From the IMG/VR virus record IMGVR_UViG_3300045988_139374, positions 160,001 through 224,000 of that record: a stretch of DNA of 64,000 nt; one strand, 5' to 3'. This DNA is from a virus. Position numbers and translations under genes: made by a program. Below the pieces are notes generated by a model. It made no database searches. It saw only the letters and a program-made list of their open reading frames with translations, and was not told the DNA's origin. Position 1 is the stretch's first letter, and every line of letters starts with the position of its first letter. Shown here in pieces: positions 1 to 64,000 of the stretch.

Positions 1-41
1 GTCCTATCAGAGAATTTTTAATCAAAAAGGAGTAGTCTATT

Positions 42-1250
42 ATGATGACGAAAAAAGAATTAATTGACTTTTTAGTTGTATCTGGATACACTAGTAAGTT
101 AATTAAAAAGATCAAATATGTTGGAGTAAATTATAAAGGAGAAGATATATTTGAATTTACCCACATTGGTCGCACGATATTGATCAATGCTACCGATCTA
201 GCAAACTATCTCAGAGAATATGGTAGCTATATTAGTAGATATGAAGATGAAGAGAAAGATAGCTTTAAATATTTGTGCCAAAAGTATAGTTCTCATATTC
301 TTGAACCTATTGTAAGATATTGTGATAATATCTTTGATCCAAATGATTATATTGGGTATAGACATGCAGATGATCATTATACATTTGGAAGTTGCACTAT
401 TTTAAAGAATCTTGCAAGTAAAGATTGGAAGTATAAAACTATCAATGCAGAATTTACTCCAAATAATGCAATAAAGTTCTTGACTACTACATATGTATAT
501 ACAATGTGTAGATGCGGAACTGTTAATTATATTACATTAGACGATGCAATGTCTCAATACCCTACATGTACCAAATGTAGTTTGATCAGCCACATTACTT
601 ATCAATTGAATCATGATAGAAGTGAATCTAATTCTAGTATTCACTTCTATGATGCAATTGATATTAATCATTGTAGATTTAAATGTATTAATTGCGGTAC
701 TATATACACTGAAAATATGGAAAGTGTTGTGGTACAAAATAGGAGATATGGTAAATGCGTAGCTTGCTATGCTAAAGAGCAGATTCCGAAAATTATTGGA
801 AAGAAGCATGGCAAACTTACAATAGTTGATGCAGTTCCTGTAATTGATGAGAATGATCATCATATATCTTACTATAATGCAAAATGCAAATGCAAGTGTG
901 GAAGAACTGTATACGCTAAATATGAAATTAGACCTTCTGGGAACAAATTATACGGAACCAGCTGCAAATATTGCGATAAGAAATATCCTGGGTCCATGGA
1001 GGGTATTGATGCTCGTAAAGGAGAGAAGCATGGTAAGTTAAAAATCATAAAGAAAGCATATACATATTACAATGCTGATGGCATTAAAGATTTTAATACT
1101 GTGCAACGTGTAATCTGTCAATGTGAATGTGGAAACTTTACCATAGTTCCATTTAGTGCTCTTAAATTAGGTAAAGTAAAATCTTGTGGTCATTGCGGAA
1201 AGAAAATAACTCTTCCTTTCCCTTATGATTTGTCATTTTATGAAATGTAG
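42..1250 (+). CDS. Cys-rich multi zinc-ribbon repeat protein, function unknown (paralog of 30393..31142)
   Basis: 402-aa ORF; AAGGAG about 11 nt upstream of ATG; repeated modules KHGKLTI/KHGKLKI followed by CxC...CG...CxxC; hairpin terminator follows. Confidence 0.6.
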   Translation: MMTKKELIDFLVVSGYTSKLIKKIKYVGVNYKGEDIFEFTHIGRTILINATDLANYLREYGSYISRYEDEEKDSFKYLCQKYSSHILEPIVRYCDNIFDPNDYIGYRHADDHYTFGSCTILKNLASKDWKYKTINAEFTPNNAIKFLTTTYVYTMCRCGTVNYITLDDAMSQYPTCTKCSLISHITYQLNHDRSESNSSIHFYDAIDINHCRFKCINCGTIYTENMESVVVQNRRYGKCVACYAKEQIPKIIGKKHGKLTIVDAVPVIDENDHHISYYNAKCKCKCGRTVYAKYEIRPSGNKLYGTSCKYCDKKYPGSMEGIDARKGEKHGKLKIIKKAYTYYNADGIKDFNTVQRVICQCECGNFTIVPFSALKLGKVKSCGHCGKKITLPFPYDLSFYEM

Positions 1251-1285
1251 TATAATAAAGAAGGTAAATAATCTTTAATATAAAA

Positions 1286-1325
1286 GGAGTGGATTCCATT
1301 CGCCCACTCCTTTTATTTTTTTTTC
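1286..1325 (+). terminator. rho-independent terminator
   Basis: GGAGTGG 1286-1292 pairs with CCACTCC 1304-1310, followed by T-run. Confidence 0.7.
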
Positions 1326-1330
1326 AAAAA

Positions 1331-1344
1331 GTAGATTAAAATTC
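1331..1344 (+). promoter_or_regulatory. candidate phage promoter box GTAGATTAAAAT
   Basis: ATTAAAAT(A/T)C box recurs at 2622-2631, 6934-6943, 11683-11692, 48807-48816, each time just 3' of a terminator or gene end; here ~50 nt upstream of the fibre ATG. Confidence 0.3.
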
Positions 1345-1394
1345 AACTTCATAGTAATCCATATTGTGATAATGGTAGAATGGGGGTTAAAATA

Positions 1395-2218
1395 ATGGCT
1401 ACAATTAGGCAAATTAAAGTTAAAGATACATTGTATGATATTTCACCGTCTCCTAGTGGTACGCTTGATACCACTACTAAAGATAATGCATTTGCTTCTA
1501 GTGATGTTGCTCAAGCAAGTGCAACTTCTTGGACTGATGTAGCTGCTCTTGCTGCAACTGAAACTAACAAGAGCATGTTCACAAAAGCTACTCAGATGAT
1601 GAAAAATACCAGATACCTATATAATATTATTGGTACTGGTTTTAGTACTTCTAGTACTATTAAGAAAGCTATTGATGGAAAAGCAGCATCTAATCATAGT
1701 CATGATCTGAGTGCTATGATCAATGGACTTTCTGTTGGATCTGCTACTCCTCAAGATGCGGATTATTATGTGTGCCAATATGCGGGGGGGGGAACACCAC
1801 TTCCACATATCATAGAAGGCCGATGACTGCTCTTTGGGATTATATTAAGTCTAAAGGAAATAGTACTTGGCAACCTAAAGGAAGCTATGCTGCTGCAAAC
1901 CATAGTCACAATTATGCAGGATCTGGAAGTGCTGGTGGATCTGCAAATAGTGCAGTAAAGTTGGATACAGCAACTGCTGGTTCTACTACTCAACCTGTAT
2001 ACTTTAGTGGTGGTAAACCTGTAGCAATTGGATATACTATTGCTAAGAGCGTTCCTGCTGATGCTAATTTTAGTAATACTTGGCGTGGAATTCAGAATAA
2101 TCTTACTTCTACAGCAACAGATCAGTCCCTATCTGCTGCTCAGGGTAAAATTTTGAAAGATGCTCTTGATAAAAAGACTGGAGTTAGTGTATCTGGTACC
2201 ACTGTAGTATTTGGATAA
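1395..2218 (+). CDS. tail fibre protein with HxH motifs; reading frame broken at a G9 tract
   Basis: Track ORFs 1380..1826 and 1772..2218 overlap at G9 (1784-1792). The joined product reads ...YYVCQYAGGG|NTTSTYHRRP.... N-terminal ~110 aa are paralogous to 3172..4431 (FASSDVAQ, RYLYN, GTGFST, NHSH). ATG at 1395 follows GGGGG. Confidence 0.7.
1784..1792 (+). repeat. G9 homopolymer at the frame junction of the fibre gene
   Basis: Counted directly: gcGGGGGGGGGaacacc; +1 G or -2 G (or a -1 slip) fuses the two frames. Confidence 0.9.
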
Positions 2219-2234
2219 TAAATATTATAAATAA

Positions 2235-2276
2235 AATTCCCATAGGATTTTTATATCCTATGGGATTCTTTTATAA
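2235..2276 (+). terminator. rho-independent terminator after fibre gene
   Basis: AATTCCCATAGGA 2235-2247 pairs with TCCTATGGGATT 2256-2267, then CTTTTAT; identical copy at 11765-11806. Confidence 0.7.
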
Positions 2277-2570
2277 TCTGACGCTTCTATTAAGATCAAA
2301 ACAAAGTCTGGAAAATTTTCATATAGTAGCACTTACGGAAGAAATTATACATTTTATGATTATGAAGGAATATTTATTTCTGCATCAATTGACGGTATTG
2401 CATTTAACAATGATAATTATTTGTATAATTTGTATTATCCATCATTATATTCAATTCGTGTTAGTGATAAATATATTATTAAATCTTTCAATATTATAAG
2501 TTCTGATTCAGGAGGAAATAATATTTCTGGTATTGGAGATAATTTAAACATTATTATTTGCTATATTTAA
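2277..2570 (+). other. start-less fibre-tip-like cassette C1 (97 codons)
   Basis: Signal TGACGCTTCTATTAAG at 2279-2294. Frame TCT GAC GCT... gives SDASIKIKTKSGKF...NLNIIICYI-stop. TAA lies directly upstream in frame; no RBS or start codon. Confidence 0.6.
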
Positions 2571-2577
2571 AATTATT

Positions 2578-2612
2578 CAATAGAGAAATCTCTATTGGTT
2601 TTATTTTTTTTT
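2578..2612 (+). terminator. rho-independent terminator
   Basis: CAATAGAGA/TCTCTATTG palindrome 2578-2597 followed by T-run. Confidence 0.55.
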
Positions 2613-2634
2613 GTAGAATATATTAAAATACAAT

Positions 2635-3015
2635 AATCTGACGCTATTACGAAGTAGTCTGAGAAATCTGCCAAACCTCTATAAAAGGGCCTAAAATGGG
2701 CATTTTAAGAGGGTAAAATCGAGTGATTTTACACTTATTTTCAGTACTAAAAATTCAATTCAAGATAATAAATGTTTGATCAATAATCAATCTTAATTTA
2801 AAATATATAACAATATGGTAATGAAAGATGGTAGAAAAATCTTTTACCTTTAACAGCAGACACACAAACTATCTTTCATACATGAAGCATTCGATTTAAG
2901 ATTTATTGTGAAGACCGCTTTTAAGAGAGTCCCTTGGACTATAAACTGTGAAGACTTCGTTTAAGAAAATCAGATAAATCCATATCCAAGCCATTAAATG
3001 TAGTAGCGTCAGATT
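2635..3015. repeat. 16-bp inverted repeats (variant cassette signals) bounding a 349-bp non-coding segment
   Basis: AATCTGACGCTATTAC 2635-2650 versus the reverse complement of 3000-3015 (AATCTGACGCTACTAC): 15/16 match. Confidence 0.8.
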
Positions 3016-3065
3016 AAAATTGTGAAGCCTGCTTATATAGATTTTTGTGAAGACGACGGTTAAGA
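2882..3065 (+). repeat. five direct repeats of type GTGAAGAC-N5-TTAAGA
   Basis: R0 2882-2901, R1 2908-2926, R2 2948-2966, R3 3022-3041, R4 3047-3065; R1, R2 and R4 are each exactly 19 nt (GTGAAGAC N5 TTAAGA). Confidence 0.7.
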
Positions 3066-3073
3066 TTATTACT

Positions 3074-3111
3074 CGGTGTGGTCTTTATGATCACCCCGGA
3101 ATTTCTTTTTT
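3074..3111 (+). terminator. rho-independent terminator closing the non-coding module
   Basis: CGGTGTGGTC 3074-3083 pairs with GATCACCCCG 3089-3098 (9 of 10 positions), then a T-run. Confidence 0.5.
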
Positions 3112-3171
3112 AACAAAATATCACTATAAATAGCCCAAAATGGGTAATTTTAAGAAAGGAAATTTAATTTT

Positions 3172-4431
3172 ATGGCTATAATTGATAAAATTAAGGTTGG
3201 TAGCACTACCTATGATGTGTCGCCTTCTGCTTCTGGTACTCTGAACACTACTGGCACTACTAAGTTTGCTTCTAGTGACGTTGCTCAGGGAAATGCAACT
3301 GGCTGGACTAATGTAGATCAGATGACCACTGCTGATAACCATGCTACTCTGTTTACTAAGATCACTCAGATGGCAAAGAACGTCCGCTATCTGTACAATG
3401 TTCTTGGTACTGGCTTCTCCACTGGTTCTACTGTTAAGGGTCAGATTGATGGAAAAGCAGCAGCTAATCACTCTCACAAGGTTGCTCAACTGCCTACTTC
3501 TAGTACTCAAGTTAACTCCAATGACTATATTCCTACTTCTGCTCTGATCTATTCTATGAATCAGACTCTAACTTCGCTAAATGACGCTAGTAATAAACTT
3601 GGAGTCAGGATTTATAATACTAAATATGCAGTTGGAGGTATTCCTACCAAATCCCAATTTGCTGCAACTGACACTGTACAAAGCATTATTATTAAAATGC
3701 TAGGAGATATGGGTCAGAAACCCATTGACTCTTCTACACCTAATACAAGATATAAGTCTCAGAATCTTGGTACTTGGTCTAGTGTTAGTGATGTAGATAA
3801 TTTTCTTTATAGTTGTTGTCATGATACTGGTTATTATGGTGCTACTATTGGTAGTTATGTTACGATTAAAGATGGTGTATATAATAAAGAATGGATTATT
3901 GCTGGTTTTGATTGTGAAAAGAATCATAAAGCTTCCGATGGCAATACAAAGGATAATGGATATGGTATATGCTTAATACCTAAGAAGAGCTTAGGTAATT
4001 ATGTATGGGATTCTAATTCTATTATAAATGGATACAACGGATCTGAAATGCATAAGTCTACATTACCTGTAGTTGCGAATAATCTTAGAAAAGTATTAGG
4101 AAATCATCTTGTACAGCGTAATGTCCTTCTGAGTAATGCTGTAGATTCTAACTATTATGCTAAAGGCTATTTTTGGACTACTGCATATTGTACTCTTATG
4201 AGTACAGGACAAGTAACTGGTACATTTGCTTCTAATAGAAACAAGTATGATGATGGAGAAGCTAATTATAAACTTCCTTTGTTTAATTATGAAATATGGA
4301 GTTTTGATACCTGGGCCTGGTTGCGAGGGCTATTCGGCTACGGTGTCTATGGCCTTACCACTTCTGGTGGTTCTGGTTATGACATCTGTTACGTTAGTCA
4401 CGGTCTTCGCCCGCTCATTTATATTAGGTAA
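3172..4431 (+). CDS. DGR target: tail fibre / receptor-binding protein with C-terminal variable region
   Basis: 419-aa ORF. The N-terminus is paralogous to fibre 1395..2218 and includes NHSH. The C-terminus WAWLRGLFGYGVYGLTTSGGSGYDICYVSHGLRPLIYIR-stop resembles the CLec/FGE-type VR scaffold; the VR lies within the last ~115 nt of the ORF. Confidence 0.85.
   Translation: MAIIDKIKVGSTTYDVSPSASGTLNTTGTTKFASSDVAQGNATGWTNVDQMTTADNHATLFTKITQMAKNVRYLYNVLGTGFSTGSTVKGQIDGKAAANHSHKVAQLPTSSTQVNSNDYIPTSALIYSMNQTLTSLNDASNKLGVRIYNTKYAVGGIPTKSQFAATDTVQSIIIKMLGDMGQKPIDSSTPNTRYKSQNLGTWSSVSDVDNFLYSCCHDTGYYGATIGSYVTIKDGVYNKEWIIAGFDCEKNHKASDGNTKDNGYGICLIPKKSLGNYVWDSNSIINGYNGSEMHKSTLPVVANNLRKVLGNHLVQRNVLLSNAVDSNYYAKGYFWTTAYCTLMSTGQVTGTFASNRNKYDDGEANYKLPLFNYEIWSFDTWAWLRGLFGYGVYGLTTSGGSGYDICYVSHGLRPLIYIR
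4317..4417 (+). repeat. DGR variable region (VR)
   Basis: 101 nt align to TR with 12 mismatches, every one opposite a TR adenine. Confidence 0.9.
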
Positions 4432-4437
4432 TGGAAC

Positions 4438-4456
4438 TAGCCACCTTGTGTGGCTA
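4438..4456 (+). promoter_or_regulatory. hairpin just 3' of VR (candidate DGR homing-enhancing hairpin/cruciform)
   Basis: TAGCCAC 4438-4444 / loop CTTGT / GTGGCTA 4450-4456, about 20 nt after the VR end and 7 nt after the stop codon. Confidence 0.5.
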
Positions 4457-4537
4457 AGTGGAATTACCGTAATATAAATGAAAGGTGAAGGCTTAACGAG
4501 TAAATATATTATTAATATAAAATAAGAGGTGGTTTGT

Positions 4538-5347
4538 GTGTCTGTCGTTAAGGGTAAAAGAAATCAATCTGATGTTGAATATTTTGATTATGCATATAAA
4601 GTTGTGGAGCATATAACTAAATTTCTTTTATCTGATCTTGGGATTAAGAAAACTTATAGAGACTTAAAAGTTTTTACTTATAAATCTCATATGGAGGAAG
4701 CTGATAAAGAAGAATTTGAGCATTTAGTAAATAAGTATGATTTGGAATTGGAAACAGATTTTCCTAATTGGCTAATGTGCTATTATAGAGAAACATTATT
4801 AACAATCATGAGAGATCTAATCAATAATATATCTGCAGCTTATACACTATATCCAAATTCTGTTTATGAATTTAATATCAAGAAACAGTATATTTCTGAT
4901 TCTATAGCTAATTGTTTCGATTTAAAACATCAACTCCAATTAGTAATTAGAATATTTCCAGCAAATATGAAGAAATATATTCCATTTGTAAAAGAAATCG
5001 ATAAGGAAATAGAGCTTCTTAAACAGTGGCGAAAGAACTTTACAGGAATTTCTAAGAAGCATTGCTACAATCAAGATGAAATCGCTAAGAGAGATGCTAT
5101 TAAGAGAGTAAATAAGATTGAAGCAAAGAATGAGCGTAAACTTCAAGTGAACAATAATTTCCTTGTAGAATATATGAAAGCAGTTTACACTCAACAAGTG
5201 CTTATGGATAATCTATATCATACAACCTTCTATTATAATCAGCAAAATCAGTATTGCTCCGAACTGCCTATTGCAGCTTGTACATTCTTTGATCAAAATG
5301 GATATTATATTGGAGATTCTGCTCATGATTTTGTTACAACTAACTAA
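4538..5347 (+). CDS. candidate DGR accessory protein (Avd-like by position), otherwise hypothetical
   Basis: ORF lies between the target gene and TR. In-frame GTG at 4538 follows AAGAGGTGG. Predicted helical and basic. At ~270 aa it is longer than a typical Avd. Confidence 0.5.
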   Translation: MSVVKGKRNQSDVEYFDYAYKVVEHITKFLLSDLGIKKTYRDLKVFTYKSHMEEADKEEFEHLVNKYDLELETDFPNWLMCYYRETLLTIMRDLINNISAAYTLYPNSVYEFNIKKQYISDSIANCFDLKHQLQLVIRIFPANMKKYIPFVKEIDKEIELLKQWRKNFTGISKKHCYNQDEIAKRDAIKRVNKIEAKNERKLQVNNNFLVEYMKAVYTQQVLMDNLYHTTFYYNQQNQYCSELPIAACTFFDQNGYYIGDSAHDFVTTN

Positions 5348-5378
5348 ATAGTAAGGTGACTCTCTATAAATAATCTCG

Positions 5379-5497
5379 CTGGTTGCGAGGGCTATACGGC
5401 AACAACAACCTCAACAACAACAATGTCTATGGCCTTACCACTTCTGGTGGTTCTGATTATAACAACTGTAACAATAGTAACGGTCTTCGCCCGATCA
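5379..5497 (+). repeat. DGR template region (TR)
   Basis: 119 nt, AAC/AAT-rich (WLRGLYGNNNLNNNNVYGLTTSGGSDYNNCNNSNGLRPIN in the VR frame), intergenic between avd-like gene and RT. Confidence 0.9.
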
Positions 5498-5651
5498 ACA
5501 GCATCTTGGCAATTTAAGGATCGAAAGATCTGGCCAGGATGTCTGTATGAGGAGGGAGTTCCCTTTCCGAAAGGAAGAAACAATAAAGCTGGCTACGGTT
5601 CTGGCATTACGATGCTGAATCTATTGGGCTGGTATATTTTTTTTTATTTTT

Positions 5652-6938
5652 ATGATTATTGATTTTAGTAATGAAGATTGGGGCGAAAATCCCTGTGAAT
5701 ATACTGAAGGAAAATTAGATTCTATTGCAGATCCAGATAAATTATATCAATCTTATAGAAAAGCTTCTAAACCAATTTATTATAAAGCATCTACTCAAAG
5801 ATATGGATTAAATCTATTATCTAATATTGCTATTGCAAATGAAGCATTAAATAATGGATCTTATAAAATTGGAGATCCATATGAATTTATTCTCACAGAA
5901 CGCGGTAGAATTAGATATGTAAAAGCATTATATATGTTTGATCAAGTAGTGCAGAGATCTTTCAATGATAATGTATTAAATCCTGCTATTGCTAATAAGA
6001 TGATTTATGATAATGGAGCTTGTGTAAAAGGAAAAGGTGTTGCTTTTACAAGAATGAGATTTAAGCAGCATCTACAACAAGCATATTATCAATTTGGATA
6101 TGATGGTTATATAATGATCATCGATTTTTCTAAATATTTTGATAATATTCTTCATCAAGAAGCTTTAAAACAATTCGAACCTCTATTAACGCCAGAAGAA
6201 TACAATTTTCTTAAAATTACTTTTGATACATTCAAACTAGATGTATCTTATATGTCAGATGCAGAATATCTAGAAGCTAGAGATTCTCTGTTTAATCTTC
6301 TAGAATATTCTATGATGGCAAAAGAAAATTTCAAAGGATTAAAGCTTCTTGAAAAGTCTGTTGGAATTGGTAATCAAACTTCTCAAGGAACTGGAATGTA
6401 CTATCCTCATGAAATAGACAATTATGTGACTATAGTAAGAGGATATGGATTATATGGAAGGCATATGGATGATACATATGTATTTGCTAAAACTAAAGAA
6501 GAATTACAACAACTTCTTGAAGAAATAAAAGAATTGTGTAAGAATCTTGGAATTCATATTAATCTTAAGAAAACTAGAATAGAACCCATCAAGAATACAA
6601 TTTCATATCTTAAAATAAATTATAAAATTATTGAAACTGGAAGAGTATTTGAATTAGTCCCAAATAAAGTATTTAAAAGAGAAAAAGATAAATTAACAAA
6701 ATATAGGGATCTTTGCATTCAATATAAAATGACTGCTATTACAGTTCTTCAATGTTATCTTAGTTGGAGAGGTGTATATAATAAATTTGATTCTAAAAGA
6801 AAAATATATGCACTGGATTGCTATTTTAAAGATCTTTATTGTTTAGGATTTAGAGATACAAATCTATATGATTTGTTGCATTTCTATATGCGTGTAGAAA
6901 GAGAGAAATTAAATAACTATCCAGTCATGAAATATTAA
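5652..6938 (+). CDS. DGR reverse transcriptase
   Basis: IIDFSKYFDNI (motif A-like), VGIGNQTSQ (the DGR-typical [I/L]GNxxSQ), YGRHMDDTYVF (YxDD box). Confidence 0.9.
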   Translation: MIIDFSNEDWGENPCEYTEGKLDSIADPDKLYQSYRKASKPIYYKASTQRYGLNLLSNIAIANEALNNGSYKIGDPYEFILTERGRIRYVKALYMFDQVVQRSFNDNVLNPAIANKMIYDNGACVKGKGVAFTRMRFKQHLQQAYYQFGYDGYIMIIDFSKYFDNILHQEALKQFEPLLTPEEYNFLKITFDTFKLDVSYMSDAEYLEARDSLFNLLEYSMMAKENFKGLKLLEKSVGIGNQTSQGTGMYYPHEIDNYVTIVRGYGLYGRHMDDTYVFAKTKEELQQLLEEIKELCKNLGIHINLKKTRIEPIKNTISYLKINYKIIETGRVFELVPNKVFKREKDKLTKYRDLCIQYKMTAITVLQCYLSWRGVYNKFDSKRKIYALDCYFKDLYCLGFRDTNLYDLLHFYMRVEREKLNNYPVMKY

Positions 6939-6943
6939 AATAC

Positions 6944-6980
6944 TAGGTAAGGAATTTATTTCCTTACCTATTTTATTTTT
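6944..6980 (+). terminator. rho-independent terminator
   Basis: TAGGTAAGGAA 6944-6954 pairs with TTCCTTACCTA 6960-6970, followed by T-run. Confidence 0.7.
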
Positions 6981-7026
6981 AATTTTTTATTTGACAATTA
7001 ATTACTAAATTTAAGGAGGCTTATAT

Positions 7027-7617
7027 ATGTCCGACAAACGTACTGATTACATTTCTAAAGATCAAATGTATATGGGAATTGCTCAACTTGCTGCAATGAG
7101 ATCTAAAGATCCTAATTCTCAAGTTGGTGCAGTTTTTGTATCTTCTAATGATCGTATCCTTAGCATTGGTTATAATGGATTTCCTAATGGAATTTCTGAT
7201 GATGAATTCCCTTGGGCAAGAGAAGCTGAATCTGAAGAGAATACTAAATATCCTTATGTAGTTCATGCAGAAGAAAATGCTATTCTTAACTTCCGTGGAG
7301 ACCTTTCTGCTTTTAAAGGCTCTACTCTTTACGTAACAATGTTTCCTTGCCATAACTGTACGAAGGCTCTTATTCAAGTTGGCGTTAAGCATATTTATTA
7401 TGGTATTAATAAATATCCTGATACGGCAGATTTTAGAGAAGCTACTAGAATGCTTGATGCTGTTGGAATCAAGTATGAACAACTGGTCAATGATATGATT
7501 ATTATATCAACAAAAGATTTTATTGATGCTTTTAATAATCTATCAGATAAATCAAGAGATTTAACAGATCTAACAGGGTTTGTTGATAGGATGAATTTTC
7601 CTGAGTATTATAAATAA
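7027..7617 (+). CDS. dCMP deaminase (cytidine/deoxycytidylate deaminase fold)
   Basis: VVHAEENAI and MFPCHNCTKALIQVG (HAE...PCxxC zinc motifs); AAGGAGG RBS. Confidence 0.8.
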   Translation: MSDKRTDYISKDQMYMGIAQLAAMRSKDPNSQVGAVFVSSNDRILSIGYNGFPNGISDDEFPWAREAESEENTKYPYVVHAEENAILNFRGDLSAFKGSTLYVTMFPCHNCTKALIQVGVKHIYYGINKYPDTADFREATRMLDAVGIKYEQLVNDMIIISTKDFIDAFNNLSDKSRDLTDLTGFVDRMNFPEYYK

Positions 7618-7747
7618 TTCTTAAAATTTCTTTTGAGGATATATTATAATATTGATAGAAAGGAGTGGTAATATGATTAGGCCACCGTAACAATAGTATT
7701 CTTAAATCTCCAAAAGTATAAAATCACTAAGGAGGATAATTTCAAAC

Positions 7748-9463
7748 ATGGAAAACAATAATGTCAATCTATCTAAATATGGATATCAAGAGCAAAGATA
7801 TCCTATTGATACTACTGGCTATAAGCAACTTCATGACTATAACATCGAGTATCAGATGGCACATCAGAAGGAGTTTAACTTCCTTCAGCCTCTTCCTAAT
7901 GATCTTATGTCTACTACTAAGACATATCCTCATTCTGATGAGTTTGAGTTTTCTGGACAGCTTGAAATCATTAATTATGATAAAGCTTGTGAAGAAGACC
8001 TTAGGGAAGGAAATGGTTTTATTGTAGAACCAGCTGGTAGAAATATCAAGAAAGATCTTCATGCTGAGGATGGTATTTTCTCTCCTAAGTTTGGACAAAC
8101 CTTGGCTGATACTAATCCTTTTATGGATCGTTATCGTTGTCGGTGTAAAGAAGGAGGGCTTCGTGGCCGTAATAATGCCGGTTTGCGTTGTCCAAAATGT
8201 GGTCATCTATGTTCTTATGTAGATGATAATTTTAATTATCGTGGATGGATTAAACTTTCTGAGCCTTATAAGTTTATTCATCCTACCTTCTACACTTATA
8301 TCGATTCTATCCTTGGTAAAGGTATCTATATCCAGGGTAATAAGCGTACTAAGCTTGAAAATATTCTTGACGTTACTGATACTCAATTGGTTCTTAATTC
8401 TATTAAGATTGATGATCCCAAACTTAAAGATGAACCGTTCTTTGGTATTGGAATGATTGCTTTTGTCGAACGCTTTGATGAGATCATGGATTATTATATC
8501 AAGAAGCGCCCTAATAAGCGTAATTATTATGATGCCATTTATCAGTCTCGTGATTCTGTATTTTCATCTTCGCTTCCTGTCATCACTACATTGCTTCGTC
8601 CGTTCGATATAGATGGCAACAACATGACCTATGAGCCAACGAATGCAATGTATACAATGATTAATAAACTTGCTACTTCTATTAATAAGAATAAAACTGC
8701 TATCCAGAGAGAACCTAAAATCAAGAACCAGCAGCTTTATAATCTTCAAAAGAAGTTTATGGAAATTTATGCTGAACAAATTTCTATTCTAGCAGGTAAG
8801 AAGGGAGATTTTAGATGTCTACTTGGTGGACGTTATAACTTCTCTTCTCGTTGTGTTATTGTTCAAAATCCTAATCTTCGTATTGATGAGATTACTATGC
8901 CTGCTGTAGCATTGACTGTTATGCTTGAGCAAAGAATTAAAAATATTCTCTGCCGTATGCATGGTATGACTCCTACACAAGCACATGATATTTGGTATAA
9001 AGCTACTATTGAGCCTAATAAACGTATAAATACCATTATTCAATCCATCATCGATGATTTTAAACACAAAGGCATGCGTGGGCTTCCGGTTATCATTGGA
9101 CGAAATCCTACACTTGCTTATGGCTCTATTCTGCAAATGTTCTGTGTTGGGATTACTGATTCTTATACCTTAGCAGTTCCTCTACAGATCTTAAAATTCT
9201 TGGCTGCTGACTTCGACGGCGACGTTATATATTGCTTGGTTCCGATGAATCAGACTTTTATTCGTCTTGCTTGGGAAAAATTCAATCCTAGGAATGCTAT
9301 GTATATTTCTAGAGATAATGGATATTTCAATCCCAATGCATTGATGCAAAGAGATACACTTATTAATGCTAATACTTTAGCAAGATTAGGAAGGGAGAAT
9401 TACACACAAGAAGATCTTAATAAGTTCGATAGAATTCAGAAAGCTATTAAAGCAGCTGGTTAA
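7748..9463 (+). CDS. multisubunit RNA polymerase beta-prime-like subunit, N-terminal fragment
   Basis: CRCKEGGLRGRNNAGLRCPKCGH (CxC...CxxC zinc ribbon); GRNPTLAYGSILQM (compare NRAPTLHRLGIQAF); LAADFDGDVIY (catalytic DFDGD at 9209-9223); only 571 aa, so a split beta-prime. Confidence 0.8.
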   Translation: MENNNVNLSKYGYQEQRYPIDTTGYKQLHDYNIEYQMAHQKEFNFLQPLPNDLMSTTKTYPHSDEFEFSGQLEIINYDKACEEDLREGNGFIVEPAGRNIKKDLHAEDGIFSPKFGQTLADTNPFMDRYRCRCKEGGLRGRNNAGLRCPKCGHLCSYVDDNFNYRGWIKLSEPYKFIHPTFYTYIDSILGKGIYIQGNKRTKLENILDVTDTQLVLNSIKIDDPKLKDEPFFGIGMIAFVERFDEIMDYYIKKRPNKRNYYDAIYQSRDSVFSSSLPVITTLLRPFDIDGNNMTYEPTNAMYTMINKLATSINKNKTAIQREPKIKNQQLYNLQKKFMEIYAEQISILAGKKGDFRCLLGGRYNFSSRCVIVQNPNLRIDEITMPAVALTVMLEQRIKNILCRMHGMTPTQAHDIWYKATIEPNKRINTIIQSIIDDFKHKGMRGLPVIIGRNPTLAYGSILQMFCVGITDSYTLAVPLQILKFLAADFDGDVIYCLVPMNQTFIRLAWEKFNPRNAMYISRDNGYFNPNALMQRDTLINANTLARLGRENYTQEDLNKFDRIQKAIKAAG

Positions 9464-9590
9464 TGCTAAATGCGCAATAGTAGTAGCCAGCATTTCTGAA
9501 TGAATGCTATACTCTATCATTGATATTATCAGTATATAGGCAGTACTGATGATATAAGTCAATCTCCTATTTTATAAATCTCTTAAAGAG

Positions 9591-9635
9591 GGCCGGTAGA
9601 GATTTGATTCTCTACCGGCTTTTCTTTTTTTTTTA
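9591..9635. terminator. rho-independent terminator
   Basis: CCGGTAGAG 9593-9601 pairs with CTCTACCGG 9610-9618, followed by a long T-run. Confidence 0.75.
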
Positions 9636-9641
9636 TTTATT

Positions 9642-9875
9642 TTAGATATAAAATATTCTTACATTATATTTTACTATAGAAATAAGTTGTTTATTTAGAT
9701 CGATATTAAATGTAACGATTACATAATTTAAATAATCAGGGACGTAATATATGGCAACATATGGAAATCCAGAGATTGAATTTATGTCTGCACATATTGC
9801 AGATATTACAATTATATTGTTAAATGATTTCATTTCTGAAATATACATATCTCTTTGCTTAATAGAAGCGTCATT
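9642..9875 (-). other. start-less cassette C4 (77 codons), last of the minus-strand array
   Basis: Signal at 9858-9873 (rev); NDASIKQRDMYISEM...VRIFYI-stop. Confidence 0.55.
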
Positions 9876-10168
9876 TACATATCAAAATACCAACATTTGC
9901 ATGTAATAGGATTTTTACCATCGGTATATATTTCATTATCTGCAAGCCTTCCGACTTTTGTCATATAAACTTCACAGTTAGTAACTTTAAATGTACCATC
10001 ATCAAAATATCCACTGGCAGCTATTACAGGAAATGTATAATATCCAGCATTTCCTTTTGGATATAGTATTGGCATTGCTTGAATTATATATGCTTTAGAT
10101 AAGTACCCGCATGATGCATATTCACTATATGGAACTTTACAAGTATTAGTTTTAAGAGAAGCGTCATT
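9875..10168 (-). other. start-less cassette C5 (97 codons)
   Basis: Signal at 10151-10166 (rev, TGACGCTTCTCTTAAA); NDASLKTNTCKV...KCWYFDM-stop. Confidence 0.55.
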
Positions 10169-10496
10169 GTGCTTTACCTTTAATATAAAATATATTAATG
10201 ATGACTTCTGCATTTGATAAAGATGTTTTGTTAAAAGGCATAATTTTTTCATGCAATGTATCAATACCTAGTATATATAATTTTCTGCCAGTTGTCCAAA
10301 TACCAGTATTTGGATCTTGTGTTGAATCGATACTTGTAGATAGGAAAGTTAAATACATTCTAACAGTATTACTACAATATGCATAGTGAGCTATAATATC
10401 ATCATCAGTAACAGAAATATCTGTATCAAGAATAAAATAAGAAATATCATTCTTTACTCTACCTTGCTTCATTTTAATTTTAGTAGAAGCGTCATT
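10164..10496 (-). other. start-less cassette C6 (110 codons)
   Basis: Signal at 10479-10494 (rev); NDASTKIKMKQGRV...INIFYIKGKAQ; the stop is the TGA inside the next signal. Confidence 0.55.
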
Positions 10497-10506
10497 TATA
10501 TTGGTA

Positions 10507-10767
10507 TTATAGATTTTTTAAATAAAATACAATTAATCTTCTAATAGATGAATGCATTGTTAAAGTATTATTAGGGAATCCTCTTATATCTATATAATAA
10601 CATGAATCATCTTCATCATACCATATATCTACATATTCAGCTTGCTCAGTTTTACCTGTTATTTTAGATTCAATATAAAGTCCAACAATTGGAATTCCTA
10701 AATAAAAAGCTTGTTTACTACTTTTTGGAAGAGTTAATTCTATATTATATATAATAGAAGCGTCATT
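10507..10767 (-). other. start-less cassette C7 (86 codons)
   Basis: Signal at 10750-10765 (rev); NDASIIYNIELT...LIVFYLKNL-stop. Confidence 0.55.
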
Positions 10768-11065
10768 TACCAAAATAATAATATATTTTTATATTAAATG
10801 CTGTATTTACTTTTATTAATTTATAATCATTAATTTCAAACAATTGAATTATAGAATAAAAACTACCCTTTTCATATATTCCTTGATACATTGCTGGAAA
10901 TATATACTTAGGAGAATAATTGATAGGAAATAATGTTTGATTATACGTGGTACTATACACAGCAAATATTATATATGCTGATAGCCCAGATGGCACATCA
11001 TATCTTTCTTTATATATTCCATTCTCATCAGTTGTTACATCTTTACTCTTAATAGAAGCGTCATT
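10763..11065 (-). other. start-less cassette C8 (100 codons)
   Basis: Signal at 11048-11063 (rev); NDASIKSKDVTT...IKIYYYFGK; the stop is the TGA inside the next signal. Confidence 0.55.
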
Positions 11066-11384
11066 CACTAATATAATAGTATATTTTAATACCAATTTTA
11101 TCTGATGGCTTTATAAGCTGTCCATTGTCATTTATTTTATATACTTGAATTACAATATATCTATTAACAGCATCTGCAATTTTTCCATATGAGCCAGAAT
11201 ATATTGCAGGAATTATATATATTGGAACATTCATTTGATTTACTAGATTTCCAGTCATTGTGGATGTATTACTATATATCGCTAAAATATTTTTATGAGA
11301 ACTAATTCCAAATACGCCTAATGCAATTTTATATTCTCCACTGCTATCAGTTTCCACTATTTCATGTTTAATAGAAGCGTCAGA
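11061..11384 (-). other. start-less cassette C9 (107 codons)
   Basis: Signal at 11367-11382 (rev); SDASIKHEIVET...IKIYYYISE; the stop is the TGA inside the next signal. Confidence 0.55.
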
Positions 11385-11388
11385 CTTG

Positions 11389-11673
11389 TTAAATATAATA
11401 TATAATAATTGAAACATTACGTCCATTACGAGATGCCGTGCTGCCATTAATATCTGATGTATATACAAGAATAGTTCTAATTACCCATTCAACATCTGTA
11501 GTTTTAAATATTTGAATTAATGGAATAGATGAACTGGTATTTACAGCTGGATTTATGTATGCATTTATTAAAATTCCATTAGTAAATTTATATAAGTAAT
11601 CATTGTCATTTAAACCATTTGAATATTTTCTAGGATATACGGTATCAGTTTTAATCTTAATAGAAGCGTCAAA
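11389..11673 (-). other. start-less cassette C10 (94 codons), first of the minus-strand array
   Basis: Signal at 11656-11671 (rev); FDASIKIKTDTVYPRK...VSIIIYYI-stop; no ATG/GTG/TTG in frame, so it is absent from the ORF track. Confidence 0.55.
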
Positions 11674-11704
11674 TTATTAGATATTAAAATACTAGGTAAG
11701 GAAT

Positions 11705-11748
11705 CTACTAATGTTACAGTCGATGGTACCACTATAGTATTTGGATAA
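11705..11748 (+). pseudogene. orphan 3' end of a tail-fibre paralog
   Basis: Encodes ...TNVTVDGTTIVFG-stop (compare ...GVSVSGTTVVFG-stop of 1395..2218); 11725-11806 matches 2195-2276 with 1 mismatch; no upstream ORF. Confidence 0.55.
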
Positions 11749-11764
11749 TAAATATTATAAATAA

Positions 11765-11806
11765 AATTCCCATAGGATTTTTATATCCTATGGGATTCTT
11801 TTATAG
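11765..11806 (+). terminator. duplicate of the fibre-gene terminator
   Basis: Same hairpin as at 2235-2267. Confidence 0.6.
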
Positions 11807-11814
11807 TCTTATAA

Positions 11815-12393
11815 TCTGACGCTACTAAGAATTTTGGAAATGGAAGTCTAATTAAATCTATTACTTATGAAGGATCCTATACTACAAGTACTGTTTATTC
11901 ATATCAAATCGATGATTGGCTAAAAGTAAATTGTACTTCTACTAATCCTATTAGAACAAAAATATCTAGATTATATGATATTGTATTTTTCTTCGATACA
12001 GATGTTGAGGAGTTAGCTATAAATATGCTTAGACATTTATTTGCTGTTGGAGCTGACTATAAGTATCTTGGTGGATTTATACTCATGAAGAAAATATCAA
12101 ATGAATGGACACCTGGTAGATCTCTTTCTCAGGCTAGCTTTGATTATTTTTTAGGCCCATATATAGAATATGGATTGGCACCTAAACAATTTGTTAAATA
12201 TCGAGTAATTAGAGAGAATAATGCATATTATATAGATAGATATGTTGATACATCAGAGAAAAACTACAAAAATGATAATATTTCCTATCAGATATTATAT
12301 AGGAATACAGAACCGCATAAATATTTAATATATGGAATAGATTTTGAAGATCATGTATCTGATGTTGTGAATAGTAAGCCAGTAGATCAGTAA
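11815..12393 (+). other. start-less large cassette C11 (192 codons)
   Basis: Variant signal TGACGCTACTAAGAAT at 11817-11832; SDATKNFGNGSLIKSITYEG... is homologous to C17; TAA directly upstream in frame. Confidence 0.55.
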
Positions 12394-12404
12394 ATATAGT
12401 ATAC

Positions 12405-12679
12405 AATGACACTTCTAAAATAAAAACAATATACATGGATTAGGTAATGTAAAAACAACAACTAGGTATATAGATAATCAATATGGTAGTTATTATGAAA
12501 AATGCTATTATCTAGCTTCTGGAATTATGGTTGGGTATATGCTTGATCAAAGTACAATAGGATTATTATCTACATTCTTAACACAAGTAGGTAAATATAT
12601 AATGGCATTTAGATATGATAACACTGCAAAATCAATGAATACGATAGAGTGCACTATATCTATGCTTTATTATATTTAA
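12405..12679 (+). pseudogene. degenerate, frameshifted cassette C11b
   Basis: Variant signal TGACACTTCT at 12407; the head frame stops after 12 codons; another frame carries ...ECTISMLYYI-stop; length 275 nt is not a multiple of 3. Confidence 0.45.
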
Positions 12680-12730
12680 ACTTTAATTCCCCCTAAACAA
12701 TATATTACAAAATATTGTAGGAGGAATATT

Positions 12731-12898
12731 ATGGACAAATCTGATTTTTATAAAATTCTTTGTTCATCTACACCTGAAGAAATTAATCACTTTATTTCTT
12801 CTAAAGGCAAGATTAAAAATGTAAATGCTATTACATTTTTAGATGATCAAACTTTACAAGATCTACATTCTAATACGGATTCGAATCAATCTAATTAA
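12731..12898 (+). CDS. small hypothetical protein (55 aa)
   Basis: TAGGAGGA RBS 6 nt before ATG; MDKSDFYKILCSSTPEEINHF...; below the ORF-track size cut-off. Confidence 0.5.
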   Translation: MDKSDFYKILCSSTPEEINHFISSKGKIKNVNAITFLDDQTLQDLHSNTDSNQSN

Positions 12899-12919
12899 GT
12901 TATTAGCTCTTTTATATTT

Positions 12920-13001
12920 GCAGGAATGGTGGAATGGCAGACACGCTAGACTTAGGATCTAGTTCTTCGGAGTGAGGGTTCAAGTCCCTTTTCCTGCACC
13001 A
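12920..13001 (+). tRNA. tRNA-Leu (anticodon TAG), class II with long variable arm, CCA encoded
   Basis: Acceptor GCAGGAA/TTCCTGC; anticodon stem CTAGA/TCTAG with loop CTTAGGA; T-arm GAGGG-TTCAAGT-CCCTT; variable hairpin TTC-TTCG-GAG. Confidence 0.85.
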
Positions 13002-13033
13002 TGTAGAATTATCTCCCCTAATTCTACTCATAA

Positions 13034-13110
13034 GGGCTATTAGCTTAGTTGGTCAGAGCTTCTGGCTCATAACCGGATGGTCGTAGGTTCGAGTCCTACA
13101 TGGCCCACCA
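13034..13110 (+). tRNA. tRNA with CAT anticodon (elongator Met or Ile2), CCA encoded
   Basis: Acceptor GGGCTAT/ATGGCCC; anticodon loop CTCATAA; T-arm GTAGG-TTCGAGT-CCTAC. Confidence 0.85.
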
Positions 13111-14040
13111 TTAGAGATTAAGATACCACACACGCTAACGCTATTTTAATCTCTTTTCTTTCTTGTGTATAGAGGGTGGAAGAAACACAAGATAGAGATT
13201 CAAGTTCATTTCTTTCTTTCTTCTTGAATCTCGAAGCGAGGTTCGATTCATTAGTTCCGCAACCTAATGATGGTGCAGTACGATTCTGCAGGGGATAAAT
13301 AGATTTGGCCACTCCTTTCAATTTATTCCTAACGCTTAGATCCATTTGATCTAGCCTGCGTGCCTATTTGATCGGTTACGTAAAGATTCCTGACGGGAAC
13401 TACGTTTAATTTGAAATACAATAGCCGCGTATAAAAATTGTATTTATTATTTCTTTTCTTTCTGATCAATAGAATTAAATTATAAATGCAATGGAGGATT
13501 AGATGGCCCAAATAATGACTACTGGGAGAATGTAGTAAGTCTCGAAAGTATCTACCGAGACGGGAGAATATAATGTGGCTCATATAACTATTCCTTCTGT
13601 AGGCTAGTTATTATTGCCACATTATGAATGGACATAGATACTCTTGTAAATTCTAAGGAGGCTAAGTTATACTTGTTACTACTGATCATAGTGGGTATAA
13701 CTTTATTAATGGTGGCCGCAGATGTAAAGAATTTACTGGATCTAATGTAAATCATCTAGCATTAGATTAAGAAAATAATTATGTATTTATATTGTGCGAT
13801 ATAAATATCTTAATTAAGATGAGCTGTGGGTATGAGATTGGATTATTGACCCTCTATACTACCATCTAAAGCATCCTTTTGGTAGTGAAGTTAGATGCCT
13901 TTTTCTGGTATTGGTTTTCGAAGGAAGAATAGATGTGCTCGGGCAGAACGAGCGGAATAACCTATACCCTCCTAACTAAGATTGTGGTGGACATTTATCA
14001 AGTTCGAGCCTTGAATCTTGGACAATAAGAATGATTCTAT
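13111..14040 (+). ncRNA. candidate large structured non-coding RNA (class unknown)
   Basis: ~0.93 kb without an RBS-led ORF. Locally GC-richer (28/60 G+C in 13241-13300). Several 8-10 bp helices, e.g. 13113-13121/13146-13154, 13195-13204/13223-13232, 13414-13422/13437-13445, 13570-13579/13616-13625. Strand assumed from the tRNAs. Confidence 0.35.
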
Positions 14041-14069
14041 TTGAGAAAAAGAAAGAGAGATGACCGATC

Positions 14070-14573
14070 ATGACAAGTGCATATGATATCATTAAAGATG
14101 TCAAAAGTAATGTCACCCAGTGCTCTTCATCTAAAAAGGATGAGATTACTGTTATGCAGGCTATGATGAATGATACTAACTTTTCAGTTGATGTTTATTC
14201 TAAGGGTGGCAAGGTTGATGAGTACTATCCTTCTCGTGAGTTGAGAAAGGTAGTAACTAACGTAGTAGCTTCTACTACTCATATTCCTGTTAAGGAAGCT
14301 ACTGAACTTGTTAATGCTTATGAATTCACTAGAGTAGATGCGGCTGCTATGGTGAATATGTCTAAGGAATTTGTTAATACTTATCTTCAGACTGGTAGAA
14401 AACTTCCTCTTGGAGGCCGTAAGAATTCTGATATTGAACTCATGTGGAAGAACATTGAAGATCGTACTACAGAAATTCCTATTAAATCTGAAACTGGTGA
14501 ACGTCTGAATACGTTCATTCCCGCTCATGGTGGCATTAAGGCTATCAATCCTTGCCCTGAGTGGTTGAAATAA
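14070..14573 (+). CDS. hypothetical protein upstream of the giant tape-measure-like gene
   Basis: 167-aa ORF with purine-rich leader; hairpin GGGGAAGGCC.../...GGTCTTCCCC follows. Confidence 0.6.
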   Translation: MTSAYDIIKDVKSNVTQCSSSKKDEITVMQAMMNDTNFSVDVYSKGGKVDEYYPSRELRKVVTNVVASTTHIPVKEATELVNAYEFTRVDAAAMVNMSKEFVNTYLQTGRKLPLGGRKNSDIELMWKNIEDRTTEIPIKSETGERLNTFIPAHGGIKAINPCPEWLK

Positions 14574-14672
14574 ATTTTTAAGATTCTGGGGAAGGCCATT
14601 TAGGTCTTCCCCGCTTCTTTTGTATAAACTCAACTTTAGTATAATACTTTTATATGTAAGGAGGTAATCAAG

Positions 14673-17600
14673 ATGGCTAAGTCTAAAAACAAAGACAACA
14701 ATAAAACTGGCCCTATTGCATATGCCAAAAATGTAGTAAAGTCTGCTAAGTATATTGCTGTTGAGACTGCCAAGGGTGTTAATCCTACACTTACTAGCTA
14801 TATTGCTGATAATGCTTCTGCTGCAAAGGATATGTACAATGCAGCGAAGGATTATAAAGGAACTATTCGTAAGAAGCTAGAAGACTCTATTGGATCTAAA
14901 AATACCGATCAACTTGGACAAATTAAGAAAGATATTTTTAGTGATCTAAAATCTGGTAAATTCTACAATCCTGAACGTGAAGCAGAGTCCATGAACAAAC
15001 TAGCAGAATCTTGGGGAATGACTTCCTTTGATTTTGATATGGATGATGATTTCGATCTAGATTCTGATAATGATGACGATACTGATAGCTCTACTACATC
15101 TTCTAAATCTAATGATATAGATGTAGTTACTGGAGCTATCCATGGTCTTGGAAATCAGATTTCTTATCACCAGCTTATTACTGGTGAGGGAATTGCTGGT
15201 AAGATCGGTGGAGCTAATATCAAGAATACTAGAGCAATGATGACAAATAATAATAGACTCGCTGGAATGTTGAATAATTCCTTGTCTGTTATTAATACTT
15301 CTATTCTTGATCTTCATAAGGATCTAGTAGAACCTCTCAATGGACACATTCAGAATTCTACTAGTTTTTATCAAACAGCTACATCTGAGCTGGCTAAGCA
15401 AACTAGTTATTTGGAGACTATCACTAAACTACTAACAGATAGATTTGCTCCCGTTGCCACTAGTAAAGGTAGTGGAATTAAAGAGACTCCTTGGGAAGCA
15501 GTTATGGGTGGAGATTTGCCGAATCTAGGTAACTGGATTAAGCATGCCAAGAATAAATCAATGGAAGATTCTGGAATGGACTCCCTTGCTGCTATTATGA
15601 ATCCTGAGATGCTGGAGACTTTACTAGGTGCTGGTATGCATTCTCCTATTGCATTGGCAATTACTATGGCTCTTACATCTAAGATTCAAAATGGCCCTAC
15701 CGGTAAAGCTCTAGATAGAACTGTCAATATTTTTAGAGATGGTATGATGAAGGTCGCTGGACAGATTCATAAAGCATCTAAGAATGATGGTATTCTAGGT
15801 ACCATTGCTAGTTTCTTTGACATTACTCCTCATTTTAATCCTAAGATGAATTTCGGTAATTATAATAAGGGACGAGTAGATTGGACTGGTAAGGACTCTA
15901 AAGCACTGAGAGATGTTATTCCTACTTATCTAGCAAATATTGAAGCTTTGCTATCTGGCAGAGAAGCTAAAGTATTTAACTATGAAACTGGTAGATTTAC
16001 ATCTGCAAGTAATGGCTTTAATGAATTTAAGAAATCTAGACAGGCTAATATCGGTAATGCTTCTAAGGGTATGAAGGAAGAACTTCTTCAAGAATTTATC
16101 GATGAAGATAAAGAGAAGTATAAGAATGATGAAAACCATATTGCTTATACTAGAGAATCTAGAGCTGTTAGAAATCTATCTGATGATTATGATAAGATGA
16201 TGTCTCTTATTACTCTAAATCATATTGATCCTTCTAAATTTGATTCTGCTCAGAGTATGCTTACTCTTCTTCGTCAAAGAGGATGGATTAATGATGATCC
16301 TACTAAGGGATTCATTTCTAACAAGAATGCTCGTGCTATTGCTAGACTTATTTTCAAGAAAAAGTCTGGTGTTGGTAAAATGAATAATGCTATCTATTCT
16401 GGACAGATTGCAAATGCTAGATTTGTTGATACTATCAATGAAACTAATCCTATGTTTGCTGCAGTGGCAAATGGATCTGGTATGACTAATACTCACAAAC
16501 TAAAAAGCAATCTAAATAAGAATAGTGCAGATGCTGTTACTATGGCACTTGATGATCATGGTAATAATATTTTCTTCTATCTGCAAGATTATTATAAGCA
16601 AATTAGAGTTATGGTAGACTCTATGTCTGCATCTAACTTTAATTTGTCTACTATCAAGAATGAAATTATTAGTAGATTTAATGGAGGATTTGGTAATACA
16701 GAAAACTCCACTGGAACTTCTGGTAATAGACGCCAGCCTAAGAAGAGAAAAGAATCTTCTAGAGCAAGTAGAGCAGCTGCTGCAGATGCTGGAGCTGGCG
16801 GCTCAGACTCTGGATTTAGATCTCTATATAATTTCAATTACGACGTTCCTAACAATATAGCTCCTGAGATTATTACTCCTGAAATGGCCGAAGCTTCTGC
16901 TGGAGCTTCGGAGAGAGAAGCTGCAATTGAAGATCCTGAAGGAAGAATGGTATATAATTCCTCTACTAAGCGATATGAAGCTCCTAAGGCTTCTTCTAGA
17001 GGATCTTTCCTAAAGTTTAAGGAAAATGCTAAAGATCATAGTATCCTATCTATCATCGTTGATAAATTCAATGATTTTATGGATAATACGCTCTTCGGTA
17101 ATGCGCCTGCTGCATTTAAGCAGAAGATTGACGAAGAAGGTGGTCTGTTCGGATACCTGCAATCTTTGCCCAATAAGATTGCTACAGGTCTACAGGATCT
17201 TCCTGATAAAATTGCAAATAAAACTAGTGAATTATGGAAGAAGTTCCAGGAATCTGATTTTGGCAAGAAATTCATGGAATCTTCTAAGAATATTATTTCT
17301 AGTTTCTTTAAAGATACAGAACAATATGCTGAAAGAAAAGCTCAGGGTACTTTAAAGTATCTATTTAAGAATACTAGATTTGATCTCGATAAGAAAGAAA
17401 AAGAAAACGAAGAGGCAATTAATGGACCTATTGCTCTATTACCTCAACATGCTGAATCTTTAATTCCTGAAGATGCTAATCCTGAAGGATCTTATAGAGG
17501 TGGATTAGTTAATAAATCTGGAATGGTTTCTGTTTCTAAAGGTGAATTGATTGTTCCTGCAAAATATAATCCTCTTTATAATGGTGGATTGTCTGATAAA

Positions 17601-20600
17601 CAGAGAGAACAGATTGAGCATAGAAACTATAGAAACTGGAAAAAGGCTGGTGGCAAGGGTAAGTTCTTTGGATTCTTTGCTGAAGGCGGTACTGTTGGAG
17701 AAGCGGATAATTCTCCAAATCTAACTGATGAACAGGCTAATATTATTCTTAATGGATTTAAGAATAACAAGCCTACTGTAGATATTGCTAATGAAGCTGG
17801 AATTGATGAAAAAGTCATTCAAGACATGAGAGTTGAGTATGAGAAAGATAAACTCAATGCAAGTCTTGAATCTATGAAAAAGAGTTTCAAGAAATTTGCT
17901 AAAGTAGCATCTAAAGTTGGCAATGCTGTTAAGAATCAAGCAAAGAAAACTTCCGTGTATCAAACTATTGAGCACGGAGTTAAATATGTATATGAAAGAG
18001 CAAAGCAATCTTCTGACTATATTTTTGGCGATTCTGATGTATATAAAAATATCAAGAAAACTGGAAATGAAGTTGTAAAGGCTGCTAAAGCTGATCTTCC
18101 TAAGGTTGCTGCTGGTGGTGCACTGGGTGCACTTGCAGGTGCTGCTCTAACTGGATCTGGATTGGGTCTAGTTGGTGGTATGGCCATTGGTGCTGGTAGC
18201 ATTATTCTTAAGAATTCTGATACTCTATCTGAAGCACTGTTTGGTAAATTTGATGAAAATGATAAGCTAGTTAAGAAGGGAATCTTACCTCCTAAACTTT
18301 CTAAATTCATTACTGATAAACTTCCAGATGCTGCTAAAGCTGGTGCTATTGGTGCAACGCTTGGTACCTTTGGATTAGCTCCTGGAGGTATCATGGGAGG
18401 CTTTGTACTTGGAGCTGGACTTGATCTAGTTTCTAATACAAATGCTTTCCAAAACATTATGTTTGGACCTAAAGGTGCAGATGGAGAAAGACACGGTGGC
18501 ATCGCTGGATCTATCAAGAATAGAGTTGTTGATCCTCTTATTGCATTTACTGAAAATGGAATGGAGAAGATCAAGAATTTCTTTACTACTAATTTTGTAG
18601 ATCCTGTAAAGAGATTTGTTAATCCTCTAATAGACTATGTCAAGGGTAAAGCTAAGAGTATTGTATCAGATTTTATTGATAGTGCTAAAGATATTGTCAA
18701 GCGCACTATCGGTGAAAAGTTTGATATTCTATTTGGACCTCTTGTAAATCTTGCTAAAGGATTAGGTAAGAAAGCCTTTAGACTAGCAAAGGGTGTAGTT
18801 ACTGCTCCTTTTAAAGCTCTTGGTGGTGTTGGTGATGCTCTGCAAAGACACAATATCAATGCAGGCTATACTAGACTATCTGTTGAAGAACGTGAATATT
18901 GGCGCAAAGAGCATAATAAGAATAAATTCTTTGGACTCAGAGGAAAGAAGATTAAAGAATCTGCTCTTGATAAGTGGGAACTCAGCCTTGATGAGAATAA
19001 GAGAGGCGATCTCATTAGAGAAGCAAATGATTATCTTAATTCTCCTACTGAGCTAAAGAATCAGAAGCATAAAGCTCGTCAGGAATTAAGGGATAAGATC
19101 ACTGCTTCTATGCCTAATGCTGGACTTGGTGAAGATCATGCACTAGGTAAAAAACTCAATAGACTGATGAATAGTGAAGACGTTGTAAAAAATAATGACT
19201 ACACTAAAGTCAGAAAATTTGTCGAAGGGCTGAATATCAGTGATGAAGACAAAGAGAAACTTAAGAAGTCTATTATTGATACAACTGCTAAAACAACTAA
19301 AATTACTGATAAGATTGCTAATTTTGATGTCAATAAAGAGCAATTCTTTAGAGAACAAGGTCTAGATATCAATAACATGTCTAGTAAAGAACTCAGAAGA
19401 ATGAGAAATCAGCTAGGTATTGATGTCAAGAATGAAGATGAGAAAGCAAAAGCTAAATCTGAGGATAGACTCAAAGAGCTCAAAGAAAAGGATGAAAAGG
19501 CTAAGAAGCTAGCAGAAGAAAAGCGTATGAATATGATTGGCAATATTGTCGATTATGTTTCCATTATCGCTGGATACGTTGAAACTCTAATGGGTAAGAC
19601 TAAATCTTCTGTTACTGGAAAGCCTTTTGAATCTCCTAGTGAGAATTTTGAGACCTCTCTAATGACTAATGAACAAGCTAAAGCTGAAGAAGCTAAATCT
19701 AGAATTGGTAAAGATACAGCAATAGATGCTGAATTTACTGAAGTTAAAGATGATAAGAAGAAGCCTGAAATTGCTATTAATGCAGATGCTATTGATAGAG
19801 TAGTAAATCTTGCTACAAGAGGAGTATCTGTAGCAATAATTGCTAAACGACTCAGTATTTCTGTAGATAAAGTAAAAGAGATTATTGCTAATAATAGAGC
19901 TGCTATTCTTGCTGCTAAAGCTACTGGACAACTAGATGGAGTTGGAAAGGCTGGCGCATCTGTAAAAGATGGTGGTAAGCTTATTGGGAACAATTCTCAA
20001 GATGATGGCGAACAAGGAATCATTACTAAGATAGATGCAGATGGCAATCCTATGCAATACATGCGTAATGCCAAAGGAGAGCTCGTTCTTAATACTGCCG
20101 ATGCTGCTACCAAAACTGCATCTGAAGAAAAGAAAAAGTCTAATGAACTAAGAGATAGATTCTATGGAATGTGGGTCAATGGAGGAATCCTCGGAAAACT
20201 CAAAGATCTACTATCTCCTAAACAGGAAAAAGAAAAGAAGAAAACTCTACTGGATACTATTAAGGAGAAACTTGCCGATGCTGCAGGCGCAGTTGGCGGA
20301 GCAGTTTCGAATTTCTTAGGATCTAGTATCGGAACTTCTCTTACATCTTTCCTTGGATCTCTAGGTAAAGATATTATCACTAATCTTCCTTCTATTCTAG
20401 GAACTGCTGCTACAGTAGCTGGTGCTGTTTACCTTGGTAAGAATGCTGCTGGTACAAATAACGATTCCGGAATGCGTAAAGGAATGGATCCTGAAGAACG
20501 TAAGAAGGAAGTAGAGAATTCCAGCCTCTTTAATAAATTCACTCTTGGCGTAGATTCTCTAGAAACTAGAATTAGTGGCAAAAAGATGACCACCTATGAT

Positions 20601-23600
20601 CAAGATGATCATGTGAGTGAATTCTTCACTTCTAAGTGGAAAAAGAGAATTGGAAAGAATGCTCTCATGAGCTTTAATCCTGAGACAGCCGCATCTGCTA
20701 CTGCTGCTTCTAAGCTTATTAGTAAGATTCCTATTGTAGGAAAGACTTTTGGTAAACCTCTAGAAGCTGGCGCTAATGCTGCATCCATTGTTGGTAAAGC
20801 AGGAAAGGCTCTAACTGGTAATTTCTCTATCATTGATCCAGATAAGGCATCCACTGCTGATAAGGGTCTAGAACTAGTTTCTAAGATTTCTAGTAAGGCT
20901 CTTGGTTCTGTTAAACAAATTCTAAAACTTATATCTAAGAAGCTTGGAAATTCTGGAGAATGGGTAGATTCTGCTGCTGAGAGTATTTCTACTGCTTTGG
21001 GCAAAGCTGGATCTAAAGTATCTGGAGTGCTATCCAAGCTTACTGGTGTTATCTATATTGCACAAATTGCACTCGCTGTTGAAGATGGCTTTGAAGATGC
21101 AAGAGCTATGAGCATCTTGGGTATCATTGAAAAGCCTTCTCTTGGCGAAAAGTGTCTAGCTGCTGCATGTAATGGTATTAACTATGCTATTCCTGGTATT
21201 GGTGGTATTATTGGTACTTCCACTATCTTTAATATCGTATTTAATGTCCTTTCTAATTTTATTAAGTTTGGTACTCTTGCTACTAAGAGAGCTGAAGCTC
21301 AAGAGACTGTTAAGCAATATAATGAGGAAACTGGTCATACATACAATGTAGAAGAGTACATCTACAATGTATTGAATATGAGCACTACTCAGGATAAGGT
21401 TAAGTCTTGGGCAAAGAATACTGTAAGTTCTGTTAAGAACACTATTACAGATATCAAAGAAGGTAAACTTACTGTTGGACAAGCAGCAGCAAAGGTAGGT
21501 AAAGGTATTGTAAATGCTGGAAAATCTGCTGGACATTGGATTGCCGGTGTTGGTAAATCTGCAGTTAATGCTCTTGATAGTACTAAGATAGGGCACAAAG
21601 TAGTTTCTGGAGTTAAGACAGTTGCTAAAGCTGCTGGAGAGAAAATCTCTAGTGGTGTTGATGTAGTTAAGGATGCTGTATCTGCATTTAATAAAATGCA
21701 AGATAAGCTGAAAGCTACATTTAAGAGCAAGGATACTACATTTGCTGATATGGTAAATACCCATGTTGATATCGATGAAGATAATCCTCTTGCTGGATTT
21801 ACCAAGGGTGTAGGTGAAGTATCTAAGGTTGTTATGATTCCTAGCCTCTACATTGGAGCTATCGGAAGAAAACTATATAATGACGTTTTGAAACCTACTG
21901 GGCAATCTCTATTACAGGCCGGTACTGATACTCTTGAAACTTTGAAGTCTGATGGACAACTTGCACTACAAGGAGATCTGATTGGACTCTGGAAAAATTC
22001 TACTACTGCAAGTCAAGACAACGATATGTGGTTCATTCCTGGAATGGCTAATATCGGAGCTAAGGTTGCACTTACTGGGCCTACTATGATATTCGGAGCT
22101 GCTAAGCAAGCTTGGGGAGTCATTAAGGGTATTGGCAGCGGAATTAAAGCTGCTGCTGATACACTAGGTGCTAGTTATGATGCAGCTAAGGGTTATTGCT
22201 CTAATGGCGATATGGGAGGTCTATGGACCAAGACTGATTCCGATAAGGGTGAAGAAGGTCAAACTGCTCTAGGCTCTATTCTATCTGCAACTTCTGATTC
22301 TGTCATGAAGGTTGCATTGACTATACCTACTGCTGTAAACTGGGTTGGAAAGAAACTCGGTGGACTGTTCAGCAACATAGCAGCTGCAATGCCTGATGTT
22401 GGTGTAATGGTTGATGATCTTTGGTCTTTCACATCTTCTGATAAGAACATGGATGATTTCTCTAAGACTGTTGATTCTTATAAGTCTAAAGACACTGGTG
22501 TATTTAGTCTCATTGGTAATGGCATAACTACTATTATTGGTGGTATTATGCACCTAGCAGTTGGTTTCTTAAAGCCTTTTATTTCTCTTGGAAATAAATT
22601 CTCCAATGTGGTTAATTCCGCTGGAGATTGGGTTAATAGTAAACTTACTAGCTTTAAGAATTGGCTAAATGGAGACGATGATGATTCTGATTCTAAAGAA
22701 GCATCTGGATCTGGCTCTGGAATTCATACTGAGCAAAAGGGTAACTATACTAAGTTTGGCAATAGTACAATTGATGCAGATGGATGTGGTCCTGCTGTAG
22801 CTTCTACTGTTCTTAAAGCTTGGGGTAAGAAGTCCAATATTTACAGTGCTGCAAAGTATGCTGAAAAGATGGGCTATGTAGCTGGAAGTTCTAAGGTAGT
22901 AGATAGAGGTACTAAGGCATCTTACTTTGGAGATATCTTCAGTAAGAATGGAATTAGTACTAGATATACAGATAATCAATCTGATATTAATTCCGCTATT
23001 GCATCTGGTAATCCTACTGTCTTGCTTGGTAAAGATTCTCAGAATACTTCCAAGTCTAATAGTCCGTTTGGACCTAATCCTCATTATGTCGTAGCACGTG
23101 GTGAAGATAATAAGGGAAATGTTATTGTTGATGATCCTGAGCTGAAAGGAACTGCACTTTATAAAAAGAGCATTCTTAAGAATGTTAAACTTGGTGCTGT
23201 TACCGGTGGTGCATCTGGAGCAACTGATATTATTAATACTGGACTAAATGCTGGATTTAATGCTATGGCTAATAATTCTAGTGGACCTATGTCTAGTATT
23301 ATTAAGACAATCTTTAGTGGATTTAGTTCCTCCTCTACTGATGCTTCTGGTGATTCCTATGGAGATAGTAGTGCAGGATATGTTTATTCTGGAGATTCTC
23401 CGTTCCCCATTGTTACATCTAAACCTAGTGCTGGTGATCCTTATATTTCTTATTATAATAACTCCAATCGTGGTGGGCAGAATACTTGTATCAATGGATC
23501 TCCTACAGACCCTGTATGCAATGTCTTGTCTAACTGTGTTGGCTGGGTTTCTGGTCGTTTCAATCATATATATAGCGTACTATCTGGTGATAAGACCATG

Positions 23601-24971
23601 AAGTATAAAGCATTCCATAGCAATGCTGGTGATATGTATGAAAAGGCTGCTTCTTTCGGACTTAAAACTGGTTCTACTCCTCAAGCTGGCGCTATCATGG
23701 TTTGGGGTAAACAAGGTGGAGCTGGTCACGTTGCTATTGTAGAAAAGGTTATATCTAGTGATGAAGTCATGACCTCTGAATCTGGATATAATTCTTATGC
23801 ATTTAGAAACAAGAATCGTAAGAAGGGTAATGGAAATTGGGGATCTAATTCTCCTTATTATTTCAAGGGATTTGTTTATAATCCTGCTGTTCAAGATTAT
23901 TATGCTACTCATTCTACTTCTGGCTCTACTAGTAAGAATGCTAAAACTATCTGGCAGAGACTTAAGACTAAGGGAATGTCTGAAAATGGTATTGCTGGTC
24001 TTATGGGATGCTGGAAGAATGAATCGAATTTTAACCCCATTAATTTGGAGAATAAATTCGAAAAGAAGTATGGTAATGATCAGCAATACACTCAGTACGT
24101 TGATACAAATAATAAATGGCCTGATTCTCCTAATGATCATGTCGGATATGGTTTGGCTCAATGGACAGGTGCAAATGGAAATGCTACTTCTGGTAATCGT
24201 AAGCATAATCTACTTGCATACGCTAAGAGTAAAGGAACATCTGTTGGTGATCTGAATACTCAGGTTGATTTTGCTTATGATGAGGTCAAGAATAATTATC
24301 CTAAGGCTTATAGTGCATTGATGAGTGCTTCTAGTCCTTCGGATGGTGCTGCAGCAGCTCTTGGACTTTATGAAATGCCTGGTTGGGGTGTTGATAGAGC
24401 TAAGAGAGATACTAAGTATTATCCGAAACGTAATCAAGCTGCAAATGAGCTTTACAACTCTCTACATGGAACTGCTACTCTTACCGGTACGATTGGTGGT
24501 TCTGGTAGTGCACTTGATACATTGGATAAAGAGGCTCAAGCAATTGAAGCTTCTAGAAGAAACTCTGTATCTAAGAAACCTATTCCTGTTTCTTATGACT
24601 TTACTAAGTCTAAGAATACAGCAAAGAAATTCTCTATTAAGAAGAAAGCAATTTCTAGAGGTTCTGCATCTGATATACCTGAGAATCAAGACATCAATAC
24701 TTCTTCTATGAGTAATGATGAACTTATGCAGGCTATTATACAGTATCTACAGCAAATTGCTAATAATACTTCCAATAATAATACTCTACCTGCAATTCAA
24801 AGTATCTTGAGTGGAATTATCTCGAATATGGGTAGCCTTGCTCAACTAGCAACTTCTGCTGCTTCTAGTGGTGGAAATCTATCTGATAAAGCTGCTCAAA
24901 TGAAAGATAATATCGAACAAGAACTGAATGCAATGAGATCTAAAATGGAAGCATTAGCATCTACTCCGTAA
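14673..24971 (+). CDS. giant virion protein (3432 aa): tape-measure-like with C-terminal triple cell-wall hydrolase module
   Basis: TAAGGAGG RBS. Gly-zipper hydrophobic segments (GGALGALAGAALTGSGLGLVGGMAIGAG). C39-like Cys peptidase (DADGCGPAVAS...PHYVVARG, ~22720-23150). CHAP/NlpC-P60-like domain (SNCVGWVSGRF...GAGHVAIVEKV, ~23470-23830). Phage tail lysozyme-like domain (GIAGLMGCWKNESNF...YGLAQWTG, ~23935-24430). Confidence 0.8.
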   Translation: MAKSKNKDNNKTGPIAYAKNVVKSAKYIAVETAKGVNPTLTSYIADNASAAKDMYNAAKDYKGTIRKKLEDSIGSKNTDQLGQIKKDIFSDLKSGKFYNPEREAESMNKLAESWGMTSFDFDMDDDFDLDSDNDDDTDSSTTSSKSNDIDVVTGAIHGLGNQISYHQLITGEGIAGKIGGANIKNTRAMMTNNNRLAGMLNNSLSVINTSILDLHKDLVEPLNGHIQNSTSFYQTATSELAKQTSYLETITKLLTDRFAPVATSKGSGIKETPWEAVMGGDLPNLGNWIKHAKNKSMEDSGMDSLAAIMNPEMLETLLGAGMHSPIALAITMALTSKIQNGPTGKALDRTVNIFRDGMMKVAGQIHKASKNDGILGTIASFFDITPHFNPKMNFGNYNKGRVDWTGKDSKALRDVIPTYLANIEALLSGREAKVFNYETGRFTSASNGFNEFKKSRQANIGNASKGMKEELLQEFIDEDKEKYKNDENHIAYTRESRAVRNLSDDYDKMMSLITLNHIDPSKFDSAQSMLTLLRQRGWINDDPTKGFISNKNARAIARLIFKKKSGVGKMNNAIYSGQIANARFVDTINETNPMFAAVANGSGMTNTHKLKSNLNKNSADAVTMALDDHGNNIFFYLQDYYKQIRVMVDSMSASNFNLSTIKNEIISRFNGGFGNTENSTGTSGNRRQPKKRKESSRASRAAAADAGAGGSDSGFRSLYNFNYDVPNNIAPEIITPEMAEASAGASEREAAIEDPEGRMVYNSSTKRYEAPKASSRGSFLKFKENAKDHSILSIIVDKFNDFMDNTLFGNAPAAFKQKIDEEGGLFGYLQSLPNKIATGLQDLPDKIANKTSELWKKFQESDFGKKFMESSKNIISSFFKDTEQYAERKAQGTLKYLFKNTRFDLDKKEKENEEAINGPIALLPQHAESLIPEDANPEGSYRGGLVNKSGMVSVSKGELIVPAKYNPLYNGGLSDKQREQIEHRNYRNWKKAGGKGKFFGFFAEGGTVGEADNSPNLTDEQANIILNGFKNNKPTVDIANEAGIDEKVIQDMRVEYEKDKLNASLESMKKSFKKFAKVASKVGNAVKNQAKKTSVYQTIEHGVKYVYERAKQSSDYIFGDSDVYKNIKKTGNEVVKAAKADLPKVAAGGALGALAGAALTGSGLGLVGGMAIGAGSIILKNSDTLSEALFGKFDENDKLVKKGILPPKLSKFITDKLPDAAKAGAIGATLGTFGLAPGGIMGGFVLGAGLDLVSNTNAFQNIMFGPKGADGERHGGIAGSIKNRVVDPLIAFTENGMEKIKNFFTTNFVDPVKRFVNPLIDYVKGKAKSIVSDFIDSAKDIVKRTIGEKFDILFGPLVNLAKGLGKKAFRLAKGVVTAPFKALGGVGDALQRHNINAGYTRLSVEEREYWRKEHNKNKFFGLRGKKIKESALDKWELSLDENKRGDLIREANDYLNSPTELKNQKHKARQELRDKITASMPNAGLGEDHALGKKLNRLMNSEDVVKNNDYTKVRKFVEGLNISDEDKEKLKKSIIDTTAKTTKITDKIANFDVNKEQFFREQGLDINNMSSKELRRMRNQLGIDVKNEDEKAKAKSEDRLKELKEKDEKAKKLAEEKRMNMIGNIVDYVSIIAGYVETLMGKTKSSVTGKPFESPSENFETSLMTNEQAKAEEAKSRIGKDTAIDAEFTEVKDDKKKPEIAINADAIDRVVNLATRGVSVAIIAKRLSISVDKVKEIIANNRAAILAAKATGQLDGVGKAGASVKDGGKLIGNNSQDDGEQGIITKIDADGNPMQYMRNAKGELVLNTADAATKTASEEKKKSNELRDRFYGMWVNGGILGKLKDLLSPKQEKEKKKTLLDTIKEKLADAAGAVGGAVSNFLGSSIGTSLTSFLGSLGKDIITNLPSILGTAATVAGAVYLGKNAAGTNNDSGMRKGMDPEERKKEVENSSLFNKFTLGVDSLETRISGKKMTTYDQDDHVSEFFTSKWKKRIGKNALMSFNPETAASATAASKLISKIPIVGKTFGKPLEAGANAASIVGKAGKALTGNFSIIDPDKASTADKGLELVSKISSKALGSVKQILKLISKKLGNSGEWVDSAAESISTALGKAGSKVSGVLSKLTGVIYIAQIALAVEDGFEDARAMSILGIIEKPSLGEKCLAAACNGINYAIPGIGGIIGTSTIFNIVFNVLSNFIKFGTLATKRAEAQETVKQYNEETGHTYNVEEYIYNVLNMSTTQDKVKSWAKNTVSSVKNTITDIKEGKLTVGQAAAKVGKGIVNAGKSAGHWIAGVGKSAVNALDSTKIGHKVVSGVKTVAKAAGEKISSGVDVVKDAVSAFNKMQDKLKATFKSKDTTFADMVNTHVDIDEDNPLAGFTKGVGEVSKVVMIPSLYIGAIGRKLYNDVLKPTGQSLLQAGTDTLETLKSDGQLALQGDLIGLWKNSTTASQDNDMWFIPGMANIGAKVALTGPTMIFGAAKQAWGVIKGIGSGIKAAADTLGASYDAAKGYCSNGDMGGLWTKTDSDKGEEGQTALGSILSATSDSVMKVALTIPTAVNWVGKKLGGLFSNIAAAMPDVGVMVDDLWSFTSSDKNMDDFSKTVDSYKSKDTGVFSLIGNGITTIIGGIMHLAVGFLKPFISLGNKFSNVVNSAGDWVNSKLTSFKNWLNGDDDDSDSKEASGSGSGIHTEQKGNYTKFGNSTIDADGCGPAVASTVLKAWGKKSNIYSAAKYAEKMGYVAGSSKVVDRGTKASYFGDIFSKNGISTRYTDNQSDINSAIASGNPTVLLGKDSQNTSKSNSPFGPNPHYVVARGEDNKGNVIVDDPELKGTALYKKSILKNVKLGAVTGGASGATDIINTGLNAGFNAMANNSSGPMSSIIKTIFSGFSSSSTDASGDSYGDSSAGYVYSGDSPFPIVTSKPSAGDPYISYYNNSNRGGQNTCINGSPTDPVCNVLSNCVGWVSGRFNHIYSVLSGDKTMKYKAFHSNAGDMYEKAASFGLKTGSTPQAGAIMVWGKQGGAGHVAIVEKVISSDEVMTSESGYNSYAFRNKNRKKGNGNWGSNSPYYFKGFVYNPAVQDYYATHSTSGSTSKNAKTIWQRLKTKGMSENGIAGLMGCWKNESNFNPINLENKFEKKYGNDQQYTQYVDTNNKWPDSPNDHVGYGLAQWTGANGNATSGNRKHNLLAYAKSKGTSVGDLNTQVDFAYDEVKNNYPKAYSALMSASSPSDGAAAALGLYEMPGWGVDRAKRDTKYYPKRNQAANELYNSLHGTATLTGTIGGSGSALDTLDKEAQAIEASRRNSVSKKPIPVSYDFTKSKNTAKKFSIKKKAISRGSASDIPENQDINTSSMSNDELMQAIIQYLQQIANNTSNNNTLPAIQSILSGIISNMGSLAQLATSAASSGGNLSDKAAQMKDNIEQELNAMRSKMEALASTP

Positions 24972-24980
24972 ATATTTAAT

Positions 24981-25015
24981 GGGAGTTGGGTGTAATAGCC
25001 CAACTCCCTATTAAT
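24981..25015 (+). terminator. hairpin terminator
   Basis: GGGAGTTGGG 24981-24990 pairs with CCCAACTCCC 24999-25008; weak T-run. Confidence 0.5.
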
Positions 25016-25041
25016 ATTTTATCTGAAAGGAGAATAATATT

Positions 25042-26550
25042 ATGGCAGTCGTAAGCACAGTTGGTGGAACACTAGAAGTGCCTGAATTCACAGAAGATGA
25101 AAGGGCTGGAATGTCGGCTAATGAACTTACAGAAACTGAAAAGTTTCTTGGAGATATTCAGAAAACTACCCAACAACCTAATTTCCATTCTATGTCTACT
25201 AATATTGCTGGTATATTTGGAATGCCTTACCAGTTTTCTGATTATGTAGATCCTTGTATTAAGCTAAATGGAAAAGATACTCATATTGGACGTAAGTTTA
25301 ATGAAAAAATATTTTCCATTATGCCTATTCTATTTTTGACTCCTGGTGAACCTAAATTTATGGCTGACTATGGAAATAAAAAATATAAAGCTGTAAAGCA
25401 ACAGACAGCTGCTAGACTTGCTGGTATGCTAGATGATCCTGGTGATGATGAGTCTAATGAATATGATGAAGGAAGATATTATTCTTTTGAATCCAACTTT
25501 CAAGAATATAAAAAGTATGCTAATGTTTCTTTAAGAGCACTAGCTCTATATATGGGAATTGATAAAGTCAGAATACCTGTTCCTGGTGGAAATAAAACTG
25601 TTAAATTAGGAAAGCTTAATATAGAAGATTTTCTTAATAGTAGTTTTGCAAAACTATTTGGGTCTCAAGTAACAGTTCCTTTTTTCCTTGATGCAGAAAC
25701 TGCTATAAGTGAATCATTCTCTAATGGAACTACTGAATCTGCACTTTCTCAAACTGTAAATCAATTTTCTCAGAATGCTAGAGAAATTCAATTTATTATG
25801 GGATCTAAAGACTTTGGTGGATTAATGGGAAATGTTCAAGATGCAGTTACTGATGTTTCTCAAGCAGTTACTGGAGCAATGTCTGGCATTAGTGATGCTC
25901 TTATGGGAAAAAATATGATTAGTAGGGTTGCTGGAGAATTGACTACTATTGTTACTGGTGGTAAGATCGTTTTCCCTGAGATCTGGTCAGATTCTGATTA
26001 TGATAGATCTTATGATATTAATATTAAACTCAGATCTCCTGACCCTGATCCTGTAAGTATATTCCTTAATGTTTATATGCCTATAGTTCTTTTGGTCTCT
26101 ATGACAGCTCCTAGACAGATTGGAAATAGCTCTAATTCTTATGAAGCACCTTTCATTGTAAGAGCGACTTATAAATCTATCTTTAGCTGTGATATGGGAA
26201 TTATTACTAGCCTATCTATTAATAAAGGTGGATCTGGTAACTGGAACTCTATGGGTATGCCTACATCTGCAGATGTCACTATTAGTCTAAAAGATCTTTA
26301 TGGATCTATGCAAATTTCTAAGAGAATGGGTCTATTGACAAATACTGCTCAGATGGATTATCTTGCTACAATGGCTGGTGTAGACCTTAATGAATTTGAG
26401 CCTACACGACAAATTAGACTTGCATCTCAAATCATTGGTAATACATTTAATGATTGGGGTGATTATGCATGGGGTGGTATTAAAGCAACAGCAAATAAAG
26501 CTGGTGGTAAAATATTCTCTAGATTTACAGACACAAGATATTTGACATAA
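25042..26550 (+). CDS. hypothetical virion/tail-associated protein
   Basis: 502-aa ORF with GAAAGGAG RBS, immediately downstream of the tape-measure-like gene. Confidence 0.6.
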   Translation: MAVVSTVGGTLEVPEFTEDERAGMSANELTETEKFLGDIQKTTQQPNFHSMSTNIAGIFGMPYQFSDYVDPCIKLNGKDTHIGRKFNEKIFSIMPILFLTPGEPKFMADYGNKKYKAVKQQTAARLAGMLDDPGDDESNEYDEGRYYSFESNFQEYKKYANVSLRALALYMGIDKVRIPVPGGNKTVKLGKLNIEDFLNSSFAKLFGSQVTVPFFLDAETAISESFSNGTTESALSQTVNQFSQNAREIQFIMGSKDFGGLMGNVQDAVTDVSQAVTGAMSGISDALMGKNMISRVAGELTTIVTGGKIVFPEIWSDSDYDRSYDINIKLRSPDPDPVSIFLNVYMPIVLLVSMTAPRQIGNSSNSYEAPFIVRATYKSIFSCDMGIITSLSINKGGSGNWNSMGMPTSADVTISLKDLYGSMQISKRMGLLTNTAQMDYLATMAGVDLNEFEPTRQIRLASQIIGNTFNDWGDYAWGGIKATANKAGGKIFSRFTDTRYLT

Positions 26551-26557
26551 ATAATGT

Positions 26558-26590
26558 CCAGAAGGTATTTAATACCTTCTGGATTTTTAA
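26558..26590 (+). terminator. rho-independent terminator
   Basis: CCAGAAGGTATT/AATACCTTCTGG palindrome followed by T-run. Confidence 0.65.
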
Positions 26591-26697
26591 TTTAATATTG
26601 GAAATAAATGGATATTATAAAAATGAATATAAAGGAGGATATTCAAATAAATATGAATAATTCGTTTTAGATCAATTATATAATAAAGGAGTTGCAT

Positions 26698-27438
26698 ATG
26701 GATTATAATAGACCTGGTAAGCATAATCTTGAAGATTTATATTATTCACTTGATGTTTATTGCTCTGATAATTTTTATCTATTTGATAATGTACCAAGTG
26801 TAATAAGAGTATATGGAATGGAGGGATTTGTAGATCCGCATATTCATATTTGCACAGATGGTCGTCCAGATATATGTATTAAGCTTTATACAAATGAATA
26901 TTTTGGAAGGCCAACTACTATTTTAAATACAAATCAATGTAGTATCTTAAATGAGTTTATTAATAGCCATTGGGATGAATTAATAGATGCATGGGATTCT
27001 AGTGATGGAAATATTGTATATTCTAAATGGGAAAGTGTTAATACTTGTCCAAATTATCTATATATAGAATTGGATAAAAAGTTTAGTATTTTCATTTCTG
27101 ATACAATTGATTTGCCATTTGGAATTGGGCATTTTAGCATTATTAATTCTAACCTTGATGGAATCTGTGTATCTATTGATGTTTCTGGATATAATACAAT
27201 TTATATCGGTTTGATATCTAGAATTGCTATTATCAAGGATAATAAAATTGATAAATCATTTAGAAGTGAGATTTATGATGCAATTAATAATAAAATTAGG
27301 TGGAGAGCTCCAATAAGTAATCCATATCTATATTTGTATCAATATCTTATAATGCATTCAATGCATATTGGTATGAATGTAGGAAATGATTATCAAAAAT
27401 ATTATTACGATAATAAAAAGATTAAAATTATATATTAA
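26698..27438 (+). CDS. hypothetical protein, possible DUF4160-like N-terminus (paralog of 27453..27920)
   Basis: ATG at 26698 follows AAAGGAG; VDPHIHICTDGRPDICIKLYTNEYFG parallels NIPHFHVERSNKSHDCAIMIMDNQYFSHG in the next gene. Confidence 0.5.
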   Translation: MDYNRPGKHNLEDLYYSLDVYCSDNFYLFDNVPSVIRVYGMEGFVDPHIHICTDGRPDICIKLYTNEYFGRPTTILNTNQCSILNEFINSHWDELIDAWDSSDGNIVYSKWESVNTCPNYLYIELDKKFSIFISDTIDLPFGIGHFSIINSNLDGICVSIDVSGYNTIYIGLISRIAIIKDNKIDKSFRSEIYDAINNKIRWRAPISNPYLYLYQYLIMHSMHIGMNVGNDYQKYYYDNKKIKIIY

Positions 27439-27452
27439 GGAGAATTTTTATC

Positions 27453-27920
27453 ATGGCTATATTTACTGAAGATTATTGTAATGAGTATCTAAATAATAAA
27501 CCTGTTGTAATTGGTACGATTAGAATTCCGATTGAAGAAGCTATTACTGAAGATAAAATAAACAATCCTAAGAAATTCTCTCCATTGGAATCTTTACCTG
27601 GATATGATGATCTAGTGATTAAGGTTTGGCCAAATGATGATGGAAATATTCCTCATTTCCATGTAGAAAGATCTAATAAGTCTCATGATTGCGCAATAAT
27701 GATCATGGATAATCAATACTTTTCTCATGGAATTCATGATGCTGAACTTTCAGGAAAAGGTCCCAAAATTTTAAATAAATGGCTGATGCAAGTTAGGAAT
27801 GGAAAGACTCCATGGGATGCAATTAAAGAGGCATGGCAAAAGTCTAATGCAAGAAATGGTAAAGTTCCTGATGATTGGCCTCAGCCCGATTATTCTTATA
27901 TTAAGCCTTATAAGGGCTAA
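27453..27920 (+). CDS. hypothetical protein, DUF4160-like (PHFH motif)
   Basis: 155-aa ORF, AAGGAG RBS, NIPHFHVE motif. Confidence 0.5.
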   Translation: MAIFTEDYCNEYLNNKPVVIGTIRIPIEEAITEDKINNPKKFSPLESLPGYDDLVIKVWPNDDGNIPHFHVERSNKSHDCAIMIMDNQYFSHGIHDAELSGKGPKILNKWLMQVRNGKTPWDAIKEAWQKSNARNGKVPDDWPQPDYSYIKPYKG

Positions 27921-27930
27921 ATAATGTACA

Positions 27931-27978
27931 GGAGGAGTAGGATACTAATATCCTTACTCCTCTTTATTTTTTTTTATT
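27931..27978 (+). terminator. rho-independent terminator
   Basis: GGAGGAGTAGGATA pairs with TATCCTTACTCCTC, followed by a long T-run. Confidence 0.7.
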
Positions 27979-28024
27979 TTTAAATTAGCGATAACGGTAC
28001 AATAAAGAATTTCTGAAAGGAGGT

Positions 28025-28759
28025 GTGTTTCTTTTGAGTAAATCTAGAAAAGAAAAATCAGAAGAATATGATCAAAAATATGGATGTATTCCAAGAGATA
28101 ATGACGAACGATTAGCTTGGCTAATTGATCAATTCAAATTATCTCCAGTAAGAATGAATGATATTATTGAGAAGAAAAGAAATATGGAAACTTTTCTTCA
28201 ATATTATGAATATAAACTCATTCTGTATGAAGATCCAGAAGGTGCTAAGAGACCTAGATTTAGATTAGTAAATAGAAAGAATTATATGAACGTAGCAATT
28301 CAAGCAAAAGATTTCGTTCATGTATATTCTCCTAATGCTGCAGATGATCATAGATTTATGCATAGATTAGTGGATCAAGAGTTAATTCAGTTAAATGGAC
28401 TCATTTCTACACCTATGCAAGTATCAATAAACACATTTTCGCGTACACCGTCTTATTTCAATCAAGCAGATACTATACTTGCCGAAATTGGTCTTCATAG
28501 ACCAATGCAGAAGCCAGATGTAGACAATATTGAGAAAAAATATTATGATGCATTCAATTATAATATTTGGCTAGATGATAGTCTTATTATAGATGCAGAC
28601 ATACATAAATATTATTCAGTATTGCCAAGACTTGAAATATATATTCGATATTTAAATTATATTACCAATGCTTATCAATATAATCAGATAATCAATAGAA
28701 AAGATTATAAACCTGAATTTGGTGTAAGTTATCTAGATAGCATGGGTAATCCAGTATAG
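28025..28759 (+). CDS. RusA-like Holliday junction resolvase domain protein
   Basis: C-terminal PDVDNIEKKYYDAFNYNIWLDDSLIIDADIHKYY resembles the RusA signature (DxDN..K...D......DD..I). Start is uncertain (GTG 28025 or TTG 28034). Confidence 0.55.
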   Translation: MFLLSKSRKEKSEEYDQKYGCIPRDNDERLAWLIDQFKLSPVRMNDIIEKKRNMETFLQYYEYKLILYEDPEGAKRPRFRLVNRKNYMNVAIQAKDFVHVYSPNAADDHRFMHRLVDQELIQLNGLISTPMQVSINTFSRTPSYFNQADTILAEIGLHRPMQKPDVDNIEKKYYDAFNYNIWLDDSLIIDADIHKYYSVLPRLEIYIRYLNYITNAYQYNQIINRKDYKPEFGVSYLDSMGNPV

Positions 28760-28771
28760 GAGTGAATTATA

Positions 28772-29335
28772 ATGGCTATTCCTTTTAGTAAAAGTGCTCT
28801 CAGAAATGAAAAAGATAAAATGGCTAAAGAACTATATGAACAGAAAAAAGCAGCTATAAATAATAATACTCATACTTATGATGAGGATACATCTTCTCTA
28901 AGTGGAACAGCTACTGAATTTAAATTTAGAAAGAATCCAGTAGATGAAGATAAATCTACTGTTCTATCTAAGAATATTCAGTGTGCTAAAGCAGACAAAG
29001 GTAAGTTGCCTATTTCTTTGGTTCCGATGTTTATTATCAAATGTATTGCAGCTATTCGTAAGTATGGTGAAGAAAAATACCATGCTCCTAATAACTGGGT
29101 TCTAGTAGACAAACAAAGATATGTAGATGCAATGTGGAGGCATCTAATTGCATATCAAGAGGGAGAAATATATGATAAAGAATCTGGTCTTCCTCATCTC
29201 TGGCATGCTGCCTGTAATATGGCATTTATCCTTGAAATGGAATCTCCTGATTGGGATGTCCGTAAACAACAGCTAATTGCATCTGATCCTAAACTGCAGG
29301 AACAGCTGAAGAAATATATGGAGGATAATAAGTAA
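28772..29335 (+). CDS. hypothetical; resembles the phage dATP/dGTP diphosphohydrolase N-terminal-like domain
   Basis: KGKLPISLVP...AIRKYGEEKYHAPNNW...DAMWRHL...ESGLPHLWHAACN pattern recalled from that family; not verifiable here. Confidence 0.35.
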   Translation: MAIPFSKSALRNEKDKMAKELYEQKKAAINNNTHTYDEDTSSLSGTATEFKFRKNPVDEDKSTVLSKNIQCAKADKGKLPISLVPMFIIKCIAAIRKYGEEKYHAPNNWVLVDKQRYVDAMWRHLIAYQEGEIYDKESGLPHLWHAACNMAFILEMESPDWDVRKQQLIASDPKLQEQLKKYMEDNK

Positions 29336-29674
29336 ATGAACGCAACTTATACTGATGAGATTACTAGTATGATTAGTAATCTTCGAAATAGTATTTATAA
29401 CTCCGATGCTTTTATTCAGAATACTATTAATAAGCTAAATGTTTCTGGATATAATCCTGTATTTAGCTATGATCCTGCTGGTGGTATTAATATCCTAATT
29501 ACTATTGATGGCTTTAATATTAATGCTATCAATGAGTATATCATTGAGATTAAATCTGCTATCTATTCTGCTATTCGAATTGTTAATCCTGATATGACTA
29601 TTACTAATGATATTCTTAGTATTCTATTCAATATAATCTATGCAGGAAATAATACATTAATGGTGAAGCTATGA
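29336..29674 (+). CDS. hypothetical protein
   Basis: 112-aa ORF; its ATG directly abuts the upstream stop (TAAATG). Confidence 0.55.
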   Translation: MNATYTDEITSMISNLRNSIYNSDAFIQNTINKLNVSGYNPVFSYDPAGGINILITIDGFNINAINEYIIEIKSAIYSAIRIVNPDMTITNDILSILFNIIYAGNNTLMVKL

Positions 29675-30273
29675 AACTTATTGCATCTAAAGGTTCTAAA
29701 ACTAAAGCATTCCATTATGCCTATTGCAAATGTGCTAAGAATATTAAGAGTAGTAATATTATAGAATTTAACAGTATTGATGAAGCAGAAGAACAAGGAT
29801 ATTATCAATGCCCTATATGCTCTAGAATTATTGTAAAATATAATGAAGATAGAGTAAATATAGATAATTATTTATGCTCTCATTATCTGAAAATGTATAT
29901 TGAAGGTGGATCGATGTACATTGATAATGTATTTTCTTCTTGGAAAATATGTGCAAGACCTAAAGCAATGGATCTTATGCTATATCATGCAAATACTGAA
30001 AATTATGGTGAGCTACCAATTAAGAATGGCCATCTAATTCATCATTATCATATTCAGAAATATCGTGGTAAATCTGATATTCTGAGTATGCTAAAATATA
30101 TTGTAGCTCATGATAAGTATAAGGTAAAAGTTCTAAATGATTTTAGAAGACTTCCTTGCCATACTCATAAACAGAGACTTATTCATGATGCAGAGATGAA
30201 AAAGTCTCGTAAACTCCAAGAAGTATACAAGAGAAACTTTATTCTTAAAGTAAAGCTAGAATCTGATGAATAA
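29671..30273 (+). CDS. hypothetical protein with Ada-like metal-binding N-terminus
   Basis: ATGA overlap with the upstream gene; FHYAYCKCAKN...FNSIDEAEEQGYYQCPIC resembles the Ada Zn-binding pattern. Confidence 0.4.
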   Translation: MKLIASKGSKTKAFHYAYCKCAKNIKSSNIIEFNSIDEAEEQGYYQCPICSRIIVKYNEDRVNIDNYLCSHYLKMYIEGGSMYIDNVFSSWKICARPKAMDLMLYHANTENYGELPIKNGHLIHHYHIQKYRGKSDILSMLKYIVAHDKYKVKVLNDFRRLPCHTHKQRLIHDAEMKKSRKLQEVYKRNFILKVKLESDE

Positions 30274-30278
30274 GAATA

Positions 30279-30316
30279 GGAGTAGATCGTAATGATCTAC
30301 TCCTTTTATTTTATTT
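30279..30316 (+). terminator. rho-independent terminator
   Basis: GGAGTAGATC 30279-30288 pairs with GATCTACTCC 30294-30303, followed by T-run. Confidence 0.7.
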
Positions 30317-30392
30317 CAAATAGATATTATAAAATTGATAAGAATGAAATCTCTTATCAAAAAATATTAAAAAGAAAGAAGAGAAATATTAT

Positions 30393-31142
30393 ATGAGTAA
30401 GAAGTTAGATTTAAATGACTTTATTGGTAAAAAATATGGATGCTTAACTATTATTGGAATTGCAGAACCGAATACATCTGTTAGGCAATCAAAAGTAAAA
30501 GTTAAATGTGATTGTGGAAATGAATCTGTTAAAGTGTTAGAAAATGTGTTACATTCACTTAGCAGATGCTCAAAAGAGTGTGGAATATTTGCTGATGATC
30601 AAATCATAAAAATGGTAGATAAATATATTGGCAAAAAATACAATCATTTAACAATACGATCATTTGTAAGAAAAATAGAAAATCCTTCTTACAGTGACTG
30701 TTATGGTGCAAAACGGTATATTGTAAGATGCAAATGCGATTGTGGTCGGACGATAGATCTTAATTTATATAGCGTTATTTATGGAGTTAAAACTACATGC
30801 GGGCAATGTAGGCTTTCAATAGTAAGGCATTTAGAATCTCGTAATAAAGATAACGATCCAGTTGTATCAAAATTATATGGTATATATAATCATATGGTTA
30901 AGCATGCTCGCACGTCCACAGGATTTCTCTCTAAAGAATGGTTCAATGATAAAGATCCTGTACCTGCTATTCATAACTTTATGAATTATTGTAGACCACT
31001 ATATGAAAAGACTATGAATGATGGTAATAATAAAAATGTTTTTATTCATAGGATAGACATCAATAAGCCATTAGGACCTGATAATGTATATTTTGATCAC
31101 CATATATTTAATATTCATTATTCTGGTAGAGTGTATTATTAA
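30393..31142 (+). CDS. Cys-rich zinc-ribbon repeat protein (paralog of 42..1250)
   Basis: Repeats KKYGCLTIIG...CDCGNE..., KKYNHLTIRS...CKCDCGR...TCGQC. Confidence 0.6.
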   Translation: MSKKLDLNDFIGKKYGCLTIIGIAEPNTSVRQSKVKVKCDCGNESVKVLENVLHSLSRCSKECGIFADDQIIKMVDKYIGKKYNHLTIRSFVRKIENPSYSDCYGAKRYIVRCKCDCGRTIDLNLYSVIYGVKTTCGQCRLSIVRHLESRNKDNDPVVSKLYGIYNHMVKHARTSTGFLSKEWFNDKDPVPAIHNFMNYCRPLYEKTMNDGNNKNVFIHRIDINKPLGPDNVYFDHHIFNIHYSGRVYY

Positions 31143-31151
31143 AAAAATAAG

Positions 31152-31190
31152 GCCGAGTGGACTAAATATCCACCCGGCTTTATTTTTTTT
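31152..31190. terminator. bidirectional terminator between convergent genes
   Basis: GCCGAGTGG pairs with CCACCCGGC (one mismatch), flanked by an A-run and a T-run. Confidence 0.55.
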
Positions 31191-32118
31191 AATACTTAAT
31201 AGACTTCAGTGTATCTTCAATGTACTTATTATCAACCTTTTCCAGTTGAATAGTACCAATAGTTTCCAGCAAAGAATACATGCAGCGAGCAGATTCAACA
31301 ATAGAATCCATATTCAGCTTGCCATTCTCATCAATCAGAGAACCCTTTGCATCCTTATTCTTAACAGCTGCTTCAGACAGGTTACGAACCATACGATCAA
31401 AGACACTACGATAGCCTTCATGTTGAATCTTGTAGATCTTATCTTTAGCAATACGAGTTTCAGATTCCTCTACACTCTCAGCATAATCATTATCATTAGT
31501 ATCCTTAGCCATCTGAACACGATCAGCAGTCTGCTTTAGAACAGTCTTTACATTCTCCTTATCCTGCTGGTTTCTATTAACAAAATTCTCTTCTGCATTA
31601 GAAACACGCATTCTAATAAGGTTAGTGATATCGTCAACGTCTTCAGTATTATCGACATCCTTCCAGAAATCATCAAGACTTCCAGAATCAATATACTGAG
31701 TATCTTCATCACGAGTAGCATCCTCAGTAATAGTCTTATAATGACTATTAATTTCAGACCAGCAAGTACGCAGGAATCCATTCTCAGAGAAACGCATATT
31801 CTTTAGCAGAGTAGTTTCTCCAACCTCGGAGATATAATTCTCAATAAGATTCTCACAAATAGAATACTCACGATGAGTATAGTTGGGAATAGAACCAACA
31901 CAGAGTTCCATAAGCATCTTTTTAATCAGAGACTTCTTTACATTAGCCTTGAATTCGAAGAGCTTATCCACACTCTTATTGAATGCTATCTTCTGATTTT
32001 CTTCTTCAACAATATGCTGATTAAATTCATTAATGGACTTTTGGCGAGCAAGCTTTGCTGCTTCTTCCTTAGCCTTACGCTGTTCAGCAAGATACTGACG
32101 ATCTTCTCTAAGACTCAT
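31189..32118 (-). CDS. hypothetical charged/coiled protein (possible scaffold-like)
   Basis: 309-aa ORF; TAGGAGGA RBS on the minus strand; K/E-rich N-terminus. Confidence 0.6.
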   Translation of the reverse strand: MSLREDRQYLAEQRKAKEEAAKLARQKSINEFNQHIVEEENQKIAFNKSVDKLFEFKANVKKSLIKKMLMELCVGSIPNYTHREYSICENLIENYISEVGETTLLKNMRFSENGFLRTCWSEINSHYKTITEDATRDEDTQYIDSGSLDDFWKDVDNTEDVDDITNLIRMRVSNAEENFVNRNQQDKENVKTVLKQTADRVQMAKDTNDNDYAESVEESETRIAKDKIYKIQHEGYRSVFDRMVRNLSEAAVKNKDAKGSLIDENGKLNMDSIVESARCMYSLLETIGTIQLEKVDNKYIEDTLKSIKY

Positions 32119-32142
32119 TGTATAATCCTCCTAGATTTATTA

Positions 32143-35100
32143 TTAAATTTCAGAAACATAGATATTGATATCAGGAGCTGTAGTTCCATCCTTTTCAAGA
32201 ACATTATTTACATTCAAGAATTCAGGAGCAACATGAATAGGAATCTTAGAATCATCCAGCTTATAAATATGCTGGACATCTGCACCATAATCATTAAACC
32301 CTAGATACTCGAAATAAGTAATTTGTTCTTTATAGTTAGTAGTAATCTGTGTAACCAGATTAGGAATATGCAGCTCACTAAGATCATTAAGATCTTCAAT
32401 GTAATCCTTAATTTCTTGTACAATATTTCCCTTAGTATAAGAATCATTATCTGCAACCAATTTGACTCTGAAGTATAGAGATAGATTAACCTTATTAATG
32501 AATTCAATATTGTCATCGAGCAGACCATTATTGTCTTTATCTTTGATAATATAGAATGTCTTAGAAGGCCCATAAGTATTGAACAGCTTAAAGTCAATTC
32601 CGAAAGAATTTTCGAGTCTAATCAGAGCAGATTCGATATATGCTTTTCTATAATTCAAAGCATTGATTGCAGATTGTACAAGAGCTTCATCTTGCGTATA
32701 ATCATATCCAATCATCGGAACGGATGCTACATAATAGCCTTTAAGATCCATAGTAGTTGCACTAGTATCAGATTCAGCCTTTTTCACATCGGTTCCATAA
32801 GGCTTAACTCTAGATCCCATAATTTCAGAATAGTTATGATACATCGTAACACCATTGACAACGTCATAGGTATTAGTCAATGTCCAATTTCTCAAACCAG
32901 GGCAAATAGAATCGAAACCATTTCTTGAATATGTTCCACTAGTATCAGGAATTGCTACTAGAGTGTAAATCTTCATTTCCGTAGTAGGATTGAAGAATCC
33001 ATATTCAGTTGTAGCAGGCTGAGTGCTAGTAGCAGTCAGAATAGTAGGTGTATCAGTAGTTTTGTCAGTATAAGCAATTTGAATATCACCAGAAAAATCA
33101 GTGAGAGAAATTACTTTATAATCAATGATCTTTTCATCTTCATCCTTAATAGGAATTAGAGTAAGAGCACTATTATTACTGACTACCATAGTATCAAACT
33201 CTGTAGGAACTTTGATTCCTAGAGTATTTAGAATAGCAGATAGAGTAACTATTGCACCATTGTTTAGAGTATACTTTGTATCTTTATTACTTTCTCCAGT
33301 AATAGTGACAATATATTCATTCTGACCACAGACTTGTACATTAGTCAGTCTAATATTATTGTCTTGATCAAAGATATCTTCTGCATTAAATTGCTGAGTA
33401 AAAGTGAAAGAGTAGTTACTCTTATCAAAAGACTCTAGATTCAATGCTCTATATCTATAATCAATATTATTACGTCTAAAGACAACAAATGCTTTGATAA
33501 GAGGAACAACCTCATCATCTTCACCTTCAGGAATAACACCAAGATCATCCTGAACAGATTGCATAAGCTCGATTCTTAAAGTATACTTATCTTTTTTATC
33601 TTCACAGAAAGGTCTATTCCAATTAATATTTGTAGAAATAAATTGGATATTAGATTTATCATTTATATAATCGAAATGCAGATAAGGATTCTCTTCCATA
33701 GACATCATATAGAATGCGGAATATAGACGATATCCATTAATATTAATTGCATAGGGATTAGTATAAACAAATCCACGTTTTCCTTCCATAGAAGTTTCAG
33801 TAGGTTCATGCTGATAGTTTTTATCTCCGTACTTGAGATAATTACTAAATGGCAGATAATCCAAACCTCTAGAAAGTTTAATAATAATCTTAGGATTATA
33901 ATTATAGCTAGTAGATCGATAGCTAATCTTATAAGTAATCTGTGTATTGTTTGTAACAGAATTAATCTTATTGACTACTTCGATCTTAGGTACATAGGTA
34001 ATATGAATATCTTTCTTAGTCTGTACTGCACCCTCAGTAACATACATACCATTTTCAATAGCATATACATCTTGAGTTAGATTAATAGTATAAAGCTTAC
34101 TATCAATAACTACATTCAGACTAATAGGTTTATCATCACCAAATTGCTTAGCAATAGTAATGATATATTCATTACCTCTCATACGATTAGTAGGCTTCTC
34201 GGGATCATCAGGATCACCTTCAGCATATTCTACTCCATCGACGATATAATACCAATTGTTCTGAGGACGATCTTCGATAGCAGGAAGTTCATCTTCTTTA
34301 ACAACATTCAGGCTATAATCATTCTTATCATCAGATTCTTGTTGTTCTGCTCCATTAGGAACTCTAGTAGAACTAACGATACCCATGTACCATTCATTTT
34401 CTTTACGATCTTTCAAAGCAGGCATATCCTTTTCAGAAGTAACTTTAAGATCATAATTATCTAGAGTTCCAGCAGGTTTAGTAGAAGCATCTTGATCAGT
34501 TTGCTCTACTTCCATTTCTCTGTAGAACCATTCATTCTTTTCTCGAATGCTTACAGGAGGAATAGTCTCATCTGTAACAACACTGAGCTTATAAGGCTTA
34601 TTAGTTTCACTTTCAGATGGAACTCCTGCTTCAGGATCATTAGGATCCATGATAAGAGGTTTATCTATTGTACCATTAGGAGTTACTGTTACATAATCAG
34701 TATTAGAAGATTTACAATCAGAAATCTCACCAGAAAAATCTAGTGCACTTAGAACAGTAGACAGATTCACCTTAAGATTCTGAACGAGATTATACTGATT
34801 GGACCCATATTTGAAATATGTAATGCCATTAGATTTATCATTCAATCTACGAACGATACCAAAAGTAATCTTAGTATCTTTGGGAAGATCTGTGATAACA
34901 ATAGGTAGGCTACTAAAATGTCTAGTGATCCCATCCACTGTGTAATATGCATCAACAAAATCTAGATTAGAAAGATACTTATCTCTTGCTTGAATGATAG
35001 AATTATCATTCTGAGTAATATATTCAGTAGTGTAGACATATTTCTTACCTACGCCCATTTGAATATAATCTTCTACTTGCTGAGAAGGAGTAGACTCATC

Positions 35101-36663
35101 TTTCTCATAAGTAAATTTGCCGTCAAGAGATCCTGTAGTAGTATCAGGAAATATATGAGTAGCAGAATTACATCCTCCAATTTCTACAGTAGTAGAAAAT
35201 TGTTTCTTTTCTTCTTCTGTAATTTCAATAGTGAAATTACTTTCCACTATATCTCCACGAGAAACAGAAGGTCCAGTGAATTCATATCCATTACCTAGGA
35301 TAGGCATTTCATTAATATATCCTACTCCATCTGTTCCAAGTTTAAAACAAGTTCCAGCAGGCAATAGATATCTAGGAGAATCTACTTCATTAATTCTAGA
35401 CTCAATTAGAGCATCAATAGGAACTTTAATATCAATAGTATTAGAAGGAATGATGTCTCCATTTGTATCTTTTGCTACAAAGTAAGCATAATAGACACGT
35501 TCAATCTGATTATCAATCTTCTTTTGAATGACAATTCTACCATAATCAGAATCAAGCATTCCAAAGTAGTTATTCAGATCTGTAATAGTAGTAAGAGATC
35601 CTCTAGACAAAGCTTCTTTAGGAATAATTCCTTGAAGTTCTTTCTTAGATTTTCTATCAATACCACCAGAAGAATTACTAATAGGAGTAATCAAGCAAGT
35701 GATATTCTTATAGTTATAATTACTCGATTCAAGAGTAGCATAGACATCTTTACCATAAGTAAAGTTTCCACTAGCACCTTGACAAGTCTTTACTAGGCAT
35801 TCAACAGTAGCATTTAGACCAGGCATATAGGACTGCCGGTCAAAACGAACTCTGATAAGATTAGTATCAATATATTGATACCAGCAGTAATACTGAGCAT
35901 TTACATCATCAGGAACTGCACTGCCCTCAAAGACTGGAGTAATATAATAATCTTGATCAGATTCTTTAGAATGAATTTCGAAATAAGCCAATTGATTGGT
36001 AAACTCAAAATTCATAGTCTTATTATCAATGATATTAGAAGTAACCAATTTCTTAGAAACTACATTATGCTCAACCTGAGCAAGGATTGCTGTTAAGTAA
36101 ATATAGTTCTCATGATTTACGTTAACAACTGTAGGAGGGCTAAGATATTGGTTAGCAGAGGTAATAGTAGATGTAGGCACATCTCTATTTGCAGGAATGT
36201 CATATTGAGCAGTATAAGTATTAGTAGCTTTCTTCTCAATATAAATTCTTTTTAGCTTAATATCATATTCCAGATGAAACTCATAATCACCAATCATTAG
36301 AGGACAGTCTCTATCAATTGTGAAAATATTATTTTCATCAAAGTAATCGGTAATATCAGATTCTTTTAGAGCTAGAAATGCTGTCATCTTTGCAGGAACT
36401 GCATTGATGTTTTCGATATTCATCATTATTGCATGAGTAATGACATTTCTTTCTAGTCTTGCTCTAGAGGGAAAGACTTCGTTACACAATTCTCCAGTCA
36501 TCTGAACTTGTGTCTGAAGTCTTTTTGCTTCTAGAGCACCAAGATATCCATATGTACCAATTGCTAAGGTTTCTTCATTTTCATCTGGAAGAAATACTGA
36601 CTTAACATCTTCAACCAGTCTAGACAGGTTGTAGATATCAGAGTTGACTGTTTTCTTTGCCAT
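32143..36663 (-). CDS. large virion structural protein (1506 aa), function unknown
   Basis: Uninterrupted ORF, TAAGGAGA RBS, in an operon with 36685..37890 and 31189..32118. Confidence 0.65.
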   Translation of the reverse strand: MAKKTVNSDIYNLSRLVEDVKSVFLPDENEETLAIGTYGYLGALEAKRLQTQVQMTGELCNEVFPSRARLERNVITHAIMMNIENINAVPAKMTAFLALKESDITDYFDENNIFTIDRDCPLMIGDYEFHLEYDIKLKRIYIEKKATNTYTAQYDIPANRDVPTSTITSANQYLSPPTVVNVNHENYIYLTAILAQVEHNVVSKKLVTSNIIDNKTMNFEFTNQLAYFEIHSKESDQDYYITPVFEGSAVPDDVNAQYYCWYQYIDTNLIRVRFDRQSYMPGLNATVECLVKTCQGASGNFTYGKDVYATLESSNYNYKNITCLITPISNSSGGIDRKSKKELQGIIPKEALSRGSLTTITDLNNYFGMLDSDYGRIVIQKKIDNQIERVYYAYFVAKDTNGDIIPSNTIDIKVPIDALIESRINEVDSPRYLLPAGTCFKLGTDGVGYINEMPILGNGYEFTGPSVSRGDIVESNFTIEITEEEKKQFSTTVEIGGCNSATHIFPDTTTGSLDGKFTYEKDESTPSQQVEDYIQMGVGKKYVYTTEYITQNDNSIIQARDKYLSNLDFVDAYYTVDGITRHFSSLPIVITDLPKDTKITFGIVRRLNDKSNGITYFKYGSNQYNLVQNLKVNLSTVLSALDFSGEISDCKSSNTDYVTVTPNGTIDKPLIMDPNDPEAGVPSESETNKPYKLSVVTDETIPPVSIREKNEWFYREMEVEQTDQDASTKPAGTLDNYDLKVTSEKDMPALKDRKENEWYMGIVSSTRVPNGAEQQESDDKNDYSLNVVKEDELPAIEDRPQNNWYYIVDGVEYAEGDPDDPEKPTNRMRGNEYIITIAKQFGDDKPISLNVVIDSKLYTINLTQDVYAIENGMYVTEGAVQTKKDIHITYVPKIEVVNKINSVTNNTQITYKISYRSTSYNYNPKIIIKLSRGLDYLPFSNYLKYGDKNYQHEPTETSMEGKRGFVYTNPYAININGYRLYSAFYMMSMEENPYLHFDYINDKSNIQFISTNINWNRPFCEDKKDKYTLRIELMQSVQDDLGVIPEGEDDEVVPLIKAFVVFRRNNIDYRYRALNLESFDKSNYSFTFTQQFNAEDIFDQDNNIRLTNVQVCGQNEYIVTITGESNKDTKYTLNNGAIVTLSAILNTLGIKVPTEFDTMVVSNNSALTLIPIKDEDEKIIDYKVISLTDFSGDIQIAYTDKTTDTPTILTATSTQPATTEYGFFNPTTEMKIYTLVAIPDTSGTYSRNGFDSICPGLRNWTLTNTYDVVNGVTMYHNYSEIMGSRVKPYGTDVKKAESDTSATTMDLKGYYVASVPMIGYDYTQDEALVQSAINALNYRKAYIESALIRLENSFGIDFKLFNTYGPSKTFYIIKDKDNNGLLDDNIEFINKVNLSLYFRVKLVADNDSYTKGNIVQEIKDYIEDLNDLSELHIPNLVTQITTNYKEQITYFEYLGFNDYGADVQHIYKLDDSKIPIHVAPEFLNVNNVLEKDGTTAPDINIYVSEI

Positions 36664-36684
36664 CTGAAATTCTCCTTATCAATT

Positions 36685-37890
36685 TTATTTTTTGCCATAC
36701 CATCTAAGACGATATTTTGCTCTTTCATCTGTAGCTAATTTTCTACCATCAACAAGAGCAGCAACTGGTAATGTACCATCTATTCTTTCAGTGGCTCCAA
36801 TATTATAGGTAGTTTTACCGATTTTTTGAGTAGAGCCACCGAGACTAATAGAAGTATCATAACTATGATTTCTACCATATAGCATATCAGATTTTCTGTT
36901 TTGACGAATAACTGGTAACCAGTTATTTTTGTTAAGTCCATGCTTAGACATAACTCTATTCATCAAAGTATTAAATTGATATAGAATAGTAGGAGTCATA
37001 TCTTCGATAAACGCTGCATCAAAGCTAACAGAGAAAGTTAAGCCGTCAGAAAAAGATGCATCCTGAAATGCATCTCTAGGACAAGATGTTGGGTATACAC
37101 CCCATAAATATGCCCAGTAGATTAGGGTTTCCATATCTTCATCTACAATGAATTTGTATATGCCCATTGTATTATGAAGCTTTTTGTATTGATAATATTT
37201 CATATCTGGAGGAGTTACCAAACCAGATTTTCTAGCAATATGATATTCAGAGTATGCTTTGAAGAATTGGTAAGTATTTAAACTTCTGTCATCTACAAAT
37301 TCTAGAGAGAAAGTATAACTTTCATCAGAAGGTTCTGAATCTTGAAGATATTTGTAAGATGTACCATATATTGTAGCAGGGTTATCCATAGTTTGAGCAC
37401 TAGAAGAATCTAGAGGTAAGCTACTATTAACAGAGAAACTTAATAGATGGCTAAAAGGATCTGGATTATAAACAGCACTCATTTGAAGCTCTTTAATAAC
37501 ATCTGGATTTGTATTAAGCAAACCAGAGAAATATGGAGCAGAAGTTAATTGAGGATTTAATCTCAATCCATTGTTAGAAATAACTCTAGATTTTTGAAAT
37601 CCTCCCATTGTATATAATGTATCAGCTTGTGATTTTCCATATGGTATACATATATGAAGATCAGGTTTCACAAAGAAAAGGTATTCTCTTCCTCCGTTGA
37701 GTCTTCCATATGGATCAAGGACTCTACCAAATCTAGAATACTTATTAAACTTAGCATTGTTAATATCCTTTTTAGAATATAATCCTTGAGAATTTAACAG
37801 CTCATCAGTTACATAAGTAGACGCTTTGGCATTACCACGATCATTAAGTTCTCCATATTGGATAGACTCTTTCGTGTATTGACTAGACAA
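36685..37890 (-). CDS. hypothetical structural protein (401 aa)
   Basis: TTG start 8 nt after GGAGG; first gene of the leftward operon. Confidence 0.6.
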   Translation of the reverse strand: MSSQYTKESIQYGELNDRGNAKASTYVTDELLNSQGLYSKKDINNAKFNKYSRFGRVLDPYGRLNGGREYLFFVKPDLHICIPYGKSQADTLYTMGGFQKSRVISNNGLRLNPQLTSAPYFSGLLNTNPDVIKELQMSAVYNPDPFSHLLSFSVNSSLPLDSSSAQTMDNPATIYGTSYKYLQDSEPSDESYTFSLEFVDDRSLNTYQFFKAYSEYHIARKSGLVTPPDMKYYQYKKLHNTMGIYKFIVDEDMETLIYWAYLWGVYPTSCPRDAFQDASFSDGLTFSVSFDAAFIEDMTPTILYQFNTLMNRVMSKHGLNKNNWLPVIRQNRKSDMLYGRNHSYDTSISLGGSTQKIGKTTYNIGATERIDGTLPVAALVDGRKLATDERAKYRLRWYGKK

Positions 37891-38040
37891 TACTCTTACC
37901 TCCTTTTCTTATATAATAAATATTATACGGATGTTCCAGTACTAACATTATAGAGCCAAATTCGGATATAAAAAGATATTATAAACTTGAGAGAGTATGG
38001 AAACGTATTTTCTCAAATAAAATAAAAGAGGTTGGTAAAA

Positions 38041-38298
38041 ATGGAAATCTGTATTGAATCTATCTTCAGAGATGCAATCCCCTATGTAGTAGACACGGTA
38101 GTATATACCGCCTACGATGCAGGACGCAGATTCGTAGGTAATTATGATAAGCGCCGTGACGTAGGATTTACCCCTTGGCCTTCTGTAAAGGGTTCTTTCC
38201 AAGAGACTAAGCGGTATTATTGTGATACTATCATGGGAAGAACATTTATCGAAGATAAAGCAACCGTATATTTTGTTAATGGAAGGAAGGCAAAATAA
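38041..38298 (+). CDS. hypothetical protein
   Basis: ATG at 38041 lies 9 nt after AGAGG; the track start TTG 38032 is less likely. Confidence 0.5.
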   Translation: MEICIESIFRDAIPYVVDTVVYTAYDAGRRFVGNYDKRRDVGFTPWPSVKGSFQETKRYYCDTIMGRTFIEDKATVYFVNGRKAK

Positions 38299-39083
38299 TG
38301 GATGGAGTAATTGTGATTAGTCCTATTCTCGAGAGTGCAATGAAAAGCACTGCAGTAGAGAAAACTAAAAACAGATTTATTGAACTTTCTGCAGAAGATC
38401 CAAGAGTTGAAGAAGCAATTGATGAGATGTATAAATCATTTGCTTTTGTGGATGGAAATTTTAATAATGGTAATTACAATAGGAATGCTAAAGTAAATCT
38501 TGAAAATGTAGAAGGATATATTCGTGGTAGCAGATTAAAAGAGTTAATGGAAATCTGCGAATATTCTATCGTAATCAATAAAGAAGACGGTAAAGAATAT
38601 GTATCATCAATTAATAAAGAAAGCATTGAAAATATTAATGATGCACATGAGTATATCTTTTATATATATAAAGATACTATCACTGTTGCTGATATGACTT
38701 TATATGCTGAATTAAAATATAAGGCAAGCATCAAAGGAGGAAAGAGCAATAAAAGATGGATATCTACAAAGAATAATAAGCTTACGAATAAAGCTAGAAA
38801 TAGACTTTATAAATCTATGGTATTTATGGATGCATGCTATGATGATGTAACAGATAAAACAAACTGTACATCTTTATTTAGAAAGCCTATTAAAGGTAAG
38901 CTTTGTAAGAAATATTTAAGGCATTGTAAATATCCTGGATCTGGCGGAAGTTTTGAAAATACGGAAGATAATAGATACTATGTTTTGGTAAAATATTATG
39001 ATGCATTGGAAATCAGTGAAGTGTATCATCTTTATGGAAAGAGTGTTGCAGAGATTCATGGTGAATTTAGAGTAATCTATTAA
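38298..39083 (+). CDS. hypothetical protein
   Basis: ATG overlaps the upstream TAA by 1 nt; GGAAGGAAGG RBS. Confidence 0.6.
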   Translation: MDGVIVISPILESAMKSTAVEKTKNRFIELSAEDPRVEEAIDEMYKSFAFVDGNFNNGNYNRNAKVNLENVEGYIRGSRLKELMEICEYSIVINKEDGKEYVSSINKESIENINDAHEYIFYIYKDTITVADMTLYAELKYKASIKGGKSNKRWISTKNNKLTNKARNRLYKSMVFMDACYDDVTDKTNCTSLFRKPIKGKLCKKYLRHCKYPGSGGSFENTEDNRYYVLVKYYDALEISEVYHLYGKSVAEIHGEFRVIY

Positions 39084-39094
39084 TCAAGCAAAAG

Positions 39095-39140
39095 TGCTCT
39101 GGAGCCCAGAAATGGCTCCAGAGCATTATTTTTTATTTTT
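39095..39140 (+). terminator. rho-independent terminator
   Basis: TGCTCTGGAGCC 39095-39106 pairs with GGCTCCAGAGCA 39114-39125, followed by T-run; this argues against the track start at 39094. Confidence 0.7.
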
Positions 39141-39189
39141 TAACATTAGTATAATACTTGGTATTATACCTAAAAAGGAGGTTTTACAG

Positions 39190-40743
39190 ATGGGGAATAC
39201 TCTTCATGAAGCCGGTAGTGATACTGTAGATACTATTGTTCAGATCGCTAAAGGACTTAGCAATGTTGCTACAAATAAAGTTGCTAATAAGAGTGAATAT
39301 TCTTATTCCTCTATTGCAAATGCAGCATCTAAGTTGATTGCTGTTTTTCCTGTTCTTACTAGTCGTACTGTAAGCTTCGATACTGCACGTATGACTTCTA
39401 AGTATATTGAACAAATTTCCTGTCAATTCTTCATGTTTGCTCTACAGCAAGCAAATATTAGTAATGCAAAAGATGGTATTACATATCTAAGACAATTTCA
39501 TCAAAACCTAAATATGGGCGATGATAATACAGATGCTGTTATTGCAGCTATGCAGTCTTGGATTGATGCATATACTAAGGGTACACAAGAAAGTACCACA
39601 TTTGCTGATGCTTTGAATAATGAAGTTCTTAGTGAAGCAATGGTAGATCCTTTTATGATGCAATCTGATGATGTTAAGATCAGTGCTTCTGATATGAGAG
39701 AGCTAATGCATGCTATGCAAGAGAGTGCAAATATTCAGTTCTATGATACTAAGCTGAATCCTCTTTCTATTGACGATTACGTTGTTAGAGAATTTGCTAG
39801 CGGTGACTATAGAGTCACTGTTTCTCCTTATATTCTAAATGAAGCTAAGGCTAATAAGAGGAAAGCAAATAATTCTTATAATGAAAATAAAGAGCAGCAT
39901 CGCCATGAAGAAGAGATGAATAAGATCTTGAATGATCGAATGAAGACTTATCAAAAGGCTCAGTCCGAAAGAGATAAGCAGGATGCTGAAAATGAAAAGC
40001 AGCAAAAAGAAGATCAGAAAAGTACAAGTAGAGACAATGATTGGCGAGATGCAAATAGAATGCATAATAATACTGCATTCCTAAAAGATCAAGATATTAA
40101 GAAGATGAATGATGCTCTTCCTTCTATTTTGATTGTTAAATTCTATCAGAAGAATAGTGACGGTGGAGTTTCTGGTGTTGCTACTGAATTCATTATTGGT
40201 GTTAAGTCTAAAGTTGTTCCTATTACTACTACAGAGATTCTTCGCCGTATTATGAATGATAATAAGGATGGTCAGAAATTCCTTAAGTTCATGAGAGTTA
40301 TTACTGGTGAGCTAAAAGCTTCTGATGTTCTTTTGGGATTGTCTCGTATTACTGACGATGTCAAGTCTTATAAGGTTAAGGGAGCTCGTGGTGATATTTG
40401 GACTCTACTGCAGAATCGTGCAGTAGCAGCCAAAGAACAAGTTCGCTCTGGTAAGCATAATGACTTTTCTGCTATCACTACAGTTCTGATTTCTCAGCAA
40501 GATGCTGATGAACTGTATCGTGAAGAGAACTTTGATATCAATGATCCCAAGAATGCTATTCACTTTATGCAATCCTATAATCTAATGGGATTTGCTATTG
40601 CTGATGATTCTAATGAAGTTCTTCATTTGCTACTAGACAATGGTAGTAAGAATTTTGAAGACATTTCTTATAGAATGCTTGAGAGAGAAACTCAAGATAG
40701 TACTTATAAGAAGCTAATCAATCTGATGGCAGCTTCTAAGTAA
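39190..40743 (+). CDS. hypothetical virion-module protein
   Basis: ATG at 39190 follows AAAAGGAGG; central K/E/Q/D-rich stretch. Confidence 0.6.
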   Translation: MGNTLHEAGSDTVDTIVQIAKGLSNVATNKVANKSEYSYSSIANAASKLIAVFPVLTSRTVSFDTARMTSKYIEQISCQFFMFALQQANISNAKDGITYLRQFHQNLNMGDDNTDAVIAAMQSWIDAYTKGTQESTTFADALNNEVLSEAMVDPFMMQSDDVKISASDMRELMHAMQESANIQFYDTKLNPLSIDDYVVREFASGDYRVTVSPYILNEAKANKRKANNSYNENKEQHRHEEEMNKILNDRMKTYQKAQSERDKQDAENEKQQKEDQKSTSRDNDWRDANRMHNNTAFLKDQDIKKMNDALPSILIVKFYQKNSDGGVSGVATEFIIGVKSKVVPITTTEILRRIMNDNKDGQKFLKFMRVITGELKASDVLLGLSRITDDVKSYKVKGARGDIWTLLQNRAVAAKEQVRSGKHNDFSAITTVLISQQDADELYREENFDINDPKNAIHFMQSYNLMGFAIADDSNEVLHLLLDNGSKNFEDISYRMLERETQDSTYKKLINLMAASK

Positions 40744-40763
40744 GAGAAAGGAGAGATACAAAT

Positions 40764-41915
40764 ATGATCACTAATGCTGACTATATGCAGATCGTAAGTG
40801 AAGCATATGATCTATCTGATCCTTATATTAAGAAGAAAGTTATCTTCTGTAATGAAGCAAAGCGTCAAGAAAATATTGAGAATATTGTTGGTAGACTTTA
40901 TACTCATATTAAGAATGACGTTACTGGAATTGATTTTGGTACTATTCCTAGATCTAAAGGAATTATTACTAAGATTGATAATTATAATGGCCTTATTGAT
41001 TGTATTAATAGCATTCATGATCTGGTTAAGAGCTATAATCAACCTACTAAAAGTGTAGATGAACTAACTACAGCTATTAATAATATTAAGAATAGAGAAA
41101 GAGTATTTACTAAGGCTTTTACTCTTAATATTGAATTCCCAATTATGCTATATAATATGACAGTAACTGCCATTGTAAGTGCTACTTCCCTATTGATGAG
41201 CTCTAGTGTAGAATTCATTAAGAATGGTCATGATTCTTTTACTACTTCTCTAGACAAGGTTGGCTATGTGAAATCTAAGGATCACCTTATGATTGAATAT
41301 GTAAGTCAATTCAATAGAAACTGTGCAAATGGTACTATTGATAAGCTTGTCAATAGTTGTATTAAGAATAATATTACTAATACTAATGAATCTACCATTG
41401 TAGATGCTCAGAACGTAAATAGTGTTAACGAGGGAATCTTTTGGAAAGATAATGATGATGGTACCAAGACTCCTACTGCAGCAACCGCAATTACTGGCGT
41501 AATTATGGGTGCTGGAGCTAAATATATAATTCCTGCTATTGCAAGTAGTCCTCTTGGTATTTTTATCACTGCTGTTATTGGTGCTGGTATTACAGCAGTT
41601 CTTTTCCTATTCTTGTTTAGAAAAGTTGCATTCTTTGTTCTTAAGACACGTATGGATATCTCTGATTGGTTTGAGATTCAAGCAAATTATCTTCAGATTA
41701 ATGCTGAAAATCTTAAGTATCGTGATGATCCTAAGGGTGATGACCATAAGAAGAAAGTCTATGATGCTCAGATGAAATGGGTTGATAGATTCAAGAAAAT
41801 TGCTAATAAACTAGCACTCACTGATTCTAAAGCAAGAAAAGAAACTAATGATAATGATAGAAACGAGTCACACCATTATGAAGATGATGAATCTGATAAT
41901 GGTGGATTATTCTAA
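40764..41915 (+). CDS. hypothetical membrane-associated protein
   Basis: GAAAGGAGAG RBS; hydrophobic segment ITGVIMGAGAKYIIPAIASSPLGIFITAVIGAGITAVLFLFLF. Confidence 0.6.
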   Translation: MITNADYMQIVSEAYDLSDPYIKKKVIFCNEAKRQENIENIVGRLYTHIKNDVTGIDFGTIPRSKGIITKIDNYNGLIDCINSIHDLVKSYNQPTKSVDELTTAINNIKNRERVFTKAFTLNIEFPIMLYNMTVTAIVSATSLLMSSSVEFIKNGHDSFTTSLDKVGYVKSKDHLMIEYVSQFNRNCANGTIDKLVNSCIKNNITNTNESTIVDAQNVNSVNEGIFWKDNDDGTKTPTAATAITGVIMGAGAKYIIPAIASSPLGIFITAVIGAGITAVLFLFLFRKVAFFVLKTRMDISDWFEIQANYLQINAENLKYRDDPKGDDHKKKVYDAQMKWVDRFKKIANKLALTDSKARKETNDNDRNESHHYEDDESDNGGLF

Positions 41916-41933
41916 TTTATAAAATAAAAACTT

Positions 41934-41965
41934 GAGATAGATTCCAAAAGAATCTATCTCATTTC
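41934..41965 (+). terminator. hairpin terminator
   Basis: GAGATAGATTC 41934-41944 pairs with GAATCTATCTC 41950-41960; weak T-run. Confidence 0.45.
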
Positions 41966-41989
41966 ACAAAAAATAATCCCGATATAATC

Positions 41990-41999
41990 GGGGGGGGGG
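41990..41999 (+). repeat. G10 homopolymer forming the Shine-Dalgarno region of 42007..42987
   Basis: Counted directly: aatcGGGGGGGGGGtaaaacaATG. Confidence 0.9.
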
Positions 42000-42006
42000 T
42001 AAAACA

Positions 42007-42987
42007 ATGATTGTTTGTACTGAATCTTATGGAGATAAATTTGTCAAAGATCTTAGTAATATTTCTGATATTAGTATTGAAGAAGCATGTGGCCAATTGC
42101 AGGCAAGTGTATCTGATGCATTAGCAGAAATGAATATGAGTATTATTCTTGCTGAAGCAGAAGGAGAAAGTAGTACCGCTCTTACAGTTGGAAGTAAGCT
42201 TTACAATATGACTGCAACTGAAACAGATGCTAAAAAGTCTGTTGTAGGAAATATCAAAGAAAAGGTTTTTCATATCATTGATAAAGTTTCTAGTGAAATT
42301 GCAAAGCTTTGGGATAAGCTTGTTAATTGGTTTAGAATGGAAATTGAAGCCAATGTGCAAGCGTATAAGCAGCAAAAGGCAGCATATTTTAATTATCAAC
42401 TAATTTATGATGATTTTAGGAGATTTGATAAGCCTGAAATTCATTTTGACAAATATGTTGATTCTGATGGAATTGGAAAACTGGATAATACAATTACAGC
42501 AATTAAAAAAGATTTTATAGCAAGCGGAGCTAGATCTTCTGATAAGTTAACATCAGAAAATATTAAAGATACTGTTAAAGGCATATTTAATAAGCTGAAG
42601 ATTGTCAAAGAAGATTATACAATGACTCCACTTCCTGTCGATTTTCTCAAAAGTGCAATTGCTGTATACGATATTAAGAAAGCATCGTCTAGCGTTTTTA
42701 AGAATATTCTTGATACAAAATCTATTATCAATGAAGAATTTAGAAAACTAAAGAACAAGACTAGGGATCAATACGAAGACGTTTCTCAAAGAAGAGAATT
42801 CATGAATGAAGTAAATCTTACTTCTAGAATGTACTCTATGTTTACCTCTGAGGCAATTAAGGTATATCATATTTTTTATGATTGCGCATATAAGATTTGC
42901 AAAGGATGCGTTACTAATTATAGAGAGTATTTGAGAATTACATATACTGATAAAGAAAAAGAGAAAAATAAATTTGATACGATGTAA
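42007..42987 (+). CDS. internal-head-protein-like paralog 1
   Basis: Shares with 43611..44525 and 44584..45447: N-terminal MIV..., (L/I)xE-A site (ISIEEACGQLQ), and the AKLWDKLVNWF block. Confidence 0.6.
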   Translation: MIVCTESYGDKFVKDLSNISDISIEEACGQLQASVSDALAEMNMSIILAEAEGESSTALTVGSKLYNMTATETDAKKSVVGNIKEKVFHIIDKVSSEIAKLWDKLVNWFRMEIEANVQAYKQQKAAYFNYQLIYDDFRRFDKPEIHFDKYVDSDGIGKLDNTITAIKKDFIASGARSSDKLTSENIKDTVKGIFNKLKIVKEDYTMTPLPVDFLKSAIAVYDIKKASSSVFKNILDTKSIINEEFRKLKNKTRDQYEDVSQRREFMNEVNLTSRMYSMFTSEAIKVYHIFYDCAYKICKGCVTNYREYLRITYTDKEKEKNKFDTM

Positions 42988-43023
42988 CTCTATAATAAAT
43001 CTCAGGAAAGGAGAATTTATACA

Positions 43024-43566
43024 ATGAGTATTTTTGAAGATCTTCTTCATGAAGATACTTGGCATAAGGATGAACCTAATGATACCTGGGATGATGACCA
43101 GGCACAGAATATGTCTAATGATGAAGATAAGAACGATGACAATGTGAATGAGAGCGCATTTGATTCTATCTTTAATGAATCTGATGATGGTTCTGGATTT
43201 GATGGATTTGGTGTCGATAAAATTGATCGACCTTCTAAATCTGGTCTAGTTACCGGAGTAGATGCAGCAACTAAGTTTGCTAATGCTACAGATGGTGGTC
43301 TGGATTGTTCTATTGATTTGTCGTACGATGCTTTTGGTGAATCTGACAACTCTGGGTTCGAAAAGGACGCGAGTCTAGTGATGGAAGATGGATCTGAAAG
43401 TATTCCTGTTGATCCAACTACTATCCCTCATCATGATCTAGAAGATGACCAATATTCTGATAGTCTTGATGGCTCGGAGGTCGATGGAGCAAGTCCTGCT
43501 GAATTGGCTGCAGATGACGATAGTAGCTTTGGCGAATCTGCTACAGGATGGGACGATCTATATTAA
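43024..43566 (+). CDS. highly acidic D/E/S-rich protein
   Basis: 180-aa ORF; AGGAAAGGAG RBS; long runs of D, E and S. Confidence 0.6.
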   Translation: MSIFEDLLHEDTWHKDEPNDTWDDDQAQNMSNDEDKNDDNVNESAFDSIFNESDDGSGFDGFGVDKIDRPSKSGLVTGVDAATKFANATDGGLDCSIDLSYDAFGESDNSGFEKDASLVMEDGSESIPVDPTTIPHHDLEDDQYSDSLDGSEVDGASPAELAADDDSSFGESATGWDDLY

Positions 43567-43610
43567 TTCTTTTCTTTACGATCGTAAATTTTAACTAAAG
43601 GAGAATAATT

Positions 43611-44525
43611 ATGATTGTTAATGTTATTAATGGTCAGAGCTCTGGTATCTCTGAGTCTACTGGGCCTAATGTGTTTGAAGGCATGAGCTTGGCTGAAGCA
43701 TGTGGTCAGCTGCAGGCTAACGTGTCTGATATTCTGAATGAGATGAATATGGGCATTCTGCTGAATGAGCATATGTATCTTCGTGAGAATGGTGAGGACA
43801 TCCAGTATGTGAATGAGGCAGATACTAAGCTGAAGGATCGTATTGGCGGTGCTATTGATAATATCATTAAGCAGGTTTCTCAACTGTGGGATAGACTCGT
43901 TATCTGGATTCAGGATCGAGTCGAAGATGCTCGTATGGCATTTGCTCGTGCTGGTATTGATAAGAAGAAGGCAGAAGCTGCTAAGAGTGGATCTGTTGAT
44001 AAGTGCCATGTGAAGTGGGTTGGTTCTGATAAAGTCGATAACCTCATTAAACTAATTAACGCTGGCGATGGTAACAATCTGGATGAGATTGATAAGAAAG
44101 ATTACAATATCTCTGATTGGACTGAGACTAAGGATAAGCTCACCTCTGGCGAGATCACTGATGCATATAATACTGTTTTTGATACGAATAGAACCGTTCT
44201 TGGTAAGGTTCGTGCCGCTAAGAAGACCGCTATTGATGAGCTGAATAAGCAGAAGAAGGCTGCTACTTCTAGCAATAGCGATGATAAGGCTGATCAGATT
44301 AAGAGCATCAATGCAAATTCTCGTAAGATCTCTAAGATCAGTTCCTTTGCAATGAAGGTTTATCATACTCACGTTGAAGGCAGTATTCAGGCTCTGAAGG
44401 CTGCTGTTAAGCCTGAGAAGGCTGCAAAGGCTGTTGATCGTGCTGCTAAGGTTGGCAAGAAGTCTGATAAGGAAGCAACTTCCGAGTCTGCTATCTTCAA
44501 TGACGATCGTTTCTTCAAGGCCTAA
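43611..44525 (+). CDS. internal-head-protein-like paralog 2 (codon usage suggests high expression)
   Basis: MSLAEACGQLQ..., SQLWDRLVIWI; enriched in CTG/ATC/GGC/CGT codons compared with neighbouring genes. Confidence 0.6.
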   Translation: MIVNVINGQSSGISESTGPNVFEGMSLAEACGQLQANVSDILNEMNMGILLNEHMYLRENGEDIQYVNEADTKLKDRIGGAIDNIIKQVSQLWDRLVIWIQDRVEDARMAFARAGIDKKKAEAAKSGSVDKCHVKWVGSDKVDNLIKLINAGDGNNLDEIDKKDYNISDWTETKDKLTSGEITDAYNTVFDTNRTVLGKVRAAKKTAIDELNKQKKAATSSNSDDKADQIKSINANSRKISKISSFAMKVYHTHVEGSIQALKAAVKPEKAAKAVDRAAKVGKKSDKEATSESAIFNDDRFFKA

Positions 44526-44540
44526 TATGTCATAAAATTA

Positions 44541-44580
44541 TCCCGTAGGATCTAAAATGATCCTACGGGATTTATTATTT
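44541..44580. terminator. bidirectional terminator
   Basis: TCCCGTAGGATC 44541-44552 pairs with GATCCTACGGGA 44559-44570. Confidence 0.7.
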
Positions 44581-44583
44581 TAA

Positions 44584-45447
44584 TTATGCATACTCATAAT
44601 CAGGTTCATTATATTTACTATCCCCACCATGGTTAATAATAGCTTTAAGAACTTTTGCACAAGATTTTAGATAATCTCTATATACAGAGATTTCTTCTTT
44701 ACATATTTGAGTAGCAACTTGCGCCATATGCTTAATTTCGCTATCATTGCTTGTAGTATTGTTTTCCTCTTCATTATAAAAAGGATCTATATTCTTCTGA
44801 TTTTTCATAGATTTAATATAATTATTTTTATTTTCTATAACCCCCGATACAAATTTAGATTTAGAATTAAAAATAATATTCCAAGCATTAATTCCAACTT
44901 GTTTCGTAATTTTATATTCATAATCTACACGTCTATATTTAGAAAAATATGTATGAATATCTTTATCTTTTAGATCAATATATTTATTCAATAGCCCATA
45001 GGATGCATTTTCTCTATTTCTTACTATTTTATCATACTGATCATCTGTTACAACAGTTCCTTTAATAGTAACAGTAAAATCTTCTTTCATATTATTAATT
45101 AGATTCCAAGATTTCTTTTTATCTATACCAATAGAAAGAAATTTCTTCATTACCATACTAGTGAAGTTTTGAATAAACTCAATAAACTTATCCCATAATT
45201 TAGATATTTGAGTAATGATCGATTCAATGATATTTTTAATTTTTGATCTATTTACATTATCTCCTTTATTGATAAACTCATCTTCACCATAGTGCCTAAT
45301 ATATGAACCACTGTCATCAACTTTTTCTTCATTCAATATAATATTTACATTTTCTGTAAACATATTAAATGCTTCATCTAATGTCATATTAGAGAAAGGA
45401 TTATTCAATTCAATTAAACTAGATTCACATAATACATTAATAACCAT
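44584..45447 (-). CDS. internal-head-protein-like paralog 3
   Basis: MTLDEAFNMF..., SKLWDKFIEFI; AAGGAGGA RBS on the minus strand. Confidence 0.6.
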   Translation of the reverse strand: MVINVLCESSLIELNNPFSNMTLDEAFNMFTENVNIILNEEKVDDSGSYIRHYGEDEFINKGDNVNRSKIKNIIESIITQISKLWDKFIEFIQNFTSMVMKKFLSIGIDKKKSWNLINNMKEDFTVTIKGTVVTDDQYDKIVRNRENASYGLLNKYIDLKDKDIHTYFSKYRRVDYEYKITKQVGINAWNIIFNSKSKFVSGVIENKNNYIKSMKNQKNIDPFYNEEENNTTSNDSEIKHMAQVATQICKEEISVYRDYLKSCAKVLKAIINHGGDSKYNEPDYEYA

Positions 45448-45648
45448 TTTAATTAATCCTCCTTATGGTTAATCATTATAAAGTAGTAATCAAAAAAAAA
45501 CGATTTGGATTTAATATATAAAATAAATATATATACTATAAATTTTAAATAATATTACTTCTGTCTGTTTAATAAATCGCTAGGTTATTATAAATACAAT
45601 ATTGAATTATAATGAGATTTAAGGTTATAGAATGCAGTAGTTGTATCA

Positions 45649-45879
45649 CTACAATACATACCTTCTAATGAGATACATCCATTTTTTCTGAACAGCATAA
45701 AATAATGTAGCATTCAAATTATTATAATCTCTAGCATATTCAAAATCAAAATCATATCCAATCATAGTTCCATCTATTTTATATGCATGGCCAGAGTCAT
45801 AGACACTACTACAATCATGAACTTTAGATGTATAAACATTAGTTATTTTCTTTATAGAATTATTATTAGAAGCGTCAGA
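45649..45879 (-). other. start-less cassette C12 (76 codons)
   Basis: Signal at 45862-45877 (rev, TGACGCTTCTAATAAT); SDASNNNSIKKITNVYTSK... Confidence 0.5.
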
Positions 45880-45883
45880 CTTA

Positions 45884-46117
45884 TTAAATATAGATGATGT
45901 TTGCATGACATGAAGTATTACCAGATAATGATGAACCATCGGAATAGTGATCCATATCTACGAATCTACAATATAATTTTCCATTATTTTGATAAATATA
46001 GTCTATATCACTGTATTTAATACGATCTAATATATCAAATCCTATCAATGTACCATTTAATGTATATCCATCTTTAGTAATATAAATATTACTAAGCTTT
46101 TTTATAGAAGCGTCATT
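45884..46117 (-). other. start-less cassette C13 (77 codons)
   Basis: Signal at 46100-46115 (rev); NDASIKKLSNIYITKDG...CHANIIYI-stop-stop. Confidence 0.55.
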
Positions 46118-46152
46118 AGTATTTTAAAAAGTATTTATTTTCACTTGTATAG

Positions 46153-46191
46153 TATAAAATTGAAATAGAAAGAAGAAAGAGTACTTCTATT
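46153..46191 (+). promoter_or_regulatory. conserved 39-nt upstream element (TATAAnAnTGA-ATAGAAG-N13-CTTCTAT)
   Basis: 35/39 identical to 47869-47907; both copies end ~30-50 nt upstream of the start codon of a plus-strand gene. Confidence 0.5.
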
Positions 46192-46240
46192 TATGTATTA
46201 GCAAAAAAACAAATATAGTGTACTTATAGGAGGTACAATT

Positions 46241-46567
46241 ATGCTGACCGAAAAAAATATTAATGATGTGGCAACGTTGAGTGTTATTGGTAACGACAAC
46301 GGCAAAGGAATCAATCCGACCGTGATCGATTATAAAATAAACAATGGAGGGTATTACGCCCTCGCATTGGTAAAGCTAAATGATGCATATACCATTTTCA
46401 ACATTGCTGGAATGGTTGCCCCTAGCGGGATACAAGCTGAAAGAGTAGGCTTGTATGTATGCAATCCTGAATGGGATTGCATAATAGATATTGTTTCCAA
46501 GAGCGAATTAATTTCTGACGAGCAGACTGCTCGTCAGAAGTTTGAAGATTACTGCAAGCTTCTATAA
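46241..46567 (+). CDS. hypothetical protein (atypical, GC-richer codons)
   Basis: 108-aa ORF, TAGGAGG RBS, strong terminator; embedded between cassettes. Confidence 0.6.
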   Translation: MLTEKNINDVATLSVIGNDNGKGINPTVIDYKINNGGYYALALVKLNDAYTIFNIAGMVAPSGIQAERVGLYVCNPEWDCIIDIVSKSELISDEQTARQKFEDYCKLL

Positions 46568-46572
46568 AGCAA

Positions 46573-46616
46573 AATGTGAGTAAGAGATATCTCTTACTCA
46601 CATTTATTTTTTTTAT
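46573..46616 (+). terminator. rho-independent terminator
   Basis: Perfect 16-bp palindrome AATGTGAGTAAGAGAT/ATCTCTTACTCACATT followed by T-run. Confidence 0.75.
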
Positions 46617-46621
46617 AATGA

Positions 46622-46879
46622 TTTGACGCTTCTATTAAGAGTACTGTAATCACAACACCTAGTGATTATTCATCTGTAGATTTTAAGCTTGGAATTCCAG
46701 TAGGCGTATTTCCATATTCATCTAGAGATATAAGCGTATATCAATTGTATGAAGTATATTATAGATATTATGATTCTACCATTATATCATTTGGAATTAG
46801 AAGTATTAATATTAAAAATAATGGAAATATAGAGTATTGTATAGGTCAGCAAATTTTAGTGTATTATATTCCAATTTGA
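46622..46879 (+). other. start-less cassette C14 (85 codons)
   Basis: Signal at 46624-46639; FDASIKSTVITTPSDY...QQILVYYIPI-stop; converges on and overlaps C15. Confidence 0.55.
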
Positions 46880-47119
46880 AATATAAAAAATATTTAAAGT
46901 TAACCCTGCAATTCTTTTAAATTTAGTAAAATCATCACCAATAGCTTGACCAACGACTATTACATAATTATCGTTATTATTTTTATATTGCATTATAAAT
47001 TGGAATCCTTCGCTTAAATCATTATTACCAATAATAGTATTAATTAAAATTTTATCTAGTGATATTGTATATCCATTTATAGAACTAATAGCTGTCATCA
47101 TTTTAATAGAAGCGTCAGA
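46856..47119 (-). other. start-less cassette C15 (87 codons)
   Basis: Signal at 47102-47117 (rev); SDASIKMMTAISSINGY...LNIFYISNWNIIH-stop. Confidence 0.55.
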
Positions 47120-47146
47120 CTTATTTATAAAGGAGGTAAATTTATT

Positions 47147-47800
47147 ATGGGAATTATTATAAATGAAAAGTGTGTTACTTATAATAAAATTTATGATATT
47201 AAGAATACTAAAATAGATAAATATAAATTGGTTATCATTGGTGAAATACATGGATCTTCTATGATTGGGGTTTATGATAAACTTCTTAAATCTTCTCATT
47301 ATGATTACTTTCTTGCTGAATTTGCTTATGATGATAAAGCTCTTACTAGAGAAGATATTAAATATAAAATGGATCATGCTACTAATGGTGGAATGGGTCC
47401 GTGTGATTATCAATATAATTATTGGCTTTATGAATTAGCATATAAATATAATATTCCTTTGATTGGTATTGATAGAGGAGATACTAATAGTTTTAAATCT
47501 AGAGAAGAAGAATTTAAAACTAGAGAATCTATTATGATCAATACTATTCAACAATATTCAGGAAAAGGAAGATGCTTAGTGCAAATAGGAGATGCTCATG
47601 TAAGAAATATTCCTATTAGTAAAGAATATATTAAGCAATATAATTATGATGATGAATTCTACGAAGGAAATATTGATAATCAAACAGTATCTTTTGCAAG
47701 TCCAATATATGAAAAATATGTAAATGATCCAAATGCAATTATATTTAGAAATAAAAAAGAATATGAAGATGAACAAAAATTTTTAAAAGAAAATTCATAA
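47147..47800 (+). CDS. hypothetical protein, possible ChaN/Tiki-like fold
   Basis: AAAGGAGG RBS; IIGEIHGS and QIGDAHV motifs; weak call. Confidence 0.5.
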   Translation: MGIIINEKCVTYNKIYDIKNTKIDKYKLVIIGEIHGSSMIGVYDKLLKSSHYDYFLAEFAYDDKALTREDIKYKMDHATNGGMGPCDYQYNYWLYELAYKYNIPLIGIDRGDTNSFKSREEEFKTRESIMINTIQQYSGKGRCLVQIGDAHVRNIPISKEYIKQYNYDDEFYEGNIDNQTVSFASPIYEKYVNDPNAIIFRNKKEYEDEQKFLKENS

Positions 47801-47801
47801 A

Positions 47802-47845
47802 GATAGAGGTAGAGTATTTTTACTCTACCTCTATTATATTTTAAT
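47802..47845 (+). terminator. rho-independent terminator
   Basis: ATAGAGGTAGAGTA pairs with TACTCTACCTCTAT. Confidence 0.6.
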
Positions 47846-47868
47846 TATTGTACTAAATAAATATATAA

Positions 47869-47907
47869 TATAATAATGAGATAGAAGGAAGAAAGAGTAC
47901 TTCTATT
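47869..47907 (+). promoter_or_regulatory. second copy of the conserved 39-nt upstream element
   Basis: See 46153-46191. Confidence 0.5.
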
Positions 47908-47936
47908 GGCCTGTAAATAAAAGTGGAGGTATTAAA

Positions 47937-48749
47937 ATGATTGATGGATTAAAGATGCTTACAGAAGACGATGTAAAAATCGAATTCTTAGAATCAGCAA
48001 ACAATGGAATATGCTATATTGCAATGGTTGAGTATTCGATTAGTTATGGCAAAATCGAATATAAGATGTATTCCGTAAGAACTGTTGTAAAAATACCAAT
48101 TTTTAGAACTCGTCGTTGTATTATTGTAGATAATATTCCTGATAATGAATATATCGATGCTAATTACGATAATGTCAAATGCCGTTATGATAATATGGCT
48201 AAAACATTATTTGAAAATAATAGAATAGTATATGATGGTGTCGAAACCATTGATCAAAATGCGTTTGTATCTAAGATTTGCTTGGATGCATGTGTAAAAA
48301 AGATCAATCGCGCTACAGCAAAATTATATTTCCAAAATATGAACATCAGTTTTTTAAACATTGATGTGAATAAAAAACTTCCGACTCAGTTGGATATGAC
48401 TATATTTATCAATGGTAATCAGGAAACTATTAGCATTATGAATGTGAACAAAATTAAAAAGCATGGCGCTTCTCGTGCAAGGTCTAATAGTTTTTATATC
48501 ATTGATAAGAAAGTTCATAAATCTATAATTTATTGCATGCTAGATGCAATAAGAGAGATATATGGATATGGACTATACGAATATGGTCTTGACAGATGCG
48601 ATTTAAAATCTATTAATGATATTCTCAATAAATATAACATTGAATATGGCGATGATATATTTATTGATATTGAATCTAAATACGAATATATCATTAATAT
48701 GATAGATAATCATATTAATGATAATACTGATGAAATGGTATATCAATAA
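47937..48749 (+). CDS. hypothetical protein
   Basis: 270-aa ORF, GTGGAGG RBS. Confidence 0.6.
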   Translation: MIDGLKMLTEDDVKIEFLESANNGICYIAMVEYSISYGKIEYKMYSVRTVVKIPIFRTRRCIIVDNIPDNEYIDANYDNVKCRYDNMAKTLFENNRIVYDGVETIDQNAFVSKICLDACVKKINRATAKLYFQNMNISFLNIDVNKKLPTQLDMTIFINGNQETISIMNVNKIKKHGASRARSNSFYIIDKKVHKSIIYCMLDAIREIYGYGLYEYGLDRCDLKSINDILNKYNIEYGDDIFIDIESKYEYIINMIDNHINDNTDEMVYQ

Positions 48750-48756
48750 TATAAAA

Positions 48757-48797
48757 GGAGTGGGTTCCATTCGCCCACTCCTTTTATTTTTTTTTTC
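48757..48797 (+). terminator. rho-independent terminator (near-identical to 1286..1325)
   Basis: GGAGTGG 48757-48763 pairs with CCACTCC 48775-48781, followed by T-run. Confidence 0.7.
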
Positions 48798-48821
48798 AAA
48801 AAGTAGATTAAAATACAATAA

Positions 48822-49115
48822 TCTGACGCTTCTATTAAGTACATAGATATTTCATTACATCTAAAGAGTAGTATATCATATGAACATAACATATCATCAA
48901 ATCCTATTATATCTATTATAGGAGTTTTTACAAATATTAGTAATTGTATTCCAATACTTAATAATCTATCTTTTGAAGAAAAAATTGATTCTAATGATAA
49001 CTTAGTCGAATTCCAAGTAATTGACTATAATTTATATACTATAAGTAGTGGAAAATTAATATTAACAAAAGTATCTGGATATGTTACTATATTTTATATT
49101 GAACCTTCCAATTAA
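48822..49115 (+). other. start-less cassette C16 (97 codons)
   Basis: Signal at 48824-48839, directly after the promoter-like box; SDASIKYIDISLHLK...YVTIFYIEPSN-stop. Confidence 0.55.
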
Positions 49116-49119
49116 ATAA

Positions 49120-49626
49120 TCTGACGCTTCTAAGAATTTTGGAAATGGAAGTTTTATTAAATCCATTACTTATGAAGGATATTATACAATTAGTGATAAA
49201 TATATAAACCATATGAGTTCAGATACTTGTATTAGAACTACTGTATCTAAAATGTATGATGTTGTGTTATTCGCTGAATTAGAAACTACAAACAATACTT
49301 TATTAGCTGAGCAAAATCCATATGTTAAAGTATTTCAAAATATTATCAAAGGTTCATTTGCTGGATATGTATTTATGAATTTAATGCCTACATCTTGGAA
49401 GATTTTATATAATAATACTTCTAGCAATGATTTTATTGGGCCATATGTTGAATATGATCATTGTCCTACAAGTGGTGTAGTAGCTAGAAGAAATAGATTA
49501 TCCATAGAAAGATACTGTGCAAAGTATACTAACAATATGGATTATCAATTATTAGCTAGACAAGGCATTAGATATGATGTATATGGTCTAATGCTTAGAG
49601 ATGAAATTGCTAATCTATTTAGATAA
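49120..49626 (+). other. start-less large cassette C17 (168 codons)
   Basis: Signal at 49122-49137; SDASKNFGNGSFIKSITYEG... is homologous to C11. Confidence 0.55.
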
Positions 49627-49627
49627 G

Positions 49628-49881
49628 TATGACGCTTCTATCAAGCGAACTGTTGTTACTCTTAAATATAATAATACCGAAGTAGGATGTAAATTTACAT
49701 TAGGAGCTCCAGTTGGAGGATATATACTTACAGAAATTAATAGCTGGATTGTAATACGTATGGATAAAAATATGAATATTCTATATTTGGAATTTATGTT
49801 CGTACTTGGTTAGGTGACGGATTAATTGAAAAAATTCAATATATAGATAATTATTATAAAGCTACTATATTTTACATTTAA
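49628..49881 (+). pseudogene. frameshifted cassette C18
   Basis: Signal at 49630-49645; YDASIKRTVVTL... stops at TAG 49811-49813, while ...YYKATIFYI-stop lies in another frame; one extra A in the A5 run at ~49766-49770 would fuse them. Confidence 0.5.
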
Positions 49882-49886
49882 AAGTA

Positions 49887-49924
49887 TCCCTATGGATTAA
49901 AAGTCCATAGGGACTTTATTTTGA
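49887..49924 (+). terminator. rho-independent terminator
   Basis: TCCCTATGGA 49887-49896 pairs with TCCATAGGGA 49904-49913, followed by T-run. Confidence 0.7.
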
Positions 49925-49987
49925 AAACTTTATAATAAAATCGTATCGAAATCGATACTCTCACTCTAGAAAGGAGCGTATAATATT

Positions 49988-52444
49988 ATGGGACTTAATA
50001 TGAACTATCATTTTTTCCTTGAAGGATATCAGTCTCATTGCCATATTCCTGATTATATTAGGGCTAATAATTCTCAGATTCCAGTAGATGAATCCATTCT
50101 GAAGGCTACACTAGAATTTGCTAATACTTGTAGAAATTCTGTTTCCACTATTACTTCTGTTTCTGAAGCAGATGCTGGTACTGTTCAATTTGAGCAAATT
50201 TATTCTTCTCTATCCACTGCTATTAGATCTGTAGATTCTGTAAAAGCTACTATGCTTAAGACAATAGAAGATGCAAGAATGAATGTAGATAGATCTAGAG
50301 ATCATAAAAACGATCAAATTGAATCTCAATATAATATTGCAGAGAGAGTAAAGTATCTAGATAAAGCTATTCATTTTGCTAGCACATCTAATCCTGATGA
50401 TCTAATGTATAATTCTACTGCTAAGCTTTCTGCAGATATTACAGTTAAAGATCAATCATTCCCCAATCTGAATGCTATTAAAGATATTCTTCATGGAAAG
50501 TCGATTGCTATTCCTGATAATATCACTGCTTCTTCTGATTATACTACTGGTATGATCATGGATAAAGATTCTGTTCTTTATACTCTGCTTGGTAAGTATT
50601 ATTCTCCTGTAGAATCTGCTAGTATTATGCAATTTGCAGTGAACTTCACTAATGATTTTATGGATAATACTAAAATAGATCATAAGATTGAAGTACAGGA
50701 TTATCTAACCGCATTCTCTAATATCAATGCAGTAGATGATATGATCAAGTATCTAGATAATCTTAAAGCAACTACAGAGTCTGCTTTTAATGATTGTCTA
50801 AAAACTATGTATGATTACTGTGATCATCTTAAGGGAGAAGCTTCTACTAATTATAAAGAAAATTATGGTACTGTAATTAGTGCATTGATTAACAATGTAC
50901 AGAATATTATCTGTGCTGCTAATATTGTCACTACTAGAAAAGTAAATATTATTTCTAATCTATATGGTGCAAATGGAGATAGTTGGAAGACTATTGAATT
51001 TGCCCATTCTCTGATTGGTAAATACTATGATAAGATCATTACTCCTAATGTAATGGCACAAGATGCTGGAAAAGATATTCCTAATAATGCTATTGTATTC
51101 AATGGAGCAGATCAAGTTCAAGAATTTTATAATATTCAGAGCCAGTCTAATATTCTAGATATGCTTATTGAGAATGCTTATAATGAATATATGTATGACG
51201 ATGCTCTAGAAAAGGTTTTGCAAGAAGCTACTGCTTTGCATGAAAATGATAATAACGGTGGAAATGCTACTCCTGCAAATGGTGGACAATCTGTAGGCTC
51301 TGGTGGTGATCAAGGATCTACTGGACAAGCTGGTCAGCAAGCTGCTCCTGCACAACAGCAAAATGCTAATAATGGCCAGCAACAGCAACAATCCGGAACT
51401 CAGAATTCTGCCAATAATACAAATGATAAGACTAAGAAGAATAAGTTTGGTATTCTTAATTGGCTGAAGCAAATGATGGGCAGACTCGGTGAAGCTATCA
51501 ACAAGTTTAAACTTCGTGTTGAGGAAATGATTACTAAAGGCCCTGATAAAAAGTTCTGGGCTGATAATAAAGATAAGATTAGAAATATTGATATTTCTGG
51601 TACTGAAGTTAATCAGTGGTATCAATATAAGTTTGATATCTTTAAGAATTCTACTTATATCAAATTCAATCCTACTGATAATACTCTTAAGTCTGATACT
51701 GATCTACAAGATGCTATTCTTTCTAAGATTAATGGCGGTACAAAACCCAATATTAATACTGATGAAAAGGATACATTTGCTACCAAGATCAATAAAGTAT
51801 ATCAGGGTGAATATATTAATATTGAAAATGGTAATGGCAAGACTCTAGGAGATATTCAATACAATAAGGATGCTGCATTTACCTTTGTTGATCAATTTAT
51901 CAATAAAGGATTTAATAGTGAATCTCTAGGCTCTATTACTGAAGATTATCGTAAGATTGATGAAGACTATAAAGATGCTGCTAAGAGATATGATGAATAT
52001 GCTAATCAGTTTAAGCAGACTCAATCTCAGAATCAAGCATCTAATAATTCTGGTGAACCTAAATCTAATGGTAACACTTCTGGAAACTCTGGCAATCAAA
52101 GTGGTAATACACAACAGCAGCAAGCAAATGCTGAATCTGCATTCTCTGATTTTTCCTCTGGATTTAATCTGGCTGAATGCCTTGGATTGATGAACTGTGG
52201 AAACGCTATTAATGAAGCAGATATTAAGCCTGATCAATCTACTGCACAATCTGCAGATCAAGCTAACGGTACTATTGATAATGCTGAGCTTGATAAGATG
52301 ATTCATCGTTGCTTCTCTATGAATATTTCTGCTATTACTGCTAAACTTACTAATGCTATGGCAGCATATAAACAGAATATGCAACTCTTTAAAGCAGTTA
52401 CTAAAGCATCTGCTGTAAAGAATAAGGATAATAATAAAAAGTAA
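49988..52444 (+). CDS. hypothetical protein (818 aa) with Q/N/G-rich low-complexity linkers
   Basis: GAAAGGAG RBS; GQAGQQAAPAQQQNANNGQQQQQSGTQN and SGNSGNQSGNTQQQQ tracts. Confidence 0.65.
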   Translation: MGLNMNYHFFLEGYQSHCHIPDYIRANNSQIPVDESILKATLEFANTCRNSVSTITSVSEADAGTVQFEQIYSSLSTAIRSVDSVKATMLKTIEDARMNVDRSRDHKNDQIESQYNIAERVKYLDKAIHFASTSNPDDLMYNSTAKLSADITVKDQSFPNLNAIKDILHGKSIAIPDNITASSDYTTGMIMDKDSVLYTLLGKYYSPVESASIMQFAVNFTNDFMDNTKIDHKIEVQDYLTAFSNINAVDDMIKYLDNLKATTESAFNDCLKTMYDYCDHLKGEASTNYKENYGTVISALINNVQNIICAANIVTTRKVNIISNLYGANGDSWKTIEFAHSLIGKYYDKIITPNVMAQDAGKDIPNNAIVFNGADQVQEFYNIQSQSNILDMLIENAYNEYMYDDALEKVLQEATALHENDNNGGNATPANGGQSVGSGGDQGSTGQAGQQAAPAQQQNANNGQQQQQSGTQNSANNTNDKTKKNKFGILNWLKQMMGRLGEAINKFKLRVEEMITKGPDKKFWADNKDKIRNIDISGTEVNQWYQYKFDIFKNSTYIKFNPTDNTLKSDTDLQDAILSKINGGTKPNINTDEKDTFATKINKVYQGEYINIENGNGKTLGDIQYNKDAAFTFVDQFINKGFNSESLGSITEDYRKIDEDYKDAAKRYDEYANQFKQTQSQNQASNNSGEPKSNGNTSGNSGNQSGNTQQQQANAESAFSDFSSGFNLAECLGLMNCGNAINEADIKPDQSTAQSADQANGTIDNAELDKMIHRCFSMNISAITAKLTNAMAAYKQNMQLFKAVTKASAVKNKDNNKK

Positions 52445-52454
52445 AAAAAAATAA

Positions 52455-52490
52455 AGAGGAGTAGAGAATCAAACTCTACTCCTCTTATTA
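52455..52490. terminator. terminator between convergent genes
   Basis: AGAGGAGTAGAG 52455-52466 pairs with CTCTACTCCTCT 52474-52485; the upstream A-run gives a T-run on the minus strand. Confidence 0.6.
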
Positions 52491-52512
52491 CATTATTATA
52501 ATGCAGATTCAA

Positions 52513-52788
52513 TTAGATTGGAGCAAGTGAATTTTTAGCAATAGCCGCTTTAAGTTTGGTATTGAATTCTTTATCTGCTTTACATAGTCGGTCAAAGATA
52601 TTTGGTTTCGATTTCTTCGGAACCTCAATAACTTTCTTATCAAGTGTTGGGAATAGATTTGCTACATTTTCAGGAACTCCAGCAGGGATTGTTTTCATAG
52701 TAACAATGTTTGTAGATCCATCATCATTATGTACAATGAATTCATTTTCCTTGTAAAAATCAAAAGCTTTGTAAGTATTGTTAGACAT
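52513..52788 (-). CDS. hypothetical protein
   Basis: 91-aa ORF, GAAAGGA RBS on the minus strand. Confidence 0.55.
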   Translation of the reverse strand: MSNNTYKAFDFYKENEFIVHNDDGSTNIVTMKTIPAGVPENVANLFPTLDKKVIEVPKKSKPNIFDRLCKADKEFNTKLKAAIAKNSLAPI

Positions 52789-52916
52789 AATGTCATCCTT
52801 TCTTCTATCATACGATAGAGCTAAAATTGTTAATAAATATTGAAACTTTGGTACCTCTAATACTATTATTTCATATTTATAATATCTAATTGAATCTGCA
52901 TTTTATTAAAAATAAT

Positions 52917-52948
52917 CCGGGTAGAGGTTAATCCTCTACCCGGTTTTT
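52917..52948. terminator. bidirectional terminator
   Basis: CCGGGTAGAGG 52917-52927 pairs with CCTCTACCCGG 52933-52943, flanked by A- and T-runs. Confidence 0.7.
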
Positions 52949-52950
52949 AT

Positions 52951-55900
52951 TTATTGAATATTATACCTATCTAATGGTAATGTAGGAATAATTTTTCTAC
53001 ACATGTTATCGATCTTCTTAGAACTATAAACTCCAATACCACCGATAAACATACTGAACAATCTATCATCAATGCTTTTATCAAGATCTCCAGGACTTAC
53101 TAAACTGGCATCTTTAGTAACTCTAAGTTTCAAATTAGCAATTGCTAGGATAGTATAGACGAATTGGCTACACACCATCTCAGTTTTGTTCTTAAATTCA
53201 TTTCCAAAGTCAGAAGCTTTCTTAAAGAAAATATTAATGATAGTCTTCATAGAATATTTGGTATCATCTTGATGCTTAATATACCAATCTACAGCATCTC
53301 TCATCATATCTCTCTGAGCTGCAGTGACAAACAATGCATGAACTTTGAATTTAATACTAGGATCAATTTTCCAATACTTCTCAATGGATTCAATAGTGAA
53401 TCCTGCAGACTTACCATCTGCAAAGACATTATTATTTGCATTGAAAGTATACATTTGTTTCATAGAAGAATCAAAGCTCATTGCTGCATGAGACCATTCT
53501 GTATGAGTATACCATTCAATTGCTCTACTATGTAATGCTTTACCACTGAATAGGCAAATATACACAGGAACAATTTTATCCTTTAATTCTTCATAAGTAG
53601 CTTTATTAAAAGAATGGATACTTTTGATATAATCTTCAGCATCAACTTCTCTAAAGATATGCATTGTATGCTTACTATTTCTAACTCTTTCCAATGCTTC
53701 TTCATTAAATGGTATTTCAGGATTCCAACCAAGTATAGAGATTTCACTCTTGATTGCATTTTTTTGTTCAGAGTCACTAGTATTCTTCATTCTTACACAA
53801 AGTTCACTAATAACTCTTTTCCAAGAAGTTTCATCTACTACTTCTTCATGAGAAACATTTACATCAGAACTAAAATAATCAATTTTATCAGTAGGAGAAT
53901 AATATTGATCAATAGGAGCAATAACCATATTAGAATTATCACTAGTATATCCATCTTGATTATTCATATATTTGGATAATAGTCTTGAATACATAGTATC
54001 ATTATCATATCCAAAGATATTATATGCAGTTCTGTTAGATAGAGTTCTCTTATCCTGATTAAGAGCAAGGTATTGATTATACTTTGTTTTCAATCTATCA
54101 ATATCTTCTTTACCTTTATTAGAAACAATATTATCTGGATAGATAAGTACTAGTCCATAATTCTTTTCTGCTTCCTCTGCTTGTTTAATTTTTGCTACAT
54201 AAGTTGTAGCATCATCAGAAAAGACAGTATCATGGCTACTAGAAGTAGAAGCTTCATGAAGAGTATTTAGATTTGCTAGATTAGAAACCTGTTCTTCTAG
54301 TCTAGTAATAGGATCACCAAGAATAAAGGATCTTACCCCTTCACAGATATCTTGAATCTGTTCATCAAAACTCTGTACCTGCTCAAACCTAGTATCATAT
54401 TTAATTTGATCATCGGATAGAAGTTTAGAACCTTCTGTAAGCCTTCTATAGATATAGTCTCTAGAAACTTCTCCTGCAAAGAAAATCTTTCCATAAGCTT
54501 CACACATTGCTAGCTCGTCATATAGCTCTTTTGCTGTTTGCTTATCTTTGATCTTAAACGTGGTATATTTTTTAGAGATTTTAGATTTATCAGTTTTAAA
54601 GACTTTATAGAATCCATGTTCCTCAGGATCTACAGAGTACATTGTATATTGTACAGGATCTTTAGTAATAGAATAATTAAATACATTATTTTGCATATGC
54701 TGGATAATATAATAATTATCTTTATCACATTCATAAGGAATAGGATTCGGAGTTAGAGGAATAGCAGATCCAATAGCACCAGACATAGACTCTGTAATCT
54801 TGCTATTAGTAATAAAAGGCTTAATCATTTTTTCATCTTCAGGAAGGCAAGCATTTACATAATCATTTAGATTCATACCATTCTTAATTTTAGAGCTATT
54901 TACAGAGCCAACATATAGATTTTTATAATTACCCCAAATCCATGCATTTGCAATAGCAATTTTAAGATCGAAAATACTATTATAAGGACCATGAATTCCA
55001 GTTTGTCCATACCAAGCATTTTCAATCCAATAATATTTTCCATTCTGCTTATAATAAGCAGCAGTATGAGTTTTTCCTCCAGGAGAATTTAGATTATTAT
55101 ATTCAATTACAAATAATCTTCCATTAGAAATATCTTTAGTAGACAATTTACTATGAATATAATTTGCTTGATCGTGACAATCTCCATATCCATATTCTTC
55201 TACCTCTTCAGGAGATAGAAGAATTCCAGTAGATTTATATCTAATATTTGTATTCATCCAACTATAAAGCTCTTTAGGATAATTACTATTAGATACAAAT
55301 TCTAGCAAAGTAGATTCATTTACTTTAACAGGATTTGCTTCTAGGGTCATATAGTACAAATCATCGTCTTCATAATAGACTTTAAATCCATATTCATCAT
55401 AAATCATTTTAGCAAGTTTATTATTCTTATCCACAGAGAGATACTTGCAGTTCATAGTTTTAGTAGCGAAATCAAGAATCTGCTTACTCAAACCATGACC
55501 CTTATAATCTTTCATAATATCTAAACTTACAATCCATTTAGTACCATCATCTAGATATTCGCAAGATCCTACTTGAGCTACTAGATTCTCTTTATCAAAC
55601 CACATGTAGCCGTCACATTTATAAGTATCAGTATCTTTACATCTAACATGGCGTAGATCAGGATACTGCTTTTTATACTTTTCAATGATAGTTTCAGTAA
55701 TATGAACCCTCTTTAGAGAAGATAACTCAATTCTATCCTTAGGTTTAAAATTTCTATCTACGGTACTAGCAGTTTCTAGAAGCATACTTTCATTAACTTT
55801 AATAACAGGATCCTTATATCTATGAGCCATGTTATACTTTAGTACTGCCATGATGCTCAATACCTGACTAAAGTCATTATTAACTACTCTTACATAGCTA

Positions 55901-56610
55901 AATTCATTAAGCTGCCTAATAGCTTCTTCCTTTGCTCTAAGCTTCAGCTCATCTTCTCCAGTACGATGAGGATGATTATTTGGATTACTTCCACCATCTT
56001 TAATCTCAATAATAAGATTATAAGGAATATAATAGAAATCAGGAATATAAAGATGAGTCTTTCCTTCATATTGATATTTAATACTAGGAGCAGGAGCTAG
56101 AATATCTTCAGATTCACAATGCATTACTTGATCCATAAACTGAAGAAACTTTCTCTCATAGCTGCCAAAATACTCAATTTTTCCACCATCGGCGAAAGTA
56201 TATTCTCCATGCATTTTACGTCCAGCTAGTGCTTTTCTCTGGACATATTCTGCATACTCAGGATCAGTCTGAAGACGTTCAGTACCATATTTCTTTTTTG
56301 TTCTTTCTGCAACCATCTTCTTATATGCTTCATGACATTTAGGATCATTACAGAGTCTTTCGTATCTTCCTTTATCTTCATTCCAATCAGTAACATTGCC
56401 GCACATGATGCAATGTCCTTCAGTTTTATTATTAATAGTATTAAAAGCAACTCTAAGCGCAGTATATCCTTCAGGAATTAAATCTTCATGTTTTTCTTGA
56501 ATATGAATATGAAGCTTTGCTCTTGTGAATCGTCCTTCACAATAAGGACACTTATATTTTTTCTGGTAAGTGCTCTTAGTAGCATTGGAAACCATAGCTT
56601 CTGATTGCAT
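52951..56610 (-). CDS. 1219-aa multidomain protein: zinc finger + PD-(D/E)xK (TnsA-N-like) nuclease + GNAT acetyltransferase + transglutaminase-like Cys protease + permuted papain/YiiX-like (C92) domain
   Basis: YKCPYCEGRF...HIHIQEKH; YIPDFYY...IIEIKD (~55966-56208); DYKGHGLSKQIL...YGFKV (~55336-55713); YGDCHDQANY...THTAAYY...WIENAW (~54931-55278); TEWSHAAMSF...MVCSQFVYTIL (~53050-53580); AAGGAGGA RBS. Confidence 0.65.
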   Translation of the reverse strand: MQSEAMVSNATKSTYQKKYKCPYCEGRFTRAKLHIHIQEKHEDLIPEGYTALRVAFNTINNKTEGHCIMCGNVTDWNEDKGRYERLCNDPKCHEAYKKMVAERTKKKYGTERLQTDPEYAEYVQRKALAGRKMHGEYTFADGGKIEYFGSYERKFLQFMDQVMHCESEDILAPAPSIKYQYEGKTHLYIPDFYYIPYNLIIEIKDGGSNPNNHPHRTGEDELKLRAKEEAIRQLNEFSYVRVVNNDFSQVLSIMAVLKYNMAHRYKDPVIKVNESMLLETASTVDRNFKPKDRIELSSLKRVHITETIIEKYKKQYPDLRHVRCKDTDTYKCDGYMWFDKENLVAQVGSCEYLDDGTKWIVSLDIMKDYKGHGLSKQILDFATKTMNCKYLSVDKNNKLAKMIYDEYGFKVYYEDDDLYYMTLEANPVKVNESTLLEFVSNSNYPKELYSWMNTNIRYKSTGILLSPEEVEEYGYGDCHDQANYIHSKLSTKDISNGRLFVIEYNNLNSPGGKTHTAAYYKQNGKYYWIENAWYGQTGIHGPYNSIFDLKIAIANAWIWGNYKNLYVGSVNSSKIKNGMNLNDYVNACLPEDEKMIKPFITNSKITESMSGAIGSAIPLTPNPIPYECDKDNYYIIQHMQNNVFNYSITKDPVQYTMYSVDPEEHGFYKVFKTDKSKISKKYTTFKIKDKQTAKELYDELAMCEAYGKIFFAGEVSRDYIYRRLTEGSKLLSDDQIKYDTRFEQVQSFDEQIQDICEGVRSFILGDPITRLEEQVSNLANLNTLHEASTSSSHDTVFSDDATTYVAKIKQAEEAEKNYGLVLIYPDNIVSNKGKEDIDRLKTKYNQYLALNQDKRTLSNRTAYNIFGYDNDTMYSRLLSKYMNNQDGYTSDNSNMVIAPIDQYYSPTDKIDYFSSDVNVSHEEVVDETSWKRVISELCVRMKNTSDSEQKNAIKSEISILGWNPEIPFNEEALERVRNSKHTMHIFREVDAEDYIKSIHSFNKATYEELKDKIVPVYICLFSGKALHSRAIEWYTHTEWSHAAMSFDSSMKQMYTFNANNNVFADGKSAGFTIESIEKYWKIDPSIKFKVHALFVTAAQRDMMRDAVDWYIKHQDDTKYSMKTIINIFFKKASDFGNEFKNKTEMVCSQFVYTILAIANLKLRVTKDASLVSPGDLDKSIDDRLFSMFIGGIGVYSSKKIDNMCRKIIPTLPLDRYNIQ

Positions 56611-56738
56611 ATTTATTCCTCCTTAAATGATATAATCAGTGAATTATTGTGATGTTTTAGAGGTCCTATTTTCACTGACTTACTATTAATATTTGATATT
56701 TAATACAATTATATAATTAGGTAAAGGTGGTAATTCAT

Positions 56739-57113
56739 ATGGTAGAACATTTGCTAACTACAAATGAGTATCTTGAACCTAAAACTCTAAAAGGAGCAGA
56801 TGCTTATGGAACATTGCTTTTTCGTCTATTAATTTTACAACCTGGAGAGAATCCATTACATCCTAGAATGGGTGTTGGATTAGGTCCAAAATATAGATTT
56901 ATTTCTGAAGACGATCTTGAAATGCTAAGATCTAGAATTCAAAATCAAATTGAGACTTATCTTCCTGGTGAATTTCTAACATTGGATGTAAATCTGAACC
57001 TAAAAGAGAATAGTAAGTATTTGCAAATAATTATTATCACTGATGAAACAAAATTTGTATATGATACAGAGAGTAGTTCTACTCCTATAGAGTTGAGTGA
57101 TCTTGTATCATAA
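56739..57113 (+). CDS. baseplate wedge protein, gp25/GPW-like
   Basis: LLFRLLILQPGENPLHPRMGVGL...RSRIQNQIETYLP fits the GPW_gp25 pattern; ATG at 56739 follows AAAGGTGG. Confidence 0.6.
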   Translation: MVEHLLTTNEYLEPKTLKGADAYGTLLFRLLILQPGENPLHPRMGVGLGPKYRFISEDDLEMLRSRIQNQIETYLPGEFLTLDVNLNLKENSKYLQIIIITDETKFVYDTESSSTPIELSDLVS

Positions 57114-57146
57114 CATTGAAATCTTTTAAAGAAGGAGAATCAACAA

Positions 57147-59093
57147 ATGAACGTAAACGATCTAAATCGTACAGATACTCAAAGAGTGGTAATTTCTCAG
57201 CCTGGTGTATCTAATAATAATGCTACACAAAATATTAGTATTTCTGCTGTTAAGCCTGAAAACGCTCCTATTTCCATTAATGCAACCAATGGAGCTTCTG
57301 GAATTGAAGAAGATACTAATGGAAATCGACCCGTGATTAGAATTAATCCTAATCGTAGAAAGGGTCATCGCTCTGTTGGTGCTAATGAGACTATTGAGAC
57401 TGTGAATCCTGATGATTATATCCAGACTCAGACTAAGAAGGTAGATCCTAAGTTCTTCCAGGATAAGTATATGACTGAGCTAGATGCTGCAGTTGCTCGT
57501 AAGCAGCAGGAATATGTAGATGCTGTTGAAAGTATGAGCGCTCAAGATGCTGCTAATAGAGAAAAGGTTGAAGCAGGCCTAGAAGATGTCGGTGGCGAAA
57601 TTCAGTATATGCCCGATCCTCTGCACCATCCTATGAGTGAAGATGAAAAGGTTAAGACTACTGCTCCTATTAATCCTAATCGTGGCATTGTTACTGAAGA
57701 TCTAGAAGATGAAGTTCTAGATAATGATGATGAGGAAGAAGAGATTTCTTCTCCTGTGAGAATTCAGGGTAGTGACTATCAGCCTATTAATGATCCTTTC
57801 AATACTCCTGCACATCAGGCAGAGCCTACTTATGGTTCTGGACCTGAGTCTGATGAGGTAGATGAAGATATCGTTGATGATGAGCCTGTAGAAGAGGAAG
57901 AGATTATTCCTGAGGCTCATCCTTCTAAGGTTGAGGATCTTGACACTAAAGTTATTAGTGTTACTTCTGATGATCTAGAAGATATTGATGATTCTGACTT
58001 TGATGAAGAAGATGATGAAGATACAACTTACGATGATGATGAGGAGCAACAGAAGCTGTCTGAAGCTGCTGCTAATAATCTTCGTAATGATATTATTACT
58101 AAGATTATTAATGCTGGCCGTAAGATGAATACTTCTCAGCTAGTTGTTTCTAATAAGGTCATTAATATTAAGGACGCTATGAAGAATATGAAGACTACTA
58201 CTGCTAAGACTGCAGTATGGCCTCTAATGTTTGCAAATCGTCCTTATATTGCATCTGCTCTTAAGGGTGCTGAGCTTGCTATGCTTAATGAGGATAGTAA
58301 TAATAATGGTATTATGACTGTGCCTCAGATGCAGATTCTCTTTGAGCACGATGTTAATCCAAATCGTCCTTCTACTGTTGAAGCTTGGGCTAAGACTATC
58401 CCTTATGCAGATTTGGACAATGTCTTTGCTGCACTATTTATGGCATCTCTTGACGGAGCTAATTTTATGCCTTGCAATTGCTCCAATGATAAGTGTCTGA
58501 ATTCTTGGCTGTCTGATGATGTACCTATGGAGAAGCTCATGCACTTTACAGATGATGATACTAAGAAGAAGTTTGAAAAGATTAAGAAAATGGAACTAAC
58601 TCCTGAAAACTCTGGAGCATATGAGTCCGTGGTTACTGTTATTAATAATAATCTAGCCGTTGGCGTTAAGATTCCTTCTCTGTATACAATTATGTATGAA
58701 ATTGGAGCTCTTGATGATGCATTCGTAAATAAGTATGAATCTATCATCAATATTACTCGCTTCATTGATCGTCTATATATGATTGATGAAAATGGTAATA
58801 TGTATCCCATTGGATGGAAAAAGTATCCTGGCGATCATGCTAAGTCTTTCAAGTCTAAGATTATCACTTATGCTAAGATTCTTAAGAATCTAGATCCTGT
58901 TGAATTTGGCGTCGTATCTACTCTGATTATTACTATGATGAATAATATGCATGCCAATATTACTTATAGTATTCCTAAGTATACTTGTCCTAAGTGTGGC
59001 CATAGTAGCAACGAGGTTGAAGTGAGTCCTCGTAACCTACTTTTTTTGCGCCAGCAGTTGGTCCGTATAGCAACTTCTCTTGGAACAAAATAA
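57147..59093 (+). CDS. hypothetical baseplate-module protein with acidic linker and C-terminal zinc ribbon
   Basis: 648-aa ORF; GAAGGAGA RBS; long D/E region; CPKCGH near the C-terminus; possible -1 frameshift extension (see findings). Confidence 0.6.
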   Translation: MNVNDLNRTDTQRVVISQPGVSNNNATQNISISAVKPENAPISINATNGASGIEEDTNGNRPVIRINPNRRKGHRSVGANETIETVNPDDYIQTQTKKVDPKFFQDKYMTELDAAVARKQQEYVDAVESMSAQDAANREKVEAGLEDVGGEIQYMPDPLHHPMSEDEKVKTTAPINPNRGIVTEDLEDEVLDNDDEEEEISSPVRIQGSDYQPINDPFNTPAHQAEPTYGSGPESDEVDEDIVDDEPVEEEEIIPEAHPSKVEDLDTKVISVTSDDLEDIDDSDFDEEDDEDTTYDDDEEQQKLSEAAANNLRNDIITKIINAGRKMNTSQLVVSNKVINIKDAMKNMKTTTAKTAVWPLMFANRPYIASALKGAELAMLNEDSNNNGIMTVPQMQILFEHDVNPNRPSTVEAWAKTIPYADLDNVFAALFMASLDGANFMPCNCSNDKCLNSWLSDDVPMEKLMHFTDDDTKKKFEKIKKMELTPENSGAYESVVTVINNNLAVGVKIPSLYTIMYEIGALDDAFVNKYESIINITRFIDRLYMIDENGNMYPIGWKKYPGDHAKSFKSKIITYAKILKNLDPVEFGVVSTLIITMMNNMHANITYSIPKYTCPKCGHSSNEVEVSPRNLLFLRQQLVRIATSLGTK

Positions 59094-59286
59094 TTCTAGC
59101 ACGACATTTTAAAGGTGCTACATCTATATCAGAACTGAATGATCTTCCTGTATATGAACTTCAAATGCTTAATTATATTTGTAATAAAGAAAGAGAAGAG
59201 GAAGCTAAACTTTCTGATAAAGAAAAAGGAGCTAGACAATTTGGTAGAATGATAGAAGACAATCTATCTTAAAGGAGTAGCTTCTA

Positions 59287-59610
59287 ATGAATATGCCTGA
59301 TTTCATTGGACAGACATATCAAGCATCTGTTTATCCTATAGATGATATACTTAGATTCTTTGACCATTCTATGGCTATATATGACATCATTAAGAGCTAT
59401 AATGTGACTGGTGTGTATGGTATCACAGATAACAACCATTATTCTCTTCAAATGCAAATTATGGCTGCTAATCCTGCCGATTTAGATAGTATGGTAAACT
59501 ATATTAATTGTACTATTCATAATCGTAAGGATATGTATGGCAAAACATTTCAAGTAAATGCTCAATCTATAGGAACCTGTGCTAGTCTGTCTGTACAAGA
59601 GTGTCGCTAA
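59287..59610 (+). CDS. hypothetical protein
   Basis: 107-aa ORF, AAAGGAG RBS. Confidence 0.55.
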   Translation: MNMPDFIGQTYQASVYPIDDILRFFDHSMAIYDIIKSYNVTGVYGITDNNHYSLQMQIMAANPADLDSMVNYINCTIHNRKDMYGKTFQVNAQSIGTCASLSVQECR

Positions 59611-59640
59611 ACTTCCAATTGCTTAGATATTATAAAAATG

Positions 59641-59680
59641 AGACCAATAGGAGAAATCCTATTGGTCTTTTATTGTTTTA
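59641..59680 (+). terminator. rho-independent terminator
   Basis: AGACCAATAGGA 59641-59652 pairs with TCCTATTGGTCT 59657-59668, followed by T-run. Confidence 0.7.
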
Positions 59681-59731
59681 TTACAATAAAAACTGTACAA
59701 TAACAAGTATAAAGAAAAGGAGTAGCAAAAT

Positions 59732-60787
59732 ATGGAAGACCAGATTAAGACTAATATCGGTAAAATCTTTACTAAGTATAATAAGGATACAGATTCATTT
59801 GATATGATTCGTATTGTTCATACTGATAATGATAGTATTTTCTATAGAAAATTAAATGAAGATTATAATTTTGGGCAGAATAGAATTGAGTTTCTTAAGA
59901 TTAACGAATTCAAAGAAACCTTTAAGGATTGGGATGTATTGTCTCCTGATGGTATTTTGTCTTTGACAAATGCTGTTGTTACAGAAACAGAAAATGGATC
60001 TCCTATTAGAGATATCATCATGATGTTTTTCATTAGAGATAATACTACTCATACCTTTAATCCTCAGAAGCCTTGCGTAATTGCGCGTCAGGCTATCAAT
60101 AATATTTATAAGATGGCATTTGATGACCATGCTGATGATGTAGGAGTTTCTGTTACTGAAGATTGTATGCCTCCTGAATATACATTTGCAGATTTTACAG
60201 CTGCTGAAAAATGTATTAATTCTTATCTTACTTGTGTTTATAAAATTGACACTCCTAAAACTCTAGCAGCAATTCTTAATAATGAAACCACTACTGATAT
60301 TCTTCACACTCTTTATCAGAGTGCCATTGATTATGATAAGAATACTATCATTAATTTCAATAAGGCAATTGAAGACGATTGCTATAAAGGATATTGTAAT
60401 ACTCTATCTGCATTCATTGGTAATTCTGGATTGATTATTGATATCTATTCTAAACTTGGAATCGTAAAGGTAGATTTCGAATTGAAATCTAATGAACCTA
60501 TCAATGATGAGAATAAAGTATTTCTTTCTATGCTTTATGGTGGAATTACTATTGTAAAAGCAATTCCTCTTAAGTTTGGATTTGATATTAATCTATCTTG
60601 TATTAAGATGAAATATATGCTGGTAATGGATTCTACCAGTACTCTTTGGATTGTTCCTTTTACTTCTACAAAGGATGAGTTTAGCCCTGTAGAATTTTAC
60701 AAAATTACTGCAGAGCAAACTAATAAAATACAGGAAAGATTGAAGAAGTGTATTGAGTCGTATGATGCCATTCAAAATAATACCTAA
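59732..60787 (+). CDS. hypothetical protein
   Basis: 351-aa ORF, AAAAGGAG RBS. Confidence 0.6.
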   Translation: MEDQIKTNIGKIFTKYNKDTDSFDMIRIVHTDNDSIFYRKLNEDYNFGQNRIEFLKINEFKETFKDWDVLSPDGILSLTNAVVTETENGSPIRDIIMMFFIRDNTTHTFNPQKPCVIARQAINNIYKMAFDDHADDVGVSVTEDCMPPEYTFADFTAAEKCINSYLTCVYKIDTPKTLAAILNNETTTDILHTLYQSAIDYDKNTIINFNKAIEDDCYKGYCNTLSAFIGNSGLIIDIYSKLGIVKVDFELKSNEPINDENKVFLSMLYGGITIVKAIPLKFGFDINLSCIKMKYMLVMDSTSTLWIVPFTSTKDEFSPVEFYKITAEQTNKIQERLKKCIESYDAIQNNT

Positions 60788-60919
60788 AAATGGGATGTTA
60801 AAATTAAGAATGGCAAGATATTATAATAGTGATAGAAAGGTATGAAAATATCTTTTTATTGATAGCACCAAAGTACACGGTGTATCTAACAATCTATTTT
60901 ATTTTAGGAGGCATTTTCC

Positions 60920-61768
60920 ATGGAAAACAACATCAACAAAATCACTGGCGCTCACATCAATGACAAGCTCACTCTTAGTGAAAGCGGTGTCAAGAACATT
61001 GACAACGATTGCAATGTCAAGCGTGTCATGACCACTACGTATGAGCTTGGCCCTATCATCACCGATATCTTTAAGAAGACTTTCGCTGATTATTGTGGCA
61101 CCGTGATCGAGGTCGCAACTGTTAACAATGTTCAGACTGTTGTTAACGTCCGTATGGTCTTTAACATCTTTAAGCCCAATGAGTATCGCGATGATGCTTA
61201 TTATGCATTCAAGCCTGAAGGTGCTAACATCGCTAGCACTGGCAGCCTGGATAGCAAGACTATTGTTGAGAACATTGTTCGCAAGAGTTCTTCTGTTCAG
61301 CGTAGCACTCGTAGTATGTACAATGTTGACATCACTCAGGATGGCAAGGATGTTCTGTCCGACTTCCTGTACACCACTAATCAGGCTGTTGAATGGGGTA
61401 AGCTGTTCAAAGCTTTTGATATTGCTGATTATTACAATCAGTATCGTGGTACTAAGGTTATCCTCAGTGGCATGGATATTACTAAGATCCTGAACCAGAT
61501 CTATAATACCCGTGATGATGAAGGTAATCAGATCGGTAAGCACAGCTATGCTGTTATTCCTCTGCGTCCTCTGGTTGATACCAATTCTCAGTTCAACTAT
61601 CAGCAGGCTATGTATCAGCAGCAGTTCCCGATGATCCAGACTAACAATAGTCCTAAGGATAACTGGCTGATCGCTATCGATGAGTACGATGAGAAGAACA
61701 TCGCTAAGGTCTTCAGAAATGTTTATCACATCCAGCCGCAGACCGACAACGATATTTGGTATCTGTAA
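60920..61768 (+). CDS. abundant structural protein candidate (282 aa), function unknown
   Basis: TAGGAGG RBS, strong terminator, markedly GC-richer and biased codons (CTG, ATC, GGC, CGT, AAC). Confidence 0.65.
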   Translation: MENNINKITGAHINDKLTLSESGVKNIDNDCNVKRVMTTTYELGPIITDIFKKTFADYCGTVIEVATVNNVQTVVNVRMVFNIFKPNEYRDDAYYAFKPEGANIASTGSLDSKTIVENIVRKSSSVQRSTRSMYNVDITQDGKDVLSDFLYTTNQAVEWGKLFKAFDIADYYNQYRGTKVILSGMDITKILNQIYNTRDDEGNQIGKHSYAVIPLRPLVDTNSQFNYQQAMYQQQFPMIQTNNSPKDNWLIAIDEYDEKNIAKVFRNVYHIQPQTDNDIWYL

Positions 61769-61802
61769 TTCTCAATTCTCTTAAGCAATAAAATAGGTAA
61801 AG

Positions 61803-61843
61803 GGTCTGGGGAACTTAAGGTCTCCCCAGACCTTTTATTTTTT
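61803..61843 (+). terminator. rho-independent terminator
   Basis: GGTCTGGGGA 61803-61812 pairs with TCCCCAGACC 61823-61832, followed by T-run. Confidence 0.75.
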
Positions 61844-61871
61844 AAAGGATAAAAGAAAGAAGGAAATAATT

Positions 61872-62267
61872 ATGGCTTTCCGTAATAATGCAGAATTTAA
61901 ATACTCTATTCGTGGCATCAATCGTATCGTTGATGAAAAGAATAATCAGTTTATTCGTCTTGCAGAGATTGCATGGGCTGGAGCAGATGAAGAGGTTGAT
62001 CCTAGTAAGATTAAGCTTGACATTCGTAAATATACTACAGATGCAGATGGAAATGAGAGAATGCTTAAGGGTTGTAGTTTCTTGACAGAAGATGGTCCTC
62101 ATGAGCTTACTCATGCTCTTGTAGAAGAAGGATTCGGCAATACTGAAAAGATTCTTACTGCTATTAAGCAGCGTAGTGATTTTCCTGATGCTGTAAAGTC
62201 TTGCTATGGTGAGAAAGCAGCTGATGCTACAGATGATACATTTGATCTGCGTAATATCATTGATTAA
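61872..62267 (+). CDS. PC4/YdbC-like ssDNA-binding protein (putative)
   Basis: IRLAEIAWAG...SKIKLDIRKY...RMLKGCSFLTEDGPHELTHAL resembles the bacterial PC4-like pattern (W...K.DIR.W....KG..L..eE...L). Confidence 0.45.
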   Translation: MAFRNNAEFKYSIRGINRIVDEKNNQFIRLAEIAWAGADEEVDPSKIKLDIRKYTTDADGNERMLKGCSFLTEDGPHELTHALVEEGFGNTEKILTAIKQRSDFPDAVKSCYGEKAADATDDTFDLRNIID

Positions 62268-62275
62268 ATAAATAC

Positions 62276-62310
62276 GGAGTAGAGAATAATATCTCTACTC
62301 CTTTTAATTT
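62276..62310 (+). terminator. hairpin terminator
   Basis: GGAGTAGAG 62276-62284 pairs with CTCTACTCC 62293-62301. Confidence 0.55.
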
Positions 62311-62323
62311 GGAGGATTATAAA

Positions 62324-62680
62324 ATGGGATGCGTAAAAACTACTACGTATGAATCTGTAGAACAGGCTTTACTGACTACTGAAGTTAAATGGAATCTTAT
62401 TGAGAAGATTAAAGAAATTAGAAAAGAGAAAGATATTTCTCAAGACGAATTAGCAAAAAGAGTAGGAGTATCTCATGCTACTATTAGTAAAATTGAATCT
62501 AGACATCAAGTAGGATTGGATACATTGATTCTAATTTATGAAGCTCTTGATCTCGATTTTGATTTGCTAAAAGAGACTAAAAAAGCTAAAGAGAAACTTG
62601 AACTTAAACTTCCATCAGATATGGAACATCGTCATACAGGAAAGTACAATCCAAATAGAAAGGAAGATATTAATGGTTGA
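62324..62680 (+). CDS. XRE-family helix-turn-helix protein
   Basis: ISQDELAKRVGVSHATISKIESRHQ; ATG at 62324 follows GGAGG. Confidence 0.7.
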   Translation: MGCVKTTTYESVEQALLTTEVKWNLIEKIKEIRKEKDISQDELAKRVGVSHATISKIESRHQVGLDTLILIYEALDLDFDLLKETKKAKEKLELKLPSDMEHRHTGKYNPNRKEDING

Positions 62681-63749
62681 TGAAAAGTATACACTTGAGC
62701 AATTGCTAACTGGACACTTTATAAAATATAATAGACTATCTGAATTGATTAGTGCATCGTATGCTGGATCCAATTGCACTAAAATTAATTTATTTATAGA
62801 TTTAAATTCTCTTGTAAAAGGTTTATATAGCATTGATGCTTGGGGATATAAATCTGTAAGTAGATATGAAATGACCGCCATTATTTTAAACATGTGCGGG
62901 CATTATAGACAGTTCTTCAGAAACCTTGGAGTGTCTACCAATATCTATCTTATATATGGATTAAATTGTCCGAAGAGTAATGAAACTTATGTATTCGGAT
63001 ATAATAATTCTTTTGTAAGATCGTTTCAGAAGAAGCCTTCTGTCACTAATCTTATTGATGATAATATGGCAGCATTAAGTATTATCACTCAGTATCTTCC
63101 GAATATATTTTTCTTTAATGTAGGATTATGTGAAGTATCTTCTATGATTGCTCATATTCTCAGAAAGTCTAATGCTGTACAGAATGGATTTGAGAATATT
63201 GTAATTAGTAAAGATATTCTGATGCTTCAATTGGTACCAGAATATAATGTCAGAGTTCTTAGACCTATTAAGACTAAGAATGGTGATGAATCTATCATTG
63301 TAGACAACAATAATCTTTGGCAGCAATTCTATGCTACCTATAGAAAATTGAAGTCTCCTCCTGATAGTATTCCTACTACTTTTATCTCTAATATTCTAGC
63401 AATGACAAACGTAAGAGAAAGAAGTATTAGTACAATCTTTACTATTCCTAAAGCTATGAAATATATTAATATTGCTATAGCTAGTGGATTCCTAGAACCT
63501 AATAAGTTTTATACTCAAGCATCTATGAATACTGCATTGGAAATTATGGATGTAGCAGCATATAATCCAGTAGAATTTGATATGCGATATAAAGCAATAT
63601 CTACTCAATTTCAATCTATGTATATTCTTCCAATTGAAAGACCTGATCTTGTAGATTATCAGTTAGTAAATTTGGAAGATGTACAAGGACTTCAGATGGT
63701 TATCTCTAAGTATTTATACAAAACTCCGATTGACTTAGACAGGTTGTGA
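62673..63749 (+). CDS. putative FEN/RNase H-like 5'-3' exonuclease (PIN-like)
   Basis: ATG at 62673 follows AAGGAAG and overlaps the upstream stop (ATGGTTGA); INLFIDLNSLV and IVISKDILMLQLV resemble the FEN motifs (LIDG..., SGDKDLLQLV). Confidence 0.4.
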   Translation: MVDEKYTLEQLLTGHFIKYNRLSELISASYAGSNCTKINLFIDLNSLVKGLYSIDAWGYKSVSRYEMTAIILNMCGHYRQFFRNLGVSTNIYLIYGLNCPKSNETYVFGYNNSFVRSFQKKPSVTNLIDDNMAALSIITQYLPNIFFFNVGLCEVSSMIAHILRKSNAVQNGFENIVISKDILMLQLVPEYNVRVLRPIKTKNGDESIIVDNNNLWQQFYATYRKLKSPPDSIPTTFISNILAMTNVRERSISTIFTIPKAMKYINIAIASGFLEPNKFYTQASMNTALEIMDVAAYNPVEFDMRYKAISTQFQSMYILPIERPDLVDYQLVNLEDVQGLQMVISKYLYKTPIDLDRL

Positions 63750-63755
63750 TAATAA

Positions 63756-63998
63756 ATGAATTTTAAAGAAACTTATGATGACTATCAGGTTGGCAATCTA
63801 ATTACCAAAACAAGAATTGAGGAAGGAATTCCTCAGAAAGAATTAGCAGAGCAATTGGGAATTGCAGCTTCTACAATTTCTAAGATCGAAAATGGTCATA
63901 GAGATTGTAGAATTAAAGAGCTTAGAAAAATTGCCCATGCTCTTGGGAAAGAATTGAAAATTTCTTTTGTAGATCCTGAAGAGGAGAATGATAAATGA
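63756..63998 (+). CDS. XRE-family helix-turn-helix protein
   Basis: IPQKELAEQLGIAASTISKIENGHRD. Confidence 0.7.
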   Translation: MNFKETYDDYQVGNLITKTRIEEGIPQKELAEQLGIAASTISKIENGHRDCRIKELRKIAHALGKELKISFVDPEEENDK

Positions 63999-64000
63999 AA

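Follow-up and report, generated by a model that had tools for sequence, protein, structure and literature searches.

C14 and C15, two convergent reading frames in a phage genome, are in our reading silent tips of a single tail-fibre-like protein, whose C-terminus would be swapped through a mobile expression module (hereafter the E module) and recombination at short shared signals. We put the probability of this reading at about 0.7. Its components are observed directly as start-less cassettes, the signals that open them, a constant N-terminal exon, natural fusions, several positions of the E module, one deletion running from signal to signal, and a junction that closes the module into a circle or a tandem.

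The pair lies in the stretch of DNA under analysis, 64 kb long and hereafter called the window. The window is AT-rich (GC ~32%) and encodes a split multisubunit RNA polymerase gene (7748-9463), a 3432-aa protein with lysozyme and CHAP domains, and several virion proteins. Judged by this gene content and by related contigs of 240-270 kb, the source looks like a jumbo phage. Identical and near-identical contigs come from human-gut metagenomes, and a low-GC gut Firmicute is the probable host. A scan of IMG/VR with an exact 16-mer returned 29 loci, 27 of them single chance matches; among these loci only L011 and L028 are relatives. The INPHARED phage collection gave no DNA match and one weak protein match, to Roseburia phage Jekyll, and a cassette-profile search gave nothing beyond ~100-aa ORF calls, all from close strains. 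The phage also encodes RusA.

The convergent pair and its flanks

The pair comprises the following features.

46625..46879, + strand: C14, a silent cassette with no start, running from GAC at 46625 to the stop at 46877-46879 (84 codons)
47116..46856, - strand: C15, a silent cassette with no start, ending at the stop 46856-46858 (86 codons; DASIKMM...NWNIIH, then stop)
46624..46639, + strand: C14 recombination signal, T-GACGCT-TCTATTAAG; whole signal TGACGCTTCTATTAAG
47102..47117, - strand: C15 recombination signal, T-GACGCT-TCTATTAAA; reverse complement TGACGCTTCTATTAAA; inverted relative to 46624-46639

C14 translates as DASIK...VYYIPI followed by a stop, with no methionine, and faces C15 across a 24-nt overlap of their 3' ends (46856-46879). 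Both cassettes open with inverted copies of T-GACGCT-TCTATTAA, and the two signals agree at 15 of 16 positions in inverted orientation (shared form TGACGCTTCTATTAA(G/A)). A terminator hairpin (46572-46605) flanks the pair on the left, and the ribosome-binding site and ATG of gene 47147..47800 flank it on the right. A further signal at 46101-46114 (-), with one mismatch, brackets gene 46241..46567 together with the signal at 46625 (+). All of this geometry had been laid out in a preliminary description of the locus, and it is borne out. The sequence and frame translations confirm the facing cassettes, their overlap and the inverted bounding signals; the terminator and the ribosome-binding site do form the outside flanks, and inverted signals do surround gene 46241..46567. 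The same description held that local inversion alone cannot create a fusion, and we agree. Promoter and constant exon are missing from both flanks, so flipping C14 and C15 here would alter nothing.

The description had further cast the pair as a self-flipping 0.5-kb unit, and here the assemblies disagree. Orientation of C14 and C15 is identical in seven of seven assemblies (at least six samples, up to 3% diverged), and silent-by-silent inversion must therefore be rare. A Gin/Cin-type segment that flips frequently between its own inverted signals would account for a convergent pair bounded by inverted 16-nt signals, but it would not predict a single orientation throughout, and its flipping would be without effect between flanks that hold neither promoter nor constant exon. 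C14 is kept as a silent frame, 98.8-100% conserved across the seven assemblies; no homologue of it joined to the constant exon was found in the data examined. One contig (L032) starts at 47095, 8 nt beyond the C15 signal.

Signals open silent cassettes across the window

Signals of this kind recur far more often than chance allows. The signal 14-mer with up to three mismatches occurs 29 times in the window, against 8.8 +/- 2.7 in shuffles. Fifteen copies carry at most two mismatches, all starting GACGC, and every one of these opens 60-167 codons in the D-A-S-I-K frame. At these 15 signals, neither of the remaining frames stays open for more than 27 codons, with a single exception of 72, and shuffled cassette DNA is open for at least 60 codons at only 0.6% of positions. 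Codon usage tells the same signals apart. GAC makes up 10% of Asp codons in phage genes, yet it is present in 15 of 15 signals, and TCG, at 1.3% of Ser codons in the phage, is nonetheless fixed in the site. The hexamer GACGCT is rare in the window, and almost all of its occurrences are signals.

About 17 silent cassettes, without promoter or start codon, lie in the 64 kb. Besides C14 and C15 they include the following.

2280..2570, + strand: silent cassette just past the fibre gene terminator; P0014 joins a homologue of 73% identity to the constant exon
9642..11670, - strand: seven silent cassettes in tandem, with signals at 9872, 10165, 10493, 10764, 11062, 11381 and 11670
11818..12393, + strand: large cassette of 191 codons with the signal variant GACGCTACTAAGAA; paralogue of 49123..49626
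45649..46114, - strand: two silent cassettes in tandem, with signals at 46114 and 45876
48825..49813, + strand: three silent cassettes in tandem, with signals at 48825, 49123 and 49631

A hydrophobic strand, ..(I/V)x(F/Y)Y(I), closes most cassette frames, and comparison of the cassettes found no common 3' homology block beyond ..YYI. In the cassettes at 2280 and 11670, as in C14, methionine is absent, in-frame stops precede the signal by one or two codons, and there is no Shine-Dalgarno sequence; on these grounds we rejected the idea that cassettes are independent small genes. Frames that lack starts and ribosome-binding sites and are open all the same are gene fragments maintained by selection. 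Two further candidates were set aside. Translational bypass from the GGA-TAA of the fibre gene finds no matching landing codon before the in-frame TAA at 2274-2276. Trans-splicing or an intron was rejected because an Rfam scan of the window gives two tRNAs only and because fusions are present in the DNA itself, which makes an RNA mechanism unnecessary.

One constant exon joined to many cassettes

The preliminary description saw no constant part. There is one in the window, 43 kb away from the pair, next to the cassette that it currently serves.

3172..3582, + strand: constant N-terminal exon of 137 codons, ending ...IPTSALIYSMNQTLTSLN, in gene 3172..4431
3583..4431, + strand: currently expressed cassette (DASNK...), diversified by a DGR, with the VR at 4317-4417

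In gene 3172..4431 an in-frame GACGCT stands at 3583, at codon 138, and the 137 constant codons are followed by DASNK and a 277-aa domain. The neighbouring fibre gene, 1380..2218, carries Phage_fiber_rpt, and its N-terminus shares 58% identity with the first 108 aa of the constant exon. Among relatives, the DGR cassette also occurs start-less and without the N-terminus (L047-49, L077, L079, L080), preceded by ...aatctGACGCT.

Querying 5.8 billion proteins with the 137-aa N-terminus yielded 79 matches. About 55 cluster representatives among these, 205-244 aa long and with N-termini 80-99% identical to that of the window, read ...SLN and then DAS[ILTV]K, followed by differing 70-105-aa cassettes that end ..YYI. 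Distant lineages, with N-termini about 51-55% identical, part ways immediately past ...SLNDA. Fused homologues were found for the window cassettes 2280, 10165, 10493, 46114 and C15. Those of the 46114 cassette occur in P0021, P0058, P0061, P0063 and P0066 (58-64% identity); for C15 there is P0047, whose cassette part has 54% identity with it and joins the constant N-terminus at residue 137. So many DNA-level fusions with one N-terminus make the cassettes alternative C-termini of that protein, and C14 and C15 are thus variable C-terminal exons of a fibre-type protein.

The expressed cassette is subject to a second diversifier. The DGR has its VR at 4317-4417, its TR at 5379-5497 and its RT at 5652-6938, and in a 74-nt TR/VR block eight of eight mismatches fall at TR adenines. 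It acts on one cassette and does not account for the signals. We considered its reverse transcriptase as part of the cassette mechanism and rejected this, as the enzyme belongs to a classical DGR.

Searches of Pfam, PHROG and PDB with the fused protein gave no match. In an AlphaFold2 model of P0047 (mean pLDDT 62), a helix at 121-137 stops exactly at the junction and beta strands come after it. This model, the fibre-like N-terminus and the DGR-targeted cassette would fit a neck-and-head receptor-binding protein. The N-terminal homology, the DGR target and the low-confidence model together suggest that the fused protein binds a host receptor.

The E module occupies different slots

The constant exon is part of a larger unit. 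The E module consists of the promoter and the N-terminal exon, spans 944 bp (window 2640..3588) and has GACGCT at each end. Besides the exon it contains these parts.

2639..2669, + strand: E-left, the module's left end, TGACGCT-ATTACGAAGTAGTCTGAGAAATC; non-coding, and invariant in 12 modules including that of the distant L070
2670..3171, + strand: non-coding body with two terminator-like hairpins (~2711-2734 and ~3074-3099) and a ribosome-binding site
3561..3588, + strand: E-right, the module's right end, composed of the arm TCAGACTCTAACTTCGCTAAAT and the core GACGCT

The arm of E-right is an imperfect inverted copy of the E-left arm. The body also holds four TGTGAAG(A/C)C repeats, three of them followed by TTAAGA, and an inverted decayed core at 3001-3019. 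Window 2634-3588 recurs in relatives at 94-96% identity with both borders exactly at GACGCT, the right one reading ...ACTTCGCTAAAT-GACGCT. The window and IMG/VR contig 125976 each hold one E-left and one constant exon.

Among relatives, the E module is found in at least five different slots. It stands ahead of the DGR cassette in the window and L055-58; within the tandem array by the RNA polymerase gene, in the array's own orientation, in L075; past the large cassette, close to the tRNAs, in L074; in the cluster with the counterpart of C14/C15 in L060, L065 and L073; and adjoining the DHFR/ThyA genes in L053, L054 and L061. In L060 it directly follows a homologue of the 49123 cassette.

These positions bear on gene conversion of the kind known from pilE/pilS or vlsE, in which an expression site stays in place and receives copies of silent cassettes. 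Such copying would draw on arrays of start-less cassettes like these, some of which run opposite to the expressed gene. The expression site, however, is not fixed but found in at least five slots, the expressed cassette of L075 sits in its usual array place, and the cassettes offer no conserved 3' homology block beyond ..YYI. We regard gene conversion as barely credible here.

A 1085-nt MEGAHIT contig (L076) contains the E module alone, and its terminal repeat, exact over 141 nt, has the length of the assembler's k. It closes at a single GACGCT, as ...ACTTCGCTAAAT-GACGCT-ATTACGAAG. Only 7 nt are common at this junction, and the 141-mers that span it must therefore stem from real molecules. L076 is either a 944-bp circle or a head-to-tail tandem, and it could be a tandem duplication in a genome instead of a free circle. 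The protein encoded across a junction of this type (...SLNDAITK, then stop) appears as two separate database clusters, P0034 and P0068. In IMG/VR genomes the E-right/E-left junction was not found, and E-left occurs once per contig. P0068 is in addition a chimera between the N-terminus of the fibre gene and that of the constant exon, so ordinary homologous recombination occurs too.

Rearrangements among relatives

Our evidence for rearrangement is comparison between assemblies from different samples. L049 equals L047 minus 735 nt, or two cassettes, and the junction falls inside a common 17-nt signal, tctGACGCTTCTATTAA. In strains 94-98% identical to the window, cassettes are replaced, with breakpoints at signals or at most 30 nt from them, and array orientations vary between relatives. 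The contig L036 ends at 2275 owing to a 97-nt duplication, and we discarded this end as evidence of heterogeneity.

The locus homologous to C14/C15 is the most instructive. In L060 a convergent pair, formed by a C15-like cassette (+) and a "TLYSVK" cassette (-), stands immediately left of a homologue of the 217-aa gene that is 84% identical to window 47155-47848. Slot and orientation of the C15-type cassette are opposite to those in the window. In L073 the constant exon is joined to the left member of that pair, after which the 217-aa gene starts; in L065 it is joined to the right member. Both members of the pair are thus used at this locus. Between L065 and L073 the orientation of the pair relative to its flanks is unchanged and the exon changes side. 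The expressed cassette is changed mostly by movement of the constant exon, not by inversion of the pair.

This locus also supplies arguments for a Gin/Cin-type segment, since the C15-type cassette of L060 is reversed relative to the 217-aa gene and both members of such a pair are expressed across L073 and L065. The exon switches side there while the pair stays constant, however, and a Gin/Cin-type segment would further call for a serine invertase, which was not detected in the scanned window ORFs or the 10 kb to their left, and for dyad symmetry, which the cassette sites do not have. Together with the uniform orientation in the window, this makes frequent flipping of C14/C15 very unlikely.

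Inversion could still be the only event, if the system were a pure shufflon in which multiple nested inversions occur, large ones re-site the exon, and L076 represents a duplication in tandem. L065 can be obtained from L060 by just one inversion, from signal 927(-) to signal 5451(+); arrays of mixed orientation exist among relatives; and the sites share the asymmetry of sfx, in which one arm beside the core is conserved. Four observations do not fit. The left border of the module always lies at its own GACGCT, which inversions at the right site only would not yield. In L075 the module lies in direct orientation within a tandem array, between cassettes that are adjacent in L058. L049 differs from L047 by a precise deletion between direct signals, and the E-right/E-left junction exists. 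An inversion-only system is in our judgement unlikely, though the least so of the alternatives considered.

Site architecture and a candidate recombinase

A logo of 102 distinct silent sites has T(-1), GACGCT, TCT, A and, at +12/+13, AA as conserved positions; because GACGCT was the search pattern, only the flanking positions are informative. The consensus site, T-GACGCT-TCTAnnAA, is ~16 bp long, with a conserved core and 3' arm and a 5' flank that is merely A/T-rich. The 5' flank differs among cassettes, and the sequence after GACGCT at fusions depends on the partner (TCTATT, AGTAAT, TTATCT or TTGTTT). With both flanks variable between sites, the crossover must fall within (T)GACGCT, which has the size of a tyrosine recombinase overlap region.

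The closed E junction is distinctive in its symmetry. Its left arm reads TCAGACT[CTA]ACTTCG[C]TAA, its right arm is the reverse complement of the left, and the dyad reaches an alignment score of 13 against 7.0 +/- 1.4 in shuffles (p ~2e-4). Silent cassette sites lack any dyad, their scores of 5-7 equalling the shuffle mean, and cassette borders show neither an inverted repeat nor an attC-like hairpin. The E junction and the cassette sites resemble, by analogy with attP/attB and attI/attC, a full site and its half-conserved partners. The inverted signals of C14 and C15 are real recombination sites.

A 329-aa Xer-like tyrosine recombinase is encoded 34-1023 nt left of the window, beside the first cassette cluster. 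The catalytic R, K, HxxR, H and Y can be read in its sequence. Its best NCBIfam models are XerA, XerC and XerD, all under the family cut-offs. Among solved structures it is closest to XerA of P. abyssi and XerD of E. coli and further removed from IntI4. It resembles integron integrases distantly (TIGR02249, E = 1.4e-28; PDB 2a3v), the integron-integrase models giving 100 bits against a cut-off of 265 bits. The position of the recombinase, ~2.3 kb upstream of the first cassette, is kept in six relatives (L055, L058, L077-L080). L070 is a distant relative, with identities of 51% for the N-terminus and 62% for the recombinase, and there the enzyme is encoded 1 kb away from the module.

A Pfam scan of 42 of the 54 window ORFs of at least 70 aa, together with Pfam tags for the 10 kb to the left, revealed no serine recombinase or resolvase. 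Within the same scope, only a Phage_integrase-type protein, RusA and HTH proteins appeared, with no second site-specific recombinase. Another recombinase may lie elsewhere in the roughly 260-kb genome, of which we read ~74 kb; a search for sequence beyond the right end of the window gave just one contig, of 4.9 kb. In L081 a recombinase 63% identical is encoded by gyrase with no cassettes within 10 kb, and the enzyme may thus have another primary role, such as resolving replication products. An 8-copy repeat in L081 was considered as a second cassette array and rejected, being a protein repeat inside a 924-aa helicase-like ORF. From sequence and position, the Xer-like recombinase is the likely catalyst of module and cassette exchange.

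The preliminary description had likened the pair to the Mu G and P1 C segments. As to content the likeness stands, with variable C-terminal exons of fibre type, real inverted signals and a geometry that matters. As to mechanism it does not, given asymmetric sites, events between direct sites, and a scan of window ORFs and of the 10 kb to their left that revealed no serine invertase.

One could also dispense with dedicated machinery altogether and regard the DASIK linker as the place where co-infecting strains preferentially exchange DNA by general or short-homology recombination, with the cassettes as debris or spares. Differences that all lie between samples, a phage-encoded RusA and the P0068 chimera, a product of ordinary homologous recombination, accord with such a view. 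Yet breakpoints share only 7-16 nt, too short for efficient homologous exchange; the frames of 15 of 15 cassettes are maintained open; synonymous positions in the site are fixed against codon bias; and lineages with just 51% identity between their N-termini have an invariant 30-nt non-coding site in common. The dyad arms at the circle junction and the conserved position of the recombinase next to the system point the same way, and we hold exchange without dedicated machinery to be highly improbable.

A model for C-terminus swapping

In the mechanism we propose, each cassette would supply the same receptor-binding protein with a different beta-rich "head" of 60-190 aa at its C-terminus. The cassette directly downstream of the E module would be translated as an in-frame fusion (...TSLN joined to DAS...), and partners would change by site-specific recombination at the core, most likely catalysed by the phage's Xer-like tyrosine recombinase. 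First, the two direct sites of the module would recombine to release a circle in which two inverted binding arms surround GACGCT, and this circle could re-insert at any cassette signal. Second, recombination between direct cassette signals would delete or insert blocks of cassettes. Third, recombination between inverted signals would invert the DNA between them. A convergent pair such as C14/C15 would then provide two docking points, one at each end.

In its most specific form, the model describes a 944-bp roaming first exon that forms a minicircle and is re-inserted by the Xer-like enzyme before any of 20-30 cassettes spread over >100 kb, one of them hypermutated by the DGR. This version we advance tentatively, at slightly less than an even chance. 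Switching may be ongoing within a single phage lineage; the variation seen here is that between assemblies from different samples.

The scale of the store is considerable. There are about 17 tips per 64 kb, with more elsewhere in the genome, and public metagenomes pair one N-terminus with >50 tips. Cassette store and DGR make two diversifiers for one protein and, if the model is true, would combine combinatorial and mutational host-range switching in one viral protein. If confirmed, the system would help explain how gut jumbo phages keep pace with variable hosts and would explain assembly breaks around the E module in these phages. It would also offer a compact recombinase/site pair, with a 7-bp core, for host-range engineering or DNA shuffling tools.

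Comparison with known systems

The tail-fibre switches of phages share the purpose presumed here. Mu G, P1 C, e14 P and p15B Min use a serine invertase, symmetric ~26-bp sites and an enhancer with Fis; the segment abuts the constant part and carries a chaperone gene, and in Mu, P1 and p15B the switch offers two to six variants. As in that group, the 5' part of a phage tail-fibre gene is constant while its 3' part has alternatives, the variable exons converge, and host-range switching is the presumed purpose. Unlike that group, no invertase, symmetric sites, enhancer or Fis, or abutting segment with chaperone gene was found here. Abutment of the Gin type is absent in the window, although the homologous pair abuts the constant exon in L065 and L073.

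The sap locus of Campylobacter fetus, which depends on RecA and on ~600-bp conserved 5' regions and works by inversion only, likewise brings one promoter before one of several silent homologues.

Integrons combine a fixed attI site and Pc promoter with mobile whole-gene cassettes whose attC sites act as folded hairpins. Promoter-less tandem cassettes, excision as a circle, site-specific re-insertion and a distantly similar recombinase are points of likeness. Here, in contrast, the promoter and first exon move, the cassettes are in-frame gene fragments, and the sites are ~16 bp long and hairpin-free. If the model is true, this is an "inside-out" integron, with a mobile promoter and stationary cassettes. 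Full-text literature searches found no description of a phage system in which promoter and first exon relocate.

The Mycoplasma vsa system (HvsR) has an expression site that includes the 5' part of the coding sequence, and its recombination site lies inside the coding region of the silent genes. In the vpma locus of M. agalactiae, Xer1, an Xer-like tyrosine recombinase, is encoded beside the locus, which has one promoter-bearing expression site (PMC2268961). The phage system resembles both in its nearby Xer-like recombinase, its single expression site and its silent units that start at a short conserved site. Whereas vsa and vpma are cellular, confined to a single locus and limited to inversion, the phage cassettes lie in at least three clusters >40 kb apart, and the expression unit has a direct site at either end and occurs with a circle or tandem junction.

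In the shufflon of R64/IncI plasmids (Rci, sfx, pilV), rearrangement consists of inversions only, within one contiguous segment (PMC11852207, PMC5430464). The constant N-terminus with swappable C-termini and the convergent ORFs between inverted sites have their counterparts in the phage, as do the asymmetric sites with a short core and one conserved arm seen in our 102-site logo; the tyrosine recombinase beside the first cassette cluster may be a further one. Direct-site deletion, relocation of the module, mostly tandem arrays and clusters >40 kb apart set the phage system apart from the Rci shufflon, and its candidate recombinase is Xer-like and not of the Rci family. We conclude that this phage probably swaps C-termini in a manner like those of shufflons, integrons and vsa, and that C14/C15 is not a G segment of the Gin type.

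DGR and expression module

The window carries a complete DGR:

4317-4417, VR
4529-5347, accessory ORF
5379-5497, TR
5652-6938, RT

Its target is the cassette now joined to the constant exon in the window. Within a 74-nt repeat block, all eight mismatches between TR and VR are adenines in TR. In several relatives, the homologous DGR cassette is start-less and silent.

The expression module (2640-3588), which supplies the promoter and constant exon, contains four TGTGAAG(A/C)C repeats between positions 2900 and 3070, three of them followed by TTAAGA. It also holds a decayed, inverted copy of the signal core, AGCGTCA, at 3005-3011. Both the repeats and the inverted core are kept in most modules; a role as accessory binding sites or as an internal switch is possible.

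Variation in the neighbouring fibre gene

A run of nine G residues (1784-1792) breaks the fibre gene into two ORFs, 1380..1826 and 1772..2218. The run is G8 in contig L033 and G9 in L035 and L036; G10 or G7 would restore a single frame. The split could reflect slipped-strand phase variation, programmed frameshifting or a homopolymer error. The database protein P0068 is a chimera in which the first ~45 residues match the N-terminus of the fibre gene and the rest matches the constant exon. The paralogous N-termini of fibre gene and constant exon therefore also recombine through ordinary homology.

The end of the fibre gene is itself duplicated directly, at 93% identity:

2183-2279, first copy of the 97-nt duplication
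11713-11809, second copy

Each copy comprises the last 12 codons of the gene and the terminator hairpin, and each is followed by the signal that opens the cassettes. The duplication resembles a scar left by unequal recombination from one signal to another and is the reason that contig L036 ends at 2275.

Surroundings of the cassette clusters

Other genes lie beside the clusters, the tRNA genes immediately right of cassette cluster 1:

12920-13110, tRNA-Leu(TAG) and tRNA-Met genes
43611-44525 (+), 304-aa gene
44584-45447 (-), 287-aa gene

The last two are convergent paralogues that resemble each other in their N-terminal halves, and they form the left border of the cluster containing the convergent silent cassettes C14 and C15. 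The left end of contig L032 (Logan ERR414328) corresponds to window position 47095, 8 nt past the C15 signal; this end could mark a branch from an alternative junction in the ERR414328 sample, or just low coverage.

Two candidate promoter-like elements recur:

46165-46184 and 47881-47900, 20-nt motif ATAGAA(A/G)GAAGAAAGAGTAC
1316-1345 and 48785-48815, common element tttttttcaaaaagtagattaaaat

The 20-nt motif is a candidate phage promoter or operator; its only two copies in the window lie ~55 nt upstream of the two ordinary genes in the cassette cluster (46241.. and 47937..). The second element follows terminators and lies upstream of the fibre gene and of cassette 48825, and a looser variant, tttttgtaga..attaaaatacaataatct, stands at 2613-2639, ahead of the module's left end. 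Contigs L032 and L034 terminate within this element or its variant; the element may be a promoter.

A distant jumbo phage

In a distant jumbo phage (L081:11226-14000), a 924-aa helicase-like protein carries eight tandem ~63-aa repeats (KASDYILSELEKRGIN...). Its gene lies directly downstream of those for gyrase A and a Xer-like recombinase (63% identical).
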